Part shown: positions 1-64,000 of the stretch, in pieces | Layout of the letters: every line of letters starts with the position of its first letter | Numbering within the stretch: position 1 is the first letter of the stretch | From: Spirochaetaceae bacterium | Lineage (GTDB): Bacteria; Myxococcota_A; UBA9160; UBA4427 | Assembly (NCBI GenBank): GCA_020632655.1 | Contig: JACKFD010000002.1 | Location: 227,757 to 291,756 of the forward strand | Reading direction: 5' to 3' | Length of the DNA: 64,000 nt | The notes under the pieces: generated by a model | Seen by the model: the letters and a program-made list of their open reading frames with translations, nothing else | Database searches by the model: none | What the model was told of the DNA's origin: nothing | Translations under genes and position numbers: made by a program

Positions 1-1
1 C

Positions 2-316
2 GACACGGATCTCGAGCGGGCTCGGGAGGTCGCGCGGGAGGCGATCGTCGACGTCCCCGGGCTGGATCCGGAGCAGGGCGCGCAGGCCGTCTTCTCGGGA
101 TTCGGTGGTAGCTCGATCGATCTCGACGTCTACTTCTGGCTCGACCTCTCGCTCGAGGACGCAGACTACCTGCAAGCTCGCTCGGAGGGAGTCATCGCGA
201 TCAAGAAGGCCTTCGACGAGGCGGACATCGAGATCCCGTTCCCGATCCGAACGCTGAGCTGGCCGGAGGCGTTGCGGATCCGGCGGCGAGACGACGAGCA
301 GGAATCGTCGTCATAG
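2..316 (+). CDS. MscS-family mechanosensitive channel, C-terminal fragment (5' end outside window)
   Basis: Frame is open from the window edge to TAG 314-316. The translation ...FSGFGGSSIDLDVYFWLDL...IKKAFDEADIEIPFPIRTL resembles the conserved C-terminal domain of MscS-type channels. GC3 is high. Confidence 0.6.
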   Translation, partial: DTDLERAREVAREAIVDVPGLDPEQGAQAVFSGFGGSSIDLDVYFWLDLSLEDADYLQARSEGVIAIKKAFDEADIEIPFPIRTLSWPEALRIRRRDDEQESSS

Positions 317-355
317 CGGTCGCGGCGAGCGCCTCGATCGATCGCCGAGCGGGCT

Positions 356-835
356 CTACGACTCGGGCTCCCTGGCCGGTCGCGGCTCGTCGCGCACGGC
401 TGCGAGTGACGGCACGTCCGAGGAGGACATCGTCGGGGTCGCGCCCTCGTCCGGCCCGATGATGATGCAGCCCTTGAAGCGGGCGCCTTCCTCGACGACG
501 ATGCCCGCGGTGTGGATCTCGCCTTCCACCCGGGCGCTCTTGTGCAGGATCGTCTTGCGCGCGACGCGGATGTCGCCCGTGACCGTGCCGTAGATCTCGA
601 TGCGCTCCGCCTCGATCGAGGCGTCGATCTCCGCCTGCTCGCCGACGAGTACGCCCTTGCGCGCGATGACCTGCCCCTCGATCCGGCCGTCGAGCCGAAC
701 GTTCTGCGAGAAGCGGAGCTCTCCGATCAGCTCGGAGCCCGCGTCGAGGAACGTCTCGCCTCCGTCGGCCGCCGGGACCCCGCCCGGGGTGATGTCGAGC
801 TCGAGGCGCTCATCCTTCTTCCGTCCGAATGCCAT
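356..835 (-). CDS. Bactofilin-family cytoskeletal protein
   Basis: ATG 833-835 is preceded by GGAGG. The 159-aa product has a repetitive beta-helix pattern (LRFSQNVRLDGRIEGQVIARKGVLVGEQAEIDASIEAERIEIYGTVTGDIRVARKTILHKSARVEGEIHTAGIVVEEGARFKG) typical of the bactofilin/DUF583 domain. Confidence 0.8.
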   Translation of the reverse strand: MAFGRKKDERLELDITPGGVPAADGGETFLDAGSELIGELRFSQNVRLDGRIEGQVIARKGVLVGEQAEIDASIEAERIEIYGTVTGDIRVARKTILHKSARVEGEIHTAGIVVEEGARFKGCIIIGPDEGATPTMSSSDVPSLAAVRDEPRPAREPES

Positions 836-912
836 GGGACCTCCGCGGCGGCCCCCTCGGCCTCCTGTGGGCGCCTCTTCGTCGCCGAGGGCGAGCCGCC
901 GCGTGGGCCGGG

Positions 913-3042
913 TCACGGCTGCCAGCAGGCAGCTCCGGCGGCGAGCGCGCGACGCCGAACCCGGCGCCCCCGACCGCGCCCCATCGCCGCCAATCCACAC
1001 GCGCCCACACCCATCATCACGACGAGCCCGGGCTCGGGCACGACGTAGAACGCATCGCCCGCACGAGCGAGCGTCGCCGACGCGGAAGGCACCCCGGCGA
1101 AGGACGCGTTCACGAGCGGTCGCGTCAGCGAAGGGATCAGCGTGCCGTACGCCTCGCGCGGGCCGAGCGTGTCGAGCAGGCGTGGTCCCGCGCCGCCGAA
1201 GTCGGGATCCGCCACGAATCCGCCTTGCCGCAGGAAGGGCAGGAATGCGTCGTCCGCGCCATCGAGATCGATCCCGAGCCGCGGCCACGCGATCGCCTCG
1301 TCGCGCAGGTTCAGGAACACGAGCATGTCCGAGCCCAGATATCGATCGTCGAAGGGCGCGGGTCCGAGGTTCATCCGGAGGATCGCGACCTTCGCATTCG
1401 CCGGTGCCGCGTTGCGCACGGCAGCGAATGCGGGATGGCCCGCGAGCACACCGGTCAGCATGCCGTAGGCCTCGGCGCCGCCTTCGACGCCGGCGATCAG
1501 CGGCGTCGGCACGTTGCCCAGGATCAGCGGATTGTGACGCGCCTGGCCGAGATAGGACTCGACGCTCGCGCCGCCGACGTCCGCCGTCGAGACCTCCGTG
1601 TTCGAGCCGACGACGAAGCGACCCGCGTCGGCGCCCGTGCCGCCGGACGCGAGGATCGTCCACGCCGCCTGGTCGACGACGGAGCCGTGGACGAGCACGG
1701 TTCCGCCCGCCCCCGAGCCACCGCTTCCCCCGCTGCCGCCGCGCGCGCCCGGACCGCCGTCGCCGCCGCGTCCGCCGCGCTTGCCGGCACCGCCCCGCGC
1801 CGTCCCGGTCGTCTCGCCCGGCTGCCCCGGGATCGAGTCCTGTCCCGCCACGCCCGGATCTCCGAACGCGCCTAGCAGACCCGTCGTGCCGTTCGCCCCG
1901 CGCACGTCGACGAGAGCAGGCAGCGTGATCCGACCGCGCGCGCGCAGCTCGATCGCGCCGCCACCGCCGCCACCCTGGCCGCCCGCGCCGCCGTTCCCCC
2001 CATCGCCGCCGTCACCACCCCGGCCGCCCGCCCCCCCGGCTCCGCCTTCGCTGCCGTTGGTGCAGACGGTCCAGCGGCTGTCGCCGCCGCTGCCGCCGCC
2101 CGCACCACCACTGCCACCACCACCGCCTCCACCGCCGGCGCCCCCCGCCCCGCCGCCCCCGCCCGAGCCGCCGGCGCCGCCGCCCGAGAGGACGAGTCCG
2201 ACGGCCCGGTTCTCGCCGGGCGAGGCACTGCCGCCGTTCGACCCGGTCTGGCCCGGCGAGCCGGCGTCGGCGTTCACCGCCTTGATCCCGTCGCCGCCCG
2301 CGAGCGGATTCCCGGTCGTCACCGAGCCGTTGCCGCCTTCGCCGCCCGCCGTGCCGAGCGCGCCGGCCCCACTCCCGCCGCGGGCGCCGAGCAGCCCGCC
2401 GACGCCGCCGCGGCTCAGTCCGCCGAACCCGGCCGCACCGCCGCTTCCGCTCCGCGACGGACCACCCGTCTCGCCCGGGTCACCGCGCCAGCCGTCTCCG
2501 CCCGGATCGCCGTCCCCGCCGTCGGAGAGCTTCGAGCACGTGATGTTCAGGAAGACCATGCCGGCGCTGCCTCCACCCCATTCGGCGACCCAGCCCCCCG
2601 CGCCGCCGCTTCCGCCGAGGCCTCCGGCGCCGCCCGTCGGCGAGGTGCCGCCGTCGCCACCGCCCGGGCCGCCGAGCCGACCGTCCGCGGCGAAGTCGAT
2701 CAGCACACCGCTCTCGGCGACGATGTCGTTGCCCGCGTAGAGCGTGATCGGCGTGTCGCCGACGCCGCGCACGGTGTCGTTGGCGGCGAGCACGAGGTCG
2801 CCCGCGAAGCGGAACTCGCGCACGCCGTCGACGAGGTGATGGGTGAAGGGCGTGCCGCGGAGCGAGGTGATCACGATCTGGTTCCAGGTCACCGCGCCGG
2901 TGTCGCCGTCGAAGACGAGGTCGGCGGCGTGGGTCGGTCCGGCGAGGGCCAGGGCGACGCCGGCGGCGAGACGACGAAGCTGCGGAGCGTGTCGGCGAGA
3001 AGAGGAGCGGGGCGGATGCGGTCGTTCCGTTCGGGCGATCAT
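913..3042 (-). CDS. Glycine-rich secreted protein with PEP-CTERM sorting signal
   Basis: 709 aa. It has a signal-like N-terminus (AAGVALALAGPTHAAD), a central GGxGG-rich tract of about 330 aa, and the C-terminal tail VVPEPGLVVMMGVGACGLAAMGRGRGRR (PEP motif + TM + Arg cluster). AGGAG lies upstream of ATG 3040-3042. Confidence 0.8.
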   Translation of the reverse strand: MIARTERPHPPRSSSRRHAPQLRRLAAGVALALAGPTHAADLVFDGDTGAVTWNQIVITSLRGTPFTHHLVDGVREFRFAGDLVLAANDTVRGVGDTPITLYAGNDIVAESGVLIDFAADGRLGGPGGGDGGTSPTGGAGGLGGSGGAGGWVAEWGGGSAGMVFLNITCSKLSDGGDGDPGGDGWRGDPGETGGPSRSGSGGAAGFGGLSRGGVGGLLGARGGSGAGALGTAGGEGGNGSVTTGNPLAGGDGIKAVNADAGSPGQTGSNGGSASPGENRAVGLVLSGGGAGGSGGGGGAGGAGGGGGGGGSGGAGGGSGGDSRWTVCTNGSEGGAGGAGGRGGDGGDGGNGGAGGQGGGGGGAIELRARGRITLPALVDVRGANGTTGLLGAFGDPGVAGQDSIPGQPGETTGTARGGAGKRGGRGGDGGPGARGGSGGSGGSGAGGTVLVHGSVVDQAAWTILASGGTGADAGRFVVGSNTEVSTADVGGASVESYLGQARHNPLILGNVPTPLIAGVEGGAEAYGMLTGVLAGHPAFAAVRNAAPANAKVAILRMNLGPAPFDDRYLGSDMLVFLNLRDEAIAWPRLGIDLDGADDAFLPFLRQGGFVADPDFGGAGPRLLDTLGPREAYGTLIPSLTRPLVNASFAGVPSASATLARAGDAFYVVPEPGLVVMMGVGACGLAAMGRGRGRRVRRRALAAGAACWQP

Positions 3043-3342
3043 CGGTCGGTACTCCTGTCGGGCCGTGGGTCGCCGCAGGGTGCGGCGGCCGGAGGGCGCG
3101 TTCAGCAGAAGGACGAGCCGGATTCGCCGCGCATATCGGGCAAGCCCTACGGCGGGCGTGCACGGCCGTCGTATGGATCGGGATCGCGGCGGCAGGGCAG
3201 GGGGGGCCGTCCTGGGAGCCCACCGCGGCCGTCCCCCGCATCCTTAAGGAAATCATCAGGAATCGCGAAGGACCCGAAGCCGATGGGATGGCAGCCTTCG
3301 ATCGACCGCTCGGGTCGGGTCGCCGGGAGAAGGAGTCCCATC

Positions 3343-3984
3343 ATGCGAGTCCTCCGCCTCTGGATCGTGCTGTCGTTGCTGGCCGCCAGCCCGACGTTCG
3401 CTGACCTCCTCGTGAGCGCGGGCGGGGGCGTGTTCGATCCATGGAAGGGATCGCCCGGCTACGAGGTCTCGGCGTCACTGCTCGGTACCTACGAGGACAT
3501 GCCGTATCTCCGTGTCGGCATCGAGCTCGCCCATCGCCGCGCGGAAGCCAAGGTCGTGAAGGCCTGGAACGTGGACTTCGAGTCCTACCGCTTCTCGGTC
3601 GTGCTGCACGGCTGCCTGCTGCCGGACGCGCCCGTGCAGCCCTACCTCGGCGGCCGGGTCACGGTCGCGTACAACGACGGCGACGCCGGAGACGTCGAGC
3701 TCCGACGGCCCGACTACGACGTACAGCGGTCGGACACTCCGGGCCTCGGCGCCGCGCTGCTGGCGGGATTGGACGTGCCCCTCGGCGGTCGCGTTGTGCT
3801 CTTCGGCGAGGTCTCGGTCGGAACCGACGTGCTCGCCACGGAGGGGAAGAACGACCGGCGGCGGGACGCCCCCCGGAGCGACGGCGATGGGATCGACCTC
3901 AGCCCCCACTTCGACCTGCCGCCCTTCACGGGCGACGAGATCGGTGGCGTGAGTGGCGTGGCGGGGCTTCGCTTCCGGTTCTGA
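3343..3984 (+). CDS. Small outer-membrane beta-barrel protein (OmpW/OmpA-like fold guess)
   Basis: ATG 3343 follows AGGAG. The signal peptide is MRVLRLWIVLSLLAASPTFA. The sequence alternates in a hydrophobic strand pattern and ends ...GVAGLRFRF, the aromatic C-terminus typical of OM barrels. Confidence 0.7.
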   Translation: MRVLRLWIVLSLLAASPTFADLLVSAGGGVFDPWKGSPGYEVSASLLGTYEDMPYLRVGIELAHRRAEAKVVKAWNVDFESYRFSVVLHGCLLPDAPVQPYLGGRVTVAYNDGDAGDVELRRPDYDVQRSDTPGLGAALLAGLDVPLGGRVVLFGEVSVGTDVLATEGKNDRRRDAPRSDGDGIDLSPHFDLPPFTGDEIGGVSGVAGLRFRF

Positions 3985-4008
3985 GTCGAGTCGTACGCTC
4001 CGTTCGCA

Positions 4009-6957
4009 TCATGTTCGCGAGACGGCCGATTCCTCCGCCGAGCGGCCTTCCCGCGAGCCGCGCCTGCGTCGCCTGCCGGCGAGCCCCGCGAGCCCGATCA
4101 CGCCCACCACGAGCGCAATGGCAAGGCACGGCTCCGGCACGGCGAATCGCACGACGGCGCTCGACCCGTCCGTAAAGTCGAGCAGCGCGACGACGTCGCC
4201 CGCCGCGTTCAGCGGACTCCGGCCCCGCGAGTTGCGCGGCCCGAACGAGACCCGGTAGTCGCCGATCGTGCGCACGTCGCCGTCCGCGACCTCGAGGCGG
4301 TCACCGCGTCGGACCACGAGCGTCGCCTCGCCCTTGCGGTCGACGAGCCAGAGGGCGCGATCGTTGGTGGCATCGACGCCTGCGCCCTCGAGCCAGTACT
4401 CGACGAGCACGTGCCCGCTCTCGCTGACGGCGAGATAGGCGGCGTCGCCCTCGGTCGAAAACTCGGGGCGCGTCCATGCGTCGAGTCGGACGTCGCCCGG
4501 GAGTCCGGGGGCCTGTTGACCGGAACGCAGGATCGGGATCGTCTGTCCGTCCTCGCGGAAGAGCCATTGCGCACCGCCGTAGTAGTCCGACGGACCGTAC
4601 GGGAAGAGCGCCGGCACGAGCAGATCGCCGTGGTCGGTGAGTCTCGGCGCGACGAAGGAGGGCGTGCCGAGCGAGCCGTCCAGTCCAGGCAGGGCGTTCT
4701 CCTCGTCGACGACGAGCGCGAGGCCGCCGGCCTTCGTCCATCGCCAGACCGTCGAGTACCACGGCCAGCCCGGTCCGCCCGGTCGATCGAGCGGGATCGC
4801 GAAGGCGACCTCGCCGGAGACGCGGAGGGCGGGCGTCAGTACGGGGCCATCCAAGGATTGGGGCGGGCCGAAGGTCGTATCGCTCGGGAACCCCGGCGCG
4901 GGATCGCCGTCGCGCAGGACGAGCTCGAGCCCGCCCTCTGCATCGCCCACCCAGAGACCGGACTCCTCCGTCAGGGGACCGGCCGGGCCTGCGAGTCGGC
5001 CGGCGAAGACGAACTCGCCCGATGGACTCATGGCCGGCGCCCGGGTGTGATGGAAGGTGCGGTCGGTCGGCAGGCCGGGCAGCGCCTCGCCGTCCCGCAC
5101 GGCCACTCGATGGCCACCCGCACCATCGGGGACCACGACGGAGAAGGCCGTCCCGAAGAGCGGATCCGACGTCGCCCCGACGAAGCCCACCCCACCGCGT
5201 CCGTCGGTCTCGAAGCTCGAGCGGAAGAACTGGAAGTCGGTGTCGATCGACGAGATCAGGCCGTCCGCAGGGGAGGAGAGCGGCCCCCCCGGTCGGGCGA
5301 CGGCGGACACGCCGGCCTCGTCGGGATGACAACGGAAGATCCCGCTCGAGAAGCCGTTCGCAGCGTCGTACATCGTGCCCCAGAAGAGCAGGTGCCCCGA
5401 TGGCTCGAAGGCCATCGAGTCAGGGAGGACCTGGGAGAGGCGGGCATCGGCCGAGCCCACGTTCGTGACGGGCGTCGGCGAGTAGCCCATGGGCGCGCAT
5501 CGGCGCAGCGTCCCGGCCGCGTCGCGCACGCCGAAGTGAAGGTTCGAGACCTCGCCGGGATCGATGCCGGCCGGGCGCGCGGTGGCGGAGAACACCACGT
5601 CCGCCGCGGTATTCAACATCGCGTCGTCGAGCGTCGTGAGGATCGCTTGCGACGGATACCCGTACTGCCAATCCGGCGAGGCGAGCAGGCCCGTCCGGGC
5701 GACGATCTCGACGGGGATGCAGTCGGGTGCGTCGAGCGCGCAGAGGCGAGCGCCGGTCTGTGGTCGGCGAATCGACGCGTAGAACGTCTCGACGTCGTTG
5801 CGGCCGACGCGGAGTCCCGAGCCCGCGATCGTCGAGCCGTCCGCCGATACGGCCCAGACCGACGTGAAGCGCCACCAGGCCTCGGTCGCGATGCCGAGGT
5901 CGTCGAGGATCTGGCGGATGTGGTGCGCGCCGCCGTCGGCGGTCCAGACGAAGCCCTCGTCGTTCGGTCCGCCGCTCCCTCCGTCGGGTACGGCACCCGG
6001 TCGACCCCCGACGATCACCCGACCATCGGCGGACATGCCCTTGGGCCACGTTGCCGACAGATCGGGGCCGCCCGGCGAGGCGAGCGGTTGCACGCCGGTC
6101 GCTTCGGTCCAGACGAAGGGCTGCGGGATCCCGTCGATCAGACCGTGACCGGCGACGACCGTGCCGTCCTCGGAGACGTGCGTCGCCTCGTACGTGCGCC
6201 GCGACGAGCCGGGGCCGTCGCCCAGGAGCCGCATGCCCTGCTCGGCATCCCACACGAAGGCCTCCTGATACGACGATCCGACGACCACCGCTCCGTCGCG
6301 CGAGACGTCGTAGGCGCGCCCCGGCCGCACGCAGGCGGGTACGTCGTTCTCGTCGAACTCGGGAACCGGGAGCGAGCCCGCCGGGATCGTCTGCATGCCC
6401 GTCGCCGCGGTCCAGACGAAGGGGACCTCGATCCCGCACGCGTTGCGCGCGCCGCCCACGATCGTGCCGCCGTCGGGCGAGATGCCGTAGGCGGCGGACG
6501 GGGACAGGGTCGGATCCGCGCCGGGGAGCGCGCCGAGCTCGGCGATGCCTTCCGACGTGCGCCAGACGACGGCCTGCGCGGGCGCGTATTCGGGCGCGTC
6601 GTAGTCCTCGTTTCGCGCGCCGACGGCGACGTCGCCTGCATCGGAGAGCGCATTCCACCCATGGTCGGTACTCGATGCCAGCGTGACCGGCGTAGCGCCT
6701 TCGCGGAACGACTGGTGGATCTGCCCGCGGAGCCCGAAGACGGGGGGATCGAGGAGCCCGCATTGCTGCGTCACGAGGAGGGTCTGGCCGTCCGCCGAGA
6801 GTCCGCCGATCTGCCAGTCGTGACAGCCGGGCGCGTCGAGGGCCGGGACGAGCCCGAAATTCCCCTGCGCCGCAGCGGCTCCCGCTACGAGCAGGGCGAG
6901 AGCGAGGGTCTGGAACGATGTGGCGCGGGCGGCGATGCGGCAAGCGTGCGGGATCAT
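4009..6957 (-). CDS. Large extracellular repeat protein (HAF-type repeats N-terminal, NxxGxxAF-like repeats C-terminal) with PEP-CTERM anchor
   Basis: ATG 6955-6957 gives the signal peptide [31 protein letters not shown]. There are repeated xxVW/FVW...G...LG...S.A.GIS.DG..IVG units, then [15 protein letters not shown]-type repeats. The C-terminus is [30 protein letters not shown]. The ORF-track N-terminal 112 aa is Arg-rich non-coding extension. Confidence 0.8.
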
Positions 6958-7201
6958 GAGGTGGAGATCTCCTCGGGAAGGCGGGGCGAACGAGGCGGAA
7001 TCCGGGAGGCGGCGGGTCCTTCGTGGAGCGACGGACCGGGTTCTTCCGTCCATCGGCTGCTCGGTCGCCCCCCTTGACCTTCGAGACCTCTGGGATGCTA
7101 GGCGGTCGCGGAGCCCTGCGTATGACACGAAATCGGGCGGTCCGGCGCCCTGCATCGGATCAGTGGATGCCGCGAGGGGCGGTGGGTGTGCCGGCCCTCG
7201 A

Positions 7202-7484
7202 CGACGGCCTCCGGATCCGGTTCCTTCCCGCCGCCGCCCCGCTCCTCGGCGAGCCCGGCTGGCGAGGGAGAGCCACTTGTCGAAGCGAGCCACGCCGCAT
7301 CCGTCCGCCCACGTCCACGGGCCGGGCTGTGACCACGACCACGATCATCATCACGACCACGGCCACGCGCACGGGGGCCCGGCGCCCTACGTCCGGAGCG
7401 AGCCCAAGATCCAGCGCAACGATCCGTGTCCCTGCGGCAGCGGCAAGAAATACAAGAAATGCCACGCACCGAACGGCTGAGGCG
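7202..7484. repeat. Segmental duplication copy 1 (leader + SEC-C mini-gene); partner at 9995-10301
   Basis: By-eye alignment: cgacggcc.ccggatc.ggttccttcccgcc...gccccgctc...gagcccgg...gagggag...tgtcgaagcgagccacgccgcatccgtccgcccacgtccacgg... through ...aacggctgaggcg. Similarity stops 4 nt after the stop codon. Confidence 0.85.
7277..7480 (+). CDS. His/Asp-rich SEC-C motif (SecA-type zinc knuckle) mini-protein, copy 1
   Basis: 67 aa. The C-terminal [16 protein letters not shown] is the SEC-C metal-binding motif. The N-terminal tract is [23 protein letters not shown]. No in-frame ATG/GTG lies near the conserved N-terminus, so TTG 7277 behind GAGGGAGAG is the best start. Confidence 0.65.
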
Positions 7485-7543
7485 CGCGCGGGGCTCGGGG
7501 GCGAGAGAGAGCTCGATTCGAATCCTGCGATGCCCGCGCCGGC

Positions 7544-8392
7544 TCAGGCCCGCGGGCCGATCTCCGGATCGACCGTGCAGCGTCGCATCACCCGCCGTGC
7601 CGGGTAGTGATCCGGTAGCGCGACGTGCAACGTACAGCGCTCGTCCCAGATCGCGAGATCGTCGACGCGCCATCGCCAGCGCACGCAATGCTCGGCCCGA
7701 TCGACGAGGCTCCAGAAGAAGTCGAGCCACATCCGACTCTCGGCCGGGTGCAGACCCACGATCTTCGTGATCGTCGCGGCGGAGAAGTAGAGGACCTTCT
7801 CGCCCGTGTCCGGGTGACGGACCACGAGCGGATGCTCCGTCGTCTGTGACACGGTCGCGCGGAGCACGTCCGCGATCTCCTTGCCGGCGGCGAGCTCCGC
7901 GCCGCGGAAGAACTGCTCCCCGGCGTCGTGCAGGGCGATGAGGCCCTCGACCCGTTCCCTCATGGGCAGAGAGAGCGCGCGATAGGCGGCCGTCAGGCTC
8001 GACCACATCGTGTCGCCCCCCGTCTCGGGCAGCAGGCGCGCCGAGAGGATGCCGATCTTCGGTGGCACGGGGAGCCAGGTCAGGTCCGAGTGCCATCGGG
8101 TCGCCTTGGGCGGGCTCTGCTCGTCGTCCTCGATGAACTCGACGTGCGCGCCCGTTCCCTTCGCCCGCGACGTCGGATGGATCGTGAGCGGGCCGAAGCG
8201 CCGGGCGAAGTCGAGGTGCTGCGCGTCGGAGAGGGGCTGGTCGCGAAGGAAGAGCACCTGATGCCGGAGCAGGGCCTGCTGGAGCGCGTCGAAGGCTTCG
8301 TCCGGGAGCGGCTCGCGGAGGTCGATGCCTCCGACTTCTGCGCCGATCGCCTTCGTGAGCGGCGTGATCCGGAGCGTCGAGCCCGTCGTCAT
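7544..8392 (-). CDS. TauD/TfdA-family Fe(II)/2-oxoglutarate dioxygenase
   Basis: 282 aa with the family pattern LRITPLTKAIGAEVGGIDL...RWHSDLTWLPVPPKIGILSA (HxD)...IWDERCTLH. The ATG overlaps the upstream stop as ATGA (8389-8392). Confidence 0.9.
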   Translation of the reverse strand: MTTGSTLRITPLTKAIGAEVGGIDLREPLPDEAFDALQQALLRHQVLFLRDQPLSDAQHLDFARRFGPLTIHPTSRAKGTGAHVEFIEDDEQSPPKATRWHSDLTWLPVPPKIGILSARLLPETGGDTMWSSLTAAYRALSLPMRERVEGLIALHDAGEQFFRGAELAAGKEIADVLRATVSQTTEHPLVVRHPDTGEKVLYFSAATITKIVGLHPAESRMWLDFFWSLVDRAEHCVRWRWRVDDLAIWDERCTLHVALPDHYPARRVMRRCTVDPEIGPRA

Positions 8393-9153
8393 CGCGGTGC
8401 GTCGCCATCGATCGCGACGCGATGGCCACAGCGCCGCGCGTCACCGAAGTCGTTGTCGACACGATGCTGGGTGCAGCGATTGTCCCAGAAGGCGATGTCG
8501 CCGCTCCGCCATGCGTGACGCACGGTGAACTCGTCTCGGGTGGCGTGCGCGAGCAGCGAGGCGAGCAGGGCGTCGCTCTCGACCTCCTCGAGCTCGACGA
8601 TCCGCTTCGTGAAGATGCCGTTCACGAAGAGCGCCTTGCGGCCGCTCTCCGGATGCGTGCGCACGACGGGATGGATGCTCTCCTCGACGGGCTGCCACCA
8701 GCTGCGGTGCAGCGCATGCAAGCCATCGATCCGCGCCTTCGTATCGGCATCGAGCGCCTCGTAGGCCGCCGTCATGCTCGCCCACCAGGTATCACCGCCC
8801 GCCGGAGGTGCGATCACCATCTGCAGCATCGCCCCCATCGGCGGTCGCGGCGAGCACGTCACGTCCGTATGCCACCACTCGGCCGTGACCGCCTTGCGGT
8901 CCGTGTCGAAGACGACGACCTCGGGCTGCTCGGGCAGCGCATCGAGGGCGGCATGCGTCTGGAGCTCGCCGAAGACACGGCCGAGTCGGACCTGCTCTGC
9001 CGGCGAGAGCCCCGCCTCCGGAAAGAAGAGCACCTCGTGACGCAGGAGTGCGTCGCGCAGGCGGGACGCATCGGCAGGCTCGAGCGGCGCGCGCAGGTCG
9101 AGGCCGCTCACGACGGCGCCGAGCGCTGCGGACTCCGGGGTGATCGTCAGCAT
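8389..9153 (-). CDS. TauD/TfdA-family Fe(II)/2-oxoglutarate dioxygenase (second paralog)
   Basis: ATG 9151-9153 follows AGGAG. The 254-aa product contains MLTITPESAALGAVVSGLDL...WWHTDVTCSPRPPMGAML...FWDNRCTQH. The ORF-track N-terminal 80 aa was rejected as junk. Confidence 0.85.
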   Translation of the reverse strand: MLTITPESAALGAVVSGLDLRAPLEPADASRLRDALLRHEVLFFPEAGLSPAEQVRLGRVFGELQTHAALDALPEQPEVVVFDTDRKAVTAEWWHTDVTCSPRPPMGAMLQMVIAPPAGGDTWWASMTAAYEALDADTKARIDGLHALHRSWWQPVEESIHPVVRTHPESGRKALFVNGIFTKRIVELEEVESDALLASLLAHATRDEFTVRHAWRSGDIAFWDNRCTQHRVDNDFGDARRCGHRVAIDGDAPR

Positions 9154-9623
9154 GTGGAATCTCCTCGTTCGCGTGCGGGACGGTAGTCCGGTCGGCCCCG
9201 CGGATCTCCCCCATCGTAGACCTGTCGATCGAGCGTCTGGATCTCGTCGAGCCTCGCGAGCCAGGGGAGACGCGAACGACACCAGGCCTGGGCCACGGGC
9301 ACGAGTCGCGCCTTCTGTCGTACCGCCCCACCGGAGATCGAGACCGGAAGCGAGGCATCGTGCTCGTCCGTACCGTAGAGCTGCGTTCCACACGCCTCAC
9401 AGAAATGCATGGCCCTCCTGGCCCCACTCTCGGCGGTCTTGACGTAGCGGCGCGGACTGCCGCGCGTCACTCGGAAGCGATCGGGTGAGGCGAGGATCCG
9501 GACCCGGAAGGGCGCACCCGAGAAGATCTGACAATCCTCGCAATGGCAGAGGAAGGTCTGTCCCTCGTCGATCTCGGCCTCGAAGGCGACCGCCCCGCAA
9601 TGACATCGACCGTCGATTCGCAT
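9147..9623 (-). CDS. GFA/CENP-V family (glutathione-dependent formaldehyde-activating-like) zinc protein
   Basis: MRIDGRCHCGAVAFEAEIDEGQTFLCHCEDCQ...HFCEACGTQL carries the characteristic Cys clusters. It is the first gene of the minus-strand GFA-TauD-TauD unit and overlaps the next start by 7 nt. Confidence 0.8.
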   Translation of the reverse strand: MRIDGRCHCGAVAFEAEIDEGQTFLCHCEDCQIFSGAPFRVRILASPDRFRVTRGSPRRYVKTAESGARRAMHFCEACGTQLYGTDEHDASLPVSISGGAVRQKARLVPVAQAWCRSRLPWLARLDEIQTLDRQVYDGGDPRGRPDYRPARERGDSTC

Positions 9624-10066
9624 GACTCACGACTCCCATCCATCCCACCCGGAGCCATGGGGGCTCCGGCTTCACGTGACCGGTCGAAGGTGGGCGCGCT
9701 GCGCCGGGCGGGATCGGCTCGCTTCAGGATGCCTCAGGCGTCGGGGTACGCGCGAGCCACTCGAGCGACCCGGGTCGAGACCCGGTGCCGGTGCGCGGAG
9801 GCGTGTCTGGCCGCTCGCGGCGGATCCGGAGCGGACTGTCGACTTCCTCGAGCGGTCGGTGGCGCGATCCGTGGCGGATGGGTCGCCACGCATGCGCCCG
9901 GCAGCCGGGACGCACGTCCCCCCGGCGTCTCGGGCTCGGCGACGGACGCCGGGCCCGGTCGCGCCCGGGCCGCCTACGGGACGCGCTCGCGCGCCGACGG
10001 CCCCCGGATCGGGTTCCTTCCCGCCGCCCCGCTCCGCGGGGAGCCCGGCGAGGGAGGAAGATCCAT

Positions 10067-10297
<231 letters not shown>

Positions 10298-10345
10298 GGC
10301 GATCGCGCTCGCACGAGCCGCACTCCCGCCGTCCGCAGCGTCGGC

Positions 10346-11062
10346 CTAACGCGCCGCGATCTCGTTCAGGATGGCCGCGACGTCCTTCGGATGCGTGACC
10401 ATCGCCGGATGCGGCGCGTCGATCTCGCGCACCTCGAGCCCGGGCAGGAGCGAGATCGCGTGCGCCTGCTGCGCCGGGGTGACCGAGAGGTCCTGACCGA
10501 GTCGGATGTAGCTGCGCGCCAGGTCGTCCGGCAGGCCCGCGCGCGACGCCCGATCCGTGAAGAGGCGACGCGACTCGGCCACGTGGCGCCGCACCAGGAA
10601 CTCGACGTCCTCCTCGGACATCGTGCCGTTCAGCATCTCCCGATGATGCGCATCGCTCATCTCGATCCGCGCGTCCTCGGCGTTTCCCAGTCGGCGGATC
10701 GCCTGCTCGCGCGTCTCCGGCAGGAAGCCGTCGACGATCGCGCCGCCGTCGGGCGCGAGCAGCGTGCTCAGCAGGACGAGGTGCGCGATCCGCTCGGGCC
10801 GCCGCGCCGCGGCGACGGGTACGGTCGCCCCGCCGAGGGAGTGTCCGACCAGCACGGCCCGCTCGAAGCCGCTCGCGTCGAGGTCGGCGAGCACGGCCTG
10901 CACGCAGGCTTCGAGCGTGACCGTCTCCATCGGCGCAGGCCGGCTGCCCCGACCGGGTAGATCGACGGCGACCGCCGGGCGCGAGAGGAGCGGCACGAGT
11001 CGCTCCCAGCAGCGCGCGTCGTGGAAGCCACCGTGGACGAGGACGAAGCCGTCAGCGCTCAT
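10346..11062 (-). CDS. Alpha/beta-fold hydrolase (esterase/methylesterase-like)
   Basis: 238 aa: FVLVHGGFHDARCW...VLVGHSLGG (GxSxG nucleophile elbow)...DAPHPAM. The ATG overlaps the upstream stop as ATGA (11059-11062). Confidence 0.8.
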   Translation of the reverse strand: MSADGFVLVHGGFHDARCWERLVPLLSRPAVAVDLPGRGSRPAPMETVTLEACVQAVLADLDASGFERAVLVGHSLGGATVPVAAARRPERIAHLVLLSTLLAPDGGAIVDGFLPETREQAIRRLGNAEDARIEMSDAHHREMLNGTMSEEDVEFLVRRHVAESRRLFTDRASRAGLPDDLARSYIRLGQDLSVTPAQQAHAISLLPGLEVREIDAPHPAMVTHPKDVAAILNEIAAR

Positions 11063-12936
11063 CGGATCGAGGCGCTCTCCAGGGATCGTTCGGGTGCGAG
11101 GCTGGACGTTCGTCGCCGCCTCTCCCGGCGGAGTCGCGTGAGCAGACCTGCGCCGCAAGCCAGCGCAGCGGCGAAGCCCGGCTCCGGAACGATCGTCACG
11201 GCCGTCGTGTCGACGGCGCTCGCCCAGCCGTCGGTCACCTGGAGGCGTAGCGAGCCTGTGTAGGGCTCGAGATAGAGCGCGCTCGTGAGCGTCGGCGTCC
11301 TGGCCCAGTCGGTGTCCCAGCTGCCGTCGCCGTTCGTGTCCCAGCGATAGAAGAGGGGGCGTCCATCCGGGTCGAGGGACGCGCTCCCGTCGAGGGTCAT
11401 CGCTTCGCCGACCGTCCCGGTGTAGGGGCCCGAGGCGTCGGCGACGGGCGACTGGTTCGGGTCGCTGCCCCAGGCGAAGACGAAGAAGAGGGGATCCGTC
11501 CGGAAGGCCACCGGCAGCCCGGAGACGGCGCGCAGATCGTAGTCGTCGTCCGATGCGGCGCTGGTACTCCGCGCCATCGTGCTCCAGCGCCGCTGGGGGT
11601 ACTGGCTCGCGAGCAGGCTCCTGAAATGGCTGGCTTGCGTGGGGCCGTCGACGCTCACCAGGAGGGGCTGCTGCTGCAGGAAGTCCCGCCAGGTGATGAG
11701 AGGCGTCGAGTTCGTGTCCGTGTAGGAGTTGAAGACGACGGCGGAGTGCCCGTCGACCCAATCGGTTCGTCGATGCAGCTGCGCGTGCACGTAGCTGTAG
11801 CCCCAGGTCGTCGATCCGGAGGTATGCGATGCGAAGACGTTCCAATGGTGGTCCGGGAGGAGCCCGACGAAGAAGTTCTTGAACTGGGCGGTCCGCGAGT
11901 CGACGTTGCCCGACGTCGAGTAGAACATGTTGTTGGCGAGCGTCGAGAAGTCGCTCGCGATGTCGGCGACCTGGGCGGCCATGGGCATGTTGCGCGCGAT
12001 GATGCCGTCGATGAGGGCTGCACCGGGAAAGTCCATCATCATCACGCCGGTCTTGGGGTAGAGCGATACGAAGGGCCCCGCGAAGAGGAAATCGAGGAAG
12101 AACTCGTTCACGCCCGTCGTCGTGCAGCACTCGCCCCCGGCGACCGAGCTCGGGAAGAGGCCACCCGCGCCGCTCGTGAAGTTGATGTAGAGGTCGTTCT
12201 CGTCCCCCGGGTCGGGATGGTTGGTCAGCAGGAGGTGGTCCGCGACATGCTGCCACTTGGCGTCGATCTCCCAGATGCAGCACACGTAGAATTCGTCCTG
12301 GATCTCGAGCAGCGGCGAGAGCTCCCAGTGCAGGCCGTAGGCCGTGCCGCCCGTGAAGTCGTGGAGGACGACGACCTTCCCGCGCACCTCGCCGAGGGTG
12401 GGGATCCGCGCGCGCGTGTCCTGATGGAAGAGGTTCGGGTAGAGAGACCGGTACCACTCGTACGTCTCGGCGAAGGTCCGCGTATTGTCCTGCTCGTCGT
12501 CCGGTCGCTCGTTCTTCAGGCGCATGATGATCGTCTCGGTCGGGTTGTCGTTCAGGAAGTCCTGACAGACCGCGAGGACGTCACCGCCGAAGAAGTATCC
12601 GAGGAAGATCGAGCCGTGATGGATCGCGAAGGAGTCGGCGATGTGTCGGGCCCGGATGTCGAGCGCTCGGATGCCCGCGTCGAGCTGCGCGCGCAGCGAG
12701 AGCCCCTGGGTCTCGGGGCTCGGGCCGCCGTTGTCCGCCATCGTGTCGTGCGTTCCGGGAATCGAGAGCTCGGCGAGGCTGTGGTGATCCGGAATCCAGC
12801 GCATCCAGTCGGGGTGGCTGGTGTCGATCGTCGAATCGCTGTTGTAGTAGCGGCCCCCGGCCGTGGCGCTGGCGGGGGGAAGCAGGAGCGACGAGAGCGC
12901 CACGAGGGCGAGCATTGCGGCGGGGTGGCGGATCAT
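11059..12936 (-). CDS. Secreted PI-PLC X-domain phosphodiesterase with PKD-like domain and PEP-CTERM anchor
   Basis: 625 aa. It has a signal peptide, then WMRWIPDHHSLAELSIPGTHDT...IRALDIR...HHG (bacterial PI-PLC pattern). A PKD-like segment follows (PVADASGPYTGTVGEAMTLDGSASLDPDGRPLFYRWDTNGDG). The C-terminus is TIVPEPGFAAALACGAGLLTRLRRERRRR. Confidence 0.85.
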   Translation of the reverse strand: MIRHPAAMLALVALSSLLLPPASATAGGRYYNSDSTIDTSHPDWMRWIPDHHSLAELSIPGTHDTMADNGGPSPETQGLSLRAQLDAGIRALDIRARHIADSFAIHHGSIFLGYFFGGDVLAVCQDFLNDNPTETIIMRLKNERPDDEQDNTRTFAETYEWYRSLYPNLFHQDTRARIPTLGEVRGKVVVLHDFTGGTAYGLHWELSPLLEIQDEFYVCCIWEIDAKWQHVADHLLLTNHPDPGDENDLYINFTSGAGGLFPSSVAGGECCTTTGVNEFFLDFLFAGPFVSLYPKTGVMMMDFPGAALIDGIIARNMPMAAQVADIASDFSTLANNMFYSTSGNVDSRTAQFKNFFVGLLPDHHWNVFASHTSGSTTWGYSYVHAQLHRRTDWVDGHSAVVFNSYTDTNSTPLITWRDFLQQQPLLVSVDGPTQASHFRSLLASQYPQRRWSTMARSTSAASDDDYDLRAVSGLPVAFRTDPLFFVFAWGSDPNQSPVADASGPYTGTVGEAMTLDGSASLDPDGRPLFYRWDTNGDGSWDTDWARTPTLTSALYLEPYTGSLRLQVTDGWASAVDTTAVTIVPEPGFAAALACGAGLLTRLRRERRRRTSSLAPERSLESASIR

Positions 12937-13107
12937 CGGGACAGCTCCTGCTCGAGAACGGCATTTCGAGCCAGCCTAGCGCCCGACACGGTCCGGGGGC
13001 CAGAGCGACGCTTCGCGCGTGGCGCGGGTAGCGTGGCGCGGACGGCGAAGCCCCGGATCGGGCCCCGGTCGCCCGGCAGGGCGCCGAGGCCTTCCGGGAA
13101 GGACGCG

Positions 13108-13449
13108 CTAGAGGTCGTCCGGCACGAGCCTGCGCAGCAGGAGGTCGAGGTCGACGGCCGTCCCTGCTCGGCGTTCCCTCACGTGTTGCGTCAGGACGAT
13201 GAAATGGAGCACCTCGCGGAGACCCAGGGCGCGCGCGTCGGGGTTGGTCCAGTCATCGAGGCTCTGCTCGGCGCAACGGAGGATCTCGTCGGCCTCGCTC
13301 GGTTCGACCTTCGAGACTTCGATGAGGACGGCTCGATACAAGGGGCGACCCGAGAGGTGCGGCTGCTCGGCGCGCAGTCGCATGCTCGATCGGACGAGAT
13401 GCTTGATCTGCCTCCGGAGCGCCCACCACTCGACGAGTCCCGCGAACAT
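13108..13449 (-). CDS. Hypothetical protein (113 aa)
   Basis: ATG 13447-13449. The composition is protein-like (MFAGLVEWWALRRQIKHLV...EADEILRCAEQSLDDWTNPDARALGLREVLHFIVL). I recognise no family. Confidence 0.4.
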   Translation of the reverse strand: MFAGLVEWWALRRQIKHLVRSSMRLRAEQPHLSGRPLYRAVLIEVSKVEPSEADEILRCAEQSLDDWTNPDARALGLREVLHFIVLTQHVRERRAGTAVDLDLLLRRLVPDDL

Positions 13450-13764
13450 TCCAGACACCTCGGCGGATACCTCGCCTGACACCCCGGCGACGGCGTGGGG
13501 AAAGCGTCGAAGGAAGGACCCTTTGCACCCCACGAGCTCGGATCGCCTCCAGGCAATACGTCGCGAAGCGCCTGGATGGATTCCGGGGACGGGCCATCGA
13601 GGGGTCGGGGGAGGTCCGGGGCGTGGCGCGTCGCCCGCAGCCGGGATGCAGATCCTCGTGGCGCCACCCCTTCGTCGGCGCCACGCAGCGCTGTGATCTG
13701 GGATAGGCTCCGCCGAGCGAATGGCGATGAGGGCTTTGCGTATCCGATGCCCTCGGAGGTGCCC

Positions 13765-14160
13765 ATGGCTGCCCGGATCTTCCTCGCGATCTTCGGCCTC
13801 TTCTCGCTCCCGTACGCGATCTACTGCTTCGTGGACCCGGCCTTCCTCGCGCCCTTCGCCGGGGTGGCGGCGACGACGACGACGGGGACCATCGAGATCC
13901 AGGCCATGTACGGCGGCCTGCAGGCGGGCTTCGGGGCGCTGGCGCTCTTCGGCGCCCTGCGCGTCGAGCACCTGCGATCGGTCCTGCTCTCGACCGCCTT
14001 CCTCGTCACGGGCCTCGGGCTCTTCCGACTGCTCGGCGCCATGCGTGCGGGAGAGCTGTCCTCCTACACGGTGCAGGGACTCGCCTTCGAGATCCCGTCG
14101 GCGATGATCGCGATCGGTCTCTACGTGTACGGATCGCGCCGCGCTTCGACGCCCGCCTGA
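13765..14160 (+). CDS. Small 4-TM membrane protein (DUF4345-like)
   Basis: ATG 13765 lies 6 nt after GGAGG. The 131-aa product reads MAARIFLAIFGLFSLPYAIYCF...EIQAMYGGLQAGFGALALFGAL..., with four hydrophobic segments. Confidence 0.6.
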   Translation: MAARIFLAIFGLFSLPYAIYCFVDPAFLAPFAGVAATTTTGTIEIQAMYGGLQAGFGALALFGALRVEHLRSVLLSTAFLVTGLGLFRLLGAMRAGELSSYTVQGLAFEIPSAMIAIGLYVYGSRRASTPA

Positions 14161-14215
14161 TGAGATCGGTGATGCCCAATGGCGCAGGAGGTCATGCTCG
14201 CGCCGAGACGGGTGG

Positions 14216-14683
14216 CTAGCCGCCCTCGATTGCCTGGCTGATCTCCCTCTCGGCCTCGACGATCTCGTCCAGGGCCGCCGACAGCCGCTGCTGCGACGTC
14301 TCCCAACGCTCCTTGCCAGCCGTGCGAGCCGATCTCAACTCGCTGGCGAGCTCGACTCGCGCCTGCTCTGCCCGGTCGATCGCATCCTGGACCTCGCTTC
14401 GGGCCTCATCGGAGATGCCTGAGAGGGTGCTCCTGGCTTCGTCGAGCTCGGTGTCGACACGCTCGAGGGATTCCTCCGCGCGTCGTTCGAGCGTTTCGAA
14501 ACGCTCACCTGCATAGGCCTTGGCGGATTCGTAGGCCTCACGCGTCTCCTCGCGAACCGTGCTCGCCGACACGTCGCGTTCGTCGTCGGGCTCGTTCGAG
14601 CCACACGCGAGAAGCAGCGTGGTGATGGCGAGAGTCGAGAATCCACGTGCGTACGGGTAGAGAATGGCGGGGGGGCTCGGCAT
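14216..14683 (-). CDS. Lipoprotein with helical apolipoprotein-like repeats
   Basis: ATG 14681-14683 follows AAGGAGGA. A lipobox is present (TTLLLACGS). The remainder is E/R/A-rich amphipathic repeats (ERFETLERRAEESLERVDTELDEARS...). Confidence 0.7.
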   Translation of the reverse strand: MPSPPAILYPYARGFSTLAITTLLLACGSNEPDDERDVSASTVREETREAYESAKAYAGERFETLERRAEESLERVDTELDEARSTLSGISDEARSEVQDAIDRAEQARVELASELRSARTAGKERWETSQQRLSAALDEIVEAEREISQAIEGG

Positions 14684-14924
14684 GAATGAATCCTCCTTCG
14701 GGCTCGCGTCCTGGCCCTCGAACGTTCGAATTGCACATCCCGGTTCGCGGTACGTCGTACGGTCCTTCGAATTCACGAACCGTTCCAAGGTCTCGACATG
14801 GCTGACCGCGATCGCGGCCGGTGTTTGCGTGCGTTCGTCGCGGGCGAGCGAGGCGTCGTCGACGAATCCGGGTTCGTGCGCCCGAACACCTGGATGGTCG
14901 GACACCCGTCTCCGAGCATGCCGT

Positions 14925-15347
14925 TCAGTGGCTTCGCTGCATCTTCACGATCTCACTGAGGTGGAGCTGCTCCGCTCGGATCATCGAGCGCGTGTACTCC
15001 TCGAGCTGGATGCTCTGGGATCGGACGAGCGTCAGCAGCTCCTCGTAGAGGCCGATGCCACGTCGTTCGTGTTCGATGAGCTCGGCGAGGATCGGGTCGA
15101 TCCCCTCGTGATGGGTCGCGACGACCGCACCGATTCCGAGCGAGGGCCGGCCGCCGAGGGTGGTGACTTCTTCGCCCGCAGCTCGTGCATGGTCTAGCGC
15201 CTCGCTCGCCTGTTCCTTCATCCAGCCGATGATCGGAATCCGCGCGTGGCCGAAGATCATGAGCGTGTATTGCGTGTATCGGATCGCCCCCGCGAGCTCC
15301 AGCTCCACGATTGCGTTCAACTGCTCGATCACCGCCTCCTCGTCCAT
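14925..15347 (-). CDS. Ferritin-like di-iron protein (bacterioferritin/Dps-like)
   Basis: 140 aa. It aligns by eye to the Bfr four-helix pattern with ligand motifs ELELAG...Y, EALDHA (ExxH), IEHERRG, and EEYTRSMIRAEQLH (E...H). Confidence 0.85.
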   Translation of the reverse strand: MDEEAVIEQLNAIVELELAGAIRYTQYTLMIFGHARIPIIGWMKEQASEALDHARAAGEEVTTLGGRPSLGIGAVVATHHEGIDPILAELIEHERRGIGLYEELLTLVRSQSIQLEEYTRSMIRAEQLHLSEIVKMQRSH

Positions 15348-15676
15348 CCCTCGACTCCCGATCTCGATCTTGGTCCCGTACGAGGGAGCAGGATCCGTGC
15401 CGAGCGAATCCCGTCCATCGGAAGCACCGGATCGGTCGCGCCGCAGGGGACCGGGCGGTTCCCGCGACCAGAATCCGGGAGTCGGAGCGCTTCGACCGAA
15501 TGGCGTTTCTACAAACCGCGTTACCCGTCATGGCCCGGTGGGCGTCCTCTCGCAGGGCAAGAGGGCCGTCCGGCCGGCGGGCACGCGCCTTGCTCTGTCT
15601 ACTCCCTCCCGATGTCGTCGTCGGGGCCGGTGCGGACGCCGGTGCGCTCGAGGCGACTGGAGCAAGGGAGACATCC

Positions 15677-15907
15677 ATGACACGCTGTGCTCACGCCAAC
15701 TGCTACTGCGACCTCGACGAGTCGGCCGCGATGGACGGGTACTGCAGCCCCTACTGCGCGAACGCGGGCGCACCCGCGGCCACCGACCCCGCCGCTGAAT
15801 CGGCCTGCGCCTGCCAGCACGCGGACTGCAGCGTGGCGGCCTCGCGCGAGAACAGCCGGGACCGATCCTCGCCGATTGCGATGGGTGGGGGTCCGGTTCC
15901 GGGATGA
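15677..15907 (+). CDS. Small Cys-rich protein, metallothionein-like
   Basis: ATG 15677 follows GGGAG. The 76-aa product MTRCAHANCYCDLDESAAMDGYCSPYCANAG...ACACQHADC has 9 Cys plus His in CxC/CxxxC arrangements, like bacterial metallothionein-type proteins. It is divergent from the ferritin-like gene. Confidence 0.5.
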   Translation: MTRCAHANCYCDLDESAAMDGYCSPYCANAGAPAATDPAAESACACQHADCSVAASRENSRDRSSPIAMGGGPVPG

Positions 15908-15998
15908 CCTCGGACGAGGCCGAGGCCGGGCGCGCCCGTGACCCACCCGTGCGACCTCGACGATCGGGGTGCGGGTAGCCTCCGTCTTTGCCGAATCG

Positions 15999-16157
15999 TC
16001 AGCCTTCGCGTTTGCGCCCGCGACCCAGCCAGAGTCGATGTGCCAGGCCCGGAAGAAATCCCGCGACCGTGAGGAGGACGTTGAGCCAGAACTGGGCGCC
16101 GACGCCTCGAAGGCGAGCGACGCCGAGCGGGGGAAGCATCAGCCCGGCCTTGTCCAT
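15999..16157 (-). CDS. YqaE/Pmp3-family small membrane proteolipid
   Basis: The C-terminal LPPLGVARLRGVGAQFWLNVLLTVAGFLPGLAH matches the LPPLGV...G.G..FWIN.LLT..G..PG..HA signature. The start is uncertain (ATG 16155-16157 or ATG 16137-16139). Confidence 0.65.
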   Translation of the reverse strand: MDKAGLMLPPLGVARLRGVGAQFWLNVLLTVAGFLPGLAHRLWLGRGRKREG

Positions 16158-16414
16158 GCGGATTGGCCGATCGACGGGGCCCGGATCGGGAGCTTCGTTG
16201 CGAGTGGGCCCTACGGTCGAAGGTCGGTCGACCGATTCGTCAGTGCTTCGCGCAACATTCTCCCCGGCCCCCCCGAGCCTCCCTGCCGAGGGAACAGACA
16301 TCTCCTCGCCAGTGATGCGGGGCGTGTCGTCTTCCCGACGCCGGGTCGAGCGCGCGGGCTCGTTGGTCGCCGTCTTGTCTCCGGCCGCTCGAAGCGTATG
16401 GAGGGCCGTGCGCG

Positions 16415-18076
16415 TCACGGTTCGGACATCACGATCGTGCCGGCGCGCCCGACGAGGGCTTGCCCGATCGACTCCGCGTCGCAGATGATCGTCCTTCCGC
16501 CCGTCGCGCCGAAACGACGGGCGGCCTCGACCTTGGGCGCCATCGTGCCTTCCTCGAACTGCCCGGCATCGAGCCAGCCTGCGAGCTCGTTCGGCGTCAC
16601 GCAGTCGAGCGGCCGCTGTGATTCGCTGCCGAAGTCGAGATAGACGCACGGCACGGAGGTGACGATCAGCAGCTCGTCGGCCCCCAGCTGGCGGGCGAGG
16701 AGCGCGCCCGCGAGATCCTTGTCGACGACGGCGTCCTGACCGACCAGCGAACCCGAGGCGTCACGGACGACCGGAACGCCGCCCCCGCCTGCCGCGATGG
16801 CGATCGTCCGCGCGCGCAGGAGGTCTTCGATCACGTCGACCTCGACGATCTCCATCGGTTCGGGCGACGGCACGAGACGACGCCAGCGCGCGCCGATCTG
16901 CTTCATGCTGTGGCCGCGTCGCTCGAGGGCTCGCGCGCATTCCTCTTCGTAGAAGGGACCGATCGGTTTGGTCGGTCGAGCGAAGGCGGGGTCGTCGGCG
17001 CGCACGATCGTCTGAGTGAGGACGGAGGCGATCGATCGGGTGATCCCACGCTTCGCGAGCACGTTTCGCAACGTCTGCTGCAGCACGTAGCCCAGCTCGC
17101 CCTCGGACTCGGCCACGCAGACCTCGAGGGGAATCGCATAGCTCGAACCGAGCGATGCCTCGACCCGGGCAAGCATGTGCCCGACTTGAGGCCCGTTTCC
17201 GTGTACGAGCAGCAGCTCGTCTCGCGGATCGAAGACCTCTGCGATCCGTTCGAGAGCCTGCTCCGCGAATTCGAACTGCCCTGCCATGGAGAGCTTCCCA
17301 CCGGGAGCGCGGAAGGCGCCGCCGCCGAGCAGGGCGACCCGCCTCCGAGGGGACGGTCGATTCGCGTCGGCCGCAGCGACTCGAGAGCTTCGGGTCTCGG
17401 CGATCAGATCGTCGGTGTCGATGATCCTCGCGTACCGGTTCTCGAGCGTGGCGAGCGCCGTACGATGGAGCTCCGGCGTCACGGTCGCGCAAGCGTCCGA
17501 GACGACGGTGACGAAGAAGCCGATGTCCGACGCCACCCGCGCGGCGGTGGAGATGCACTCGTTCGTATAGACGCCGGCGATGACCAGCGAATCGATGCCG
17601 ACGTTCCGGAGGATGTATTCGAGCGGCGTCGACTCGAATGCGCCGCTCGAAGTCTTGTCGACGACGATCTCGTCGTGGCGTGGGGCAACACGCGGTAGGA
17701 AGCGCGCGTCGCGCGAGCCGCGGGGGGCGTGGAGTCCGAGACGCTTGTGCTGCGCGCTCCGGTCCCGACCGTCCAGGGTCAACGATTGGATGCGAACGTG
17801 GATGACCTCGCGCCCCGCGGCGCGGAAGGCACGCTGCAACCGCTGGACGTTCGGGAGCACCGTCTGCTCGAGCCTATCCAGGTAGTACGCCCGCGCCGCC
17901 GCAGGAAGCTCGGCGAAGATCCCCTGGTCGGGCGAGGCGTCGAGTCCCTGTAGATCGACGCAGAGGAGTGCGGGGGGTGCGGTGCCGCCGCGCACCGCTC
18001 GCTCCGGCTGGATCGAGGGTGCATAGAAGCGACGGAGCGGGTCTCCGGGGCGTTCTACGGAAGCGTCGGTCGACAC
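16415..18076 (-). CDS. Fusion protein: isochorismatase-family cysteine hydrolase (N) + carbamate kinase (C)
   Basis: One uninterrupted 553-aa frame. Residues about 35-225 read ALLCVDLQ...DKTSSGAFESTPL...LVIAGVYTNECISTAAR (isochorismatase-like). Residues about 247-553 read VALLGGGAF...LVHGNGPQVG...AAGGGGVPV...MAPKVEAA (carbamate kinase). No start codon or SD occurs at the junction (about 17338-17395). Confidence 0.85.
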   Translation of the reverse strand: MSTDASVERPGDPLRRFYAPSIQPERAVRGGTAPPALLCVDLQGLDASPDQGIFAELPAAARAYYLDRLEQTVLPNVQRLQRAFRAAGREVIHVRIQSLTLDGRDRSAQHKRLGLHAPRGSRDARFLPRVAPRHDEIVVDKTSSGAFESTPLEYILRNVGIDSLVIAGVYTNECISTAARVASDIGFFVTVVSDACATVTPELHRTALATLENRYARIIDTDDLIAETRSSRVAAADANRPSPRRRVALLGGGAFRAPGGKLSMAGQFEFAEQALERIAEVFDPRDELLLVHGNGPQVGHMLARVEASLGSSYAIPLEVCVAESEGELGYVLQQTLRNVLAKRGITRSIASVLTQTIVRADDPAFARPTKPIGPFYEEECARALERRGHSMKQIGARWRRLVPSPEPMEIVEVDVIEDLLRARTIAIAAGGGGVPVVRDASGSLVGQDAVVDKDLAGALLARQLGADELLIVTSVPCVYLDFGSESQRPLDCVTPNELAGWLDAGQFEEGTMAPKVEAARRFGATGGRTIICDAESIGQALVGRAGTIVMSEP

Positions 18077-18486
18077 ACGGATGCTCCCTCGTTGCCGTCC
18101 ACCTCATCGGGCGAAGTCGAACGGGCGATTACGAACGCAAGAGAGACAGCAATGTTCATGCCTGGCGTGACGAAGTCCGAACGCGACGGCGCCGTCCGCA
18201 GGCGGGTCGGCGATGCGTTCGGAATCCCGCAGCGCTCCGAGGTGGCCACGGGGGGGCTGCAGATTGTAGAAACGATCGGACTCGCGACTCGGATGATGGA
18301 GCCCGACCGATCTCCTCGTCCTCGAGGCCCCGCCTCGAGCGAGCGGGGCAGGCCGCACCATCAGGTGTCATGGCTGTCCAGGCCGGAGGCCGGCGCGGCG
18401 ATGCTCCTTCACGGCATGTCGGCATGCGTCTTGCGTTTCCATGTCGCCAAGAACACGAGCGCAATGACGCGCTGCCTGAGAGGAAC

Positions 18487-18828
18487 ATGATGATGGACAC
18501 GACGATCAAGAAGGTGGACTCGGCGCATTCGCCTCGGGGCAGGGCCGGTGAAACCCATCTGGCGAGTGGGAAGGCGGTGGCCATGCGTCACTGGGCAGAG
18601 GCCGCCGGCGAGGGCAAGCCCCACTCGCGCCCCTACGAGACGGTGGGCTACGTGATCGCAGGACGCGCCGAAGTGGTGAGCGAAGGACAGCTGATCAAGC
18701 TCGCGCCGGGAGACTCCTGGGTCATTCCGAGTCACGCACGTCACTACTACCGGATCCTGGAGTCCTTCCAGGCCGTCGAGGCGACGAGTCCTCCTGCTCA
18801 CGTCTTCCGTCGCAGCGAAGAGGAGTAG
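18487..18828 (+). CDS. Cupin-domain protein
   Basis: 113 aa. ETVGYVIAGRAEVVSEGQLIKLAPGDSWVIPSHARHYYRI shows the cupin two-motif pattern. There is a triple ATG at 18487-18495. It is divergent from the fusion gene. Confidence 0.7.
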   Translation: MMMDTTIKKVDSAHSPRGRAGETHLASGKAVAMRHWAEAAGEGKPHSRPYETVGYVIAGRAEVVSEGQLIKLAPGDSWVIPSHARHYYRILESFQAVEATSPPAHVFRRSEEE

Positions 18829-19349
18829 CGTGTGGACGCTCTCCCGCCTCGTCGATCCGAGTCTGCTCCACCCCGCGCCGGGCCTTCGAAGGTCCGCGCC
18901 GAGGTTGAGGCGGAATGACGACGCGTCCAACGGCTCGTCCTCCCGTCGCTGGATTCGCTGGTCGCGTCGCATCGAAGGTCGCGCGAGGCGGGGTCTCGAC
19001 GGTCGTGATCCCGCGCCGGTGGCCGATCCTGCCTTCGATCCGCGGTTTCGGGGTTCCTGGGTACCGACTGCGAGATCGCGTGGTTGCCTGGTACGGATGA
19101 GTCGGCCTATCGGCCCGGACCTGATCGCATGCGCGAGTTCGGAGACCGCCTTACGGTCCCTACGCCCAAGCCATTCGACGAGAAGACGCACCTGGACTTC
19201 GGGTCTCCGACGGGCATCGCGACGGCCGCGGGCCGTGCGGCGGTCGAGCTGACTCCGACCTCCCTGATGTGGGTCGGACGCATCGAGATCCTCCCCGTCC
19301 CGATCCGGCTGCGTCGTCGACCAGGGCCGTTTGCGTCCAGGCTGCGCCA

Positions 19350-20657
19350 TCAGGTCGACACATCGACGGCCCGATCGCTCTTCGTCGCTGGAGGGGGGGC
19401 AGCTGATTGCGCATCGTCGTCGGGAAATGGGTCGCTTCCGCGGTAGAGCCACTTCAGGCCGATCGGCGTGAAGAGGGTCGTCGTGATCGCGGTGATGACG
19501 ATGGCCGAATAGAGCGACGCGACGATCGCACCGGGTGGATCGGGTACGGAGAAGAGACCGGCGCGAAGGGCCACATCGGCCACGATCAGCTCGACGGCGC
19601 CTCGCGCATTCATGCCGATGCCTACGGCCAACGAATCTCGCGCATCCATGCCGCTCAGTCGGGCGGGAATACCCGCCCCCAGCAGCTTGCCGGCCGTTGC
19701 GGCGAGGACGAGCGTCGCAAGGAAGGCCGGCGCCTGGATCAGCGCCTCCCCGCTCACGTGGATGCCGATCGACGCGAAGAAGACGGGCGCGAAGAATCCA
19801 TGGGTCAGCGCGCTCACCTTGCCGAAAACGTCGTCGTAGGTCTCCTCGTCGATCGTATTTCGCACGAAGAAGAGACCCGCCAGGAACGCCCCGATCAGGA
19901 AGTGCATCGAGAGGGCCTCCGCGAGGACCGCGTAGGCGAGAGCGGCGAGAATCAGGAAGCTGAACTCGAATTCGTGTCCGCGCAGCGCTCCGATCTTGCC
20001 GCCGAGCCAGGGGAAGAGGAATCGCCCGATCAGGATCGCGATGGCGAAGTACAGAGCCACTCGACCAGCGAGCGTGAGAAGTGCCGCAGTGTCGGGCTGG
20101 TGGCCGGTCTGGAGCACCGCGGTCAAGATCGCCAGCAGGAGCAGACTGAGTACATCATCGACGATCGCCGCCGAGACGATGAGACGCCCGGCGGACGTAT
20201 CGAGTCGGCCCATCGACAGCAGCACGCCGACCGAGACCGGCACGGCCGTGACGGCGAGCGCGGCGCCGATGAAGAGGGCCTGGGCGGATCGAAGTTCGCT
20301 CGCGGGCAGGAGCCAGCCACCGACCCCGATTCCGAGGGCCAGGGGGAGAGCGAGGCCACCGACGGCGATCACGATCGCCCGCCCGGAAGCTTCGGCGAGC
20401 TTCCAGGGGCGGAGGTCGAGGCCTGCCATCAGCATCAGGAAGAAGATTCCAAGGTCCGTGATCGCGTCGAATACGGGATCGTCGGGGAGCTCCGCGAGGA
20501 CCGGGAAGGCGGCGCCATGGTTCGTGACGACGATTCCGAGCAGTACGCCGGCGAGCAACTCACCGACGAGGGCGGGCTGTCCGAGTCGGACGGCAACCTC
20601 CCCGACGAGTCGGGTGGCGACGAGCAGCACCAGGAGGACGTAGAGGACCTCCATCAC
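19350..20657 (-). CDS. Cation:proton antiporter (CPA2/Kef-type membrane domain)
   Basis: 435 aa, about 12 TM. The N-terminus MMEVLYVLLVLLVATRLVGEVAVRLGQPALVGELLAGVLLG is typical of Na+/H+-K+/H+ exchanger family proteins. Confidence 0.85.
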   Translation of the reverse strand: MMEVLYVLLVLLVATRLVGEVAVRLGQPALVGELLAGVLLGIVVTNHGAAFPVLAELPDDPVFDAITDLGIFFLMLMAGLDLRPWKLAEASGRAIVIAVGGLALPLALGIGVGGWLLPASELRSAQALFIGAALAVTAVPVSVGVLLSMGRLDTSAGRLIVSAAIVDDVLSLLLLAILTAVLQTGHQPDTAALLTLAGRVALYFAIAILIGRFLFPWLGGKIGALRGHEFEFSFLILAALAYAVLAEALSMHFLIGAFLAGLFFVRNTIDEETYDDVFGKVSALTHGFFAPVFFASIGIHVSGEALIQAPAFLATLVLAATAGKLLGAGIPARLSGMDARDSLAVGIGMNARGAVELIVADVALRAGLFSVPDPPGAIVASLYSAIVITAITTTLFTPIGLKWLYRGSDPFPDDDAQSAAPPPATKSDRAVDVST

Positions 20658-20774
20658 GCGATCACAGAAGGCGTGATGCGCATCGGGAGTCGAACGGTCT
20701 CGCTAGAGGGGCTCGCGTCGATCCTTCGCTGTCGTCGACGAGGGGCATGGCGCATTTCGTACTCTCGGCGCGGT

Positions 20775-23198
20775 TCATCGGTGCAGGTCGACGAACTCCT
20801 TTGCATCGAAGGCGTCGACGCGGACTGCTTCGTCCCGCGCCGCACGCGCCGAGGCGAGTCGGTCGACCTCCTCTTCCCTGAGGATTCCGGCCGCGACGGC
20901 CGCCTCGGCAAGCTCGATGCCCGGCGCCGGGTCGAGTCTGCCTTCGGCTACCGCCCGACGCAGCGCGGATTCGATGGCGAGGGCCGGTGTCGCCTCCTCG
21001 AGCGCGGCTTCTAGTCGGCCGAGGCCCGGTTCGTCGGCTCGAGGGAGGTAGATCGCCGAGGTGAGGGCTTCTCGGGCTTCTGCGTCTTCGAGCAGGGCGC
21101 GAGCGGCGTCCGACCCCATCCGATCGTCCGGTCCTCGCTCGCGCCGACCGAGTGGGAAGACCAGCGGCGCGAGCAGGTACGCCATCCATCGCGTCGGAAG
21201 ATTGCGGAGCACGCCCGAAAGAGCCCGATCGACTTCGGCGAGCGCCGTCTCGCAGGCCCAGACGACGAAGGCGCGCTCGCTCTCGGGCTCGCCCGCGTCC
21301 TGGAAGCGCTTCACGGTCGCGGATCCGATGTAGAGCCAGGCCAGGGCATCCGCGAGCCGGCCCGTGATCTTCTCGCGTCGCTTCAGACGACCGCCCAGCG
21401 TGGCTAGGGCGGCGTCGGAGACGAGCGCGAACGCGGCGCTGGATCGACCGAGACGTCGACGGAATCGCCGCGCGACGCCGCGCGAAGGCATCGTTCGTTC
21501 CCGGAGTCCGCTCGACAGGGCGAGCAACGGCGCGCGAACTGCGTTTCGGGCGACGAGACCCAGATGGCCGAAGAACGCACGGTCGAAGCGACCGACGTCG
21601 GCCGTGGCGATCGCCTCCATCTCTTCGAGCACATAGGGGTGGCAGCGGATCGCGCCCTGTCCGTAGATGATCATCGAGCGCGTGAGGATGTTCGCGCCCT
21701 CGACGGTGATTCCGATCGGGATCGTCGCGTAGATCCTCTCCAGGATGTTTCGCGGGCCACGCATGATGGCCGCTCCCGCGCGGATGTCCATCGCGTCGTT
21801 CACGATCGTGCGCATGGCGTCGGTGCAGTACGCCTTGGCGATGGCGGATAGCACCGCAGGCCGCTCGCCAGCATCGACCGTCGCGAGGGTGAGCGTGCGC
21901 GTCGCGTCGATCGCGTAGGTCAGGCCCGCAATGCGCGCGAGCGGCTCCTCGACTCCTTCGAAGCGACCGATCGGTGTGTCGAACTGCTCGCGCACCATGG
22001 CATAGGCGCTCGTGACGCGGGCGGCGACCTGCGCACCCGCGGTCGCGACGGAAGGCAGCGAGATGGATCGGCCGGCCGAGAGGCTCTCCATCAGCATCTT
22101 CCAACCCTGACCGGCTCCGGCCCGTCCTCCTATGATGGCGTCGACGGGGACGAAGACGTCCTGACCGGTGGTGGGGCCGTTCTGGAAGGGCACACCCATC
22201 GGATCGTGGCGCGTACCGATCTCGATGCCGGGGAGGTCGGCTGGCACGAGCGCGCACGTGATGCCGAGCTCCGGCTCTCCGCCGAGGAGACCGTCGGGAT
22301 CCCGGAGTCGGAAGGCCAGGCCGATCAACGTCGCGACCGGCGCGAGCGTGATGTAGCGCTTGTGCCAGCGCAGTCGGATGCCCAGGACCTCCTCGCCCCG
22401 CCAGGATCCGCGGCAGACGATCCCCTCGCTGTCGGTCGCCGCGGCATCGCTTCCAGCCTCGGGGCCCGTGAGCGCGAAGCACGGGATCTCCTCTCCGCGC
22501 GCGAGACGCGGGAGGTAGTGCGCGCACTGCTCTTTGGTCCCGTAGTGGAGCAGGAGCTCCGCGGGACCGAGCGAGTTCGGGACCATCACGGTCACCGCTG
22601 CCGTGACGCTCCGACTCGCAATCTTCGTGACGACGTCGGCGTGTGCACGCGCGGAGAATCCGAGTCCTCCGTAGGACTCCGGGATGATGAGACCGAAGAA
22701 GCGCTCGTGCCGCAGCGTGCTCCAGACCTTCTCGGGCAGGTCGCCGGCCTGGGAGATCTGCCATTCGTCGAGATCGCGACACAGGTCCTCGACGGGTCCG
22801 TCGAGGAAGGCCCGCTCGCGTGGCGTCGGACCCGCGGTCCGAAATGACGCAAGCCGGTTCCAATCCGGTCGTCCCGAGAAGAGATCTCGATCGAAGCCGA
22901 CCGTGCCAGCCTCGAGGGCGACTCGCTCCGTGTCGCCGAGCGTCGGGAGGGCGCGTGCGAAGCGGGGCATCAACCGCCGCGTGATCCACCTGCGTCGTAC
23001 GGACGGCACTCCGTAGACCAGGGCGGCCAGGGCGAGGAGTGCGGCGAGCACCGAAAGGACGCCCCAGGACTCGGGTGCGGCTGCGGCACCGGCGAGCAGC
23101 GCGGCCGCGCCGCCGACGACCCAGGCGAGATAGGCACGCCCGACGAAGGTGAGTGCCAGGAATGAACCCGCGGACAGAGCGATCCAGAAGAGAGTCAT
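20775..23198 (-). CDS. fadE: Long-chain acyl-CoA dehydrogenase, FadE type
   Basis: 807 aa. It has an N-terminal membrane-like segment followed by PTLGDTERVALEAGTVGFDRDLFSGRPDW, co-linear with E. coli FadE ([26 protein letters not shown]). ACAD core motifs follow. Confidence 0.9.
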   Translation of the reverse strand: MTLFWIALSAGSFLALTFVGRAYLAWVVGGAAALLAGAAAAPESWGVLSVLAALLALAALVYGVPSVRRRWITRRLMPRFARALPTLGDTERVALEAGTVGFDRDLFSGRPDWNRLASFRTAGPTPRERAFLDGPVEDLCRDLDEWQISQAGDLPEKVWSTLRHERFFGLIIPESYGGLGFSARAHADVVTKIASRSVTAAVTVMVPNSLGPAELLLHYGTKEQCAHYLPRLARGEEIPCFALTGPEAGSDAAATDSEGIVCRGSWRGEEVLGIRLRWHKRYITLAPVATLIGLAFRLRDPDGLLGGEPELGITCALVPADLPGIEIGTRHDPMGVPFQNGPTTGQDVFVPVDAIIGGRAGAGQGWKMLMESLSAGRSISLPSVATAGAQVAARVTSAYAMVREQFDTPIGRFEGVEEPLARIAGLTYAIDATRTLTLATVDAGERPAVLSAIAKAYCTDAMRTIVNDAMDIRAGAAIMRGPRNILERIYATIPIGITVEGANILTRSMIIYGQGAIRCHPYVLEEMEAIATADVGRFDRAFFGHLGLVARNAVRAPLLALSSGLRERTMPSRGVARRFRRRLGRSSAAFALVSDAALATLGGRLKRREKITGRLADALAWLYIGSATVKRFQDAGEPESERAFVVWACETALAEVDRALSGVLRNLPTRWMAYLLAPLVFPLGRRERGPDDRMGSDAARALLEDAEAREALTSAIYLPRADEPGLGRLEAALEEATPALAIESALRRAVAEGRLDPAPGIELAEAAVAAGILREEEVDRLASARAARDEAVRVDAFDAKEFVDLHR

Positions 23199-23371
23199 GA
23201 CATGTTCCTTTCGCGGCCGTCGAGGTGAGCGGACCCTCGCTCCGAGTCCGAGGACTCCTCGACGGGGGTCGGGGCCCGCTCGTAGGGACGCGCTTCGAGC
23301 GGCGGCTGGCGCGTTCTGTCGAGAGGCGGCTCGGCCGGCCTCTCGGCTCTACGGACGGGAGGCGCGTTGCG

Positions 23372-23399
23372 CAGTGGATCCGAGCCGCCGGATCCGCTG
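23372..23399 (-). terminator. Candidate terminator hairpin after the encapsulin gene
   Basis: cagtGGATCCG-agccgc-CGGATCCgctg forms an 11-bp stem with one G.U, 34 nt downstream of the encapsulin stop. There is no U-tract, which is common in GC-rich genomes. A second hairpin lies at 23320-23345 (CGAGAGGC...GCCTCTCG). Confidence 0.35.
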
Positions 23400-23432
23400 G
23401 CCGGGTGCCGAGTGGCGCGGACGACCGGGTGG

Positions 23433-24245
23433 CTAGACATCGGGCGGAAGGAGGGGAACGGCCGCCTCCGGCCCGGTCAGTTCGGCGGTGAAGCTCTCTT
23501 CCAGATAGAGGCGGATGTGATCGTCGTCGTGGCCGACGTATCCGATCGCCGCGTCGCGCCCGCAGACCATCCTGAAGTCGCCCCCGCGCAGGCTGGCGAC
23601 CACGCCACCACGGAGCGTCGCCGCCCAGATGACGTCGCGGTCGACCAGGCCACGCACGTGGCGGGCCATGGGATAGCCGCCCGCACCCGAAGCGCGAGCG
23701 AGTGCCTTGTGCGCCTCGGGTCCGAGAGCCACCACATAGGGCCCGGAGACGCCGGCGCGACGCAGCTGCTCGAGTGCCTCGGCGACCGCGTCGGCAAGGC
23801 GCGTGCCCTCGCCGGAGATCGCGACCCCCTCGTTCGTGGAGTCGGTGATCAGGCCCGGGATGTCGGCGTCGGCATATCCCTCGAAGATCGCGTCGTCCTC
23901 AGCGGCGGCGAATACGCGAGCGGCTTCGCGAAGTGGATCCAGATCGATGCGGGACGCGCCGCGATCGGCGCGCTCGATCGCCTGGCGCTCGAGCGTGAAC
24001 GGTACCCGGAGCTCGATCAACGGCCGGACGACCCGACGCCGAATCGTGGCGCGGGAGTCCACCTCGCACTCGAGCGACTCCGCTCGTCCGAGATCGAGAC
24101 CCGAATGGAGCCATCCGAACGGACCTTCGAAGTCCACCAGCCTCCGCGCGGCGAGACGCATCGTAAGCATGTCGCGAGCCTCGGATTCGATGCGTCTCCA
24201 GGCGGTGTCGCTGATCGGGGCGAGATGTCGATTCAATCCACCCAA
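23433..24245 (-). CDS. Encapsulin nanocompartment shell protein (family 1, linocin M18-like)
   Basis: (M)GGLNRHLAPISDTAWRRIESEARDMLTMRLAARRLVDFEGPFGW... matches the N-terminal signature of family-1 encapsulins (xxLxRxLAPISxxAWxxIExEA...AGRRVVDVxGPxGW). There is no ATG/GTG. TTG 24243-24245 lies 8 nt after GAGGAG. The alternative TTG 24234-24236 overlaps the EncFtn stop as TTGA. The length is about 267-270 aa. Confidence 0.9.
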   Translation of the reverse strand: MGGLNRHLAPISDTAWRRIESEARDMLTMRLAARRLVDFEGPFGWLHSGLDLGRAESLECEVDSRATIRRRVVRPLIELRVPFTLERQAIERADRGASRIDLDPLREAARVFAAAEDDAIFEGYADADIPGLITDSTNEGVAISGEGTRLADAVAEALEQLRRAGVSGPYVVALGPEAHKALARASGAGGYPMARHVRGLVDRDVIWAATLRGGVVASLRGGDFRMVCGRDAAIGYVGHDDDHIRLYLEESFTAELTGPEAAVPLLPPDV

Positions 24246-24643
24246 TCCGAGATCTCCTCGCCCGATCGTTCCCGACGCAGCCGGTCGATGCCGCGCAGGG
24301 CGCCGATGCCCAGATGGCGTTCTTCGCCAGTCTGATGATGATCTCCTCGGGCAGGCTCGCTCCGTGCGATCGGATCGGCTCGGAACAGGAAGCGGCGGAG
24401 GAGTCCGTCGAACTCGGGGTCGCGACGACGGATCCATTCGAGGAGCATGCACGCGTGCTCCTTCTCCTCGTCTCGATGGTTCGCGAGGACGCTTCTCAGA
24501 TCGTCGTCGGTCGTCGTGTGCAAACGGTCCTCGTAGGTATCCACTGCTACGAGCTCCTCGATCAACGACGTCAACGCGTGGTGCATGTCCTGGATCTCGG
24601 CCGACGGCCGGTCTCGGGATTCGTGTGTCGTGGCGGCTGTCAT
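24233..24643 (-). CDS. Encapsulated ferritin (EncFtn / ferritin-like cargo protein)
   Basis: ATG 24641-24643 lies 8 nt after AAGGAGG; 136 aa. DMHHALTSLIEELVAVDTYEDR...ANHRDEEKEHACMLLEWIRRRDP carries the EncFtn ferroxidase motifs. HLGIGALRG resembles the SLGIGSLKG cargo-loading peptide but is followed by 18 more residues. Confidence 0.9.
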   Translation of the reverse strand: MTAATTHESRDRPSAEIQDMHHALTSLIEELVAVDTYEDRLHTTTDDDLRSVLANHRDEEKEHACMLLEWIRRRDPEFDGLLRRFLFRADPIARSEPARGDHHQTGEERHLGIGALRGIDRLRRERSGEEISDWVD

Positions 24644-24676
24644 GGGGCCGAGCCTCCTTTCTCTTGCTCTTTCCGT

Positions 24677-24787
24677 CCCGGGGCTGCTTCGCACCGACGC
24701 ACGCGGGACCGAGCCCGGGGCTGCTTCGCACCGACGCACGCGGGACCGAGCCCGGGGCTGCTTCGCACCGACGCACGCGGGACCGAG
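24677..24787. repeat. Perfect 3 x 37-bp tandem repeat in the EncFtn/encapsulin leader
   Basis: The unit cccggggctgcttcgcaccgacgcacgcgggaccgag occurs at 24677-24713, 24714-24750 and 24751-24787 with no mismatch. The array ends 33 nt upstream of the EncFtn ATG. Each unit contains a CCCGGG palindrome. Confidence 0.97.
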
Positions 24788-25381
24788 AGAGGCGCGGATT
24801 CGGCTTCAGCCGCGGGTCGCGCCGGCTTTCTGACATCCCGTACTGGAAACTCAAGCAAGCGTCGTGCCGACGCGGCGCGAAGGGCCGAGGGCCGATTCGC
24901 CACGCCCCTTCCATTCGCAGAGGCGAGGCAGTTGGCGGCTCGCGGAAGACGACGAGCTCGGCGCTCCCATGTCTTCCACCTCGACGTCGTGCCAACATGA
25001 ATCGCGTCAGACGCCAGAGGGGCTCTATGGCGGAGCTGGCGGAGTGTCCGGCCGGGATCGGGACGATCGTGCTCCGTGCCGCGTCATGCGCCTCCACCTG
25101 ATTCCGCCGAGACGATGTCCGGGGTCTCACGGCGTACTGTCGCGACGAGACCACGCCGCGGCGCGTGGATCATTGTAGAAAGGGCGCCGCGACATCTCCG
25201 ACCGGCTCGACGCGCCCGGTCACCCCGACCGACTGTGCGTCGGCGACGGACGGGCGTCGGGCGCATGCCGAGCCCGTCGGCACCTTGTTGTGCCCCGATC
25301 GCTTCGCGAAGCTGTCGATCGACGTCGTCTGCGGATGCCCGTTTGGCGAGACGGTCCATCTACGCAGACGGGAGTAGCGCC

Positions 25382-26356
25382 GTGACCCTGGCGAGTGCCT
25401 ATCGCTATCCGTTCCCGCCCTATCCAACCGGCTGGTACGTCGTCGCCGCGTCGAGCGAGCTCCCGTCGCGAGGAGTTCTGCCGCTTCGTTATTTCGGACG
25501 CGACCTCGTGCTGTTCCGAGCGGAGAGCGGCCGTGCCGTACTGGTCGACGCTCATTGTCCGCACATGGGCGCGCATCTCGGGCACGGCGGATTCGTCGAG
25601 GGGGAGGGGATCCGCTGCCCCTTCCATCAATGGCGCTTCGGGTGCGATGGGCGCGTCGAAGACGTTCCGTACCAGACCCGCGGCGCGTTGCCCGTCGAGT
25701 CGCTCGCCTGCTGGCCGGTCGAGGAGCAGAGCGGCGTCGTACTGGCACATTGGAGCGACGGCGGCCGATCGCCCAGCTGGCGCATGCCGGCGATCACCGA
25801 GTTCGGTCGTCCGGGCTGGGTCGGCTGGCAGACCTTCCGCTGGCAGATCCACATGCATACCCAGGAGCTCGCAGAAAACGTCCCCGACATGCCGCATTTC
25901 CGTTACGTCCATCGCGTTCCAGCGCCGCCCGAAGCCGAGGTGAAGACTTCGGGCCACGTCTACCGGCAGGAGACGATCGGGCGCGGGGCCGACGGCGGGA
26001 TCGTCTGGCGGACGCAGCAGACGCTCTTCGGGCTCGGGCTCATCGTGCTGCGTACGCCCGGACCCATCCCGAATGTCTCGCTGAACGCGATCACGCCGAT
26101 CGACGAGGAGACGGTCGACCTGCGGGTGATGTACGTCGTCGAAGAAGGCGGCGATGCCACGACGCTCTCGCCGGCGGCGAGTGCGATGCTCGAGGCCGTT
26201 GCGAGCACGATCGGAGACGACGTCCCGATCTGGGAGCACAAGGTCTATCGCGAGAAGCCGTCCCTCGTACCGGGGGACGGCCCGATCGCGACGTTGCGGA
26301 AGTGGGCGCGGCAGTTCTACGAGAGCGGGGCCGAGGGCGCGCCCGACCGCGACTAG
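25382..26356 (+). CDS. Rieske [2Fe-2S] domain oxygenase-like protein (KshA-like architecture)
   Basis: GTG 25382 follows GGGAG. YPFPPYPTGWYVVAASSEL...CPHMGAHLGHGG...IRCPFHQWRF carries the CxH...CxxH Rieske motif. The C-terminal half is a catalytic-like domain. The start is uncertain. Confidence 0.8.
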   Translation: MTLASAYRYPFPPYPTGWYVVAASSELPSRGVLPLRYFGRDLVLFRAESGRAVLVDAHCPHMGAHLGHGGFVEGEGIRCPFHQWRFGCDGRVEDVPYQTRGALPVESLACWPVEEQSGVVLAHWSDGGRSPSWRMPAITEFGRPGWVGWQTFRWQIHMHTQELAENVPDMPHFRYVHRVPAPPEAEVKTSGHVYRQETIGRGADGGIVWRTQQTLFGLGLIVLRTPGPIPNVSLNAITPIDEETVDLRVMYVVEEGGDATTLSPAASAMLEAVASTIGDDVPIWEHKVYREKPSLVPGDGPIATLRKWARQFYESGAEGAPDRD

Positions 26357-27072
26357 CCGCGGCGGCCCGCGGATCCCGCTCGAACGGGCTGGCGTCCGGA
26401 TGGACGCGAGAGGGCCTGGCGCCGGGCGAAACGAGATGCGGCGACGAGTCCGGCGACGAGCGCCGCGAGGGCCGGGGCGGAGAGCGCGGGGACCGAGGGC
26501 GTCGCGACCGGCGTGAATTCGAGGTTGTCGAGCAGCGTCCCCTCCATGATGGGCGTGTTGGGTTGGAAGACCTCGATGCGTCGGATCAGCGGAGCGCTCA
26601 CGAAGAGATCCACGGGATTCCCGGTTCCGCTTCCCGCGCCGGTGCCGGAGTCGCTCGCAACCAGCGTCCCGGCCGTCGCATCGTCGTACGCGTTCACCCG
26701 GATGCCCGCACTCCCCACGTCCATCGCCCGCAGGCTCACCGACGAGACGGGCGGCTCGAAGCGGGCCGCGATCGGGTCGGATTCGTGCAGGATCGTGCTC
26801 GACGTCGAATGGATCACGACGTAGGGCAGTGTCGAGCCCAGATGATCGTCGACGCCATCGAAGGGCGGACCCAGCGCATCCGCCCAGCGGGCATGCGAGA
26901 AGGTGACGCCCAGCGTCGAGTAGAAGTCGTCGATGGTCTGGCCGGGCGTGCCGTCGTCGAAATCGATCGAGACGGTCTGCGCAGCAATCGGCGAGGCCGC
27001 GACGAGGGGCGGGAGCAGGGCGAGGGTGGCGAAACGGACGCGGGCAGCGGTGCAGAGGCGCGAGTGCAGCAT
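26353..27072 (-). CDS. Secreted protein with IPTL-CTERM-like (VPALS) C-terminal anchor
   Basis: 239 aa. The signal peptide is FATLALLPPLVAASPIAAQ. The C-terminus is TPSVPALSAPALAALVAGLVAASRFARRQ (motif + TM + basic). Its stop shares the tetranucleotide CTAG (26353-26356) with the stop of the convergent Rieske gene. Confidence 0.65.
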   Translation of the reverse strand: MLHSRLCTAARVRFATLALLPPLVAASPIAAQTVSIDFDDGTPGQTIDDFYSTLGVTFSHARWADALGPPFDGVDDHLGSTLPYVVIHSTSSTILHESDPIAARFEPPVSSVSLRAMDVGSAGIRVNAYDDATAGTLVASDSGTGAGSGTGNPVDLFVSAPLIRRIEVFQPNTPIMEGTLLDNLEFTPVATPSVPALSAPALAALVAGLVAASRFARRQALSRPSGRQPVRAGSAGRRG

Positions 27073-27191
27073 CCGAGCACGGTAGCAGGCACGTCGTGCG
27101 CGACAGACGGGGGCCGATTTCCATGGACTGCCCGAGATCCGTCGTGCGAGACTGGTCGGGCTCGACCCGAGCCCACCCGTCGAAGGATCCC

Positions 27192-27854
27192 ATGCGAACG
27201 CAGTTGCTCCTCACGCTCCCCGCGCTCGTCGTCGCTGCCCATCTTCTGACCGCGGCGGACGCCCGGGCCCAGGTCGTCTTCTCCGAGGACTTCGAGGTCC
27301 CGGACACGACGAACTTCATCACGTTCTTCGCGCCGCAGCAGATCGTGACCGCCAGCAACACCTGGCAGGTCGTCGCCGAGAGCGTCGATCTCTACGAGGA
27401 TGCGGCGCGTGCCGAGGCCGTGGCCTACGAAGGCGGTCAGGCCGTCGACCTCGCGGGCTCACCGGGCGCTGGCGTGATCGAGGCGGGCTTCGCCACGGTC
27501 TCAGGCCGCAGCTATCGCCTCGTCTTCCACTACGCGCGCAACAACCTCCTGGGGGCGACGCCCGGCCAGGCCCGGATCGACGTCGAGGGGGGCTCGCCGC
27601 TCCTGTCCGTCACGGTCCAGCACGACCCGGCGCAGTATGCCTTCTCCACCTAGATCACCTTCGACGAGAACTTCGTCGCGGACGCCCCGCAGGCGACGCT
27701 GCGTTTCACCTCACTCAACGCCGGGAACACGGGCATCACGATCGATGCGATCTCGATCACGACCGTACCGGCCACTCCGGCGCTCGCACCCGTGTCGACG
27801 GTCGTCCTCGCGTCGGCGCTTGCCTGGATCGCGCGTCGACGGATGGCCGCGTAG
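27192..27854 (+). pseudogene. DUF642-like (choice-of-anchor type) secreted protein interrupted by one in-frame TAG; VPATPAL C-terminal anchor
   Basis: ATG 27192 follows GAAGGA, giving the signal peptide MRTQLLLTLPALVVAAHLLTAADARA. The frame reads ...VQHDPAQYAFST-TAG(27651-27653)-ITFDENFVADAPQATLRFTSLNAGNTGITIDAISITTVPATPALAPVSTVVLASALAWIARRRMAA-TAG. Domain and anchor continue in the same frame after the stop. Confidence 0.6.
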
Positions 27855-27883
27855 TCGTCGCAAGCACACGCGCGACGACCCGC

Positions 27884-28825
27884 TCAGGCGACCCCGAGAT
27901 CCCGCGCCCACTCGAGGTTCAGCCGCGCCGAGCCGACATGGGCGAGATGGACCACGTGCCCCTCGCCCTGCTCGGCATCGCCGTGCAGCACGGCCTCCTC
28001 GCTGCCCCGGGCCTCGGCCGCGTCGGCGAGGTCGACGAGCTCGCGCCAGTAGGCGACCTCCTCGGCGGAGGGCGTGAAGAGCTCGTGCACGAGCGGGACG
28101 TGGGCCGCGTCGCCGAGCATCATGCCGTAGTAGCCGAGATCCCGGAGCTCCGTCGCGAAGCTTCGCAGGCCTTCGAGGTCCGAGACGTCGCCGCCCCACA
28201 TGCCGCTGATCGGATAGCGGATGCCCGCGGCCTTCGCGTCCGCGAGGACCTTCGAGCGCAGGAAGAGCGTCTCCCTTCCCTCGCGAGTCCACCGGAAGCC
28301 GAGCGCCTGATGGATGTCGCCGAAGCGGGAGATCGCGCCGCCCATGTAGCCCACCCGCGGCGAGGCCATCGCGATTTCGTAGGCGAGCCGGATCGCCTGG
28401 GCGGTCTCGAGGATCGGATAGAGGAGGATCGAGCCCCGGGGCAGCCCGGCTTGCACTTCGACGTTCGTGACGAGCGCGTCGGCCGCCACGATGTCGCGCG
28501 GATCCTCGATCTTGGGGACGAGCACGCCGGCCAGGCCGGGCAGGGCGATCGCCTGCAGGTCGGTCAGCATCTCGCCCGAGGACGCGGGGCGCAGGCGCGC
28601 GAAGTAGCGCGGATGTTCGGCGGGATGACGATCGGCGTCGCCGAGGAACGCCGACACGAGGCGGCGCGTCTGCTCGCGGATCCGCTCGGTCATCGGCGTC
28701 TGGGGCTCCTCCATGTCGAGCACGACGGCATCGGCCGGGAGCCCGGGCACGTCGGCCAGGCGCTTCTCGTCGGAGCCCGGCACGAAGACGAGGCTGCGGA
28801 TCGGGCGGACACGCGGGCGCTGCAT
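27884..28825 (-). CDS. HpcH/HpaI aldolase / citrate-lyase beta (CitE)-like protein
   Basis: ATG 28823-28825 follows GGGAGAG; 313 aa. IRSLVFVPGSDEKRL...DAVVLDMEE...VLVPKIE...LYPILETAQA is the CitE-like pattern. The upstream 580 aa of the ORF-track entry is shadow sequence. Confidence 0.8.
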   Translation of the reverse strand: MQRPRVRPIRSLVFVPGSDEKRLADVPGLPADAVVLDMEEPQTPMTERIREQTRRLVSAFLGDADRHPAEHPRYFARLRPASSGEMLTDLQAIALPGLAGVLVPKIEDPRDIVAADALVTNVEVQAGLPRGSILLYPILETAQAIRLAYEIAMASPRVGYMGGAISRFGDIHQALGFRWTREGRETLFLRSKVLADAKAAGIRYPISGMWGGDVSDLEGLRSFATELRDLGYYGMMLGDAAHVPLVHELFTPSAEEVAYWRELVDLADAAEARGSEEAVLHGDAEQGEGHVVHLAHVGSARLNLEWARDLGVA

Positions 28826-28893
28826 GGGGTTCTCTCCCGGGTAGAGGGCAGGGCGGCGACCCTGGTCGGGCTCGCTGCATTCGTCTCGGCTCG

Positions 28894-30354
28894 TCAGTCG
28901 AGCTCCTTCTCGATCGCTTCGGCCGCGGCGCGCGCGACGCGGGTGCCCTCGAAGAAGCGCGGGTTCATGCCGCCGTGCAGCCGCACGGCGTTCAGGAACG
29001 CGAACTCGCGGAACTCCGGCGCGCCGAGCGTGCCGTGCTCGACCATCTCCCACGCCTCCTCGACGGGCAGCGTCATGTCGGTCACGTCCCAATGCGCGAT
29101 GTCCGACCCGAGCATCGCGCGCAGTCGCGCACCGAGCGGGTTCACGCGATCCGCGAAGGCCCAGGCCGCGAGCGGATCGTCGGCCTCGCAGCCGAAGTAG
29201 AAATGCGGCACGAAGAGGTCGTGCAGGTCGCGCGCCGTCTCGATCGCGGCGGCCGCGAACTCGTCGACCTGCTCGGGCCGGGCCGCGGGCTTCGCGAAGA
29301 AGGCCCGGACACGGTCGCGGCGCGCCTTGACGTCGTCTGCGGCGTAGCGGTCGAAGTAGGCGAGCAAGGCGTCGACGTCGAGCCGATCGGGATCGAGCGC
29401 CTCGATCGCCCGGGCGTTGCGCTTCTCCCAATGTCCGAGCAGATCGGCGAAGAGGCTGCAGGCCCAGGCGACGCCGCCCTCTAGGAAGCCGACGCGGAGC
29501 TTCGGGAAGCGCCGCGTCACGCCGCCCATCAAGAGCGACTTCGCGAGCGCCTCCTGGCAGCGCCCGATCCCGCCGACATGGTTGTAGACGTAGTTGCTCG
29601 GCGAGCGCGCGACGTGGTAGCGCTGGGTCGAGCTGTGGGCGACGGGCGCGAATCCCGCCTCGACGCAGCGCGCCCAGAACGGGTCGTAGTCGTAGGCGCT
29701 GTCGAGTCCGAAGGTGTCCCAGCGCAGGACCGGCGGCTCGAGCGCCCCGTGCGCGCGCTCGATTGCCGCGATCGGCCGGAGCGCATAGCCCGACATGACG
29801 CCCGCCTTGAATCCGAGGGCGAGCGCGTCGTCGAGCACCTCGACCGCGATCTCCGGCGTGTTCATCGGAATCAGCGCCCCCACGCACATCCGCTCGGCGT
29901 AGGGCGCGAAGACGCGCGCGTGCATCCGATTGACCGCCCGGCAGAGCACCCCCGCGAGCTCGCCGTCGGTCATGTCGAGGAAGGAGAGGCTCATGGACGG
30001 GTACAGGATCGTGTAGTCGAGCCCCATCTCGTCGAGGCGCTCGTCGAGCAGGCTCGGCAGGTGGGCCGTCGCGCGGTCGCGGACGTTTTGCGTCGGCCAG
30101 CCCCACCACGAGGGCGCCGAGGTCCAGCCGTCCCGCGCGCGGTCGAGGGGCGTCTCCGCGAGATTCGAGGAGGTGTCGGTCGGCGCCACGCTGCCGGCGA
30201 GGTAGCGGTCCCGGAGAGCCGGGCTCGTATCGCCGAGATAGGCGAGGATCTCGTCGCTCATTTGCGGCTCGACTTCTACGAAGTGCCCGTCCGCGTCGAC
30301 GATGGGATGGTCGAGCTGGGCGCGGATCTTGGCGGAGCGGGTCGTGGCTGCCAT
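28894..30354 (-). CDS. Amidohydrolase-2 family metal-dependent hydrolase/decarboxylase
   Basis: ATG 30352-30354 follows GGAGGA; 486 aa. DHPIVDADGHFVE is the metal-binding HxH-type start. Family-like segments follow (...GALIPMNTPE...HSSTQ...GSDIAHWD). Confidence 0.85.
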   Translation of the reverse strand: MAATTRSAKIRAQLDHPIVDADGHFVEVEPQMSDEILAYLGDTSPALRDRYLAGSVAPTDTSSNLAETPLDRARDGWTSAPSWWGWPTQNVRDRATAHLPSLLDERLDEMGLDYTILYPSMSLSFLDMTDGELAGVLCRAVNRMHARVFAPYAERMCVGALIPMNTPEIAVEVLDDALALGFKAGVMSGYALRPIAAIERAHGALEPPVLRWDTFGLDSAYDYDPFWARCVEAGFAPVAHSSTQRYHVARSPSNYVYNHVGGIGRCQEALAKSLLMGGVTRRFPKLRVGFLEGGVAWACSLFADLLGHWEKRNARAIEALDPDRLDVDALLAYFDRYAADDVKARRDRVRAFFAKPAARPEQVDEFAAAAIETARDLHDLFVPHFYFGCEADDPLAAWAFADRVNPLGARLRAMLGSDIAHWDVTDMTLPVEEAWEMVEHGTLGAPEFREFAFLNAVRLHGGMNPRFFEGTRVARAAAEAIEKELD

Positions 30355-30739
30355 GTACAGGGTCCTCCAGGTCTGGGGGGCAGCATGGCGAGTGTGGCCG
30401 CCCATGCCGCCGCCCCCGACGATGTTCGGGCGAGCGACGTCGCGGTTCAAGGGGCCTTCGGATCGATGCCGCGCCTGCAGGCGGCGGCACGCTCTCGATC
30501 GGGCCGAGCTCGCCCACGAACCGCGCCGGGGCATCGGCCAGCGTGACGCCGCCGCCGACGGTCTCGATCACCCAGCCGATTGCGCTCGCGCTCCTCGGTC
30601 TCGCCGCGCTCGCGGCCTCGCCGGGTCCGTCACCGCAGCCCGTCGGCTACGATCGACCGTCCTGGATCGACGCCCCCTTGCACCCCACGAATCGGAGTGT
30701 CGGGGCAAACGGGTCGCGACGAACCCGAGGAGGTTGGCC

Positions 30740-31117
30740 ATGACCCTGACCGAGAAGATCACGAAGGCGGTACACAAGTACCTGTCGTCCTTCGAGAAGA
30801 AGGACCTCGACGGCATCATGAGCATCTACGCGGAAGACTGTTGGATCGAGGATCCCGTCGGCAGCGAGCGCAAGGTCGGTCGGGAGGCACTCCGCGAGTT
30901 CTACGCACTCGGCGTGGACATGGGCGTCAGGATGACGCTCGAGTCCGAGATCCGGATCGCCGGCAACGAAGCAGCCTTCGCATTCCGGCTCGAGGCCGAC
31001 ACGCCGGAAGGAAGGCTGAGCGTGCGGCCGATCGACGTGATGGTCTTCGACGACGAGGGCAAGGTGAGGTCGATGCGCGCCTATTTCGGTCCCACCAATC
31101 AGGGACTCGAGTCGTAA
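30740..31117 (+). CDS. SnoaL-like / ketosteroid-isomerase-like NTF2-fold protein
   Basis: ATG 30740 follows GAGGAGG; 125 aa. KYLSSFEKKDLDGIMSIYAEDCWIEDPVGS...REFY is the typical SnoaL/KSI-like N-terminus. Confidence 0.8.
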   Translation: MTLTEKITKAVHKYLSSFEKKDLDGIMSIYAEDCWIEDPVGSERKVGREALREFYALGVDMGVRMTLESEIRIAGNEAAFAFRLEADTPEGRLSVRPIDVMVFDDEGKVRSMRAYFGPTNQGLES

Positions 31118-31187
31118 CGATCCCGCCGGTGGGTCGGAAGCGCGCCGAGCTGGGTGGACTCGCGATGCGCCAGGAGGAATCCGCGAC

Positions 31188-31565
31188 GTGTTGAAGGTGA
31201 TGCTCCTGCTGAAGCGCAAGCCAGGGATGACCCTCGCCGAATTCATCGATCGCTACGAGCGGGTGCACGCCCCGCTCGTGATGCGGACCGGCTCGACGAC
31301 GCTCCACTACGAGCGCCACTTCCTGCATCCGGGTGGCCGCTTCCTCTGGGACGAAGAGATCGTCGAGCCCGAATACGACGTCATTACCGAGCTCTGGTAC
31401 CCGGATCGGGCGGCCTTCGATCGGCAGATGGAGCGGATCCGGAGCCGGCCCGACCTGATCGCGCCGATCCTCGCGGACGAGGAGGAGATGTTCGACCGGG
31501 AGAAGTCCCGCATCACCTTCGTCGAGAGCCACCTCTCGCCGCCGAGAGCGACCGAATCGGGCTAG
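31188..31565 (+). CDS. EthD-domain protein
   Basis: GTG 31188 lies 9 nt after AGGAGGA. (M)LKVMLLLKRKPGMTLAEFIDRYERVHAPL...ITELWYPDRAAFD is the EthD pattern. Confidence 0.8.
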   Translation: MLKVMLLLKRKPGMTLAEFIDRYERVHAPLVMRTGSTTLHYERHFLHPGGRFLWDEEIVEPEYDVITELWYPDRAAFDRQMERIRSRPDLIAPILADEEEMFDREKSRITFVESHLSPPRATESG

Positions 31566-31571
31566 CTGGAC

Positions 31572-31591
31572 AGGATTGGATCAAATATCCT
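31572..31591. promoter_or_regulatory. AT-rich inverted repeat upstream of the Rieske oxygenase alpha gene (candidate operator/promoter element)
   Basis: AGGATtggatcaaatATCCT, nested GGATcaaatATCC. It lies in an otherwise about 70% GC context, 84 nt upstream of ATG 31675. It is flanked by CTGGA...TCCAG. Confidence 0.25.
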
Positions 31592-31674
31592 AAATGTCTT
31601 CCAGCCCAGGCGCACGGCGCGGCTCGATGTGGATGCCTCGCGTCGGCACGACCCCAGAGAAGGAAGCCCCCCGC

Positions 31675-32982
31675 ATGAGCAAACCGCATCTCTCCGGCCT
31701 GACCGAGGCCGAGGCCGCCGGCATCCAGATTTTCGAGAAGCCCGCTCCGGGCAGCTGGACCGAAGCGCTTGGTCTCGACACGGGGGCGATGTCCTTCGAG
31801 GACAGCTTCGATCCCGAGTTCTACGAGGACGAGAAGGAGGCGGTCTTCCGCCGCAACTGGCTGAACCTGGGGCGGATCGAGCAGCTTCCCCGGCGCGGCA
31901 CCTTCTTCACGAAGGAGCTCGAGTTCCTCGGCGTCTCCATCCTCGTCGTCCGGGACCTCGAGGACCGGATCCGCGCCTTCCACAACGTCTGCTCCCACCG
32001 CGGCAACAAGCTGATGTGGGACCGCGATCCCTCGAAGGAGTCCCGCGGCAACTGCCGTCAGATCGCCTGCAAGTACCACGGCTGGCGGTACCGCCTCGAC
32101 GGCGAGATCGACTACGTCCACAACGCGCCCGAGTTCTTCGATCTCGACCCGGCGCGCCTCAAGCTCCCGCCGATCCACCTCGAGCTCTGGGCGGGCTTCA
32201 TCTGGATCAATCTCGAGCAGGAGCCGCGCCAGAGCCTGCGCGAGTTCCTGACGCCCACGGTCGCGAAGCTCGAGACCTATCCCTTCGAGAAGATGACCCG
32301 GGTCTACACCTTCCAGTCCGAGATCAACGCGAACTGGAAGCTCTTCATGGACGCCTTCCAGGAGCTCTACCACGTGCCCTACGTGCACGGGAAGGTGACG
32401 AACGCGGCCCTCGAGCAGACCGGCGTCGACAAGGTGCCGCAGATGATCCCCTTCTTCGGCACCTACGGGAAGCATCGTCTGATGACCTCCGGCGGCGCGA
32501 ATGCCAACCAGGCCGTGCGCGCGCGCCGACCGATCGACGCGCTCTTCCAGGCGAACTTCATCGGCACCGACTACACGCCCGACGTCGGCCCCCTCGGCGA
32601 TGGCGTCAACCCGGCCGGGATCGAGAACTGGGGCGTGGACTCTTGGCAGTTCTACCCCAACTTCGTGATCATCACCTGGAAGAGCAACTACTGGTACACC
32701 TATCACTACTGGCCCACGGGTCCGACGTCCCATCGCTTCGAGTGGACCGTCGCCTTCGCCGAGCCGACCAACACGCGTGAGCGCCTCGCCCAGGAGCATG
32801 CCCTCGTGATGATGCGGGAGGGCATCCTCCAGGATGCCAATACGCTCGAGGCGACGCAGATGGGCATCATGTCGCGCGCGCGCAACGACTACTACCTGTG
32901 CGATCAGGAGGTCGCCCTTCGGCACCTCCATACGGTGATCCAGGACGACGTGGCGGCCTATCGGGCCGAGAAGGGGCGGTAG
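31675..32982 (+). CDS. Aromatic-ring-hydroxylating (Rieske non-heme iron) oxygenase, alpha subunit
   Basis: ATG 31675 follows GAGAAGGAAG; 435 aa. CSHRGNKL...CKYHGWRY is the Rieske motif. The C-terminal catalytic domain reads (NWKLFMDAFQELYHVPYVH). Confidence 0.9.
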   Translation: MSKPHLSGLTEAEAAGIQIFEKPAPGSWTEALGLDTGAMSFEDSFDPEFYEDEKEAVFRRNWLNLGRIEQLPRRGTFFTKELEFLGVSILVVRDLEDRIRAFHNVCSHRGNKLMWDRDPSKESRGNCRQIACKYHGWRYRLDGEIDYVHNAPEFFDLDPARLKLPPIHLELWAGFIWINLEQEPRQSLREFLTPTVAKLETYPFEKMTRVYTFQSEINANWKLFMDAFQELYHVPYVHGKVTNAALEQTGVDKVPQMIPFFGTYGKHRLMTSGGANANQAVRARRPIDALFQANFIGTDYTPDVGPLGDGVNPAGIENWGVDSWQFYPNFVIITWKSNYWYTYHYWPTGPTSHRFEWTVAFAEPTNTRERLAQEHALVMMREGILQDANTLEATQMGIMSRARNDYYLCDQEVALRHLHTVIQDDVAAYRAEKGR

Positions 32983-32984
32983 GC

Positions 32985-33332
32985 ATGGGCACGAGCGAGA
33001 CAGGGGCGAGGCTGCCCGCTGAGTTCTCCGCCCTCGAGCGATGGGCGGACGAGTGGATCCTGCCGACCCTCGAGGATCGGCTCCAGAAGCGACTCGTGAC
33101 GCCCATGAAGGAGCTCCAGGCCTTCTACGACGACGTCTTTCCCGTTGCCGAGGCGGCCATGAAGTATCTCGATGGATTCCAGATCGACGATCTGCCCGAG
33201 CCGGCGATGAATCTGATGAACCTGCTCTACTCGCTGAGCTGTGTGTCGGTCGCGACGGATGTATTCGGAACCCAGCGGGATCCGAATACGGGCGCGACCT
33301 GGATCTACGAGGTCTCGGAGCCGCCTTTCTAG
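32985..33332 (+). CDS. Hypothetical 115-aa protein immediately downstream of the oxygenase alpha subunit
   Basis: ATG 32985 lies 2 nt after the alpha-subunit TAG. Composition is protein-like and acidic (EFSALERWADEWILPTLEDRLQKRL...). It does not resemble an NTF2-type beta subunit. Confidence 0.55.
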   Translation: MGTSETGARLPAEFSALERWADEWILPTLEDRLQKRLVTPMKELQAFYDDVFPVAEAAMKYLDGFQIDDLPEPAMNLMNLLYSLSCVSVATDVFGTQRDPNTGATWIYEVSEPPF

Positions 33333-33366
33333 GGTCGGCACGGCGGGCTAGGGTCGGCACGGCGGG
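33329..33366. repeat. Perfect 2 x 19-bp tandem duplication (ctagggtcggcacggcggg)
   Basis: Read directly: 33329-33347 = 33348-33366. The first unit contains the stop of the 115-aa ORF. The duplication lies 23 nt upstream of the LLM gene ATG. Confidence 0.95.
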
Positions 33367-33388
33367 TCGGTCGAGGAAGGAGTCGCGG

Positions 33389-34462
33389 ATGACGCAGCTC
33401 TCGATGCGCTTCGACCTGCGCGTACCGCCCTTCGCGAAGACGACCTTCGCGCGCCAGCACGCGGCGATGCTCGAGATGGCGGTCTGGGCGGATCGGATCG
33501 GCGTCGAGCAGATCGTGCTCTCGGAGCACCACGGCGATCCCGCCGGCTTCAGCTCGGCGCCGCTCACCCTCGCCGCCGCGATCCTCGGCGCGACGCGTCG
33601 TGTTGGCGTTCGGATTGCGGCCCTGCTGGTTCCGCTCCACGACCCCGTCCGGCTCGCCGAGGCGCTCGCGACGATCGACTGTCTGGCGCCCGGTCGGATC
33701 TCGGTCGTCTGTGGGGCGGGCTATCGCCAGGCCGAGTTCGACATGGCGGGCGTACCGCGCACGGAGCGGGGCGCGCGGCTCGAGCAGGCCGTGCGGGTGA
33801 TGCGTGCGGCGTGGTCGGGGGAGCCCTTCGACTGGCAGGGCCGCGAGATCCTCGCGACGCCGACGCCTGCGAGCCCGGGCGGACCGACGCTGCTCGTCGG
33901 GGGCAAGACACGCGCGGGGGCTCGGCGCGCGGCGCGGCTGCGCTGTGCGTTCGCGCCGGCCGTGAGCTCGCTCGACGTGATCCGGGCGTACTTCGAGGCG
34001 TGCGAGGAGGAGGGCTTTGGTGGTGCGAGCGTCTACGGCGCGTCGTCCTTCGACGCCTATCGTGCGCGGCAGCGCGCGGGCGCGGTGAACGCGCCCGGCT
34101 TCGTCATGGTGAGCCACGACCCCGACGCGACCTGGGAGCGGATCGGTCCCTACGCCGAGTTCGATGCCCGCACCTACGCCGCCTGGCAGGAGGACGGCGT
34201 CGTCTCGAGCTGGGCGGTCCCGGACGCAGCGAGCTGGCGCGAGCTGCGGGCCAGCGGGAACTTCGTCGTCGCGACGCCCGACGAGTGCGTCGCGCTGGCC
34301 GTGCGCGACGGTCAGCTGATGCTGCACCCGTTGATGGGCGGCCTCGAGCCCGAGCTGGCCTTCGAGGCCCTGCATCTCTTCGAGAGCGCCGTCCTGCCCC
34401 GCCTGGAGGTCGGCCGAGCGGCCCCCGGGCCGCCGGGAGAGGATGGAGGCGAATCCGCCTGA
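33389..34462 (+). CDS. LLM-class (luciferase-like) flavin-dependent oxidoreductase
   Basis: ATG 33389 follows GGAAGGAG; 357 aa. MRFDLRVPPF...WADRIGVEQIVLSEHHG...GRISVVCGAGY is the LLM family pattern. Confidence 0.85.
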   Translation: MTQLSMRFDLRVPPFAKTTFARQHAAMLEMAVWADRIGVEQIVLSEHHGDPAGFSSAPLTLAAAILGATRRVGVRIAALLVPLHDPVRLAEALATIDCLAPGRISVVCGAGYRQAEFDMAGVPRTERGARLEQAVRVMRAAWSGEPFDWQGREILATPTPASPGGPTLLVGGKTRAGARRAARLRCAFAPAVSSLDVIRAYFEACEEEGFGGASVYGASSFDAYRARQRAGAVNAPGFVMVSHDPDATWERIGPYAEFDARTYAAWQEDGVVSSWAVPDAASWRELRASGNFVVATPDECVALAVRDGQLMLHPLMGGLEPELAFEALHLFESAVLPRLEVGRAAPGPPGEDGGESA

Positions 34463-34649
34463 CGGAGCGGCTGATCGGGTCGCCCTTCTCGTGAGGGAGT
34501 CCAGATCGGTGACCTCGATCGGATCCGCCTCCATGGCCTGGACCACAGGAGCGACGATTTCCCGTCCCGGAATCGACGCTTGTGTGAAGCGCTCCACATA
34601 GCCGAGCCCGTGGACTGGCGACTCTCTGGACTCCAAAGGAGATCCAGCC

Positions 34650-37082
34650 ATGGCCACCCCCCGGAACAGCGAGTCTCGACGCGAGCCTGCTACCGCTCGG
34701 TCCCGCGCCCGCCACGCCGCCGCCGCCCTCGGCGCGCTGCTCGCGGTGGTCGTCGCGAGCGGCGCCCAGGCCTTTCCGGCGCCCGGCGTCACCTGCGATC
34801 ACGATCCGCGCCGCCCCGACGTCTGCCGGATCGACCTGGCGGATGGGCTCGCGATCGAGGCGGGCCGTTCGGCGCTGTTCCTGCACGAAGACGGCCGCGG
34901 CTACGACGTCTACGGGACCGTCGAGATCCCCACCGGCCAGGAGCCGCTCGTGCTCGCAGCGTCGGAGATGCGATTCCGCACGGTCGGCCGTCGATCGGAG
35001 CTGCAGTACGCGTCGGCGCTGCTTCCCTTCCCGCAGATGGGCTTCCTCTCGCTCGTCGAGGTCTCGCGTCAGCCGATGGTGAGCTTCGGCGTTCGGACCG
35101 GCGAAGAGCTCGCGTTCACCGGCGCGCCGCTCGCCCCCGAGCGCTCCTACTTCTACTTCTTCGGCGACTCCGCGCTCGAGGCCGGCTACGGCCCGATCTC
35201 GTTCTCGACCGGCGGCGAGCTGCTCTCGGTCGTGCTCGACCCGACCGATCCCTACTTCTATGTCGGCGCGGAGATGTCCGGCCTCGGCGGCGACGACAGC
35301 GACGCGGAGCGCGGTGGTGCGGACGCTGGCGATCGTCGTGATGGGCGTGGTGTGGGTGGCGACGACAGCGCCGCGGGCGGATCGCAGGGCGGCCGGGCCG
35401 GCAACGACGGCGCGTCGGACGGTTCCGGCGGCGAGGGTGATGCCGCAGACGCCGAGACCGAGGACGAGTCGTCGGAAGAGGAGGACGACGGCGTCTCGAT
35501 CCCGGGCGTCGCGTTCTCGCTGCACGGCTACATCCCCTTCGAGCCGCTCAACGACTACGGCGTCGAGGACGAGATGCCGGTCTTCGATGGGCACCTCTTC
35601 GTGCGCGGCCCGATTCCCCTCTTCCAGGGCCTGACCCTCGACGGCGACACCGTGATCGACATCGATCCCGACGAGGACGGGGACCACCCCTTCGAGCCGA
35701 CCTTCTACGACGGCAGCGAATTCCCCGACCTGGCGCTCGGCGGAAACGGCGCACTCTCGGTCGGCATCCCCTTCCTGGAGTTCTTCGAGTACGGCTTCGA
35801 GCTCGGGACCGGCACCGCCGCCGGTCGGCTCGGCGAGCGCGACCAGCGCGTCGTCTTCAGCGGGGAGCTCGGCCTCGACCAGGAATCCTTCCTCGGCGAT
35901 CTGCCGATCGGTATCGAGGCCGGCGGTCGCGTCGCGGTCTACGGCGTCTTCGAGGACGATCTGCTCGCCTCCTTCATCCACGCGGAGGGCGAGATGGCCC
36001 TCGATCCGACCGCGATCGGACGCGCGTTCGGCGTGCAGCTCGGCCCGGTCGCCTCGAGCGAGATGGTCCTCGACATCTCCGCGCTCGGTCTCTACGCGCA
36101 GGGCTCGACCTCGGTCTCGCCCTTCCCGGCCCTGGGCTTCGCCGAGGCCGGCGCGGAGACCTTCGTCTCGACCAACGGCCTCGACAGCTACTTCGCGCTG
36201 CGCGGGGCGATGGCCCTCGACGGGATCGGGCTCGAGAACGCCGAGTTCAAGGCGCACGTGCGGGACGGCGTGACCGTCCGCGGGGCGATCTTCATCGGCG
36301 AGACCGAGTTCGCCATGGCCGGCGACGTCGGGCCCCAGGGCTATGCGCTCGAAGGGAGCGTGGCGCTCGGCGAGGGCGTCGAGATGAACGCGCAGGAGAC
36401 CGTCGCGCTCGTGGACGAGCTCCTCGAGCACGAGGACGCCCGCAAGGCGATCGAGGACTCGCTCTCGGTCGCGAGCGTCGGACTCGAGGCGGCGCGATGG
36501 ACCGCGGAGGCGGCCTGGTCGGCGGTCGAGATCGCGCAGATCCCCGTCGACGAGCTGAACGGCTCGATCGGTTTCCACGACCGGAACGCACGAGCCAACT
36601 ACGATCGGTATCGGAGTGCCAAGCGCCGGAGCTGTCGCTGGTACCAGGTCGGCTGTGCGCTCTCGCGTGCCTGGGACATCACGAAGTACTGGTCGCGCCA
36701 CGCCTATCACGTCGCCCTGGCCGGCAGCCTGCGCGCGGCCCTCTTCGTGCCCGAGAAGGCGCTCGCCGCGGCCCGGAACGTCGCCGAGCAGGCGGAGTCC
36801 CAGCTCGCGGCTGCGAAGAACGGGGTCGACACCCTGAATGAGCGGCTGGACGACATCGCCCGGCTCGTCGCCGACGCGCGTCGACGCCTCGACGCGCTGC
36901 CCGCGATCGAGGGCGAGATCGTCCCGATCGTGACCGCCCGGATCGAGGACGGTCGCGTCAGCGCCAGCGTCGTCGGCCTGCACGAGGGCCGGGTCGTGAC
37001 CGAGGGCCGCGTGCGACTCGAGGCGCCGGCGGAGGCGTGTCTCGACATTCCGGCGCAGGGGGAGTTCTGCGTGCGGCTCTGA
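34650..37082 (+). CDS. Large secreted protein of unknown function (810 aa)
   Basis: ATG 34650 follows AAGGAG. It has an Arg-rich then hydrophobic signal (AAALGALLAVVVASGAQA), an acidic G/D/S/E low-complexity linker (about 35270-35500), and a long coding-like region. The C-terminus is helical or coiled-coil-like. I recognise no family. Confidence 0.7.
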   Translation: MATPRNSESRREPATARSRARHAAAALGALLAVVVASGAQAFPAPGVTCDHDPRRPDVCRIDLADGLAIEAGRSALFLHEDGRGYDVYGTVEIPTGQEPLVLAASEMRFRTVGRRSELQYASALLPFPQMGFLSLVEVSRQPMVSFGVRTGEELAFTGAPLAPERSYFYFFGDSALEAGYGPISFSTGGELLSVVLDPTDPYFYVGAEMSGLGGDDSDAERGGADAGDRRDGRGVGGDDSAAGGSQGGRAGNDGASDGSGGEGDAADAETEDESSEEEDDGVSIPGVAFSLHGYIPFEPLNDYGVEDEMPVFDGHLFVRGPIPLFQGLTLDGDTVIDIDPDEDGDHPFEPTFYDGSEFPDLALGGNGALSVGIPFLEFFEYGFELGTGTAAGRLGERDQRVVFSGELGLDQESFLGDLPIGIEAGGRVAVYGVFEDDLLASFIHAEGEMALDPTAIGRAFGVQLGPVASSEMVLDISALGLYAQGSTSVSPFPALGFAEAGAETFVSTNGLDSYFALRGAMALDGIGLENAEFKAHVRDGVTVRGAIFIGETEFAMAGDVGPQGYALEGSVALGEGVEMNAQETVALVDELLEHEDARKAIEDSLSVASVGLEAARWTAEAAWSAVEIAQIPVDELNGSIGFHDRNARANYDRYRSAKRRSCRWYQVGCALSRAWDITKYWSRHAYHVALAGSLRAALFVPEKALAAARNVAEQAESQLAAAKNGVDTLNERLDDIARLVADARRRLDALPAIEGEIVPIVTARIEDGRVSASVVGLHEGRVVTEGRVRLEAPAEACLDIPAQGEFCVRL

Positions 37083-37279
37083 GGCGGGTCCCGAATCACG
37101 CGGGGAACGTGCGCGCTCGGAAACGAAGACCTCCGATCGATCCCACCCGAGTCCCCGTGGCGAGAAGCTTCGGCCGCTCGTTCTACCGCTCGGCCGGATC
37201 GAATGGCATTGTCAGTCGAACGTGCGCCGTGGTAGCTAGGACTGCACTGGGAAGGGGGCTACCGAGAGGTGCCCACGTC

Positions 37280-37888
37280 ATGTCCTTCTCTCTCCGCCCG
37301 TCTCTGCTGCGACGCACTCGCGTCGCCTCCCTGGTCGTCTTCTTCGTCGGGATCGCCGGCCACGCCTCGGCCGTGACGCTGGTCTACAGCGGGGACTTCA
37401 CGCCGGAAGGCGGCCCGACTGCCTCGGGATCCGGCTCGGCCACCGTCACGATCGACACGGTCTCGATCACGATGCGCGTCCAGGCGGACTTCTCGGGGCT
37501 CAGCGGGACGACGGCGGCGGCCCACGTCCACTGTTGCACCGCGTCACCCGGAGTCGGCAACGTCGGCGTCGCCACCGAGCTCCCGACGTTCACGGGCTTC
37601 CCGCTCGGCGTCACATCCGGAAGCTACGACTTCACGTATGACATGACCCAGGCGGCGAACTTCAATCCTTCGTTCATCACGGCGAATGGGGGCAGCACCT
37701 CCGCGGCGCTCGCGGCGCTGATCGCGGGTCTGGGCGACGATCGCGCATACCTCAACATCCACACGTCGACGTTCGCGGGAGGCGAGATCCGTGCCAGACT
37801 GGCACTGGTGCCCGAGCCGGGCACCGTCCTGCTGCTCGGGCTGGGGCTCGCGGGACTTGCGTGGCGGGGGCGGCGACTCGAGCGGTAG
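37280..37888 (+). CDS. CHRD-domain protein with PEP-CTERM anchor
   Basis: 202 aa with a signal peptide. AAAHVHCCTASPGVGNVGVA and AYLNIHTSTFAGGEIRARL are CHRD-type motifs. The C-terminus is LVPEPGTVLLLGLGLAGLAWRGRRLER. Confidence 0.8.
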   Translation: MSFSLRPSLLRRTRVASLVVFFVGIAGHASAVTLVYSGDFTPEGGPTASGSGSATVTIDTVSITMRVQADFSGLSGTTAAAHVHCCTASPGVGNVGVATELPTFTGFPLGVTSGSYDFTYDMTQAANFNPSFITANGGSTSAALAALIAGLGDDRAYLNIHTSTFAGGEIRARLALVPEPGTVLLLGLGLAGLAWRGRRLER

Positions 37889-37908
37889 GGCCAGGCGCGG
37901 GTCGACGC

Positions 37909-37933
37909 GAAGCCCCTACCGGGGACTTCGTTT
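37909..37933 (+). terminator. Candidate intrinsic terminator between convergent genes
   Basis: GAAGCCCC-tacc-GGGG(a)CTTC followed by GTTT, 21 nt after the CHRD gene stop. Confidence 0.4.
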
Positions 37934-38000
37934 GCCGATGCTCACCATGCGCGCTGGATGAGGTGCCATCGCGTATCCGGGCAGCTGCCGCCGGGGCGTC

Positions 38001-38828
38001 TCAGGCGACGAAGTGGTATCCGCCATCCACGTGGCGGACGGTCCCCGTCACCTCGAGTCGCGGCTGGAGGAGATGGGCCACCTCCTTCGCGAGCGCCTCG
38101 GGTGTGGCGTTTCCCAGCGGCGCGGCCGACTCCGCCTTTCCGATGGCCTCCATCAGATCCGGAATCGCGCCCCCCGCCCGGCTCGCGGCATACGGCGAGA
38201 AGCGAACGCAGTTCACGCGAATTCCGTGCGAGGGTCCTAGCTCGTAGGCGAGCTCTCGGGAGATCCGTTCGAGTGCCGCCTTGGCGACGCCGATGTTCCG
38301 GTAGGCGTGGGACATCGCGCGCTCCGCGCCCAGATAGGAGAGCGCAACGATCGACGCGCCCGGGCGCAGGCACTCGCGCGCCAGGAGTTCGCGCGTGATC
38401 GCGAGGAGTGAGTACGCCGAGACGCTCAGGCAGTGGAGGAAATCGTCGCGAGAGACCTCGAGCAGGGGCGACGCGACGCCTCGCCGGATCGTCCGATCCA
38501 TCGCGATCGCGTGTACGAAGCCGTCGAGCACGAGCGCACGGTCGCGAAGGCTCCCGCAGGCGTCTGCGATCGCGCCGTCGACCGAGGCGTCGAGTACGAC
38601 GGTCGGTGTGTCCTCGCCCAGCTCCCGGGCGACGACGGCCTGGAACGATTCCCAGGTCTCCGCGAGGTAGCGCCGGCCCGCCTCGGACAGCTCGTCGTGG
38701 TGCGCGGTCTGACCGAGGCCGGCGCAGACCAGCTCAGCGCCAGATTCCTTGAGCTGGCGCGCGATCTGGAGTGCGAGTGAGTGCTCGTCGGCGATCCCGG
38801 TCACGAGGTATCGAAGTTGGCGGGACAT
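38001..38828 (-). CDS. Enoyl-[ACP] reductase-like SDR (FabI family)
   Basis: 275 aa. YLVTGIADEHSLALQIARQLKESGAELV is the FabI-type N-terminus. YRNIGVAK gives the Y-x6-K catalytic spacing. It lies 35 nt downstream of sbtB on the same strand. Confidence 0.8.
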   Translation of the reverse strand: MSRQLRYLVTGIADEHSLALQIARQLKESGAELVCAGLGQTAHHDELSEAGRRYLAETWESFQAVVARELGEDTPTVVLDASVDGAIADACGSLRDRALVLDGFVHAIAMDRTIRRGVASPLLEVSRDDFLHCLSVSAYSLLAITRELLARECLRPGASIVALSYLGAERAMSHAYRNIGVAKAALERISRELAYELGPSHGIRVNCVRFSPYAASRAGGAIPDLMEAIGKAESAAPLGNATPEALAKEVAHLLQPRLEVTGTVRHVDGGYHFVA

Positions 38829-38863
38829 GGGATGAGCCGGTTCCTTCCTGCAGCGGGTGCTGC

Positions 38864-39157
38864 TCAGTGTTTCAGCCAGCGAGCATCGCTGACCAGGCAG
38901 ATTCCCCCGGTGCGTTTCAGGATCGGGCGGACTCCTTCGACGAGTGCGGCGGTCTGATCGGCGGTAGCCGCCACGACGAACACGATGTTCTGGAAGGCGC
39001 TGGAGAGGCCGTCGCTCGTCCGATCGCCGCGTTGCCCGCGTCCGGCAACGGCGTGCATCAACGTGAATCCGTCGATGCCGGCGTCCTCGATCAGCTGACG
39101 AATCACCTCTTCCTGCGGTGCTTCCACGACGATCTCGATTCGCTTGACGTCTCGCAT
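38864..39157 (-). CDS. sbtB: PII-like signalling protein SbtB
   Basis: 97 aa. MRDVKRIEIVVEAPQEEVIRQLIEDAGIDGFTLMHAVAGRGQRGDR... is PII-like. It lies 11 nt after sbtA with AGGAG upstream. Confidence 0.8.
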   Translation of the reverse strand: MRDVKRIEIVVEAPQEEVIRQLIEDAGIDGFTLMHAVAGRGQRGDRTSDGLSSAFQNIVFVVAATADQTAALVEGVRPILKRTGGICLVSDARWLKH

Positions 39158-39168
39158 TCTCGGATCTC

Positions 39169-40155
39169 CTAGTACGGGCCCACGCCCGCGAGGCCGACCG
39201 ACTGGATCGCCCACCAGTAGAGGGGGATTCCGATGATCACGTTGAACGGGAAGGTCAGGGCGAGGGACATGGGGACATAGAGGCTCGGGTTGGCTTCCGG
39301 GAGCGAGAGGCGCAGGGCGGCCGGGACGGCGATGTAGCTCGCGCTCCCGCCGAGCACCGCGAGCAGGAGTGCGTCGCCTGCGTCGAGTCCGATCGACCAT
39401 GCGAGCCCGATCGCAAGGGCGGCGTGCGCGGGCGGCGCGACGATCGCGAAGACGAGCGGTCCGAGTCCGGCCGCGTGCAGCTCTCGGAGCCGGCGCGCAG
39501 CGAGGAGCCCCATCTCCAGCAGGAAGAAGCAGAGGACACCCTTGAACGGACTGCTCACGAAGGGCGCGACATCGAGGAATTCCGCGGGACCGATCGTCAT
39601 GCCGATGACCATCGACCCCAACAACAGGAAGACGGCCGGATTGAACGCGGCCTCCCGCAGCAGCCCGCCCCAGTCGAGCGGCGGCCTCGTCTCCGGGCTC
39701 GGCCCGCCGGCCGGGAATCGCTGTGCGAGCAGGATGCCCATCACGATCGCCGGCGACTCCATGAGTGCCATCGCGGCCACCATGTGCCCGCCGTAGCCGA
39801 CGCCCGTCTGGTCGAGGAAGCTCGTCGCGACGACGAAGGTCACCGCCGAGATCGAGCCGTACGTGGCCGCGACCCCGGCCGCGTTCGTCGATCCGAGAGA
39901 GCGCCGAAGCAGGAAGAACGTCCAGACCGGCGTCATCACGGACAGCGCGACGGCGGCGCCCAGGCCCGCGAGGACGTCCGATGTGAGGCCGGCTTCGTGG
40001 AGCTCATGGCCGCCCTTGATTCCGATGCTGAGAAGCAGGTAGAGGGAGAGGAAGCGCGCCACGGGTTGGGGGATCTCGAGGTCCGAGCGCACGAGGCGCG
40101 CCGCGACGCCGAGGGCGAAGAAGAGGACGGGGGCAGAGAGCAGGTTTTCCAGCAT
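39169..40155 (-). CDS. sbtA: SbtA-family sodium-dependent bicarbonate transporter-like permease
   Basis: 328 aa. LSAPVLFFALGVAARLVRSDLEIPQPVARFLSLYLLLSIGIKGGHEL matches the Sbt_1/DUF897 family N-terminus. It has about 10 TM. Confidence 0.85.
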   Translation of the reverse strand: MLENLLSAPVLFFALGVAARLVRSDLEIPQPVARFLSLYLLLSIGIKGGHELHEAGLTSDVLAGLGAAVALSVMTPVWTFFLLRRSLGSTNAAGVAATYGSISAVTFVVATSFLDQTGVGYGGHMVAAMALMESPAIVMGILLAQRFPAGGPSPETRPPLDWGGLLREAAFNPAVFLLLGSMVIGMTIGPAEFLDVAPFVSSPFKGVLCFFLLEMGLLAARRLRELHAAGLGPLVFAIVAPPAHAALAIGLAWSIGLDAGDALLLAVLGGSASYIAVPAALRLSLPEANPSLYVPMSLALTFPFNVIIGIPLYWWAIQSVGLAGVGPY

Positions 40156-40199
40156 CGGATCCGCCAGTTCGAGAGGAACCTTCGGTGGTGGACACGACG

Positions 40200-40227
40200 T
40201 TTATAACACGTAATTTATGTCGTGCAA
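40200..40227 (-). promoter_or_regulatory. Candidate sigma70-type promoter for sbtA-sbtB
   Basis: On the minus strand, TTGCAC-N16-TATAAA sits in the only AT-rich patch of the intergenic region, about 45 nt upstream of the sbtA ATG. It is flanked by CACGAC/GTCGTG inverted repeats. Confidence 0.35.
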
Positions 40228-40505
40228 CGGATGTCGGATCTGCCTCGGGGCCCCCCTCGGTCGGGGCCACCGGAAGGCTCGTTGCCGTGGCCTCGGACGA
40301 CGGTCGCCTCGGGCGCTGGCGGCCCGCGGACGGCACGGAGTCCTTCCGGGACCCGCGCGAAGACCGGGGCGCGAGTCGGGAATCGGCGTGGGGAGCGGAG
40401 CGGGATCCGACCGACGTCCGCCATTCGGTCCTACGCCCCGACTCGGGTCCTACGCCTCGACTCTGATCGGTGGCAAGCCTGCGCGGACGCGGCGAAGTCT
40501 CCCGA

Positions 40506-40949
40506 TCAGGCCCACTTCGGTCCCGTCCAACGCGGCACCGTGACGTCCTCGATCTGCGCGAAGACGACGCGCACGGGGTCGCCGATCTCGATCGTGGCCG
40601 GATCGACGCCGTCCGCGGTCAGGTTCGGCCCGCCGACCAGGCCGCCGACGATCCGGATCGTCGGATCTTCCGCGAGCGCCACCGTGACGACGGGGTAGGG
40701 CGCGATCTCGGCATAGGCCGGCAGCAGCGGAGGATGCGCGACCACGAAGGACCAGATCCGGCCCTCGCCGGAGACGGTCTTCCAGTCGCGCGCGACCGAC
40801 CGGCAGGCGGGGCACATCGGTCGCGGCGGCATCCGCATCGCACCGCAGCTCCCGCAGGTCTGGATCCGGAGCTCGCCCGCAGCGCAGCCGTCCCAGAATC
40901 CGCGAGTCACCTCGCTCGACAGATCCGGCAGGATCCATCCCGTCTCCAT
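40506..40949 (-). CDS. Zn-ribbon/OB-fold DUF35 protein (thiolase partner)
   Basis: 147 aa. LRIQTCGSCGAMRMPPRPMCPACRS is the Zn ribbon, followed by an OB-fold segment. The ATG lies 2 nt after the thiolase stop with GAGGAG upstream. Confidence 0.8.
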   Translation of the reverse strand: METGWILPDLSSEVTRGFWDGCAAGELRIQTCGSCGAMRMPPRPMCPACRSVARDWKTVSGEGRIWSFVVAHPPLLPAYAEIAPYPVVTVALAEDPTIRIVGGLVGGPNLTADGVDPATIEIGDPVRVVFAQIEDVTVPRWTGPKWA

Positions 40950-40951
40950 CG

Positions 40952-42115
40952 CTAGCTCCTCAGCACGAGCGCGCTCGTCGGAACGCACTCCCCACTCGTC
41001 ACGAGACAGCTCGAAGCGTTCGGGACCTGGCAGGTCGACTCGCCACGGAGCTGGCGGACGGCCTCGAGCACGTGATTGAAGCCGTGCACGTAGGCTTCGG
41101 AGAGGCTGCCCCCGGACGTGTTGACGGGGAGCCGCCCCCGGTCCCACTCGAGACCTCCATCCTCCGTGAAGGCGGCCCCCTCGCCGCGTTCGCAGAAGCC
41201 ATATCCCTCGAGCGAGAGCGGGATCAGAGGCGAGAACGCGTCGTAGATCTGCGCGCAGGAGATGTCCTTCGGCGCGAAGTCGCTATTCGCCCAGAGTCGC
41301 CGTGCGGCGGCGTGAGACGGACCGCGGAGCGGATCTTCGCAGAAGAAGCTGCTCATCGTCTGGTGCTGTCGGGGCAGGCCCTGCGCGTAGGCGTGGACGT
41401 AGACGGGCTTGCGGGGCAGATCCCGGGCGCGCTCCGCCGACGTGACGACGACCGCGAGCGCTCCGTCCGATTCGAGGCAGTTGTCGTAGAGACAGAGCGG
41501 CTCGGAGATCCATCGCGCGGAGAGATACGTCTCGAGATCGAGCTCCCGGCCGTACATGGCGGCCTTCGGATTCCGGTTCGCATGGCGGCGGAAGGCGAGC
41601 GGGACGTTGGCGAGCTGCTCGCGCGTCACGCCGTACTCGTGCATGTAGCGCCGCGTGAGCATCGCGATCTCGTCGACCGGCCGAAGCAGCCCCGCCGGTC
41701 GCGTCCACTGATCGGGATCGTCGAGTCGCTTGGGCGACTGACTCCATACCCGGGTACGCTTGTCGGCCCGCTTGCGGGCGCGCCAGGCGACGGCGACGTC
41801 GCATTGCCCAGCCGCGACGGCCATCGCCGCATGGCCGACGGTGCCGCAGGCCGCCCCGCCGCCGTATCCGACCTCCGCGAAGAACGTGATGTCGCCGAGG
41901 CCGAGGTTGCGCGCGACTTCGACCTCGCGCTTCGCCTCCATGTCGAAGAGCGCGAGCCCGTCGACTTCCGCTGGAGAGACGCCGGCATCGTCGATCGCCG
42001 CCGAGATCGCGAGACAGGCCAGCGTCAGCTCGTCCTCGGGAAGGCCGCCCTTGCTGACGAGAGGCGTCTGCCCGATGCCGACGATCGCGGTCTGGTCGCG
42101 GATCGATCGCGTCAT
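40952..42115 (-). CDS. Thiolase-like protein (SCP-x/lipid-transfer type)
   Basis: 387 aa with typical thiolase-fold segments: TAIVGIGQTP...DGLALF...GGAACG...NTSGGSLSEAYVHGFN. Confidence 0.9.
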   Translation of the reverse strand: MTRSIRDQTAIVGIGQTPLVSKGGLPEDELTLACLAISAAIDDAGVSPAEVDGLALFDMEAKREVEVARNLGLGDITFFAEVGYGGGAACGTVGHAAMAVAAGQCDVAVAWRARKRADKRTRVWSQSPKRLDDPDQWTRPAGLLRPVDEIAMLTRRYMHEYGVTREQLANVPLAFRRHANRNPKAAMYGRELDLETYLSARWISEPLCLYDNCLESDGALAVVVTSAERARDLPRKPVYVHAYAQGLPRQHQTMSSFFCEDPLRGPSHAAARRLWANSDFAPKDISCAQIYDAFSPLIPLSLEGYGFCERGEGAAFTEDGGLEWDRGRLPVNTSGGSLSEAYVHGFNHVLEAVRQLRGESTCQVPNASSCLVTSGECVPTSALVLRS

Positions 42116-42543
42116 TTCGTTCCTCCGCCTCGAGTCGCACGCCGCGCCGCGTGCGCAGGGGGCTCGGCCGATCGGAGGGGGAAATAGCGAACGGGTGGGC
42201 GATGGTCACGCGGGCCCATGTGCAAAGGTTGCGGTGCTGCCAATCGACGGATCGGGAGTCGCCGGGGCGAGAAGGACGAGTTCGGCGGCACGGCCGGTGG
42301 GTGGCGCGCCGAACCGCTGGAGCCGCCGCGAACGGATCCATCGACGACGCCGTGCGGGGCCGGGAACGCGGCTCGATCCGCCTGTCCGCCCGCGACGATT
42401 CTTTCGAGACGGCCCCCCGCCAGCAGTCGGCCCGTCGGGTAGAGCGGTCGGATTCCTCCGCCAGGATGCTGGGCGACGGGATCCTCCAAGCGAGTCGACG
42501 ACTCGGCGAATCGATCGATTTCTTCGATCCATGGGTTGCTCAT
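42112..42543 (-). CDS. Weak hypothetical ORF upstream of thiolase
   Basis: Its stop overlaps the thiolase ATG as ATGA. However, GC3 is only moderate by eye and the second half is Pro/Arg-rich. It may be non-coding. Confidence 0.25.
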   Translation of the reverse strand: MSNPWIEEIDRFAESSTRLEDPVAQHPGGGIRPLYPTGRLLAGGRLERIVAGGQADRAAFPAPHGVVDGSVRGGSSGSARHPPAVPPNSSFSPRRLPIRRLAAPQPLHMGPRDHRPPVRYFPLRSAEPPAHAARRATRGGGTK

Positions 42544-42691
42544 GACCAAGACTCCGCCCGCGGGAGATCTCCCCTTCCTGGATGCAGGCTCGAATTCGTC
42601 ACCTCGATCGCATAGCGTGTCGACAGCGATTCGTGCTGAGCGGGTCGGTGTTCGGCGTGGTTGGTGAGGCATCCAGACGCTCGGGGCAGCG

Positions 42692-44326
42692 ATGGAATGG
42701 GAAATTGGATCGATGAGGAGTTGCGCGCTCGTGTGGAATCTTCGTTCTCTATATCTGGTCAACCTGTTCCTTCTGATGGCACCGCGTCTCGCTCGCGCCG
42801 GCTGGGGCGACGAACGATGGGGTGAGCTGGTCTGGTCGGGCGCGGCACCCGAGGTGCCCCTCCTTTTGTCGCCGTGGCTGCAGGGATTCCTGACGGCGCT
42901 GCTCCTGATGACGTCTCTCCTGGTCCTCCGACGTCGGCCGCGTATGGCCGCCTGGCTGATCGTCGCCGCCATCGTCGCTCCCATCGCGGTCGGTGCTGCT
43001 CAGATCGCATCGCTGCCGTACTCGTTCGTAAACGGATCGATCGCCGATGCGAACGAGGTGAACGCCGACTTCGGCGTACTCGTTGCCGAGTCGAACGGAC
43101 AGGACCTGCGACTGGAGCTCCTCGAAGACACGACGGCTCTTCACGACTCGCGTCTCGGGATCCTCGAGGCGCTCGATCCCGGCGACATCACGGGCGTGGC
43201 GGCTGGCTCGGGACTCCTGGGCGGAGGCACCCTGGGCGACGTCTCGCTCAGTGTGGACACCAGCTATACGCAGCGAAGAGTCGTCGGGACCTGTCCAGCC
43301 GGACAATCCATTCGCGCGATCGACCCGGTCGGCGCCGTGAGCTGCGAGCCCGACGACGTCGGAATCAGCGCGGCCGCGGGCGACGCGAGCTACGTCAACG
43401 TCACCGGCGACACGATCACGGGGGTCCTCACGATCAACGGGACGGCGGCCGTCCGGCCCGGAGTGGGCGGAGGCTTCGAGATCGTGGACTGGGGGCCCGG
43501 AAGCGGCGCGGCGGCCGGAACCCAGGTCATCGCACTCGCCGAGGGGCAGAACGCGCAGCCGCAGATCCGCTTCCAATCGGACGCGGGAGGCGGATACATG
43601 GACGTCGGCTCGAGCGCCGGAGGCGGATTCGTCATCGAATCGAACGACATGCCGAGATTCACCGTCAGCGCCGGGGGAGCCGTCTGGGGTGAAGCCGGCG
43701 GAAGCTTCCAGACGCTCGTATCGAGCGAGTGGGTCGGGGTCGGGACCTCGCTCACGACTGGCGATTGGGTCGGGGTCGGAACCTCGCTCACGACCGGTGA
43801 GTGGCTCGGCGTGGGGACCGACCTCTACGTGGGCGGCACCTCGAACCTCGCCAACGTCTACTCCACGGGGGAGGTCAGCGCCGCGGCCGTGCGCATCCGC
43901 GGCGGCGCCGACATCGCGGAGCCCTTCGATTTCACCGGCGAGGAATCGATCGCGCCGGGGATGGTGGTCTCGATCGACCCTGCTGTGCCGGGTCGTCTGC
44001 GACGATCGAGCGATCCCTACGATTCGAAGGTGGCCGGCATCGTGAGCGGGGCGGGCGGCGTGAACCCTGGTCTCACCCTCACACAAGAGGGAACGATCGC
44101 GGACGGCGATCACGCAGTGGCACTGACGGGACGTGTCTACGCCTGGGTCGACGCCGACGCGAATGGAGCCATCCGCCCTGGCGACCTGCTGACGACGTCG
44201 TCGCGGCCCGGCCATGCCATGCGTGCGAGCGATCCCGCCCGGAGTCACGGCGCCGTGCTGGGCAAGGCGATGGGCCGCCTCGATGCGGGGCAGGGTCTCG
44301 TCTTGACGCTGGTGAATCTGCAATGA
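42692..44326 (+). CDS. Fibre-like surface protein (tail-fibre-like N-terminal/coiled region, conserved C-terminal globular module)
   Basis: The start is ambiguous (ATG 42692, 42776 or 42944; the last gives the signal-like MAAWLIVAAIVAPIAVGAAQIA). Features are SFVNGSIADANEVNADF, a heptad-like stretch, GTCPAGQSIRAIDPVGAVSC, three WVGVGTSLTTG-type repeats, and the C-terminus ...GADIAEPFD...YDSKVAGIVSGAGGVNPG...VALTGRVY...PGDLLTTSSRPGHAMRA...GAVLGKAM...LVNLQ. Confidence 0.75.
   Translation: MEWEIGSMRSCALVWNLRSLYLVNLFLLMAPRLARAGWGDERWGELVWSGAAPEVPLLLSPWLQGFLTALLLMTSLLVLRRRPRMAAWLIVAAIVAPIAVGAAQIASLPYSFVNGSIADANEVNADFGVLVAESNGQDLRLELLEDTTALHDSRLGILEALDPGDITGVAAGSGLLGGGTLGDVSLSVDTSYTQRRVVGTCPAGQSIRAIDPVGAVSCEPDDVGISAAAGDASYVNVTGDTITGVLTINGTAAVRPGVGGGFEIVDWGPGSGAAAGTQVIALAEGQNAQPQIRFQSDAGGGYMDVGSSAGGGFVIESNDMPRFTVSAGGAVWGEAGGSFQTLVSSEWVGVGTSLTTGDWVGVGTSLTTGEWLGVGTDLYVGGTSNLANVYSTGEVSAAAVRIRGGADIAEPFDFTGEESIAPGMVVSIDPAVPGRLRRSSDPYDSKVAGIVSGAGGVNPGLTLTQEGTIADGDHAVALTGRVYAWVDADANGAIRPGDLLTTSSRPGHAMRASDPARSHGAVLGKAMGRLDAGQGLVLTLVNLQ
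43737..43808 (+). repeat. 2 x 36-nt in-frame coding repeat (EWVGVGTSLTTG / DWVGVGTSLTTG), with a degenerate third unit following
   Basis: Read directly inside the fibre-like gene. The two units differ at a few synonymous or conservative positions. Confidence 0.85.
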
Positions 44327-45504
44327 GCGTCGTGAGTCTTCGACGAGACGCGCTCCGGCCAGGCCGACGCACGGACGACGTGGCGTTCGCGGCCTTCCTC
44401 CTCGTGGTTTCGCTCGTTCTTCCCGCGACGAATGCGTTTGCTCAGGCGACCGTGCTCGAGGGTGAGACCCGCGCGAACCAGCTGCAGTATTTCTCCATCC
44501 ACAACGCCTACCAGGGCTCGTACTCGCTCGACGAGCAGCTGGATCGGCTGAACGTGTGGGAGCTCGAGCTGGACGTACGCTGGCGAGACAACGCGCTCTG
44601 CCTGGGAGGGGGTACGGGCTTCTACGTCGCGCACCACTGCGCCGATCCCGACGGCGAGGGTTGGCTCTCGACGTACCTCGACGAGATCGCAGCGACGACC
44701 CGCATCCAGGAAGGGTTCTTCTTCCTGAACTTCGAAATGGGCGACGGATTTGCCTGCCTCGGCTGCTTCAGCGGCCCCACGCTCCCCGCGGATTGGGCGG
44801 CGCGGCTCCAGACGGAGATCACGAGCCGTGTCGGCGCTGCGGCCGTGTACACGTGGAACGACTTCGTGGCGGACGGTCGGAGGTGGCCCTCGACCCAGGA
44901 GCTCCGGCGGCGCGGCAAGCACATCGCGATCCACGTCAATCGGGAGACGTCGGCAGGCTTCTTCTTCGCGCGGAACAATGAGTTCGAGGCGAGGGACCCG
45001 ATCGCGGTCTGGAACTTCTCGGACCAGAACGGCGGCGCGGCGAACGTTCACAGGACGGGGGACCGGTATCTGATGCGACGCTATCCCCAGGCCACCTGTG
45101 CGCTCGAATCGACGGCCGAGACGAATACGGCCATCGCGAACGGATACAGCTTTCCGTCGACCAACTGCATCGACGAGCACGTCGACGAGCCGCGCTTCCA
45201 TCCTCCGAATCCCATGTACGTCAGGGAGCAGTCGCTCTTCGGTCCGGGTCGGGGCACGTCGGATAGCCCCTATCAGGGTGATTTCGGGATTCCCGATGCC
45301 ACCCTCGGTCTCCGACGCGCGCTCGATCGGGTCGCCGGATTCGAGACGAGCACGGGTGCGCGGTCGCTGGTCGAGATCTGGATCACCCGTCCAGTCGGTG
45401 GAGGCAATCTGCAGATGTCCGGCGGCGTGCCGGGGCAGGACTACGTGATCGACGAGGCGGTGCTGCTGAAGAACAGGGGCGCAGAGGATCTGGTGTTGGA
45501 ATGA
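44323..45504 (+). CDS. Secreted PLC-like phosphodiesterase (PI-PLC X / TIM-barrel superfamily, tentative)
   Basis: The ATG overlaps the fibre gene stop as ATGA (44323-44326). The signal peptide is AFLLVVSLVLPATNAFA. QLQYFSIHNAYQGSYSLDEQL...WELELDV resembles the xTHNSY start of Ca-dependent PI-PLC-like domains. Confidence 0.7.
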   Translation: MSVVSLRRDALRPGRRTDDVAFAAFLLVVSLVLPATNAFAQATVLEGETRANQLQYFSIHNAYQGSYSLDEQLDRLNVWELELDVRWRDNALCLGGGTGFYVAHHCADPDGEGWLSTYLDEIAATTRIQEGFFFLNFEMGDGFACLGCFSGPTLPADWAARLQTEITSRVGAAAVYTWNDFVADGRRWPSTQELRRRGKHIAIHVNRETSAGFFFARNNEFEARDPIAVWNFSDQNGGAANVHRTGDRYLMRRYPQATCALESTAETNTAIANGYSFPSTNCIDEHVDEPRFHPPNPMYVREQSLFGPGRGTSDSPYQGDFGIPDATLGLRRALDRVAGFETSTGARSLVEIWITRPVGGGNLQMSGGVPGQDYVIDEAVLLKNRGAEDLVLE

Positions 45505-45603
45505 CGAATCGGATCGGGTCGAGCACGTCGAGATTTCGTGTGCAGGAACCGCGTCTGTACCGCGCGGGCGCCGCGGGGATTCGATTCCGCGTGGGCCGGC
45601 GCG

Positions 45604-46356
45604 CCCGCCGTCGATCGTGAGCGCGCGGACGTCCGGACCCGACGCGACGAGCGCGCACTCGTGGCAGAGGCTCGCGTCCCCGTTCGTCTCCTTGACGAGG
45701 ACCAGCCGCTGGAAGGTCGCACTCGGCCAGAGCGTGCCGCCGAGATCCGAGGGCGCCGGATGGCCCGTGAAGTGCCCCGAAGGTTCGATGTAGGCACCGA
45801 AGTCGGAGAGGCGGTCCTTCGCATCGAACACGCGACGCCAGCTGCCGGCGCCGGCGTCGACCTCGAAGACGAGCTCGACGTTGTAGGCGGGGGCGGTGAT
45901 CCGGTTCGAGGTGTCGAGCTGCAGACCGACCTGCTCGGCCGGCGGAGGCGCGTTGCCGCCGAAAGGGTAGACCGTGTGGATCCCGCCGAAGACGTTCGCG
46001 CTCGAATCGCTCGACGGGGCGAGCGGATCGATCTCCGCGAGGGACGGCGCGCCGGGCTGGTCGGCATCGACCGTACCGTCGAAGGCGTAGCTGATGAAAT
46101 CGACGATCGCGTAGGGATGATCGAGCGGGTCACCGCCGGCGGCCAGCTCTTCGCCGTCGAGGACACCATCGCCGTCGGAATCCGCGACGAGCGGGTCCGT
46201 GCCGAGGACCGTCGTCTCGTGCCAGTCCTCGAGCACGCCGCCATCGGAGACCCGCTCGTTCCGTTTCCGAGGTCGAGTTCGTCGCCGCTCACCAGATCCT
46301 CGACGGTGCGCGGAGATCGGTCCCGCCCATGGCAGCTTGCGCTCGCCCGCCCCCAC
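45604..46356 (-). pseudogene. Remnant of a secreted Ca-binding-repeat + jelly-roll (LamG-like) protein; no credible start, no stop
   Basis: About 216 aa are convincingly protein-like (GTDPLVADSDGDGVLDGEELAAGGDPLD...VELVFEVDAGAGSWRRVFDAKDRLSDFGAYIEPSGHF...LVLVKETNGDASL). This is preceded by Arg-rich junk with no signal peptide. It runs without a stop into the antisense of the PLC-like gene. Confidence 0.45.
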
Positions 46357-46585
46357 TCCCGACCGAAGCGGTCGTGCGTTCCGGCCCCCGCCGCCGTGTA
46401 GACCGGTGCTTTCCGTGGCTGAGGCGGGCCGGCGAACGACTCACTCCGCAGGTTCGAGGATCTCGCAGGATTTCCCGGCCGAGGCTTCGAGGCCGCCGGC
46501 GAGGGGTCTCGAAGTGAGTGCTGCGCTTGCTGCCGCGATCGACTCCGGCGAGAATGGGCGGGCGGGAGAGGGGGCGATCCGCGGT

Positions 46586-48676
46586 ATGGACAGGCGAGCG
46601 GCCGCGCGCAGCGCATATCCTGGGAGGCATCGCGAGATCGTTCATTTCCTGCTCCTCGCGGCTTCCTGCGCTGGCCTGGCGTTGGCCTCCGCCTGCCGCG
46701 ACCGCGAGCCGGACTCGCCCAGGGACATCGACGCCTCGAAGCCGCCCGACATCGTCCTCGTCACCTGGGATACGGTGCGCGCCGACGCGGTCGGGACCTC
46801 CATTGCGCCAGCGACGGCGCCAGAGATCGCGCCAGTGACGGCGGAAGCCGCCGAGCAGTCGGCGACGCCCCACTTCGATCGGCTGGCCCTCGACGGGGTT
46901 CGGTTTCTCGACGCGCGCTCCCCCGTTCCGATCACGCTACCCGCGCATACCAGCCTGCTGAGCGGTCTCTGGCCGTCGACGCATGGCGTCCGCGACAACG
47001 GACTCTTCGAGGTCGCCCCCGACGTGCCGCTCCTCGCAGAGTCCTTCGAGCGCGCGGGCTATCAGACGGGCGCCTTCGTTTCCGCGGCGGTGCTCGATCA
47101 TCGCTACGGGCTCGCGCGGGGCTTCGCGCACTACGACGACCGGGTCGAGTCGATCCGGGGCGAGATCGCCGTGCCGACGCGTCCCGCGACCGAGGTCGTC
47201 GATGCGGCGCTCGCGTGGCTCGCCGGTGTACCGGCGGATCGTCCGATCTTCCTCTGGGTCCACCTCTACGATCCCCATCGCCACTGGCGTGCCCCGGAGC
47301 CCTTCGCGAGCCAGTACCCCGATCCCTATCGCGCCGAGATCGCCTATGCGGACGCAGAGACGGGGCGCCTGATCGATGCCCTCTCGCAAGCGGGGCGCCT
47401 CGACTCGGCGATCGTCGCGCTGACGAGCGATCACGGCGAAGGGCTGGGAGAGCATGGCGAGCAGACACATGCGTACTTCGCGTACGAGAGCACATTGCGG
47501 ATCCCCCTGGTCCTGTGGCTCGGTCCGGAGTCGAAGGCCGAGATCGCGCGCGGCGCGATGGTTCACGGCCCCGCGTCGCTCGTGGACCTCGCTCCGACGC
47601 TGCTCGAGCTGGCCTCGCTTCCGCCGATCGGGTCGCAGGGCCGATCGCTGGTCGACTCGCTCTCGGGGAACGACGTCCCGCCTCGGCTGCAGCCCGTCGA
47701 ATGCGTCGCGGGTGCCTTCGGATTCGGGACGGCGCCGGTCTTCGGCGTCCTCACCGAGACACGGGAGGCCTGGTACGACCTGCCCGAGCCCGAGCACTAC
47801 GACCTCGCGCAGGACCCGCAGCAGCTTCGCAACCTCTACCGACCCGAGGACGCGGGCCGCGCCGCCGCCCTCTTTGCGCAATTCGACTGGGACTGGCCGC
47901 CCGGGACGCAACTCGCGATCGATTCCGAGACGCAGGTCCAGCTCGAGGCCTTGGGCTACGTCGTCGATCCCGGCGCGTCGCTCGTGTCCGAGGTCGATCC
48001 GAAGTCCCGCGTCGATCTCTACGATCTGCTGATGGTGAACCGACACCACGCGACCCCGGAAGTCGCCCTCGCATCGGCTCGTGCGCTCGAGCAGCAATAC
48101 GGACTGCTGCCCGCCCTCGCGCGCTTCGAGGTCGCCATGCTCGACGCGATCGGTCGGCCGGCGGACGCGATCGCTGCCGTCGAGCGCGCGCTCGCTGCCA
48201 ATCCGGGACACGTCCTGCTGACGGAGCAGCTCGAGAGCCGTCGCGCGGACATGAGGAAGAAGCGTGAGCTCGCCCTCGCGATCCGCGCGGCCCTCGCGAA
48301 CGATCCTGCCCACCCCATGGCCCGTCGGGATCTCGCACTCACGCTCCACCAGATCCAGGCGCTCGAAGAAGCGGCGACGCTCTATCGCGCGCTCCTCGAG
48401 GAGGATCCAGCCAACGTCGAGGTCCGGCTCAATCTCGCTCGCTTGCTCGTCTCGCAGGGCGACCCCGCCGCATCCCTCGCGGTGCTCGAGGCTGTGCCCG
48501 GCGGCCACGACCGCGAGCCGCGCATCGACTGTGAGGCGGGGCGCCTGCTCGGCTTCTATCTCGATCGGCGCGACGAGGGCGCGGCGGCGATGCGCCGCTG
48601 TGCCGCAGCCGGGATGCCGATCGGAGAGATGGACCGGACACTTCTCGAGGCTCGTGTGACGACGGGACCGGGATGA
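46586..48676 (+). CDS. Sulfatase-like (alkaline-phosphatase superfamily) lipoprotein with C-terminal TPR repeats
   Basis: ATG 46586. The signal/lipobox is LLLAASCAGLALASAC. Sulfatase-family segments are PDIVLVTWDTVRAD...LTSDHGEGLGEHGE. The C-terminal about 200 aa are TPR-like (LYRALLEEDPANVEVRLNLARLLVSQGD). Confidence 0.85.
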   Translation: MDRRAAARSAYPGRHREIVHFLLLAASCAGLALASACRDREPDSPRDIDASKPPDIVLVTWDTVRADAVGTSIAPATAPEIAPVTAEAAEQSATPHFDRLALDGVRFLDARSPVPITLPAHTSLLSGLWPSTHGVRDNGLFEVAPDVPLLAESFERAGYQTGAFVSAAVLDHRYGLARGFAHYDDRVESIRGEIAVPTRPATEVVDAALAWLAGVPADRPIFLWVHLYDPHRHWRAPEPFASQYPDPYRAEIAYADAETGRLIDALSQAGRLDSAIVALTSDHGEGLGEHGEQTHAYFAYESTLRIPLVLWLGPESKAEIARGAMVHGPASLVDLAPTLLELASLPPIGSQGRSLVDSLSGNDVPPRLQPVECVAGAFGFGTAPVFGVLTETREAWYDLPEPEHYDLAQDPQQLRNLYRPEDAGRAAALFAQFDWDWPPGTQLAIDSETQVQLEALGYVVDPGASLVSEVDPKSRVDLYDLLMVNRHHATPEVALASARALEQQYGLLPALARFEVAMLDAIGRPADAIAAVERALAANPGHVLLTEQLESRRADMRKKRELALAIRAALANDPAHPMARRDLALTLHQIQALEEAATLYRALLEEDPANVEVRLNLARLLVSQGDPAASLAVLEAVPGGHDREPRIDCEAGRLLGFYLDRRDEGAAAMRRCAAAGMPIGEMDRTLLEARVTTGPG

Positions 48677-48703
48677 GGTCGTCTCGGAGATTTCCTCCAG
48701 GCG

Positions 48704-49184
48704 GTGATGATTGCGCTGGCGATCGGCTTCGCCTTCGACCAGCCGACGCCGGTCTCGGGATTCCGCCTCCATCGTCAGAACGGAATCGTCTCGGCCTCGT
48801 CCCTGCCCCAGCCCCCCCAAGCAGCTCGAGATCCAGGGATCGAACGAGGGCGTCCACTTCTACCCACTCACGACCTACGACGTCGTCGACTGGGACTGCC
48901 AGCCCGTCGAGATCCCGCTCGCGGTGCCCGAGCCGGGGCTATTCGGCGCCCTGGTGGGAGGTGTCCCGGGGTTGGCCGCGCGGCGACGGTCGTGCGGGCG
49001 GGCCGGGCACGGATCGCCGGATCGTCGCCTCGAAGGGATCCCGTCCGAGGCTGCGAGACATGATGTTGCAAGCTGGCGTGATCCGTCGCCGAGGCCACCC
49101 AGATCAGAACCGACTGCATTCGACGAGTGCACACCGCGACCCAACCCACCGAATCTGCACGTACTACTCCTCGGCTCTCCCTGA
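48704..49184 (+). pseudogene. Frameshifted C-terminal remnant of a PEP-CTERM protein
   Basis: Frame A reads (V)MIALAIGFAFDQPTPVSGFRLHRQNGIVSASSLPQPP. After a C7 run (48812-48818) the sense continues in the next frame: KQLEIQGSNEGVHFYPLTTYDVVDWDCQPVEIPLAVPEPGLFGALVGGVPGLAARRRS. There is no signal peptide and no upstream domain. Confidence 0.45.
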
Positions 49185-49570
49185 CCCTCCAGGACGACGC
49201 CCCGACAGCAGTCCTCGTGCATTTTCCCGGATCGACGAGACTCGCCCGAATCATTCGAGTCCTTCGAGGGGCGTCATTTCGCAGACTTCCCCGCTCCGTC
49301 CATCGGAGGGCGACGATATCGCCAGGCCGAGCGCGCGGCCTCCGGTGAGGGGATCGATTCGGCGGTGCTCGAGTCGTGGATCCGGCGTAGCTCGGCAGGC
49401 GGGCCCTCGTCCCTGTGACCTCGCGCTCCCGCACCGCCGCTCGGATGCAAGCCCGACGAGGGAGGCCCGCCCGGGAGGCCCGCGGCCGATATTCCGTCGG
49501 CTCGAGCGACGTCCCTCTCCGTGAGTCCGCGAGCCGACGTCGTGGACTTCGAAGCGGGGAGGGCCCGAGC

Positions 49571-49771
49571 ATGGACCCTGGAAGCACGTCGAATCCGCCC
49601 CCGAGCACCGGGGGCGCCTACTGCGGCCGCTGCCGGTTGCCGCTCGCCGATCCGCGGGACCCGGTCTGCCCGCATTGCTCGCTCGAGCTGACGGGCGCCG
49701 GCCGGTTCCAGCGGATCTCGGGATCGCCTCCGGGCGTTCCGTCCGACTTCTGGTGGGTCGAGGCGGCCTAA
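49571..49771 (+). CDS. Possible small zinc-ribbon protein (66 aa)
   Basis: ATG 49571 follows GGGGAGGG. YCGRCRLPLADPRDPVCPHCSLEL gives a CxxC...CxxC pattern. It is short and unsupported otherwise. Confidence 0.35.
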   Translation: MDPGSTSNPPPSTGGAYCGRCRLPLADPRDPVCPHCSLELTGAGRFQRISGSPPGVPSDFWWVEAA

Positions 49772-50041
49772 CATTTTGCACGCCAGCCTGGCTTCGGGCC
49801 GGCTCCCGACGCGTGTCCGTTCGCGGCGAGGCGAATCCACCGTACGCGCCGCCTTACCCCGGTCGCGGCTCGGGTGCGGTCGTTCGAGTCGATCGAGTGG
49901 CTCTGCGCCCCGCGGCGGCTGCCGCCGCCCTTCCGGAGCGTTGCGCCCCGCCTTTCGTCCGGAGCTCGAGCCTGCTCGCAGCGATCAACCCGGGTGCCCC
50001 GACAGCCGATCCAGTCCCGCGAATCCTCGGAGGAGGCACCC

Positions 50042-50803
50042 GTGTTCGAGCTGTTCGGACTGCTGGGTCTGTCGACGTTCATCGCCACGAGCTACCTGGT
50101 CGGCGCGCGACTCACCCTTCGCGGTCTGCGGACGCGGGAGCTCCCGCAGGCGATGCTGGGGAGCGCGCTGCTCCTCTCGGGTGGGCTGAACCTCTCGTTG
50201 CTTCTCCCGATCCTGTTCTTTCCGGAGCTCCCCGCCGCGATCAGCCACCGACTCGGCGGCATCTCGCTCGTCCTGGGGACGATCGGATATCTGGAGATCT
50301 ACGTCTTCGTCTGGCTCGTCTTTCGCCGTGAATCGCGATGGGGACTGGCGCTGCTGACCTTCTGTGCCGTCACGCTCCTGGCGGGTCTCGTCGGCGACCT
50401 CCTGACGCGACAGCCCGGCCAGCTGACGATCGGTGACGACGCGTGGTTCGGCCCCTGGCTGCTCCTGTTCAACGCCTCCCGCCTGGTCGCGTATACGTGG
50501 GGGGGCTGCGAGTCGCTCGCCTACTACGTGAAGATGCGGCGACGTCTCGCTCTCGGGCTCGCGGATCCCGCGCTCGTCGCACGCTTCGGCTACTGGAGCC
50601 TGTGCATGTTCTCGATCGACGTGATCTGGGCGGCACAGATCGTGGCCGTGTGGCTGCGCTCGATGGGGGAGCGTCCGCTCTGGACCAGCCACCTGATCGC
50701 GTCCATGGGATTTCTCGTCGCGATCACGCTCCATCGGGCCTTCGCGCCCGCGCGTCACGAGCGATCGGCGTCCGATCCGGTCGTGGGGGCGGACGCGGGA
50801 TGA
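50042..50803 (+). CDS. Integral membrane protein, about 7 TM, unknown function
   Basis: GTG 50042 lies 6 nt after GGAGGAGG. The 253-aa product has seven hydrophobic segments by eye. Confidence 0.65.
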   Translation: MFELFGLLGLSTFIATSYLVGARLTLRGLRTRELPQAMLGSALLLSGGLNLSLLLPILFFPELPAAISHRLGGISLVLGTIGYLEIYVFVWLVFRRESRWGLALLTFCAVTLLAGLVGDLLTRQPGQLTIGDDAWFGPWLLLFNASRLVAYTWGGCESLAYYVKMRRRLALGLADPALVARFGYWSLCMFSIDVIWAAQIVAVWLRSMGERPLWTSHLIASMGFLVAITLHRAFAPARHERSASDPVVGADAG

Positions 50804-51096
50804 GCACTGCCTTCGAACAGGCCTCCCGGCAGCTCGAGCGCTCGACGGACCTCGATCGTCTCGAGGCGCGGGGCACGCTGCGGATCATGCTCAAGAAGGC
50901 GGGCTTCGATGCGAAGAGCATCGGCCGCTCCGATCTGCAGGCCGTGATCCAGCAGCTCCTTCCGGAAGAGCTGGTCGCACGTGGCATCGCTCGCCCCGAG
51001 CACGTGATCGAGGGACTCGTCGCGGCCCTCGCTCCGCTCGAGGACGAGACCGATCGTCGCCAGCCCTCGGAGATCTTCCGGCGAATGATCGAGTGA
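50800..51096 (+). CDS. Small soluble protein (98 aa), translationally coupled to the 7-TM gene
   Basis: The ATG overlaps the upstream stop as ATGA (50800-50803). MSTAFEQASRQLERSTDLDRLEARGTLRIMLKKAGFDAKS... looks helical. I recognise no family. Confidence 0.55.
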   Translation: MSTAFEQASRQLERSTDLDRLEARGTLRIMLKKAGFDAKSIGRSDLQAVIQQLLPEELVARGIARPEHVIEGLVAALAPLEDETDRRQPSEIFRRMIE

Positions 51097-51895
51097 AGTC
51101 CCGAGCGCGCGTCGGAATCGATCCTGATCCGCGCCCGTACGTTGCGGGTAGTGCTGCCCGTAGTCGGGACGGATGACGGATTTGACAATCGACCTTCCAT
51201 CTCGCACGCAAAATGAGCAATCCTGGACGGCAATTTGGAAGCCACAGTCACATGCGTCATGCGTCACCGTGATTTCCAGGCTTCGCGTGGCTTGAGTGAC
51301 CCGTCCAGCGCATGTGGCCGACCGGTGGACCATGAATTCTGGGAACGATCCCGCACGGCGCCTTCGAGGAACCCCCTTTCGAGTTCGACTGGGATGACGA
51401 TCCGGGCTTCGACTGTGATCAGTCGGGCCCAGAGCCCGCATCAGGGAGTCGCTCCCACGACTCCCGCGCTTCGCCGATCTGCTCGGCTCGCGTCGCGGCC
51501 ACGGACCGGCTCGCCCCGGTGGCGGCGCACCCTCTGGCGATCACGATCGCCAGCGGGACGCCCACGCGCAACCTTGAAATCGCCCCGCGAGCGAGCCGGT
51601 TTCTCCCGGCCGGGACGCCAGTCGTCAGAAACTTGGCTATCGGCGTTGCCGAAGCCGCGGCCTCGATCATCCGTCTGTGTAGGATGACGTGGATCCTGCG
51701 CACTCGGTCGCCGTACGGCCTAGCAGGACCTCGCGAATCTGATCGATTGACCACGGTTGCCGTCTGACGGCATGATGCTCCCTCACGATCCCACGAGATC
51801 CGCGCGGTCGTCGGCGCCAGAACGAGGATCCGTTGGTCGCAGGCCGTATCCGACTGGATTTCGTCCCTGGGGTCGTACGGCAGCAAGGGGAGTCG

Positions 51896-52672
51896 ATGCG
51901 CAACCGAACCCTCTACCTCATCTTCGCGACTGTCCTCGCTCTCGGGGCCCCCCGCCTGGCCCGTTCGGGCGTGACGACCTTCTCGGACGGGGACTTCCAG
52001 GACTCGAGCTGGGTCGGGAGCATCGCCCGGGACACGACCAGTGCCGGAGCCAGCTTCACGTCGGGCCAGCAGCCCGCCGGCGGGAATCCCGGGGCGTATC
52101 GGCAGACCAGCCACGTCTGGATGGGACCTGGGGCGATCTGGGTCTCACACGTGTTCCAGCCCGCCAGCCACGACCCGTCGACCGACGGGCCGCTCGAGTC
52201 CGTCTCCTATTCGTGGGACTTCGAGTGGATCCATCCGCCGTCGGCCCTCTGCGGGTGCGGGGCGATCGCCTTCGAGCCCCTCGTTCGTCAGGGAGGGATG
52301 GATTTCATCGGGCCCTTCGATCAGGTCCTCTTCGCGAGCGATCCCTCCAACACCTGGCTCTCCTTCGAGTTCGAGTCGCTGCAAGCTTCGGATTTCCGCT
52401 TCCTCGATCCCGCCCTGGGGCCGGTCGAGGGAGTCCATCCCGACTTCGAGACCACGGGAGCGCCGCTCACGTTCGGATACGTCACGATCAACGGCGTCTC
52501 GTCGGGTGAGGCTGCCAGCACGCTGGGCGGTGTGGACAACTGGTCGGTCACTGTCACGAGCATCGCTCCGGTACCCGCTCTCTCACTCGCCGCCGTACTC
52601 GTGCTCACGCTCGGCCTCGCCGCCGGCGCCCTGCGCAAACTTCGGCTCGATCGCCGCGTCGCTTCGGGTTGA
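51896..52672 (+). CDS. Secreted protein with IPTL-CTERM-like (VPALS) anchor
   Basis: ATG 51896 follows AAGGGGAG. The signal peptide is MRNRTLYLIFATVLALGAPRLARS. The C-terminus is SIAPVPALSLAAVLVLTLGLAAGALRKLR. Confidence 0.7.
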   Translation: MRNRTLYLIFATVLALGAPRLARSGVTTFSDGDFQDSSWVGSIARDTTSAGASFTSGQQPAGGNPGAYRQTSHVWMGPGAIWVSHVFQPASHDPSTDGPLESVSYSWDFEWIHPPSALCGCGAIAFEPLVRQGGMDFIGPFDQVLFASDPSNTWLSFEFESLQASDFRFLDPALGPVEGVHPDFETTGAPLTFGYVTINGVSSGEAASTLGGVDNWSVTVTSIAPVPALSLAAVLVLTLGLAAGALRKLRLDRRVASG

Positions 52673-52804
52673 TCGGGCCTTTCGGGCGCCGGACTCACTG
52701 AGCCCGTAGAAGGAAGTCTGCCCGCTCACGCACGCGCGGATCCCTGCCGGGCCCGTGTCGAGACGACGTCCTGCCGCCGCGGCGGCCTCTGCTAGGCTGC
52801 GCCG

Positions 52805-53620
52805 ATGCGCACGTCCCGCCACTCGTCGTCCTCTCCGATTTCGCGCTTGCTTCGGCTGGTGGCCCGCGTCTACCTCGTGCTCGGCGTCGCCACCGCGGGG
52901 CATGCTGCGACCGAGGTGCCGCCCGTCCCCGATCGCGCTGCGTGCGAGCAGATGGCGAAGCAGGCGGGCGGGATCGACGAGACGTACGGAGGCGTCGGGA
53001 CGTATCTGGGGTGTCTCGTCGCTGGCTCCGTCCGAACCCTCCATCGCGAGACCGCTCGATTGATCGCGGAGGCGCACCAGCGCGTCGAGCCACTCGGGCC
53101 GCAGACGTCACCGGAGGATCTGCTCGCCGCCTGCCGAGCGGCGCGTGCCCGTGTGCGGCTCGCCGCGTTCACCGTGAAGTACCTGCGCGATTTCCTGTAC
53201 AAGGAGTCGGATGAAGGACAGCGCGACATCCTCTGCAAGCTCGCCGGGACCTACCTGGCGGAAGCGCAGACGCTCGATGAGCTGGTGGAGGCGTACCACG
53301 AGCGGCTGCGGATCGTCGCGCCGGAGGTGCATGCCGCGGGCCTGGAGTCCCAGGCTGCGACGCGCGGGTACTGCGAGATGAAGTACGGGCGTTACCGGTC
53401 GGGCGCGATGTCCGAGCCCCAGCGCAACTTCCTTTTTCCCGATCTGTACTCCTCGACGGTCGTAGCGTGTGCCGAGCAGGACTTCGACTACTACCAGCTG
53501 CTGGACAAGCGCGCGTATCGCGCGCGTGGTGTCGGCGACGACGAGTTCGAGAAGGCGATGGAAGCGCTCGGCGTCATCAAGTACCACTGCCATCTGCCGA
53601 GCGACGACGGCTCGCATTGA
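52805..53620 (+). CDS. Secreted Cys-containing protein of unknown function (271 aa)
   Basis: Signal-like LLRLVARVYLVLGVATAGHA. The mature part has 8 Cys and is helical and charged. Its antisense partner ORF was rejected. Confidence 0.65.
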   Translation: MRTSRHSSSSPISRLLRLVARVYLVLGVATAGHAATEVPPVPDRAACEQMAKQAGGIDETYGGVGTYLGCLVAGSVRTLHRETARLIAEAHQRVEPLGPQTSPEDLLAACRAARARVRLAAFTVKYLRDFLYKESDEGQRDILCKLAGTYLAEAQTLDELVEAYHERLRIVAPEVHAAGLESQAATRGYCEMKYGRYRSGAMSEPQRNFLFPDLYSSTVVACAEQDFDYYQLLDKRAYRARGVGDDEFEKAMEALGVIKYHCHLPSDDGSH

Positions 53621-53882
53621 CGCGGTCGCGCTCGCGCCAGAGTCGGGAGGCCCCGGTTTCCGGACCTGCCGCGCTCGGGTGGGCTCCTTCGAGGCGTCGT
53701 GGGGACTGCCACGTTCTCCTGGCGCCGGTTCGATTCCTGGAGGCGCGCCTTCACCGCGATCGCCGAATCGGACTCGACCTGCCGCATCCCGACCGATCAC
53801 GCGCGCCCGACGCGCACTCGGGCGTTCGATGGAAATCCGCCCTGGTGCGACGAGGTCTACGCACGCGGGCCCGGATCCCGAA

Positions 53883-54281
53883 TCACGCCGAGAACGTGCG
53901 CGCAGCGGAACGAAGCCATCCGATCGATCTCCCGACCTCGATGCCGCTTCCGTCGTTGCATCCGGTCGGGGGACAGATCGAGATCGATGGGCCCGCGATC
54001 CGGAATCCGCCCAGATCGAGCGTCACGCTGGAAGCGAGGATCTCGATGCCATCCGTGCCATTCGGGACGTCGAGATTGCCGGTCAGCCGATAGCTTCCGG
54101 GCGCATCCAGCGTGACCGGGAAGCCAGGCTCGTCGCTCGACGTGACTCCGCCGGCGAGTGCGGTCGTCTGATTGATCTCGATCACGCCGTCCGAGGCGTC
54201 GGCGTCGGCGGCGAGCGTGAGGGCCGAGGCAAGGGCGAGGCAGACGCGGAGCGCAGTGCGAGCGGGGATCGGAGTTCGCAT
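53883..54281 (-). CDS. Secreted beta-helix-like protein, probably truncated (132 aa)
   Basis: Signal peptide RVCLALASALTLAADADA. Then DGVIEINQTTALAGGVTSSDEPGFPVTLDAPGSYRLTGNLDVPNGTDGIEILASSVTLDLGGFRI, typical of the first turns of parallel beta-helix proteins. It ends after only about 100 mature residues. Confidence 0.5.
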   Translation of the reverse strand: MRTPIPARTALRVCLALASALTLAADADASDGVIEINQTTALAGGVTSSDEPGFPVTLDAPGSYRLTGNLDVPNGTDGIEILASSVTLDLGGFRIAGPSISICPPTGCNDGSGIEVGRSIGWLRSAARTFSA

Positions 54282-54460
54282 CGGGGCCATCCTTCGTGCC
54301 GGGCGCGTCGGGTGCGAGCCGACGAGCGCGGGATGACCCGAGGAAACCACGCGGTGGTACGCGGGTCCGTGAATCGGTTCACGCAGCGACATCATTCACG
54401 ACGACGTCGGCCGGGCTCCGAATGCGTCACGCGGCTCGATCCTCGCGGGAGCTCCCCCGA

Positions 54461-55087
54461 TCAGAGGAACTCGACCGCACCCGACTGGACGTCGTACATC
54501 CCGCCGACCACGATCAGGTTCCCGGCCTCGACCAGCTCTTGCAGGATCGGGCTGCGCTCGAGTACGAGGGCCGTCGTGCGCCGGACGTTCTCCCGGGCGA
54601 CGGCGTCGACGAACTTCGTATTTCGGGAAGAACGCTCCTTGCCATCCGTGGGCTCCTCGATGGCGTCGAGGGACGGACGGATCTTCTGGAGCAGCCCCGT
54701 CAGGTGGCCCATCTCGACCCCGTCGCAGGCGCCCTTGATCGCGCCGCAATGGGAGTGGCCGAGCACGACGACCACCGTCGCACCCGTGACCTCGCACGAG
54801 AACTCGAGGCTGCCGAGGATGTCGTCGTTCAGGCAGTTGCCTGCGATCCGGACGCTCATCAGGTCGCCGAGGCCCTGATCGAAGATCAGCTCGGCGGAGG
54901 TCCGCGAGTCGATGCAGGAGAGGATGGCCGCGAAGGGCCATTGCCCCTCGCGGGTCTCGTTGACCTGTTGGAGCAGGTTGCGGTTCAGACGGAGGTTGCT
55001 GAGGAATCGGGCGTTTCCGTCCCTGAGGTACTGCAGCGCGTCCTCGGGCGTCAGGTGGTCGATGGTCTCGCTGGGGTGCAATCGCAC
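54461..55087 (-). CDS. Beta-class carbonic anhydrase
   Basis: EDALQYLRDGNARF...AILSCIDSR...LGHSHCGAIKGA carries the CxDxR and HxxC zinc ligands. Start chosen at GTG 55085-55087; the ORF-track ATG 55252 would add 55 Pro/His-rich residues. Confidence 0.85.
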   Translation of the reverse strand: MRLHPSETIDHLTPEDALQYLRDGNARFLSNLRLNRNLLQQVNETREGQWPFAAILSCIDSRTSAELIFDQGLGDLMSVRIAGNCLNDDILGSLEFSCEVTGATVVVVLGHSHCGAIKGACDGVEMGHLTGLLQKIRPSLDAIEEPTDGKERSSRNTKFVDAVARENVRRTTALVLERSPILQELVEAGNLIVVGGMYDVQSGAVEFL

Positions 55088-55700
55088 TTGGGCTCGCTCC
55101 GCGGGATGGGGTCGGAAGGGATCGGGCTCGTGGTGCCCAGGATGGGGTCTGTTGCACGTCGGCGGAGCATAACCGTCCGAGCGTGAGATGCCGGAGGGGC
55201 CGACCTCGCGCCTCGAATGGCTCAACCGCGGCGCCAGCTGATCGACCACCACGCACGTGCCGAACCTGCAACCACCCCTGGAAGCGCAATCCTTTTCTCG
55301 GCTTCCCCGCGCTCGCCGAGTCGGAACCAGTGGCTTCGGAAGACCGCCCGTCGGCCTGACCGTAGGAGCTTCGTCCTGACGCAGGGCGAAATCCGTCGGG
55401 CTGTCCTTCGTCGAGGGCTTGCCGCGAGGCCATCTCGGCGGGTCGGCAGACGGATGCGAGTTCGAGGCTGCAACCCATGTGAGCTATTCATGCCGCACGT
55501 GGGGTCGAAGCCGATCGATGCGGGGAGGAGTTCCGACTGGATGGAATCGCGAAGGCCCGCGGTCGGGTCGAACCCTACGAGCCCCCTTGCATTGGGCGCG
55601 GCGATGGATTCCCCTTCGAGCAGCCGCACGAGCGGCCGACCTCGCGCTCCTAGCGCTGCCGATTGATGCCCTCGAAGCCTCGCAAGACGGAGGTGGGATC

Positions 55701-56843
55701 GTGAGATGTGCGTGTGCTCTGGCGATACTCGTCGTCGCCGCGGCTCCGAGCCGCGCGACGCCTCGCCTCTACGGGGCCGGGACGGACGCGATCGGAGCTG
55801 CATCGAGTGGTTTGTTCTGGACCTCGGAGGCCGGCATCGCCGGTGGCGCGACCTGGTCGCCGTCCCAGAATCACGCGTTCATGGTCGGAGTCGACTCGCC
55901 GCCCGCGACGATCGATGCCCTGACGGGTGCGGGTCTCCGGGACTCGTTCGTTACGGCAGGGCAACCGAACGGCGAGCGCTTCGCCGGGTTTGCACAGCCC
56001 GATGCCAATCGGCACGGCTTCACCTACTCCCCCGCCGAGGGCGTTCGCTGGCTGCCGCGACCGAACGACTTCGGCGATGCGTTCGTGGCCGACATGTCCT
56101 CGGATGGACGCCGCATCGTCGGGACGGGAAACCTTCAGGCGGTTCTATGGGATGATTCACGCGGCATCGTCGAGCTCGGTGATCTGCGCGACCTGACTCC
56201 CGGTGAGCAACCCTGGAGCTTCGGAGCCGGAATCTCTGCGGATGGATCGGTCCTCGTCGGCAAGGCGAGGAACGAGTTCGACCAGTTCGAGGCGTTTCGC
56301 TGGAGCGCGGAGTCCGGAATGGTCGGGCTGGGCACCCTGCTCGCCCCCGGTGCCCCCGGCGCGTACAGCGAAGCGAGCAAGGTATCGGCAGATGGCTCGA
56401 CGATCGTCGGCTGGACGAGCGGCGACCTCGGCATGACGCCGTTCATCTGGACCGAGGCTGCCGGAATGATGCCCGTCGGGACGCTTGCCGGATTCCAGGG
56501 GCCACCGGCTCATCTCGACTTCGAATTCGAAATGGACGTCTCGGGTGACGGCTCGATCGTGGTGGGCACTGGATTCGCTACCGAGGGCGCCTTCATCTTC
56601 TCCCGGGCAATCGGTCTGCAATCACTCGAGGGCTACCTGAGCATCCGCGGCCTGGACCTCGGAGGCTGGCACCTCATCTCGGCGAGCGGAATCTCGGAGG
56701 ACGGCCGAATCGTCGTCGGAACCGGAACGAATCCAGCCGGCGTATTCGAGGGCTACCTCGTGATCATTCCGGAGCCCGCGACGGCCGTGCTCGCCATGCT
56801 GGGGCTCGCGATCCTCTCTCGCTACCGAAGGGCGACGGAGTGA
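55701..56843 (+). CDS. HAF-repeat extracellular protein with PEP-CTERM anchor
   Basis: GTG 55701 follows GGAGGTG. The signal is VRCACALAILVVAAAPSRA. Five units of the type (A/P)F(L/R/I)W...G...LG.L...S.A..(V/I)S.DG..(I/V)VG are present. The C-terminus is VIIPEPATAVLAMLGLAILSRYRR. Confidence 0.8.
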   Translation: MRCACALAILVVAAAPSRATPRLYGAGTDAIGAASSGLFWTSEAGIAGGATWSPSQNHAFMVGVDSPPATIDALTGAGLRDSFVTAGQPNGERFAGFAQPDANRHGFTYSPAEGVRWLPRPNDFGDAFVADMSSDGRRIVGTGNLQAVLWDDSRGIVELGDLRDLTPGEQPWSFGAGISADGSVLVGKARNEFDQFEAFRWSAESGMVGLGTLLAPGAPGAYSEASKVSADGSTIVGWTSGDLGMTPFIWTEAAGMMPVGTLAGFQGPPAHLDFEFEMDVSGDGSIVVGTGFATEGAFIFSRAIGLQSLEGYLSIRGLDLGGWHLISASGISEDGRIVVGTGTNPAGVFEGYLVIIPEPATAVLAMLGLAILSRYRRATE

Positions 56844-57119
56844 CCGGACGCGATCGCCGGCGTGTGAAGCTTCGAGTATCCAGTATCGGAGGCGGCCGAC
56901 ACGATTCTCGAGCGTGATCTCGGCAGTCGTCGTTGCGCTTCTGTACTCGTGATCGTGCTCTGTGCTTCGAGTCGGGCCAGCACGATCGCGGGCGGGGGAT
57001 CTGTGCAGCGTGTCCAAAGCACGTGGAGTACGTGATGGCATGCCCGGAGGGCTTGCTCATGCCGCTTCGCGGCAGGGCTTCCCTTTTAGAGACGGTCGTT
57101 CGTTCGCGGAGAAGGGATC

Positions 57120-57196
57120 TGGCACGCCGGGAGGGATTCGAACCCCCGACCCTCAGGTTCGAAGCCTGATGCTCTATCCAGCTGAGCTACCGGCGC
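57120..57196 (-). tRNA. tRNA-Arg (anticodon UCG), CCA encoded
   Basis: The minus strand reads GCGCCGG-TA-GCTC-AGCTGGATA-GAGC-A-TCAGG-CT TCG AA-CCTGA-GGGTC-GGGGG-TTCGAAT-CCCTC-CCGGCGT-G-CCA. The cloverleaf is complete, with 7-bp acceptor, 5-bp anticodon and T stems; 77 nt. Confidence 0.95.
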
Positions 57197-57499
57197 GCGA
57201 ATGGCTGTGCCGTGCGATGCACGGCGACCTGAGGGCCGGCGGAGGCTAGCAGACTCCGGGCGCGCGAGCCTCGGGGGAGCGCCGCTTCCTCGAAGATCCG
57301 GCCGCCGACCCGATCCTCCGGCCCCGGTCGCCCGTCCGCCCCGCCCGTCTGCCTCCTGCGCGGGCAGCGCGAGTCCCGGTCTGCACGGCAGCCCGACCGA
57401 ATCGCGCTGACCGCGACCCGAGCGGGTCTTCCCCGGCGCGACGCGCGCGCAATCGACCTCGGCATGGCCCTTGCTCTCTTCGCGGTAGGGGACGGGGAG

Positions 57500-57537
57500 C
57501 GGGCGGGCCACGTGTCGCAGTCGACGTGGCCCGCCCG
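57500..57537. other. Perfect 14-bp-stem hairpin (CGGGCGGGCCACGT-n10-ACGTGGCCCGCCCG) in the ORF-free spacer
   Basis: Read directly. It is extendable by G.U and A-U pairs. It lies 87 nt upstream of ATG 57624 and 304 nt from the tRNA 5' end, and is immediately followed by TTGACC. Confidence 0.7.
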
Positions 57538-57623
57538 TTGACCGTCCCGCCGCGGTCAGGCCGGGCGGAAGGCGCGGCGACCGCGCGCGATCCACGCGCC
57601 TATATAAATAAGGAGAGCCACCC

Positions 57624-59048
57624 ATGCTCCATTCCGCCGCCGCGCAGCTGCGCGCGCGGGAGCCGCGGGACAAGGCGCTCGCGGTCAACCTCGACCCGGC
57701 GCGCTACGGGACCTTCGCGGAGATCGGGGCGGGGCAGGAGGTCGTGCGCTGGTTCTTCCGGGCGGGCGCCGCGGCGGGGACGATCGCCAAGAGCATCTCG
57801 GCCTACGACATGACCGTGAGCGACGCGATCTACGGTCCGTGCCAGCGCTACGTCTGCCGCGAACGCCTCGAGTCGATGCTCGACTACGAGTACGAGCTGA
57901 CCCTCGAGCGGCTGCGCGAGCGGCGCGGGAACCAGACGGCCTTCTTCGCCTTCGCCGACACGGTCGTCGCCCGCAGCTTCCAGGGCGGACACGAGTGCCA
58001 TGGCTGGATGGGCGTCGCCTTCCAGTCGCACCCGCGCGACGAGGCGAGCCGGATCGTGATCCACGTCCGCATGCTCGATGCCGAGACGACGCTCCAGCAG
58101 GAGGCGCTCGGCATCGTCGGCGTGAACCTCCTCTACGGCGCCTTCTTCCTCTTCTCCGACCCCGACGCCCTCGTCGAGTCCCTGCTCGACGGTCTCAGCA
58201 CGGACCGCATCGAGATCGACATGATCGAGTTCTCGGGCATCGAGTTCCGGCACGTGGACAACCGTGTGATGAGCCTGCGCCTCGTGCAGCTCGGGCTCTC
58301 GAAGGCGGCGATGTTCGGGCCGGATGGGACGGTGCTTCAGCCGTCCGAGGTGCTGCGCAAGCGGCCCGTACTCGTCGAGCGCGGGAGCTTCCGGCCCGTG
58401 ACGCACGTGAACCTCGACATGATGGAGCGCGCGCTCGAGCAGTTCCGCGCGCGGACGGGGGAGGGGGAGGAGCCGATCGCGCTGATGGAGATCACGATGA
58501 GCAACCTGCTCGCGGAGGGGGAGCTCGACCTTTCCGACTTCCTCGCCCGGGCGGACGTGCTCGGCGCGACGGGGCAGACCGTCATGATCTCCGACTACTT
58601 CGAGTTCCATCGCCTCGCCCGCTACCTCTTCGCGGCGACCGATCGCCCGATCGCGATCGTGCTCGGCGCGGGCAGCCTCCTGCAGCTCCTCGACGAGCGT
58701 TACTACGACGGCCTCGAGGGCGGGATCCTCGAGGCGTTCGGGCGTCTCTTCAAGAGTGGCCTGCGGATGTACGTCTACCCGCTCCTCGATCGGCAGACGG
58801 GGCGGCTCACGACGGTCGAGAACCTCGAGGTCGCGCCGTCGCTCCAGCCGCTCTACCGCTACCTCGTCGGGCGGGGCGCGATCGAGGCGATCACGGAGTG
58901 GCGTGAGGACGTGCTGCCGATCTTCTCGCGCGAGGTCCTGCGGCTGATCCGGGAGGGGGACGACGGCTGGGAGAAGATGGTGCCGGACGCCGTGGCCGCG
59001 ATGATCCGCGGGCGTGGGCTCTTCGGCCACGGCCAACGCACGCGTTAG
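57624..59048 (+). CDS. Conserved-looking protein of unknown function (474 aa)
   Basis: The ATG is preceded by the AT-rich cctATATAAATAAGGAGAGccaccc. GC3 is strong and composition globular (YGTFAEIGAGQEVVRWFF...IEIDMIEFSGIEFRHVDNRVMSL...). I cannot name the family. Confidence 0.8.
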   Translation: MLHSAAAQLRAREPRDKALAVNLDPARYGTFAEIGAGQEVVRWFFRAGAAAGTIAKSISAYDMTVSDAIYGPCQRYVCRERLESMLDYEYELTLERLRERRGNQTAFFAFADTVVARSFQGGHECHGWMGVAFQSHPRDEASRIVIHVRMLDAETTLQQEALGIVGVNLLYGAFFLFSDPDALVESLLDGLSTDRIEIDMIEFSGIEFRHVDNRVMSLRLVQLGLSKAAMFGPDGTVLQPSEVLRKRPVLVERGSFRPVTHVNLDMMERALEQFRARTGEGEEPIALMEITMSNLLAEGELDLSDFLARADVLGATGQTVMISDYFEFHRLARYLFAATDRPIAIVLGAGSLLQLLDERYYDGLEGGILEAFGRLFKSGLRMYVYPLLDRQTGRLTTVENLEVAPSLQPLYRYLVGRGAIEAITEWREDVLPIFSREVLRLIREGDDGWEKMVPDAVAAMIRGRGLFGHGQRTR

Positions 59049-59153
59049 GTCCCACCGCGCCCCATCTGCCCGTGACATGCCCCCGGCGCTGGTGCAAGAT
59101 CCGTCGGCCGCCCGGCCGCGATCCGCGCCGGGCGCAGCGCCAGGGAGGGCGAC

Positions 59154-60764
59154 ATGGACGCCTCGCATACGGACGCCTCGCCGCGAACGGACCTCGACGC
59201 CATCGTGATCGGCGCCGGCCACAACGGCCTGGCCACCGCCGCCGTCCTCGCCGGTGCGGGAAAGCGCGTGCTCGTACTCGAGAAGAACGGCTACGTCGGC
59301 GGCATGACGGGCACGCGCGAGATCCTCACGGGCTGCCGGAACGAGGTCGGCGCGAGCTGCCTCTTCCCCCTCGCGAAGGAGGTCGAGGCGGCGCTCGACT
59401 TCGAGGGCAACGGCGCCGAGTTCATCCCGCTCCCCGTGATGGCGATCAACCTGCCGGGCCCCGGCGGCAAGGCGCTCCTCTTCCACGCCAACCCGCTCCG
59501 CCAGCTCGCCCACGTCCTCCTCGATCACGGCCCGAGCGCGATGCTGGGCTTCGTGCGCATGATCCGCTTCTGCCAATACCCTGCCGAAGTGATGGATCGC
59601 TTCACGGCGGGGCGTCTCCCGCGCTCCTTCGAAGAGCTCCTGGCCGAGGCGCCCTCCGACGCGGCGCGCGAGCAGCTCGAGCTGGTCTTCCGCGGGTCGG
59701 CGATGGACGTGGTCGACCGGTTCTTTCCGGACGAGGTGAAGCACAGGACGCTACGTGCACTGCTCGCCTTCGCGTCCGTCCAGTCGACCTACAAGGGGCC
59801 GTACTCGCCGGGCTCGGCGTTCTGTCTCGTCTATACGATGGCGCTGAACGGGAGTGGTGGACTCATGCGGCGGGTGAAGGGCGGGATGGGCTCGCTGTGC
59901 GAGGCGCTCGCGCGCTCGATCGAGGCGAAGGGCGGCGAGATCCGCCTCAAGCAGCCGGTCTCGCGCATCGTCGTCGAGGCGGGCCGCGCGGTCGGGGTCG
60001 AGCTGCGCGGTGGCGAGGTCCTGCGCGCGCGGGTCGTCGTCTCGAACCTCGACAAGCCGGCGACCTTCCTGCGCCTGCTCGCGGACGAGCAGGCATCGCT
60101 GCCGGCGCCGCTCCTCGAGCGGGTCCGATCGATCGAGCACAAGGGTGCCTGGGTGCACATGCTCTTCAAGCTCGACGGGCTGCCGGCCTACGGTGGCGAG
60201 TGGGCGGGGCTGAACGGGAACCTCCATGCGCGCTTCGGCGGGGCGATGGTGCCGGATCCCGAGCAGATGCAGGCGAGCTTCGAGGCCTGTCAGCGCGGCG
60301 AGCTCCCGACCGAGATCCCGATCGCCTTCCAGATTCCCTCGGTCGAGGACCCGACCCTCGCGCCGCCGGGGCATCACATAGCGAGCGCCTACGGCTTCTT
60401 CTTTCCCTGCGATGCACCGGACAGCGAGCGGGGCAAGCTGCGCGATGAGATGGCCGAGCGCGTGATCGATCGGATCTCGCGCTACCTGCCGGACTTCCGC
60501 GAACGGATCGTCGAGAAGGCCGTCTTCTCCTCGGACCATTTCGCGGCGATGCACGGCGCGACGAACGGCGACTTCACCCACGGCCTGCTGCACGCGGACC
60601 AGATGCTCGCCGCCCGCGCCGTCGTCGAGGGCTCGGCCCACGCGACGCCGCTCCCGGGCCTCTACCTCTGTGGCTCGTCCTGCCATCCGGGGCCGGGTGT
60701 CACGTTCCTGCCCGGCTACGGCTGCGCGAAGGAGCTGCTCGGCGGCGTGCTCGCCCAGGGCTGA
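59154..60764 (+). CDS. FAD-dependent oxidoreductase, phytoene-desaturase (CrtI)-related family
   Basis: ATG follows AGGGAGGG. DAIVIGAGHNGLATAAVLAGAGKRVLVLEKNGYVGG is the dinucleotide-binding motif. The 536-aa length and C-terminal ...LYLCGSSCHPGPGV are typical of this family. Confidence 0.85.
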   Translation: MDASHTDASPRTDLDAIVIGAGHNGLATAAVLAGAGKRVLVLEKNGYVGGMTGTREILTGCRNEVGASCLFPLAKEVEAALDFEGNGAEFIPLPVMAINLPGPGGKALLFHANPLRQLAHVLLDHGPSAMLGFVRMIRFCQYPAEVMDRFTAGRLPRSFEELLAEAPSDAAREQLELVFRGSAMDVVDRFFPDEVKHRTLRALLAFASVQSTYKGPYSPGSAFCLVYTMALNGSGGLMRRVKGGMGSLCEALARSIEAKGGEIRLKQPVSRIVVEAGRAVGVELRGGEVLRARVVVSNLDKPATFLRLLADEQASLPAPLLERVRSIEHKGAWVHMLFKLDGLPAYGGEWAGLNGNLHARFGGAMVPDPEQMQASFEACQRGELPTEIPIAFQIPSVEDPTLAPPGHHIASAYGFFFPCDAPDSERGKLRDEMAERVIDRISRYLPDFRERIVEKAVFSSDHFAAMHGATNGDFTHGLLHADQMLAARAVVEGSAHATPLPGLYLCGSSCHPGPGVTFLPGYGCAKELLGGVLAQG

Positions 60765-60884
60765 AGCCGAGCCGCGCCGGCGCGGGGGGGGCGTGCGCGA
60801 GGGCTTGCCGCGCGCCGCGAGCACGCGATCCTCGACGGTCGGCTCGCGGCGCGCCTGCCCCCGCCGAGCCAGGAGGACCCGCGC

Positions 60885-62717
60885 ATGACCGCGAGCCGAG
60901 CCGAAGCCCGTCGTTCCGATGCCGGCGAGATCGATCTCGACGCGATCCGGGCGAAGTACCGGATCGAGCGCGACAAGCGCCTGCGCAAGGAGGGCATCGC
61001 GCAGTACCGCACCTACACGGACGTGATCGAGACGGGCCTCGACGATCCCTTCGCCGAGCCCGGCTTCTCTCGCGCGCCCGTCAAGGACGACCCGGAGGTC
61101 GTGATCCTCGGCGGCGGCTTCTGTGGTCTCACGGTCGCCGCCCGACTCCGCCAGCAGGGCTTCGAGCGGATCCGGATCGTCGAGGTCGCCTCGGACTTCG
61201 GTGGGACCTGGTACTGGAACCGCTACCCCGGCGTGCAATGCGACATCGAGTCCTACATCTACCTGCCGCTGCTCGAGGAGCTCGGCACGATGCCGACGCT
61301 CAAATACGTCTACGGGCCCGAGATCCTCGAGCATGCGCGAGCGCTCGGGCGGCATTTCGACCTGTATCGGGACGCCCTCTTCAGCACCCGGGTCACGCGA
61401 CTCGAGTGGGACGAGGGCGCGGCGCGATGGCAGGTCGAGACGGATCGCGGCGACCGGCTGCGGGCGCGCTTCGTGGTCGTCGCGAGCGGGCCGCTCTCGC
61501 GGCCGAAGCTGCCGGGGATCCCGGGGATCGAGGATTTCGAGGGGCACACGTTCCATACGAGCCGATGGGACTACGCGTATACGGGCGGCGATTCGACGGG
61601 CGGGCTCGTCGGGCTGCGCGACAAGCGGGTCGGCGTGATCGGGACGGGGGCGACGGCGATCCAATGCATCCCGCATCTCGGCGAGTGGTCGCGCCACCTC
61701 ACGGTCTTCCAGCGCACGCCGTCCTGCGTCGACTCGCGACGCAACGTGGCGACGCATCCCGCGTGGTTTGCGTCCCTCGCGCCCGGCTGGCAGCGCGAGC
61801 GGATCTGGAACTTCAGCACGACGCTCTCGGGCCGGAATCTCGAGGTCGACCTCGTGAACGACGGCTGGACCGACATCATGCGCAATCTCGCGGGCATGCT
61901 CGGGAACGACGATGGCTCGCTCCGGTCGCCCGAGGAGATCGCGCGCGAGGTCGAGCTCGCGGACGCGCGCAAGATGGAGGAGATCCGGGCGCGCGTCGCC
62001 GGGATCGTGAAGGACCCCGCGACGGCCGCGGCGCTCAAGCCCTGGTATCGCCAGTTCTGCAAGCGCCCCTGTTTCCACGACGACTACCTCGAGACCTTCA
62101 ACCGCCCGAACGTGACGCTCGTCGACACGGATGGCCGGGGTGTCGACGCGATCACGAAGACGGGTGCCGTCGTGGCCGGTCGCGAGTACCCGCTCGACTG
62201 CCTCGTCTTCGCGACGGGCTTCGAGGTCGGCACGGACTACGCGCGGCGCGCGGACTGCGAGATCGTCGGGCGTGGGGGTGTCACGCTCACGGAGCGCTGG
62301 GCCTCGGGCGTTCGGACGTTGCACGGCCTCTTCACCCGCGAGTTTCCGAACTGCATCCTGATGGGCGGGCTGCAGTCGGGGCTCACGCCGAACTTCACGG
62401 AGCTCTACGACGAGCAGAGCCGTCATGTCGCCGACGTGCTGGCCCACGTCCGCGCGAAGGGGGCGACCCGCGTCGAGGTCGGCCGCGCGGCCGAGGCCGC
62501 CTGGGTCGAGGCGATCCAGCAGCCCAACCCGGCGCAGCTCGAGTTCGCGGCGAGCTGCACCCCCGGCTACTACAACAACGAGGGCCGGCCGACGGAAGGA
62601 CCGGGCTGGTTCGGCGGGACCTACGGCGGCGGGCCCCAGGCCTACTTCGAGCTGCTGCGGGATTGGCGCGAGGGGGGCGACTACGCGGGGCTCGAGCTCG
62701 GCGGCGGGGGCGTCTGA
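60885..62717 (+). CDS. Baeyer-Villiger (type I flavin-containing) monooxygenase
   Basis: ATG follows AGGAGG. VVILGGGFCGL (FAD), GGTWYWNRYPGVQCD, the BVMO fingerprint FEGHTFHTSRWD, and VGVIGTGATA (NADPH) are present; 610 aa. Confidence 0.9.
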   Translation: MTASRAEARRSDAGEIDLDAIRAKYRIERDKRLRKEGIAQYRTYTDVIETGLDDPFAEPGFSRAPVKDDPEVVILGGGFCGLTVAARLRQQGFERIRIVEVASDFGGTWYWNRYPGVQCDIESYIYLPLLEELGTMPTLKYVYGPEILEHARALGRHFDLYRDALFSTRVTRLEWDEGAARWQVETDRGDRLRARFVVVASGPLSRPKLPGIPGIEDFEGHTFHTSRWDYAYTGGDSTGGLVGLRDKRVGVIGTGATAIQCIPHLGEWSRHLTVFQRTPSCVDSRRNVATHPAWFASLAPGWQRERIWNFSTTLSGRNLEVDLVNDGWTDIMRNLAGMLGNDDGSLRSPEEIAREVELADARKMEEIRARVAGIVKDPATAAALKPWYRQFCKRPCFHDDYLETFNRPNVTLVDTDGRGVDAITKTGAVVAGREYPLDCLVFATGFEVGTDYARRADCEIVGRGGVTLTERWASGVRTLHGLFTREFPNCILMGGLQSGLTPNFTELYDEQSRHVADVLAHVRAKGATRVEVGRAAEAAWVEAIQQPNPAQLEFAASCTPGYYNNEGRPTEGPGWFGGTYGGGPQAYFELLRDWREGGDYAGLELGGGGV

Positions 62718-62793
62718 GCGGACCCGGTCCGCGCCGCGCGGGCCGGGCGGCGCGTGATCCGTCCGCCCCGGAAATCCGATTGATCCGGAACGC

Positions 62794-62815
62794 GAAGTGA
62801 GTGTACACTCACTTC
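62794..62815. promoter_or_regulatory. Perfect 22-bp palindrome, candidate TetR operator
   Basis: GAAGTGAGTGTACACTCACTTC is fully self-complementary. It ends 8 nt before the TetR ATG (62824), between the BVMO stop and the regulator. Confidence 0.6.
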
Positions 62816-62823
62816 CACCCCGC

Positions 62824-63522
62824 ATGGCCACCCGACGCCTCAATCACGCGGACCGCCGCGAATCGATCCTCGAAGCCGCGACGGCGACCTTCGCGACGCG
62901 CGGCTTCGACGGCGCGCGCACGCTCGAGATCGCCGAGGCGGCCGGCATCTCCGAGGCGCTGCTCTACCGGCACTTTCCGTCGAAGCAGGCGCTCTACGAC
63001 GCCGTGCTCGAGCACGTTGCCAGGCAGCAGGACCACAACTTCGCCGTGCTCCAGCTGCCGGATCCCTCGACCCGGGGCCTCGTCGAGGCGCTCTGGCGCT
63101 ACCTCGATGCGTGTGTGAACGGATCGCCCGATCGGGGCCCCTCGAACGGCCAGCGCATCCTGCTGCTCTCGCTCGCGGGCGATGGCAAGCACGCGCGCAT
63201 GGTCTATGAGCGGGCGCAGAAGATCGGCGCGCGGGCCTTCCGCAAGGCGCTCGAGGCCGCGGCGCGCGAGGGCAGCCTCGAACGCAATGCGATCGATCCG
63301 CGCAACGGCTGGAACTTCCTCGAGCACGTGGGCGCCATGATCGCGTCGAGCCGGCTCGCGGGCGGCTCGTCGATCCCGTACGCGGGCTCGCGGGAGAAGC
63401 TGCTGCGCGAGGCCGTGCTGTTCTGCGGGCGCGGGCTCGGACTCAAGGACGCGGCGATCGAGGCGCATGCGCCGGCCAGACCTGCGCCGAGAGAGCGGGC
63501 TCTGCGACGCGGTGCCCGCTGA
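62824..63522 (+). CDS. TetR/AcrR-family transcriptional regulator
   Basis: MATRRLNHADRRESILEAATATFATRGFDGARTLEIAEAAGISEALLYRHFPSKQALY is the canonical TetR HTH. ATG 62824 is preferred over the ORF-track GTG 62797, which lies inside the palindrome. Confidence 0.9.
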   Translation: MATRRLNHADRRESILEAATATFATRGFDGARTLEIAEAAGISEALLYRHFPSKQALYDAVLEHVARQQDHNFAVLQLPDPSTRGLVEALWRYLDACVNGSPDRGPSNGQRILLLSLAGDGKHARMVYERAQKIGARAFRKALEAAAREGSLERNAIDPRNGWNFLEHVGAMIASSRLAGGSSIPYAGSREKLLREAVLFCGRGLGLKDAAIEAHAPARPAPRERALRRGAR

Positions 63523-63565
63523 CGAACGGATGACGAACGAAGGTCCGACCCGACAGGAGAATACG

Positions 63566-64000
63566 ATGTCCGATTCCCAGAGCGATCCGAAGCGATTCGA
63601 TCCCGAGGCCCTGCGCGAGGCACTCCGGGAGGCGGAGCTCGAGACGCTCCTGATGGTGCATACGCACCTGACGCACGACGAGGCCTTCCTCGAGAAGTTC
63701 GCCCCGCACATCAAGCCGCTCTACGGACCCGAGCCCTCGGACGTGCCCGAGTCGCTCGCGGCGGAGCTGCGGATGCGGCTCGAGCAGGTGCTGCTCGGCC
63801 AGGATCTTCCGATCGAGGTGCCGCCGCTGCCGCGGCCGCTGATGCAGCGGATGATGTCGGTCTGTGTGGGCGAGCCCGTCGAGGACGAGTTCATCCCGTT
63901 GCTCCTCGACCAGATGGCCCTCGAAGAGACGCCGCGGCGCAGCGAGCGGCCCGGCCGCGTGCCGCCGCCGAAGGATTTCCACGTCGTCGTGATCGGTGCG
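63566..64000 (+). CDS. Second Baeyer-Villiger-type monooxygenase, N-terminal part (3' end outside window)
   Basis: ATG 63566 follows AGGAGA. The frame stays open to the window edge. A 138-aa helical N-terminal extension precedes FHVVVIGA, the start of the FAD GxGxxG motif, as in HAPMO-type BVMOs. It is absent from the ORF track because no stop lies in the window. Confidence 0.7.
   Translation, partial: MSDSQSDPKRFDPEALREALREAELETLLMVHTHLTHDEAFLEKFAPHIKPLYGPEPSDVPESLAAELRMRLEQVLLGQDLPIEVPPLPRPLMQRMMSVCVGEPVEDEFIPLLLDQMALEETPRRSERPGRVPPPKDFHVVVIGA

Follow-up and report, generated by a model that had tools for sequence, protein, structure and literature searches.

One of the genes on the minus strand of the window (the whole 64-kb stretch of DNA that was analysed) encodes a single polypeptide in which an isochorismatase-family cysteine hydrolase is followed by a carbamate-kinase-type domain (Table 1). 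The sequence-only reading of this DNA had described the same 553-aa frame without giving its strand. The frame contains no internal stop codons, and its GC content by codon position (0.72/0.50/0.83) is typical of coding sequence in a window of 69% GC. We prefer this reading frame to the shorter 526-aa NCBI model, because its start codon is preceded by a Shine-Dalgarno-like site and because the NCBI model would drop a conserved N-terminal segment (DPLxxFY). Residues D12, P13 and Y18 of this N-terminal extension are invariant or nearly so across the 11 fusions of this type; the extension is also found in stand-alone relatives of the hydrolase, and in P0279, a fusion of the reverse domain order, DPYKWPY of the BiuH-like domain is the counterpart of DPLxxFY in the alignment.

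Table 1. Features of the fusion gene and the adjacent divergent gene (window coordinates).
Feature	Position	Strand	Remarks
Fusion CDS, complete, stop included	16415..18076	-	GTG start, 553 aa
Shine-Dalgarno-like GAGGGAG	18084..18090	-	7 nt before GTG; plus strand ctccctc
Conserved N-terminal extension, aa 10-35, DPLxxFY...	17972..18049	-	Before hydrolase core
Isochorismatase-family cysteine hydrolase domain, aa 36-223	17408..17971	-	PF00857, full profile
Nucleophile Cys174 codon (TGC)	17555..17557	-	Aligned with Cys->Ser position of PDB 6xj4
Inter-domain linker, about aa 226-243, Ala/Arg/Pro/Ser-rich, SSRVAAADANRPSPRRR	17348..17401	-	Between hydrolase and kinase
Carbamate-kinase-type domain, aa 244-550, protruding subdomain included	16427..17347	-	TIGR00746
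Gly253 codon (GGC), place of the "invariant" Asn in GGNA	17318..17320	-	Fusion alignment
Divergent cupin gene	18487..18828	+	Cupin_2

A second assembly confirms that the protein is encoded by one real, uninterrupted gene. A contig of 3216 bp from a JGI metagenome (L095) corresponds to positions 14643-17858 of the window with 99.9% identity and no gaps, and neither a frameshift nor a stop codon is found at the junction. An NCBI protein from a metagenome-assembled genome (P0001) is 100% identical and carries both domains. The same architecture is common to 11 protein clusters from various samples and lineages, and the trees of the hydrolase half and the kinase half agree. We therefore reject an assembly or sequencing artefact, in which two neighbouring genes would have been joined by a frameshift or by a chimeric contig; the chance of this is negligible. 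The junction, which the sequence-only reading had placed at about 17338-17395, agrees with the linker. The sequence of the linker is unconserved among the 11 fusions and its length varies (roughly 15-30 aa), the spacing between the flanking RYAR and LLGG anchors being 31 to 46 residues. An AlphaFold model of the fusion, made from 11 sequences, is of medium confidence (pLDDT 73, pTM 0.64); pLDDT falls below 50 at the linker (aa 232-240) and at a hydrolase insertion (aa 99-135), while the kinase domain is full-length and predicted with high confidence.

The fusion is encoded as a stand-alone gene. The divergently adjacent cupin gene of the earlier reading is real, and neither it nor the neighbouring Pmp3 and Na+/H+ exchanger genes of the window are conserved neighbours; nothing is common to the six homologue loci. 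In six of the seven distinct contexts, no neighbour of the fusion gene is conserved and no transcarbamoylase gene adjoins it. Pfam analysis of 20 other ORFs of the window revealed no genes of carbamoyl metabolism, and tblastn of the 64-kb window with M20, transporter, ATCase-like, AsnB-like and cDPGS-like queries gave no match. The 410-bp upstream region has no Rfam match to a riboswitch or other RNA at E <= 0.1, and a scan for promoter and terminator consensus sequences gave no promoters and terminator-like sites at chance level only.

The hydrolase domain is complete, as had been read from the sequence, with a match to Pfam Isochorismatase (8.7e-37) that covers positions 2-175 of the 175 in the profile and scores 127.3 bits against a gathering cut-off of 27. 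The triad Asp41/Lys141/Cys174 is intact and invariant in the 11 fusions. Comparison with solved cysteine hydrolases aligns Lys141 with the DK lysine, and Cys174 is invariant throughout the fusions and the stand-alone hydrolase family. The closest solved structures are 3hb7, 6xix and 6xjm. Its best matches, all of them weak, include BiuH and the 6xix cysteine hydrolase as well as RutB and N-carbamoylsarcosine amidase; the last two had been named in the earlier reading as members of the family. By sequence, this half falls nearest the amide- and ureide-handling branch of the isochorismatase family, with scores well under the NCBIfam cut-offs (BiuH 68 vs 370, RutB 50.3 vs 378, PncA 26.5 vs 174, YcaC 23.7 vs 310). 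It has the fold and the Asp-Lys-Cys triad in common with BiuH, TrtA, RutB and N-carbamoylsarcosine amidase and differs from them in an insertion of its own, the low-confidence region of the model.

The kinase half is matched by Pfam AA_kinase (PF00696, aa 250-530) and by NCBIfam arcC (TIGR00746), whose profile positions 4-308 of 309 align with aa 247-550 at 310.5 bits. The best solved relative is the carbamate kinase of Pyrococcus furiosus (1e19; 1.1e-68 over aa 244-550), with small gaps only in the alignment to its residues 3-313, and the half aligns end to end with ArcC/AllK-type kinases in general (1e19; 1b7b/2we5 of Enterococcus faecalis; 3kzf of Giardia). Unlike these, the fusion adds an N-terminal hydrolase, and its gene lies outside arc, agu and all clusters. 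The motifs HGNGPQVG (aa 292-299) and GGGGVPV (aa 430-436) quoted in the earlier reading are present. All fusions keep Lys370, Asp452-Lys453-Asp454, Lys515, HGNG (His292-Gly295), GGGG and the protruding subdomain without change; the roles in carbamate kinase of the protruding-subdomain Lys, the Asp-Lys pair, the C-terminal Lys and HGNG have been described (PMC3659122).

The description of this half as a complete carbamate kinase holds for its length but not for its being canonical: the GGNA motif reads GGGA, and the scores are under curated cut-offs (TIGR00746 310.5 vs 358.25; NF009007 259.6 vs 266), the latter of which is passed by the stand-alone kinase relatives (292-300 bits). As to loss of catalytic residues, the hydrolase triad is kept, and the kinase residues are kept except for this one loop Asn. 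At its position the 11 fusions have G (6/11), S (2/11) or, once each, N, E and H, and 108 of the 109 nearest stand-alone kinases have N. Two structural papers treat the Gly-Asn of the beta1-alphaA loop as invariant among carbamate kinases and involve the Asn in catalysis, as a proposed bridge between the beta-phosphate and the phosphoryl group under transfer (PMC3659122, PMC3474736). In every pair compared, the kinase half also shows faster divergence than the hydrolase half. It comes from a kinase clade of Myxococcota and Planctomycetota, in which the gene after the stand-alone kinase encodes a P-loop protein of 440 aa that resembles cyclic 2,3-diphosphoglycerate synthetase (3/3 loci). A split version of the fusion, with a stand-alone kinase beside an isochorismatase-family gene, is thereby rejected, since it is the P-loop protein that takes this place at all three loci.

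The two-enzyme fusion protein is very rare and unstudied. Ten further homologues with 53-76% identity have the same hydrolase-kinase architecture, which amounts to 11 clusters among 5.8 billion, to 1 of 1.84 billion 50%-identity representatives and to 2 of 185,579 species genomes. Carriers include a Myxococcales genome (that of P0001), the Polyangiaceae genome C1C2.bin.25 and the Lysobacterales genome HN14.bin.37. The fusions are monophyletic by either half (bootstrap 99/100 and 96/100, the latter being that of the hydrolase half), from which a single origin follows, and both halves are retained among proteins that have diverged to about 50% identity. It is therefore an ancient fusion that has been maintained. 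The architecture is thus neither common nor already characterised; a search of the literature revealed no paper on a carbamate kinase fused to an isochorismatase or a cysteine hydrolase.

Single polypeptides that hold both enzyme families in the reverse order (kinase, then a biuret-hydrolase-like domain) occur in Cellulomonas, eukaryotes and metagenomes and are likewise uncharacterised. Members include the P0279 family, P0415 of Cellulomonas wangleii, P0418 of C. wangsupingiae, a further Cellulomonas protein (P0416) and eukaryote transcriptome sequences (P0408/P0409); the Cellulomonas proteins carry the plain NCBI name "carbamate kinase." In the P0279 family the kinase has a canonical GGNA and 40% identity to the kinase half described here, and the hydrolase, 29% identical to ours, is of the biuret-hydrolase subfamily, with BiuH scores of 265-369 bits compared to 68 for our fusion. 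This family is an independent fusion event, so that a carbamate kinase and an isochorismatase-family hydrolase have been joined at least twice, which favours a real functional coupling. Other carbamate-kinase fusions are AllH-kinase (P0254/P0282) and OTCase-kinase (P0336). There the kinase is likewise tied to an enzyme of its pathway through which a labile carbamoyl intermediate passes. Formation of carbamoyl phosphate is known for those partners but not for a cysteine hydrolase, the partner in our fusion. A functional analogy is provided by glutamine-dependent carbamoyl phosphate synthetase, in which a hydrolase is likewise coupled to a site that phosphorylates carbamate.

The hydrolase half is paralogous to a widespread stand-alone hydrolase, with 55-60% identity over 92-97% of the half. 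The active-site motifs of the two are nearly identical, and ALLCxDxQxLDA, RIQSLTxDGRDRSxxHKRLGL, KTxSGVF, GVYxNECxST and DRYAR are common to both. In the case of the module hydrolase of the type found in Methylomonas methanica (P0219), the likeness extends over all of the hydrolase half, with the N-terminal extension; in contrast to the P0219-type proteins, the fusions form a separate clade (96/100) and have the kinase instead of a preceding M20 gene. Among 185,579 species genomes there are 221 stand-alone relatives, and at 76 of the 78 loci examined the gene directly follows one for an M20 N-carbamoyl-amino-acid amidohydrolase (hydantoinase/carbamoylase family), compared to none of the seven fusion contexts with an M20 gene directly upstream on the same strand. 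Further genes usual in this six-gene module, which is complete at 52 or more of the 78 loci, encode a sodium/solute transporter, an ATCase-like carbamoyltransferase (58/78) and an AsnB-like amidotransferase. Two fusion-bearing organisms also have the M20/hydrolase module: at locus L002 the fusion gene is 3 kb from an ATCase-like carbamoyltransferase and the module is on the same contig, and in the Polyangiaceae genome C1C2.bin.25 the two are on separate contigs (L015 and L023, respectively). Since the M20 partner should, by its family, remove the carbamoyl group, the stand-alone cysteine hydrolase is more likely to be an ammonia-releasing amidase. The genes of the module are such as would fit the making and breaking down of an N-carbamoyl amino-acid amide, a candidate being the osmolyte N-carbamoyl-L-glutamine 1-amide; the searchable papers that mention this compound name no genes for it. 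For the fusion as well, its relatives point to the metabolism of an N-carbamoyl amino-acid amide.

We propose, with a probability of roughly 0.35, that the fusion is a self-contained bifunctional enzyme for the direct capture of carbamate into carbamoyl phosphate. The N-terminal cysteine amidohydrolase would hydrolyse a ureido or amide compound, likely an N-carbamoyl amino acid or its amide, to judge from the module in which its closest relatives are encoded; the tethered kinase would then phosphorylate the short-lived carbamate with ATP, salvaging the carbamoyl group for one ATP as carbamoyl phosphate, which could feed carbamoyltransferases. We infer the substrate class, carbamate as the product of the hydrolase, the direction of the kinase reaction and the transfer of the intermediate between the domains. 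The proposal is favoured by the full length of both halves and the conservation of catalytic residues in all 11 homologues, by the single origin of the fusion with retention of both halves, and by RutB and N-carbamoylsarcosine amidase being among the nearest named relatives. Carbamate is too unstable to count as a normal metabolite, and a recurrent fusion is to be expected for consecutive steps with a labile intermediate in common. Genes of catabolic carbamate kinases usually cluster with that of the enzyme which forms carbamoyl phosphate (allFGHK and the arginine deiminase cluster); the isolated position of our gene fits a unit that has no need of a dedicated partner. With 1e19 of P. furiosus, the best solved relative of the kinase half, there is a precedent for synthesis by a carbamate kinase, and the carbamoyltransferase near the fusion at L002 could consume the product.

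Against direct capture stands the near-constant pairing of the stand-alone relatives with an M20 carbamoylase, which leaves an amidase role for the hydrolase; the release of carbamate, as put forward in the sequence-only reading, is in this respect not borne out. To our knowledge, the experimentally established carbamate-kinase pathways of bacteria all run towards ATP. The linker is variable and the placement of the domains undefined in the model, so that the channelled module of the sequence-only reading, with a tunnel between the active sites, is conjectural; and, with the lost loop Asn and faster evolution, the activity or substrate of the kinase may have changed. The interpretation offered in that reading is, as a whole, partly supported.

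Direct capture is only slightly ahead of an energy-yielding catabolic route resembling the arginine deiminase pathway, of which the fusion would hold the first and last enzymes. We regard this route as possible, though doubtful. The hydrolase half would free the amide nitrogen of an N-carbamoyl amino-acid amide as ammonia, a separate ATCase-like transcarbamoylase would phosphorolyse the resulting N-carbamoyl amino acid to carbamoyl phosphate, and the kinase half would use this with ADP to make ATP. Energy would thereby be conserved, in place of hydrolysis by way of the M20 carbamoylase. The ATP-yielding direction, also raised in the earlier reading, cannot have the hydrolase act on carbamate and is sensible only with such a transcarbamoylase in between. 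The probable amidase role of the stand-alone hydrolase as a partner of the carbamoylase, the carbamoyltransferase of the same module and the presence of the module in two fusion-bearing organisms are all in keeping with it. So are the order of known carbamate-kinase pathways (hydrolase, then transcarbamoylase, then kinase), the AllH-kinase and OTCase-kinase fusions, and the co-location of biuH with allFGHK in comammox Nitrospira. However, the fused enzymes would not be consecutive, so that recurrent independent fusion is harder to explain, and the transcarbamoylase is absent from six of the seven fusion contexts and from the whole 64-kb window.

An improbable alternative is that the kinase half has lost its carbamate-kinase function and either regulates the hydrolase as a ligand-sensing or oligomerisation module or acts on a substrate other than carbamate. 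The variable loop residue (G, N, E, H or S), the faster divergence and the scores below cut-offs that stand-alone relatives pass would all agree with this, as would the pairing of the parent clade with a cDPGS-like protein that is not one of carbamoyl metabolism, which makes the physiological substrate of that clade itself uncertain. The other kinase residues and the protruding subdomain are nevertheless the same in every fusion, and this full-length domain is confidently predicted. The beta1-alphaA loop acts chiefly through its backbone amides (PMC3659122), which are still present. More improbable still, at odds we would put as long, is ammonia delivery after the manner of carbamoyl phosphate synthetase, in which ammonia from the hydrolase would combine with CO2 to give carbamate for the kinase. 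The hydrolase family being probably one of amidases speaks for this, but there is no carboxylation site, the linker is unconserved, a tunnel between the domains would be hypothetical, and free ammonia would diffuse off a flexibly tethered domain. Non-enzymatic carbamate formation is slow relative to diffusion, which also counts against it.

Direct capture may tentatively be taken further, to a compact, glutamine-free carbamoyl phosphate synthase or salvage enzyme that spends one ATP, in which an S-carbamoyl-enzyme would form from a ureido compound and the nascent carbamate would pass to the kinase. A bolder version would have phosphate attack the thiocarbamate to give carbamoyl phosphate, and from this ATP; if true, a ureide would yield ATP without a transcarbamoylase of the OTCase type.

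The relatives of the fusion have exposed a widespread, uncharacterised six-gene module. As far as we know, carbamoyl phosphate is in known biology the business of either a large two-ATP synthetase or a carbamate kinase that serves for ATP harvest only. The two independent hydrolase-kinase fusions suggest a third arrangement, which would be either the direct coupling of ureide hydrolysis to carbamoyl-phosphate formation or a new ATP-yielding pathway for N-carbamoyl compounds akin to that of arginine deiminase. If either version of the compact enzyme is true, the two fusions would mark an unrecognised, recurrent means of conserving the carbamoyl group.

The window's isochorismatase-carbamate kinase gene had been described from the sequence alone as one uninterrupted frame, and this holds. 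Its codon-position GC (0.72/0.50/0.83) is the pattern of a real gene in a window of 69% GC, and the junction at 17338-17395 is a linker (about residues 226-243). An assembly artefact is excluded by three observations: an independent JGI metagenome contig (L095) matches window positions 14643-17858 through the junction at 99.9% identity with 0 gaps; a protein from an NCBI Myxococcales MAG (P0001) is 100% identical; and 10 further proteins (53-76% identity) share both domains and their order. NCBI models P0001 as a 526-aa "isochorismatase family protein" starting 27 codons downstream, thereby losing the N-terminal DPLxxFY segment; because this segment is kept in all fusion homologues, we prefer the 553-aa start. 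Elsewhere in the family the annotation reads "carbamate kinase"; both domains appear together in none of the names found.

Coordinates of the fusion gene, its surroundings and related loci and proteins
Feature	Location	Coordinates	Strand	Remarks
Fusion ORF	window	16415-18076	minus	553 aa, GTG start, no internal stop
GAGGGAG	window	18084-18090 (plus-strand coordinates)		7 nt 5′ of fusion GTG; read from sequence
Ferritin-like protein	window	14925-15347	minus	
ORF, Cys-rich C-terminal part	window	15311-15907	plus	
Pmp3 proteolipid	window	15999-16157	minus	
Small cupin	window	18487-18828	plus	
Na+/H+ exchanger	window	19350-20657	minus	
Sbt_1 family gene	window	39169-40155	minus	377 bits
Kinase + 440-aa gene pair	L012	7001-9285		
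Kinase + 440-aa gene pair	L013	7001-9475		
Kinase + 440-aa gene pair	L014	3066-5344		
Six-gene module	L009	6296-13362		Methylomonas methanica CP002738
Six-gene module	L002	10785-17526		
Six-gene module	L010			
Six-gene module	52/78 loci of L017-L094			
Other fusion proteins, all types pooled				P0254, P0282, P0336, P0261, P0346, P0364, P0438

Domain HMMs recover both halves. Pfam places a complete Isochorismatase domain at residues 36-223 (8.7e-37, profile positions 2-175 of 175) and an AA_kinase domain at 250-530, and the NCBIfam carbamate kinase model TIGR00746 covers residues 247-550 with positions 4-308 of 309. Residues 3-313 of the Pyrococcus furiosus carbamate kinase (1e19) also align to the kinase half. 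Neither half reaches a curated NCBIfam equivalog cut-off; the kinase half, at 259.6, falls just below the subfamily cut-off of 266 (NF009007), which its stand-alone relatives pass with 292-300.

An alignment of 11 fusions reveals that Asp41, Lys141 and Cys174 are invariant. Cys174 lies opposite the cysteine mutated to serine in PDB sequence 6xj4, and Lys141 opposite the catalytic DK lysine. Equally invariant in the kinase half are HGNG (292-295), Lys370, GGGG (430-433), Asp452-Lys453-Asp454 and Lys515, and the motifs HGNGPQVG and GGGGVPV read earlier from the sequence are present. The Gly-Asn pair of the β1-αA loop has been described as invariant across carbamate kinases, and the side chain of the Asn is proposed to bridge the ADP β-phosphate and the transferred phosphoryl group (PMC3659122, PMC3474736), whereas in the window's fusion this Asn is replaced by Gly253. 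The residue is G in six of the 11 fusions, S in two, and N, E and H in one each, and N in 108/109 of the nearest stand-alone kinases. In every pair of fusions compared, divergence is faster in the kinase half than in the hydrolase half (hydrolase versus kinase identity from 85 vs 76% down to 67 vs 49%). The linker is unconserved and variable in length (RYAR-to-LLGG spacing 31-46 residues); the predicted structure (pLDDT 73, pTM 0.64) is poor there and at a family-specific insertion (residues 99-135). The fusion is a maintained bifunctional protein, its cysteine-hydrolase triad intact and its carbamate kinase near-canonical.

Both halves are members of well-known superfamilies, and the combination is a rare domain architecture. 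It occurs in 11 clusters among 5.8 billion at 90% identity, in one end-to-end match among 1.84 billion representatives at 50% identity, and, among 185,579 species-representative genomes, in just two MAGs, one from Polyangiaceae and one from Lysobacterales. When 241 million metagenome records were scanned, the window's own sequence was the sole fused locus among the best 80 loci. The combination, which the sequence-only reading did not recognize as a described enzyme, is likewise not described in the literature searched. Neighbour-joining trees, calculated for each half with approximately 100 of the nearest stand-alone relatives, place the fusions in one clade (bootstrap 99/100 for the kinase, 96/100 for the hydrolase) with identical internal grouping, from which we conclude that the fusion arose once and has since been passed on as a unit.

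Stand-alone kinases from Myxococcota and Planctomycetota come closest to the kinase half (55-59% identity); in all three loci examined they are followed by a gene for a conserved 440-aa protein without a Pfam family. The profile of the latter matches cyclic 2,3-diphosphoglycerate synthetase weakly (9sxb, E = 5e-6, partial) and also P-loop GTPases and HypB-type P-loop proteins; the two proteins are fused in P0083 and P0242.

Stand-alone relatives of the hydrolase half form a large family (~245 aa, 55-60% identity) with near-identical active-site motifs. In 76 of 78 such loci surveyed from species genomes (L017-L094) an M20 hydantoinase/carbamoylase-family amidase lies directly upstream on the same strand, the stop and start codons often overlapping. 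A sodium/solute symporter (59/78), an ATCase-like carbamoyltransferase (58/78) and a glutamine-hydrolysing AsnB-like amidotransferase (57/78) are also common; all five genes occur together in 52, and a carbamate kinase in none of the 78. With a small 154-aa protein, and sometimes MarR, these constitute a widespread, apparently uncharacterised six-gene module of Verrucomicrobiales, marine Planctomycetes, Leptospiraceae, Polyangiaceae and Gammaproteobacteria (Methylomonas methanica, Chromatiales, Ectothiorhodospira).

Every named NCBIfam match of the M20 protein acts on ureido groups (allantoate amidohydrolase, N-carbamyl-L-glutamate amidohydrolase, carbamoylases); its partner cysteine hydrolase would therefore most simply be an ammonia-releasing amidase. 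The third-best NCBIfam match of the AsnB-like protein is N-acetylglutaminylglutamine amidotransferase. The module content fits the making and breaking of an N-carbamoyl amino-acid amide, which the carbamoyltransferase and C-terminal amidotransferase would build and the M20 enzyme and cysteine hydrolase would dismantle. The osmolyte N-carbamoyl-L-glutamine 1-amide is an obvious candidate compound; no genes are named for it in the literature searched.

No neighbour is shared among the window and six homologues on seven contigs; the cupin, Pmp3, Na+/H+ exchanger and acyl-CoA dehydrogenase of the window show no conserved partnership with the fusion. The fusion gene is immediately flanked by the Pmp3 proteolipid, the small cupin, the Na+/H+ exchanger and the ferritin-like protein. 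Genes for cation or potassium transport are found close to the fusion in L006 (Na+/H+ exchanger) and L003 (TrkA/TrkH) as well; this could point to a theme of ion or osmotic stress, although none of these neighbours is conserved. Two cases are exceptions: contig L002 carries a complete module, with its own hydrolase paralogue, 3 kb from its fusion, and the Polyangiaceae MAG with a fusion on L015 has the module on another contig, L023. The window ORF at 15311-15907 has as its C-terminal part a short Cys-rich segment (MTRCAHANCYCDLDESAAMDGYCSPYCANAG...CACQHADC) resembling a metallothionein-like or metal-binding peptide. Bicarbonate/CO2 is ammonia's partner in carbamate chemistry; a gene of the Na+-dependent bicarbonate transporter family (Sbt_1) lies ~21 kb from the fusion, with no evident linkage to it.

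An exhaustive search revealed the reverse order in P0279: a canonical carbamate kinase (GGNA; NF009008 370 bits, cut-off 361), a ~100-aa spacer and a biuret-hydrolase-like domain (BiuH 328 bits, cut-off 370). Approximately 30 clusters (P0279, P0389-P0421) share this order. Among these are proteins from eukaryote transcriptomes (Stereomyxa, MMETSP) and from cultured Cellulomonas species; for the Cellulomonas proteins the NCBI name is just "carbamate kinase." Given the low identity of its halves to those of the window's fusion (hydrolase 29%, kinase 40%), P0279 represents an independent fusion event. AllH (an oxamate carbamoyltransferase subunit) and OTCase are also seen fused to carbamate kinase, and biuH reportedly adjoins allFGHK in comammox Nitrospira (PMC12625717). 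The same searches returned tandem hydrolase-hydrolase proteins and an amidase-family (PF01425) protein carrying an isochorismatase-family domain.

Coupled chemistry is plausible. We rank first, at a probability of roughly 0.35, direct capture, in which the hydrolase half would yield carbamate and the tethered kinase half, with ATP, would turn it into carbamoyl phosphate. The independent recurrence of carbamate kinase/hydrolase fusions, a fusion gene standing alone with transcarbamoylase absent from its context, and the Pyrococcus precedent favor this, although the hydrolase family would be expected to release ammonia and known bacterial carbamate kinases are catabolic. Only slightly less probable is an arginine-deiminase-like route, from amidase to a separate ATCase-like transcarbamoylase to a kinase making ATP; it would accord with the module context of the hydrolase relatives and the proximity of fusion and module in L002, but the fused enzymes would catalyze non-consecutive steps, and the transcarbamoylase is missing from most fusion contexts.

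An altered or regulatory kinase would fit the loss of the loop Asn and the faster rate at which the kinase half diverges, but we consider it improbable. Least credible is that the hydrolase delivers ammonia and carbamate then forms spontaneously, which is chemically weak without a tunnel. Interest in the fusion would rise if direct carbamoyl conservation were demonstrated, and the reverse-order fusion and the widespread module add weight to it.

Follow-up and report, generated by a model that had tools for sequence, protein, structure and literature searches.

The window (the whole 64-kb stretch of DNA that was analysed) carries on its minus strand a two-gene operon, in which an EncFtn cargo gene (24643..24233; from an ATG at 24643 to a TGA at 24235..24233; 136 aa) precedes a family-1 encapsulin shell gene (23433..24245; stop codon at 23435..23433). 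The shell protein is 270 aa long when read from the first of two TTG codons (TTG1) and 267 aa from the second (TTG2, at 24236). The operon is already annotated as an encapsulated ferritin with its protein shell, the NCBI names of the two genes being ferritin and family 1 encapsulin nanocompartment shell protein, both under Myxococcota bacterium.

An earlier note had read the pair as EncFtn plus a family-1 encapsulin, and this identity was upheld by HMM searches and by full-length homologues of solved structure for both proteins. The EncFtn matches the EncFtn-like family PF22277 (E 1.9e-30; 104.9 bits against a gathering score of 27) and solved EncFtns from Rhodospirillum rubrum, Haliangium ochraceum and others (E 1e-20 to 1e-24); it falls below the curated cutoff of the NCBIfam model for encapsulin-associated ferritin-like proteins, TIGR04535 (104.2 bits against 125). 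Judged by its sequence, with a best non-self homologue only 59% identical, it is a divergent member of the family. The shell exceeds the cutoffs of both PF04454 (Linocin_M18; E 7.8e-79; 264.9 bits against 24.3, coverage 1-261 of 261) and the NCBIfam equivalog for family-1 encapsulin shells, NF041155 (278.2 bits against 100). Its residues 1-268 align with the solved family-1 (HK97-fold) shells 8u50, 9ry4, Cfp29 (7boj) and 7odw with E values between 1e-58 and 1e-67, and the Thermotoga maritima shell 3dkt is recovered at E 3e-42. The comparison proposed earlier with the systems of R. rubrum, Mycobacterium tuberculosis and T. maritima finds the shell homologous to all three. The cargo encoded directly upstream of the shell gene, the EncFtn, bears a loading peptide of the GxLGIxxL type, HLGIGALR. 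Taken together, the locus is very probably a standard iron-storage operon of the family-1 encapsulin type, carried by an uncultured bacterium of the Myxococcota and ordinary apart from the TTG start of its shell gene and the length of the tail of its cargo.

Across independent assemblies (NCBI, JGI, ENA and Logan), 24 contigs carry the identical 136-aa EncFtn together with the same gene junction. This identity refutes the reading that the tail and the overlap of the frames are an assembly or sequencing artefact, in which an indel masks a stop codon right after LGIGALRG. The earlier note had asked about such an indel; the junction is identical in the 11 loci examined, which come from different samples (NCBI MAGs including a 1.47-Mb contig, JGI, ENA and Logan), we found no point in support of the artefact, and we regard its likelihood as vanishingly small.

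Among the characterised systems, the operon resembles the Enc:EncFtn of H. ochraceum (7odw/7oe2), likewise of the Myxococcota (family-1 shell at E 1.6e-58, EncFtn at E 3.1e-21), and the R. rubrum EncFtn (Rru_A0973)/encapsulin system (5da5, 9ry4), likewise a two-gene operon with the cargo preceding the shell (PMC5012862; 10.1101/785121), whose shell is homologous to that of the window over its full length (E 2.1e-67). In the H. ochraceum shell the peptide GSLGIGSLR was seen bound at the P-domain (10.1101/2021.04.15.439977), and HLGIGALR of the window matches this loading motif. In contrast to H. ochraceum, the cargo of the window has a 20-residue extension after LGIGAL and lacks the equivalents of Glu34, Trp38 and His57, and its shell gene has a TTG start with a 13-nt overlap. 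The closest uncultured relatives are three loci from JGI metagenomes (L093, L094 and L096) and one from a MAG labelled Spirochaetales (L014). They share with the window the EncFtn-shell gene order, a GAGGAG that sits 8 nt ahead of the shell start codon and is read as Glu-Glu in the cargo tail, a shell N-terminus of the form M-x-x-L-N-R-x-L-A-P and a putative sigma-54-type promoter upstream. They differ in having 4-nt GTGA overlaps and post-core tails mostly of 6-8 residues (17 in L096), and in lacking both the duplicated peptide codons and the 37-nt repeat described below. Downstream of the operon, L094 and L096 have a gene for a Fe/Mn superoxide dismutase, whereas the window has one for an acyl-CoA dehydrogenase. 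A further open reading frame, ORF81 (23195..23440, minus strand), bridges the shell stop and the ATG of the acyl-CoA dehydrogenase; having neither a Pfam match nor a public gene call, it was treated as a chance frame. Its GC3 pattern is mildly coding-like, and by a rough estimate an open frame of such length is expected at the local G+C.

At the junction of the two genes, the Shine-Dalgarno sequence of the shell gene, GAGGAG (24254..24259, minus strand), lies within the EncFtn coding sequence as its Glu-Glu codons, 8 nt before TTG1 (24245..24243), which gives a 13-nt overlap with EncFtn; TTG2 (24236..24234) forms TTGA with the cargo stop and gives a 4-nt overlap. Both arrangements had been pointed out before and are present in the sequence, and the shell can indeed begin sensibly only at these two TTG codons: the nearest in-frame ATG/GTG codons upstream lie 201 and 216 nt before TTG2, inside EncFtn, and the first ATG downstream in the shell frame is codon 26. 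The overlap as such proved not to be unusual, being found in 21 of 24 homologous operons, with exactly 4 nt (ATGA or GTGA) in 15 of those. Its architecture fits translational coupling of the two genes; such coupling may, as suggested earlier, also set the cargo:shell stoichiometry. The start codon is the more distinctive feature: the shell begins with ATG in 16 and GTG in 8 of the 24 homologous operons and with TTG in none, and the shell TTG is the sole TTG start among 19 neighbouring gene calls; expression of the shell could therefore differ from that in the relatives.

The most likely start, from comparison of the sequences, is TTG1 with its 13-nt overlap, as homology, identical Shine-Dalgarno spacing and the solved structures all agree. 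Each relative starts its shell gene 3 codons ahead of the residue that aligns with TTG2, i.e., at the position of TTG1, and the N-terminus read from TTG1, MGGLNRHLAPI, compares with MIDLNRHLAPL, MTGLNRDLAPI and MIGLN in the relatives. Shell residues 1-268 align with residues 1-266 of the Klebsiella pneumoniae shell 8u50 (E 1.6e-67; MGGLNRHLAPISD versus MNNLHRELAPVSD); alignments with M. tuberculosis shells also start at residue 1, and that with R. rubrum at residue 2. A start at TTG2 by strict termination-reinitiation, yielding the 267-aa shell and a 4-nt overlap, is unlikely, though it has points in its favour: the TTGA geometry resembles the usual 4-nt ATGA/GTGA overlap of the family, the NF041155 alignment begins at shell residue 4, which corresponds to TTG2, and two NCBI records as well as the JGI gene calls use it. 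Weighing against it are the starts of the relatives 3 codons upstream, the alignment of the solved K. pneumoniae and M. tuberculosis shells from residue 1 of the 270-aa form, and the ribosome-binding geometry: 17 nt separate GAGGAG from TTG2, and the only Shine-Dalgarno-like pairing closer to it stops 1 nt short of the codon and is less stable (predicted duplex energy -8.4 kcal/mol versus -12.3 for TTG1). The two starts predict the N-terminal peptides (M)GGLNRHLAPISDTAWR from the TTG at 24245 and (M)NRHLAPISDTAWR from that at 24236. Where the earlier note had left the overlap at 4 or 13 nt, both geometries exist, but the ambiguity is settled towards 13 nt.

With the start at TTG1, the junction can be understood as a mutated form of the canonical GTGA/ATGA overlap. 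The site of this start/stop overlap in L014, L093, L094 and L096 is occupied in the window by TTGG (24242..24245, minus strand), so that GTG would have become TTG as the start of the shell and the former stop TGA would have become TGG (Trp134). With TGA changed to TGG at the old stop, EncFtn extends by three codons (WVD), and its new TGA stop is formed by the shell codons Leu4-Asn5. By analogy with characterised homologues, the shell gene would be translated from the same mRNA as EncFtn, with initiation at the TTG at 24245 probably aided by ribosomes ending at the cargo stop 10 nt downstream.

In archaeal systems a ferritin domain is fused to the encapsulin shell. A comparable EncFtn-shell fusion could in principle arise here if ribosomes made a programmed -1 frameshift towards the end of EncFtn, the shell frame being -1 relative to EncFtn and open far upstream as a 573-aa ORF. 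Inspection of the sequence found no slippery heptamer at the junction; moreover, long open frames are to be expected at a G+C of about 72%, the upstream portion of the 573-aa frame is without homology, and translation of the shell is accounted for by its own Shine-Dalgarno sequence and a start at the canonical position. We consider such a fusion highly improbable. The warning that automated callers would produce the 573-aa ORF or miss the shell start was half right: the ORF exists mechanically and is used by no public gene call, whereas the start is missed in some, the public shell calls being of 270 aa (TTG1), 267 aa (TTG2) and, truncated by a start at the internal ATG, 245 aa.

The cargo-loading (targeting) peptide HLGIGALRG (24290..24316, minus strand; residues 110-118) lines up with the LGIGSLR motif in 82 homologues and, as reported before, is followed by the 18-residue tail IDRLRRERSGEEISDWVD (24236..24289, minus strand). 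The claim that a loading peptide removed from the C-terminus is an oddity did not survive comparison: in 79 of the 82 homologous cargos at least 3 residues lie past the six-residue core, with a median of 7 and a range of 1-24. Tails are thus routine among homologues, which is in part the outcome named earlier as refuting the claim, but the length in the window is unusual: its 20 residues past the LGIGAL core place it at about the 97th percentile of the family. It is long and not unique, as 4 of the 82 cargos have tails of 16-24 residues and L012 has a further one of 23 residues. The tails of the homologues usually encode the Shine-Dalgarno sequence of the shell gene (GAGGAG as Glu-Glu); otherwise they share no motif and vary freely in sequence. 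Those of the relatives end in ..GEEKRA*, ..AEEERT*, ..GEEERA* and ..REEARS*, and GAGGAG there lies 8 nt ahead of the shell start codon. A second candidate loading peptide, the internal PSLGIGAVV of a ferritin-like protein (14925..15347), was rejected; the L-x-I-G motif of this loop is also present in Escherichia coli bacterioferritin (LGKLNIGEDV), and that of the window is therefore probably structural.

The tail begins with a degenerate in-frame tandem copy of the peptide codons, GGCATCGACCGGCTGCGT (GIDRLR), directly after GGCATCGGCGCCCTGCGC (GIGALR), forming a direct repeat with a spacing of 18 nt (24275..24292, minus strand). The two units agree at 13 of 18 nt and, in translation, at 4 of 6 aa. 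This duplication was spotted post hoc; among 1180 pairs of neighbouring in-frame 18-nt blocks from three local genes an identity of 13/18 was reached once, presumably by the GIGALR/GIDRLR pair itself, and in the homologues (n=52) the best copy of the peptide reaches 2 of 6 aa. The tail as a whole would then be an evolutionary by-product and not a new module, assembled from the 18-nt duplication of peptide codons (which supplies the (G)IDRLR), a variable linker RERS, the Gly-Glu-Glu that encodes the Shine-Dalgarno sequence, a spacer ISD and the read-through WVD. We infer that it is neutral. The 11 loci differ at 0-3 mostly synonymous sites, none of them in the tail, and three single-residue variants of the EncFtn protein have their changes outside it. 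The population available for comparison is almost clonal, and identity to the next relative drops to 59%.

A functional role for the long tail, whether in altered docking through a second or alternative shell contact, in decamer stability or in mineral nucleation, appears decidedly improbable. Its constancy on all 24 contigs and in the three single-residue variants would speak for such a role, but in so clonal a population conservation is uninformative. The AF2 model has a helix over EncFtn residues 115-126, which could mean a structured tail; the confidence of this helix is only moderate to low (pLDDT about 55-73). The C-terminal 46 residues of EncFtn gave no match in the PDB. The second copy does retain Gly-Ile-x-x-Leu-Arg, yet it swaps the small Gly and Ala for Asp and Arg and has lost the first Leu of the L-G-I register. 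Compensating features are also conceivable in an EncFtn that lacks accessory metal-site residues. Against all of these stand the freedom of homologous tails in length (1-24) and sequence, with only the Shine-Dalgarno-encoded Glu-Glu in common, and the availability of a trivial origin (duplication, Shine-Dalgarno sequence, lost stop) for each segment. A neutral tail remains our preferred reading.

The body of the EncFtn would act as a decameric ferroxidase cargo, as in characterised homologues. Its AF2 model has the expected two long helices (pLDDT >90), and the residues of the ferroxidase centre, E30, Y37, E60 and H63, are intact; they correspond to Glu32, Tyr39, Glu62 and His65 of R. rubrum and are conserved without change in 118-119 of the 119 homologues. 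The accessory-site residues E29, E59 and E62 are retained. Three other positions depart from R. rubrum, with Val32 in place of Glu34 of the entry site (Glu or Asp in 115/119 homologues), Thr36 in place of Trp38 (Trp in 112/119) and Asn55 in place of His57 of the exit site (His in 114/119); each of the residues of the window is found in none of the 119 homologues. In R. rubrum, the accessory sites comprise an entry site of Glu31/Glu34 with Trp38 and an exit site of His57/Glu61/Glu64; E34A and W38A raised ferroxidase activity, and loss of W38 destabilised the decamer (PMC5012862; 10.1101/785121). The accessory metal sites are characteristic of the EncFtn family without strictly defining it.

Upstream of the operon, about 226 nt before the EncFtn ATG, lies a sigma-54-type promoter-like element, CGGCACGACGCTTGCT (GG-N10-GC; 24854..24869, minus strand), with one mismatch to TGGCACG-N4-TTGCW, for which 0.19 matches are expected in the whole window. 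The motif, at up to one mismatch, also occurs 59-110 nt upstream of EncFtn in all four of the closest relatives, L092, L093, L094 and L096, against a background of 0.02 per 300 nt. NtrC-type activator genes (bEBPs, with GAFTGA) adjoin the operon in L093 (on a second contig), L094 and L096, and none is encoded in the 64-kb window. On this basis CGGCACGACGCTTGCT may function as a sigma-54-type promoter. Our text search of the literature found no paper mentioning both sigma-54 and encapsulins, and a scan for sigma-70 promoters and terminators yielded nothing useful.

The leader between this element and the ribosome-binding site of EncFtn (Shine-Dalgarno AGGAGG, 24653..24658, minus strand, 9 nt before the ATG; predicted anti-SD duplex -11.6 kcal/mol) contains a perfect 37-nt x 3 tandem repeat (24677..24787, minus strand; 3.0 copies, 100% identical). 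Its copy number is polymorphic, with 4 copies in L011 and 3 in L002, where one unit has 2 substitutions, and most short contigs break inside it. The unit is absent from the rest of the window; in the metagenome collection it was found on 2 contigs, one being the EncFtn-side L007 and the other, we assume, the opposite flank of the same locus. A dispersed repeat element was rejected, the unit being confined in the window to the EncFtn locus. An RNA element was likewise rejected, as the leader forms a less stable fold than shuffled sequence does (z = +1.9); Rfam at gathering thresholds returned one tRNA only in the whole window, and no conservation of the leader beyond the promoter was detected.

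These features could be drawn together into a functionally distinct EncFtn subtype in this lineage, marked by the loss of Glu34 (one ligand at the entry site, replaced by Val), the gating Trp38 and His57 of the exit site, a duplicated helix-prone peptide extension and an operon under sigma-54, with the 37-nt repeat tuning expression. We view this as a long shot; were it true, the rate of iron oxidation and the holding of the decamer and its docking inside the shell could change.

The main value of the operon thus lies in calibration. EncFtn-encapsulin operons have start-stop overlaps by default, and likewise short acidic post-peptide tails that double as the ribosome-binding site of the shell gene; neither feature is grounds for calling an operon anomalous. 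The lesson for annotation is that callers disagree on the shell start (270, 267 or 245 aa), and homology to solved shells points to the first TTG. Beyond this, the locus offers modest leads in the putative sigma-54-type promoter conserved in this Myxococcota clade, in the polymorphic tandem repeat of the leader and in a natural EncFtn lacking residues that, when mutated in the R. rubrum enzyme, make it faster.

The operon lies on the minus strand and comprises an encapsulated ferritin (EncFtn) cargo gene (ATG at 24643 to TGA at 24235..24233; 136 aa), preceded by the Shine-Dalgarno (SD) sequence AGGAGG (24658..24653, 9 nt ahead of the ATG), and, directly downstream in the -1 frame relative to it, a family-1 encapsulin shell gene with its stop at 23435..23433. 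The shell SD, GAGGAG (24259..24254), is followed by two candidate start codons: TTG1 at 24245, exactly 8 nt downstream, which would give a 270-aa shell and a 13-nt overlap with EncFtn, and TTG2 at 24236, which forms TTGA with the cargo stop and would give a 267-aa shell and a 4-nt overlap. The nearest in-frame ATG and GTG codons upstream are 201 and 216 nt distant, both within EncFtn, and the first ATG downstream in the shell frame is codon 26, use of which would remove the conserved N-terminal helix. The cargo C-terminus reads ...HLGIGALRG-IDRLRRERSGEEISDWVD, the first nine of these residues (110-118) being the loading peptide. When coordinates, starts, SD and cargo C-terminus were re-read from the window, all the sequence statements of the earlier note on this operon proved correct. 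Its gene identities are likewise borne out by profile searches (EncFtn against Pfam EncFtn-like, E 1.9e-30; shell against Pfam Linocin_M18, E 7.8e-79, and the family-1 encapsulin equivalog NF041155, 278 bits with a cutoff of 100) and by full-length alignment to proteins of solved structure: R. rubrum, H. ochraceum and NE0167 for EncFtn (E 1e-20 to 1e-24), and the K. pneumoniae, R. rubrum, M. tuberculosis Cfp29, H. ochraceum and T. maritima shells (E 1e-42 to 1e-67). EncFtn scores 104 bits against NCBIfam TIGR04535, under the stricter cutoff of 125, and its AlphaFold model has the expected two long helices (pLDDT >90). The operon is a divergent member of a well-known encapsulin kind.

The identical 136-aa EncFtn is encoded on 24 public contigs (from the NCBI MAGs GCA_020430525.1, GCA_041389465.1 and GCA_035399405.1 and from JGI, ENA and Logan assemblies), and the cargo-shell junction is the same in 11 of 11 loci examined, which excludes an indel artefact there. 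Both proteins are already correctly named in public databases, as ‘ferritin’ and ‘family 1 encapsulin nanocompartment shell protein’ of Myxococcota or Myxococcales bacteria. Public gene calls make the shell 270 aa (TTG1), 267 aa (TTG2) or 245 aa (internal ATG) long; none uses the 573-aa ORF predicted as a spurious call. The identical 270-aa shell is on record from MAGs assigned to Myxococcales and from ‘Spirochaetaceae bacterium’ MAGs (MCB9723229.1), and the closest distinct shell (67.7% identity) comes from L014, a locus in a MAG labelled Spirochaetales; these mixed labels suggest that binning or taxonomy is inconsistent for the lineage.

The cargo-shell overlap, which had been singled out as remarkable, turns out to be commonplace. 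Junctions were reconstructed in 24 homologous operons (20 from GTDB species genomes of many phyla and 4 closer metagenomic relatives), and 21 of them overlap: by exactly 4 nt (ATGA or GTGA) in 15, by 1 nt in three, and by 13, 17 and 20 nt in one each. Their shells start with ATG (16) or GTG (8) and never with TTG, and the shell TTG is the sole TTG start among 19 public gene calls of the neighbourhood. Judged by these junctions, overlap is the default architecture of the EncFtn-encapsulin family, the TTG start being the only rare element.

As to which TTG is used, the shell start of every relative precedes the residue aligned with TTG2 by three codons, the exact position of TTG1. The shells of the closest relatives begin GTG-ATC-GAC-CTG-AAC (MIDLN), GTG-ACT-GGA-CTC-AAT (MTGLN) and GTG-ATC-GGA-CTC-AAC (MIGLN), and that of the window, read from TTG1, begins TTG-GGT-GGA-TTG-AAT ((M)GGLN). 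GAGGAG stands 8 nt ahead of the shell start in the relatives L093, L094 and L014, as in the window; residue 1 of the 270-aa shell aligns with residue 1 of the solved K. pneumoniae shell (MGGLNRHLAPISD versus MNNLHRELAPVSD); and the predicted SD:anti-SD duplex has an energy of -12.3 kcal/mol for TTG1 versus -8.4 kcal/mol for TTG2, where it ends 1 nt from the codon. Together these comparisons favour TTG1, and we infer that the shell quite probably starts there, with a 13-nt overlap.

In the relatives the junction reads xxG-TGA, with the shell start NTG overlapping the cargo stop TGA; in the window it reads GAT-TGG, with T as the first base of the start and G for the A of the stop. Because the stop TGA has become TGG, EncFtn reads on through Trp-Val-Asp to a TGA formed by the shell Leu4-Asn5 codons (TTG-AAT), a second TGA that is also present in L093 and L096. 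The earlier note had further considered a tail after the loading peptide exceptional. Among 82 motif-bearing homologues from a search of 5.8 billion proteins, a median of 7 residues (range 1-24) follow the six-residue core LGIGAL and only three proteins end right after the motif, so that the window tail is unusual only in its length: 20 residues after the core, with tails of at least 16 in 4 of the 82 (24, 20, 17, 16) and one of 23 in the homologous locus L012. The relatives’ tails typically end Gly-Glu-Glu-x-x-x-stop because GAGGAG is the shell SD, and the window tail resolves completely into five segments: GIDRLR, copied in tandem from the GIGALR codons; RERS, a variable linker; GEE, encoding the SD; ISD, a spacer; and WVD, the read-through following TGA>TGG. 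The GIDRLR codons (GGCATCGACCGGCTGCGT) immediately follow GGCATCGGCGCCCTGCGC (GIGALR); the two agree at 13 of 18 nt and at 4 of 6 residues. Among the 1180 pairs of neighbouring in-frame 18-nt blocks in three local genes, exactly one reaches 13/18, which we take to be this very pair, and the corresponding identity in 52 homologues is at most 2 of 6 residues. At the start of the tail, the codons of the loading peptide are thus duplicated in tandem in degenerate form, a pattern spotted post hoc. A helix across residues 115-126 in the AF2 model (pLDDT about 55-73) is weak support at best for a structured tail. The population is nearly clonal, and the next EncFtn relative is 59% identical.

Upstream of EncFtn on the minus strand is a sigma-54-type -24/-12 promoter motif, CGGCACGACGCTTGCT (GGCACG-N4-TTGCT; 24869..24854), with 0.19 matches expected across the window. 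It recurs with at most one mismatch in all four closest relatives (L092, L093, L094 and L096), 59-110 nt ahead of EncFtn, the background being 0.02 per 300 nt, and with two mismatches in L014 and a further homologous locus, L013. Genes for an NtrC-type enhancer-binding protein and a histidine kinase adjoin the operon in three relatives; the 64-kb window encodes neither, and a literature text search found no paper with both ‘encapsulin’ and sigma-54. Between the promoter motif and the EncFtn SD, the leader carries three perfect tandem copies of a 37-nt unit (24677..24787, minus strand), 34 nt downstream of which lies the EncFtn ATG. The repeat is polymorphic among public contigs bearing the locus: L011 has four copies, L002 has three, one of which differs by two G>A changes (GCGT..GTGC to GCAT..ATGC), and most short-read contigs (L003-L010 compared) stop within it. 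The unit is confined to the EncFtn locus in the window and the metagenome collection searched, and folding gave no RNA-structure signal in it.

The window contains just one further sigma-54-like motif (GGGCACGCGCCTTGCT, 15579-15594, plus strand), about 83 nt ahead of a cysteine-rich 76-aa ORF (ATG at 15677, plus strand) with the clusters CAHANCYC...GYCSPYC...CACQHADC, whose similarity to prokaryotic metallothionein stays below threshold (E 0.099). The ORF and a 140-aa ferritin-like (PF00210) gene (14925-15347, minus strand) are divergently oriented; motif and genes together hint at a small sigma-54 regulon for metal or oxidative stress. Within the ferritin-like protein, the stretch RPSLGIGAVV (residues about 76-85) resembles the encapsulin loading motif; since E. 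coli bacterioferritin has LGKLNIGEDV in the same loop, we set this aside as a targeting peptide and regard it as probably a structural family motif. Elsewhere, a (CACGAC)n repeat (10124-10184) encodes a His-Asp run in a candidate ORF (9785-10297, plus strand), shortly followed by a SEC-C-type zinc motif at the C-terminus. Downstream of the shell, an 81-codon Pro/Arg/Glu-rich ORF (23195-23440, minus strand) overlaps the last shell codons with its ATG and the start of an acyl-CoA dehydrogenase gene as ATGA, bridging the two exactly. The GC1/GC2/GC3 pattern of this ORF looks mildly coding-like; Pfam gave no match to it and public annotation has no gene there, and chance is its probable origin in 72% G+C DNA. 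Whereas two of the closest relatives have an Fe/Mn superoxide dismutase gene directly after the shell (L094 7236-7964; L096 4340-4942), the window has the 807-aa acyl-CoA dehydrogenase (20775-23198, minus strand) and then a Na+/H+ exchanger.

In R. rubrum and H. ochraceum, Fe(II) is oxidised at the di-iron centre of EncFtn decamers, which a GxLGIxxL peptide tethers to the shell P-domain, and the oxidised iron mineralises within the shell lumen (PMC5012862; 10.1101/2021.04.15.439977). By analogy, the window operon would function in the same way, its overlapping, coupled translation unit being the family-standard route to joint production of cargo and shell. The ferroxidase ligands E30, E60, H63 and Y37 are intact; H22, V32, T36, D39 and N55, at positions at least 95% conserved, are residues found in 0 of 119 homologues, and by this measure the protein is an outlier in its family. 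Compared with R. rubrum EncFtn, it has V32 for Glu34 (entry site), T36 for Trp38 and N55 for His57 (exit site). Of the R. rubrum variants, E34A had twice the wild-type ferroxidase activity and W38A about five times, and without W38 the decamer was also less stable (10.1101/785121). The operon offers small leads: a natural EncFtn without the accessory sites, a duplicated loading peptide, and a sigma-54-type promoter with a variable repeat.

Follow-up and report, generated by a model that had tools for sequence, protein, structure and literature searches.

The repeat described here, from an uncultured Myxococcota bacterium, lies ahead of an operon for an encapsulated ferritin (EncFtn) and a family 1 encapsulin shell, and was studied in a window that comprises the whole 64-kb stretch of DNA that was analysed (Table 1). 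The encapsulin gene begins at TTG 24245 or TTG 24236, overlapping the EncFtn stop codon, and its product is 100% identical to a protein named 'family 1 encapsulin nanocompartment shell protein [Myxococcota bacterium]'. At the orthologous loci L013, L014 and L021 the encapsulin gene is followed by a gene for an Fe/Mn superoxide dismutase (SOD), often with an acyl-CoA dehydrogenase gene next, and at L020 the SOD gene lies upstream; in the window the SOD gene is missing (23198-23433) and the acyl-CoA dehydrogenase gene stands directly after encapsulin. On the other side of the operon a divergent gene for a Rieske/KshA-like oxygenase bounds the intergenic region, and this gene is outside the unit of function to which the repeat belongs. 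Frequent divergent neighbours at the orthologous loci are Usp, CsbD and DUF1328 stress genes. The intergenic region measures 738 bp, as had been stated in an earlier reading made from the sequence only, when the Rieske gene is taken to start at GTG 25382, and 621 bp when it is taken to start at ATG 25265, the start called in L001.

Table 1. Coordinates of features at the EncFtn-encapsulin locus in the window, and of the sigma-54 motif at orthologous loci
Feature	Position	Strand	Remarks
Acyl-CoA dehydrogenase	20775-23198	-	
Family 1 encapsulin shell	23433-24245	-	Pfam Linocin_M18 7.8e-79
EncFtn (encapsulated ferritin), 136 aa	24233-24643	-	Pfam EncFtn-like 1.9e-30; ATG 24643
Spacer between array and start codon	24644-24676	-	33 nt; contains Shine-Dalgarno AAGGAGG at 24654-24660
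37-bp array units	24677-24713, 24714-24750, 24751-24787	-	head-to-tail, abutting, identical
Unique leader DNA, promoter to array	24788-24853	-	local GGCGCG...CGCGCC hairpin in predicted fold
Sigma-54 type -24/-12 promoter, GGCACGACGCTTGCT	24854-24868	-	GGCACG-N4-TTGCT; 67 nt beyond distal array end
Rieske/KshA-like oxygenase, divergent	25382-26356 (alternative start ATG 25265)	+	Pfam Rieske 2.2e-20, KshA_C 1.1e-35
Orthologue sigma-54 motif	L013 2553-2567; L014 1540-1554; L015 1060-1074; L016 2395-2409	+	
Orthologue sigma-54 motif	L020 2022-2036; L022 2052-2066; L023 2038-2052	+	

TRF returned the array at 24677-24787 with a period of 37, 3.0 copies, 100% matches and a score of 222, and it is the only perfect array with at least three copies in the 64-kb window. 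It consists of three exact copies of CCCGGGGCTGCTTCGCACCGACGCACGCGGGACCGAG, the unit being CTCGGTCCCGCGTGCGTCGGTGCGAAGCAGCCCCGGG on the operon strand. The count is exactly 3.0, with the period broken by flanking bases at both ends; on the distal flank the next 15 nt match the unit at 9 of 15 positions by hand count. Each unit contains CCCGGG and CGCAC-CGA-CGCAC, which on the operon strand is GTGCG-N3-GTGCG. TRF and a check of the sequence agree with the sequence-only reading that three perfect, spacer-free 37-bp units end 33 nt before the EncFtn start codon (ATG, 24643-24641), each with CCCGGG and CGCAC-N3-CGCAC. The array has the form of a VNTR, in that its 37-bp copies run head-to-tail outside the EncFtn coding region as set by orthologue alignment. 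Other tandem repeats in the window are a 36-bp repeat of 2.6 copies at 43725-43819 (84% matches), which lies within a 552-aa ORF and is therefore coding, and two 19-bp duplications at 33329-33366 and 40427-40463; none of them resembles the 37-mer.

The array could itself be coding sequence, either as a 32-aa extension of EncFtn or as a small ORF. The sequence-only reading had pointed to an in-frame GTG, which is indeed present at 24739; the ORF at 24233-24739 is open and in frame (168 aa as against 136 aa), and 3 x 37 = 111 keeps the reading frame. However, in six of the eight EncFtn orthologues the first residue aligns with ATG 24643, and the extension has no counterpart in any of the eight; it is unsupported because these orthologue starts align with the downstream ATG. 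A strong AAGGAGG Shine-Dalgarno (SD) sequence is placed 10 nt upstream of ATG 24643. The 37-nt unit has a length not divisible by 3 and would be translated in a different frame each time; at 69% GC, moreover, it is common for every strand to have open frames. The extension from GTG 24739, contradicted by the orthologue alignment, was rejected.

The sigma-54 promoter and the leader

Beyond the distal end of the array, cGGCACGacgcTTGCT at 24854-24868 (-) is a near-consensus sigma-54 -24/-12 promoter oriented toward EncFtn. Its GG and GC doublets are exactly 10 nt apart, and the whole is TGGCAC-N5-TTGCW-like. The pattern GGCAYG-N4-TTGCT occurs four times in the 64-kb window, where 0.00 occurrences are expected. 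Eight orthologous loci, with encapsulins 66-74% identical, were fetched, and in seven of them the exact pattern stands upstream of EncFtn (Table 1), the eighth (L021) having a weaker variant; by chance it is expected about 2e-4 times per 400-nt upstream region. The outgroup loci L011 and L012, of alphaproteobacterial and actinomycete origin, lack the pattern. A generic sigma-70 scan of 24200-25600 gave no promoter-like site, and the two terminator-like matches in or near the array were on the wrong strand or unrelated.

From the usual spacing to the -12 element, transcription would start near 24843, and the array would then occupy about +57 to +167 of a leader of some 200 nt. Because the conserved sigma-54 promoter lies upstream of it, the array is most likely 5'-UTR DNA, and, judged by this promoter motif, it is probably within the transcribed leader. 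The placing of the array between the operon and its promoter in the sequence-only reading therefore stands, the conserved promoter being found past the distal array end. Conservation of a canonical sigma-54 promoter would also imply that production of the nanocompartment is activator-dependent and signal-gated. Full-text searches found no literature linking encapsulin with sigma-54, sigma54, RpoN or enhancer-binding protein, and the link is for this reason a testable lead on encapsulin regulation. A consistent sigma-54 promoter before the EncFtn-encapsulin operon in this Myxococcota clade is a more useful by-product of the analysis than the repeat.

Three more exact sigma-54 matches in the window, at 15580-15594 (+), 18148-18162 (-) and 57461-57475 (+), each stand ahead of an ORF on the same strand. 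They precede a 76-aa Cys-rich ORF with no Pfam match, a fusion protein of isochorismatase and amino-acid kinase, and a 474-aa protein with no Pfam match followed by two flavin oxidoreductases. An AT-rich motif, TTTCTACAA, occurs exactly three times in the window, at 25173-25181 (-), 15506-15514 (+) and 18264-18272 (-), and in each case a sigma-54 promoter of the same strand follows 74-313 nt downstream. In the orthologues the motif is found at L014 1249, L015 838, L016 2050 and L020 1967, while L022 and L023 have a palindromic form, TTTGTACAAA; of the 8-mers that the orthologous EncFtn upstream regions have in common, TTCTACAA ranks first. The motif may be a site for an activator or of the IHF type, or else a box resembling a -10 element. 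At 24944-24977 there is an inverted repeat, GGAAGAC-N20-GTCTTCC, that encloses the palindrome CGAGCTCG. The centre of the repeat is some 118 bp upstream of the presumed start, a position usual for an enhancer-binding-protein site, for which the repeat is a candidate. A repeat of the -24 region, GTTGGCACGACG, lies 125 bp upstream of it, at about 24985-24996.

Copies in relatives, strains and other DNA

The array is absent in relatives. No comparable tandem array was seen in any of five orthologue leaders (L013, L015 and L016 by TRF, L014 and L022 by direct reading), and when the unit was aligned by Smith-Waterman with seven orthologue leaders and with the distal flank in the window itself, no score exceeded those of shuffles. 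Derivation of the unit from an ancestral leader was rejected, similarity being not above shuffles and an apparent resemblance in the L015 leader being due to chance. The distance from the promoter GG to the ATG is 225 nt here as against 72-165 nt in the orthologues; a one-unit version of the leader would measure 151 nt, within the orthologue range. The encapsulin search found no protein between 100% and 74% identity, and a scan of genome contigs for encapsulin gave, among the matches listed, only distant relatives (46% and 39% identity). By these sequence comparisons the array is derived and species-specific, with the lineage specificity of a VNTR. The leader of L016, from another Myxococcota MAG, has a repeat of its own at 2465-2512, between the sigma-54 promoter and the SD; it is purine-rich and degenerate, with a period of 10-13 and about 2.5 copies, and is unrelated to the 37-mer. 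It follows that duplications can be accommodated in this part of the leader, and in more than one lineage.

Of the public contigs, 24 encode the identical EncFtn protein, and three of these span the array. L001 (GCA_020430525.1) has three perfect units, and L003 (JGI 3300010349) has three perfect units together with the distal flank. L002 (GCA_041389465.1, a 1.47-Mb contig) also has three units, but the distal, promoter-distal unit differs by two G>A changes and has GCATGCGTCGATGCG in place of GCGTGCGTCGGTGCG. Both GTGCG half-repeats of this unit (L002 2857-2893, equal to window 24751-24787) are changed at the same position, from GTGCGTCGGTGCG to ATGCGTCGATGCG, which looks like a templated or converted event rather than two independent hits. 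Counting the window, the copy number is three in four of four spanning assemblies, all of them consensus assemblies of near-clonal strains, and the units are perfectly identical in three of the four. The sequence-only reading had considered that the repeat might be an artefact, with only one unit real; this does not apply, as three copies are also found in three additional, independent assemblies that span the array, and one of these has a variant copy; an assembly artefact is thereby excluded. Coding sequence or artefact, taken as a single alternative, has next to no chance of being the right account of the array. Further spanning contigs were sought from the Rieske side, where the 363-aa product was found only on the contig of L001 and the 324-aa versions were not on record.

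Identity of the strains to the window is 98.6-99.98%, the figure for the spanning strains being 99.4-99.98% over 3.5-6.4 kb, and divergence is about 0.1% outside two recombination-like tracts. When the dense clusters at 26125-26384 and 26998-27055 are left out, 21233-26124 has only 11 polymorphic sites that set the strains apart from the window, and four of these (24674, 24714, 24768 and 24776) are in the array or 3 nt from it (binomial P = 8.5e-5). At 24674, read on the operon strand, the window has G and L002, L003 and L010 have A. The remaining 600 bp or so of intergenic DNA is invariant in L002 and L018, in both of which the leader segment 24788-24853 is identical. Since four of the 11 sites cluster there, conservation within the region is lowest, rather than highest, in the array. 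Sequence constraint on it is weak, though the copy number stayed at three. Perfect identity of the copies had been offered as a sign of selection, but polymorphism is enriched rather than depleted in the array. As for the two dense clusters, which are differences between the window and L002 and L018, the first is at the 3' end of the Rieske gene and the second is the N-terminal, signal-peptide-like part of a hypothetical gene at 26353-27072 (-), with nearly identical flanks. Their appearance is that of a recombination tract, or else of a secreted protein that evolves fast.

In other samples, at least seven short-read contigs begin within the array, 16-54 nt in, as would be usual for de Bruijn assemblers at tandem repeats. 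These breaks bear on the idea of a contingency locus, in which a copy-number-tunable repeat in the leader or promoter, by expansion and contraction of its units, would alter the length or structure of the leader and in this way set the level of the iron-storage nanocompartment. The array is placed between promoter and SD, as in the M. tuberculosis and H. influenzae systems discussed below; perfect identity of the units would make slippage easy; and, with short-read assemblers breaking here in at least seven samples, variation could be hidden. The breaks are no proof of heterogeneity, however, because breaks at k-1 = 30 nt would be expected for any tandem repeat, and all four spanning assemblies have exactly three units. 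Partition-function calculations over 0-6 units gave predicted unpaired probabilities of 0.59-0.77 for the SD and 0.54-0.57 for the translation initiation region (TIR), with no trend for SD, AUG or TIR, so that accessibility for initiation is predicted to be independent of unit number. An effect of copy number on translation initiation was rejected on these flat predictions. The copy-number-variable switch proposed in the sequence-only reading thus fares poorly against both the constant three copies and the predicted SD accessibility, and a tunable repeat appears doubtful.

Searches for the 37-mer elsewhere covered the 64-kb window, one metagenome collection and viral contigs, and in these data it is specific to this locus. 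With up to three mismatches allowed, the unit gave exactly three hits in the 64 kb, all of them in the array, as against none in 100 shuffles. A blastn-short comparison of the unit with the window found, outside the array, only chance matches of at most 13 nt. When the JGI metagenome collection was searched with a degenerate core of 24 nt, two contigs were returned, both from one sample and both from this locus (L019 its EncFtn side and L018 its Rieske side), and viral contigs gave no match. A dispersed REP/MITE-like element was accordingly rejected, with copies at this locus only; dispersal as a generic REP-like element, which the sequence-only reading had weighed, does not apply to the window, the metagenome collection or the viral contigs.

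RNA structure and DNA motifs of the unit

Each unit is predicted to be able to form a small hairpin, UGCGUCG-GUG-CGAAGCA, and three such hairpins in the leader might act at the RNA level, by binding an RNA-binding protein or sRNA or by protecting or destabilising the mRNA. A one-unit reconstruction with native flanks folds into a hairpin of -23.6 kcal/mol (z = -1.6, a stability reached by 12 of 200 shuffles), a weak hint that the segment later duplicated could originally have belonged to a stem-loop of the leader. By our own mapping, the three substitutions of L002 fall outside the predicted stems, although not to a significant degree. On the other hand, the array shows no excess of RNA structure. 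Compared with dinucleotide shuffles it folds less stably with one, two and three units (z = +1.0, +1.7 and +1.8), and so does the whole leader (z = +1.68). An Rfam scan of 24000-25600 gave best E-values of 0.29-6, all sub-threshold and none overlapping the array, and no Rfam family matched. The unit is conserved in none of the seven orthologue leaders tested, and predicted SD accessibility is unaffected by it. A structured leader was rejected, folds of the leader on both strands and with 1-3 units being no better than shuffles. A known cis-regulatory RNA was also rejected, in view of the missing Rfam match and the folding z of +1.0 to +1.8. The structured 5' UTR suggested in the sequence-only reading is not borne out by an array that folds worse than shuffles at every unit number from one to three, and a cis element acting through the RNA is very unlikely. 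On the template strand the G4Hunter maximum in the array was 0.52, where the usual threshold for a G-quadruplex is at least 1.2.

At the DNA level, the unit junctions form an 11-bp palindrome, AGCCCCGGGCT, which is present twice in the array. Together with the three copies of GTGCG-N3-GTGCG, it is unique to the array within the window, and the two motifs could be iterated regulator sites downstream of the sigma-54 promoter, serving as a repressor roadblock or as an enhancer for three enhancer-binding-protein dimers. The centre of the array would be at about +112, roughly 125-135 bp from the -24/-12 elements, and sigma-54 promoters of Caulobacter flagellar genes are known to have enhancer elements on the downstream side. 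An NtrC-type (Sigma54_activat) activator gene lies 2.8 kb from the related locus L022. In the 64-kb window, however, no GAFTGA-type activator is encoded, GAFTGA, ELFGH or similar activator motifs being found in no frame, and no regulator gene adjoining the array was found. Neither motif recurs at the window's three other sigma-54 promoter regions, and both are absent from all orthologous EncFtn upstream regulatory regions and from the orthologue leaders, which are too short for a comparable element. Because a spacing of 37 bp amounts to 3.5 helical turns, successive sites would face opposite sides of the helix. Substitutions have accumulated in the array, and the distal unit of L002 has both GTGCG half-sites changed. 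For the iterated operator sites named in the sequence-only reading, the 11-bp palindrome at the two unit junctions was the only observation in favour. Iterated regulator sites are, on balance, quite unlikely.

A broader proposition is that the 37-nt triplication is a functional dosage element of the sigma-54-controlled encapsulin operon, acting through regulator sites or through change of copy number by slippage. If true, it would set the amount of the iron-storage nanocompartment and would be the first cis-regulatory device described for an encapsulin operon, but we hold it to be unlikely. Nothing found argues for an expression-tuning switch, a protein-binding array or an RNA-level cis element, and by its sequence distribution the array is not a conserved cis-regulatory element.

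Origin of the array and comparison with known repeats

The explanation that we favour, with a confidence somewhat better than even, is that the array is an ordinary, lineage-specific, near-neutral minisatellite in the leader of a sigma-54-driven EncFtn-encapsulin operon, and no dedicated regulatory device. In the ancestor of a single Myxococcota species of wastewater and digester metagenomes, a 37-nt piece of the 5' leader would have been tandemly duplicated twice, presumably through slippage during replication or through unequal recombination. The sigma-54 promoter at 24854-24868 would drive the operon, and the array, lying downstream of the start, would be transcribed with the leader. Its main effect would be to make the leader longer by 74 nt and to supply a modest hairpin two more times; mRNA stability and translation would probably be affected little, if at all.

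Several observations count against a neutral minisatellite. The copy number is three in every spanning assembly, where a free-running array might vary, although this is tempered by the strains being nearly clonal and by assemblies reporting the majority allele only. Youth is one explanation for the identity of the units, but homogenisation or selection could also account for it. The junction palindrome could be a protein-binding site, and the array centre is at a distance from the -24/-12 elements that is typical of an enhancer-binding protein, but on the downstream side. As a near-neutral minisatellite, the repeat would itself be of little import, being a strain marker and a predictable breakpoint of short-read assemblies. 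It also provides a natural leader-length variant for asking whether leader length affects expression from a sigma-54 promoter.

Comparison with known systems points to likenesses and differences in each case. Like REP/BIME or MITE-like repeats, the array is GC-rich and intergenic, with some hairpin potential; unlike these, which have tens to hundreds of dispersed copies, the 37-mer was found at this locus only. The Caulobacter ftr elements are conserved, experimentally defined activator sites of flagellar sigma-54 promoters. The locus shares with them a sigma-54 promoter that would have repeated DNA about 100 bp downstream of its start, but the 37-bp unit is conserved in no orthologue.

Tandem repeats in M. 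tuberculosis promoters (minisatellite VNTRs), such as those upstream of lpdA, efpA, glpD2 and dop, vary in copy number between and within strains, and effects on promoter strength have been reported (PMC12817950). The array resembles them in having head-to-tail units of tens of bp in non-coding DNA, at a stress-related gene of a GC-rich bacterium, and in being poorly resolved by short-read assembly. It differs in standing at three copies in four of four spanning assemblies, and in lying downstream of the sigma-54 promoter, where it duplicates no promoter elements. In H. influenzae, hmw1A and hmw2A have hypervariable 7-bp upstream tandem repeats of 9-28 copies, and more repeats give less transcript of a surface adhesin that is under immune selection (PMC2424069, PMC8262952). 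The unit here is 37 bp, in three copies and with no copy-number variation seen among four assemblies, unlike those of hmw1A and hmw2A. Like them, however, the array is placed between promoter and coding region, and the hmw repeats are a model for the way in which the length of a leader or promoter could tune output.
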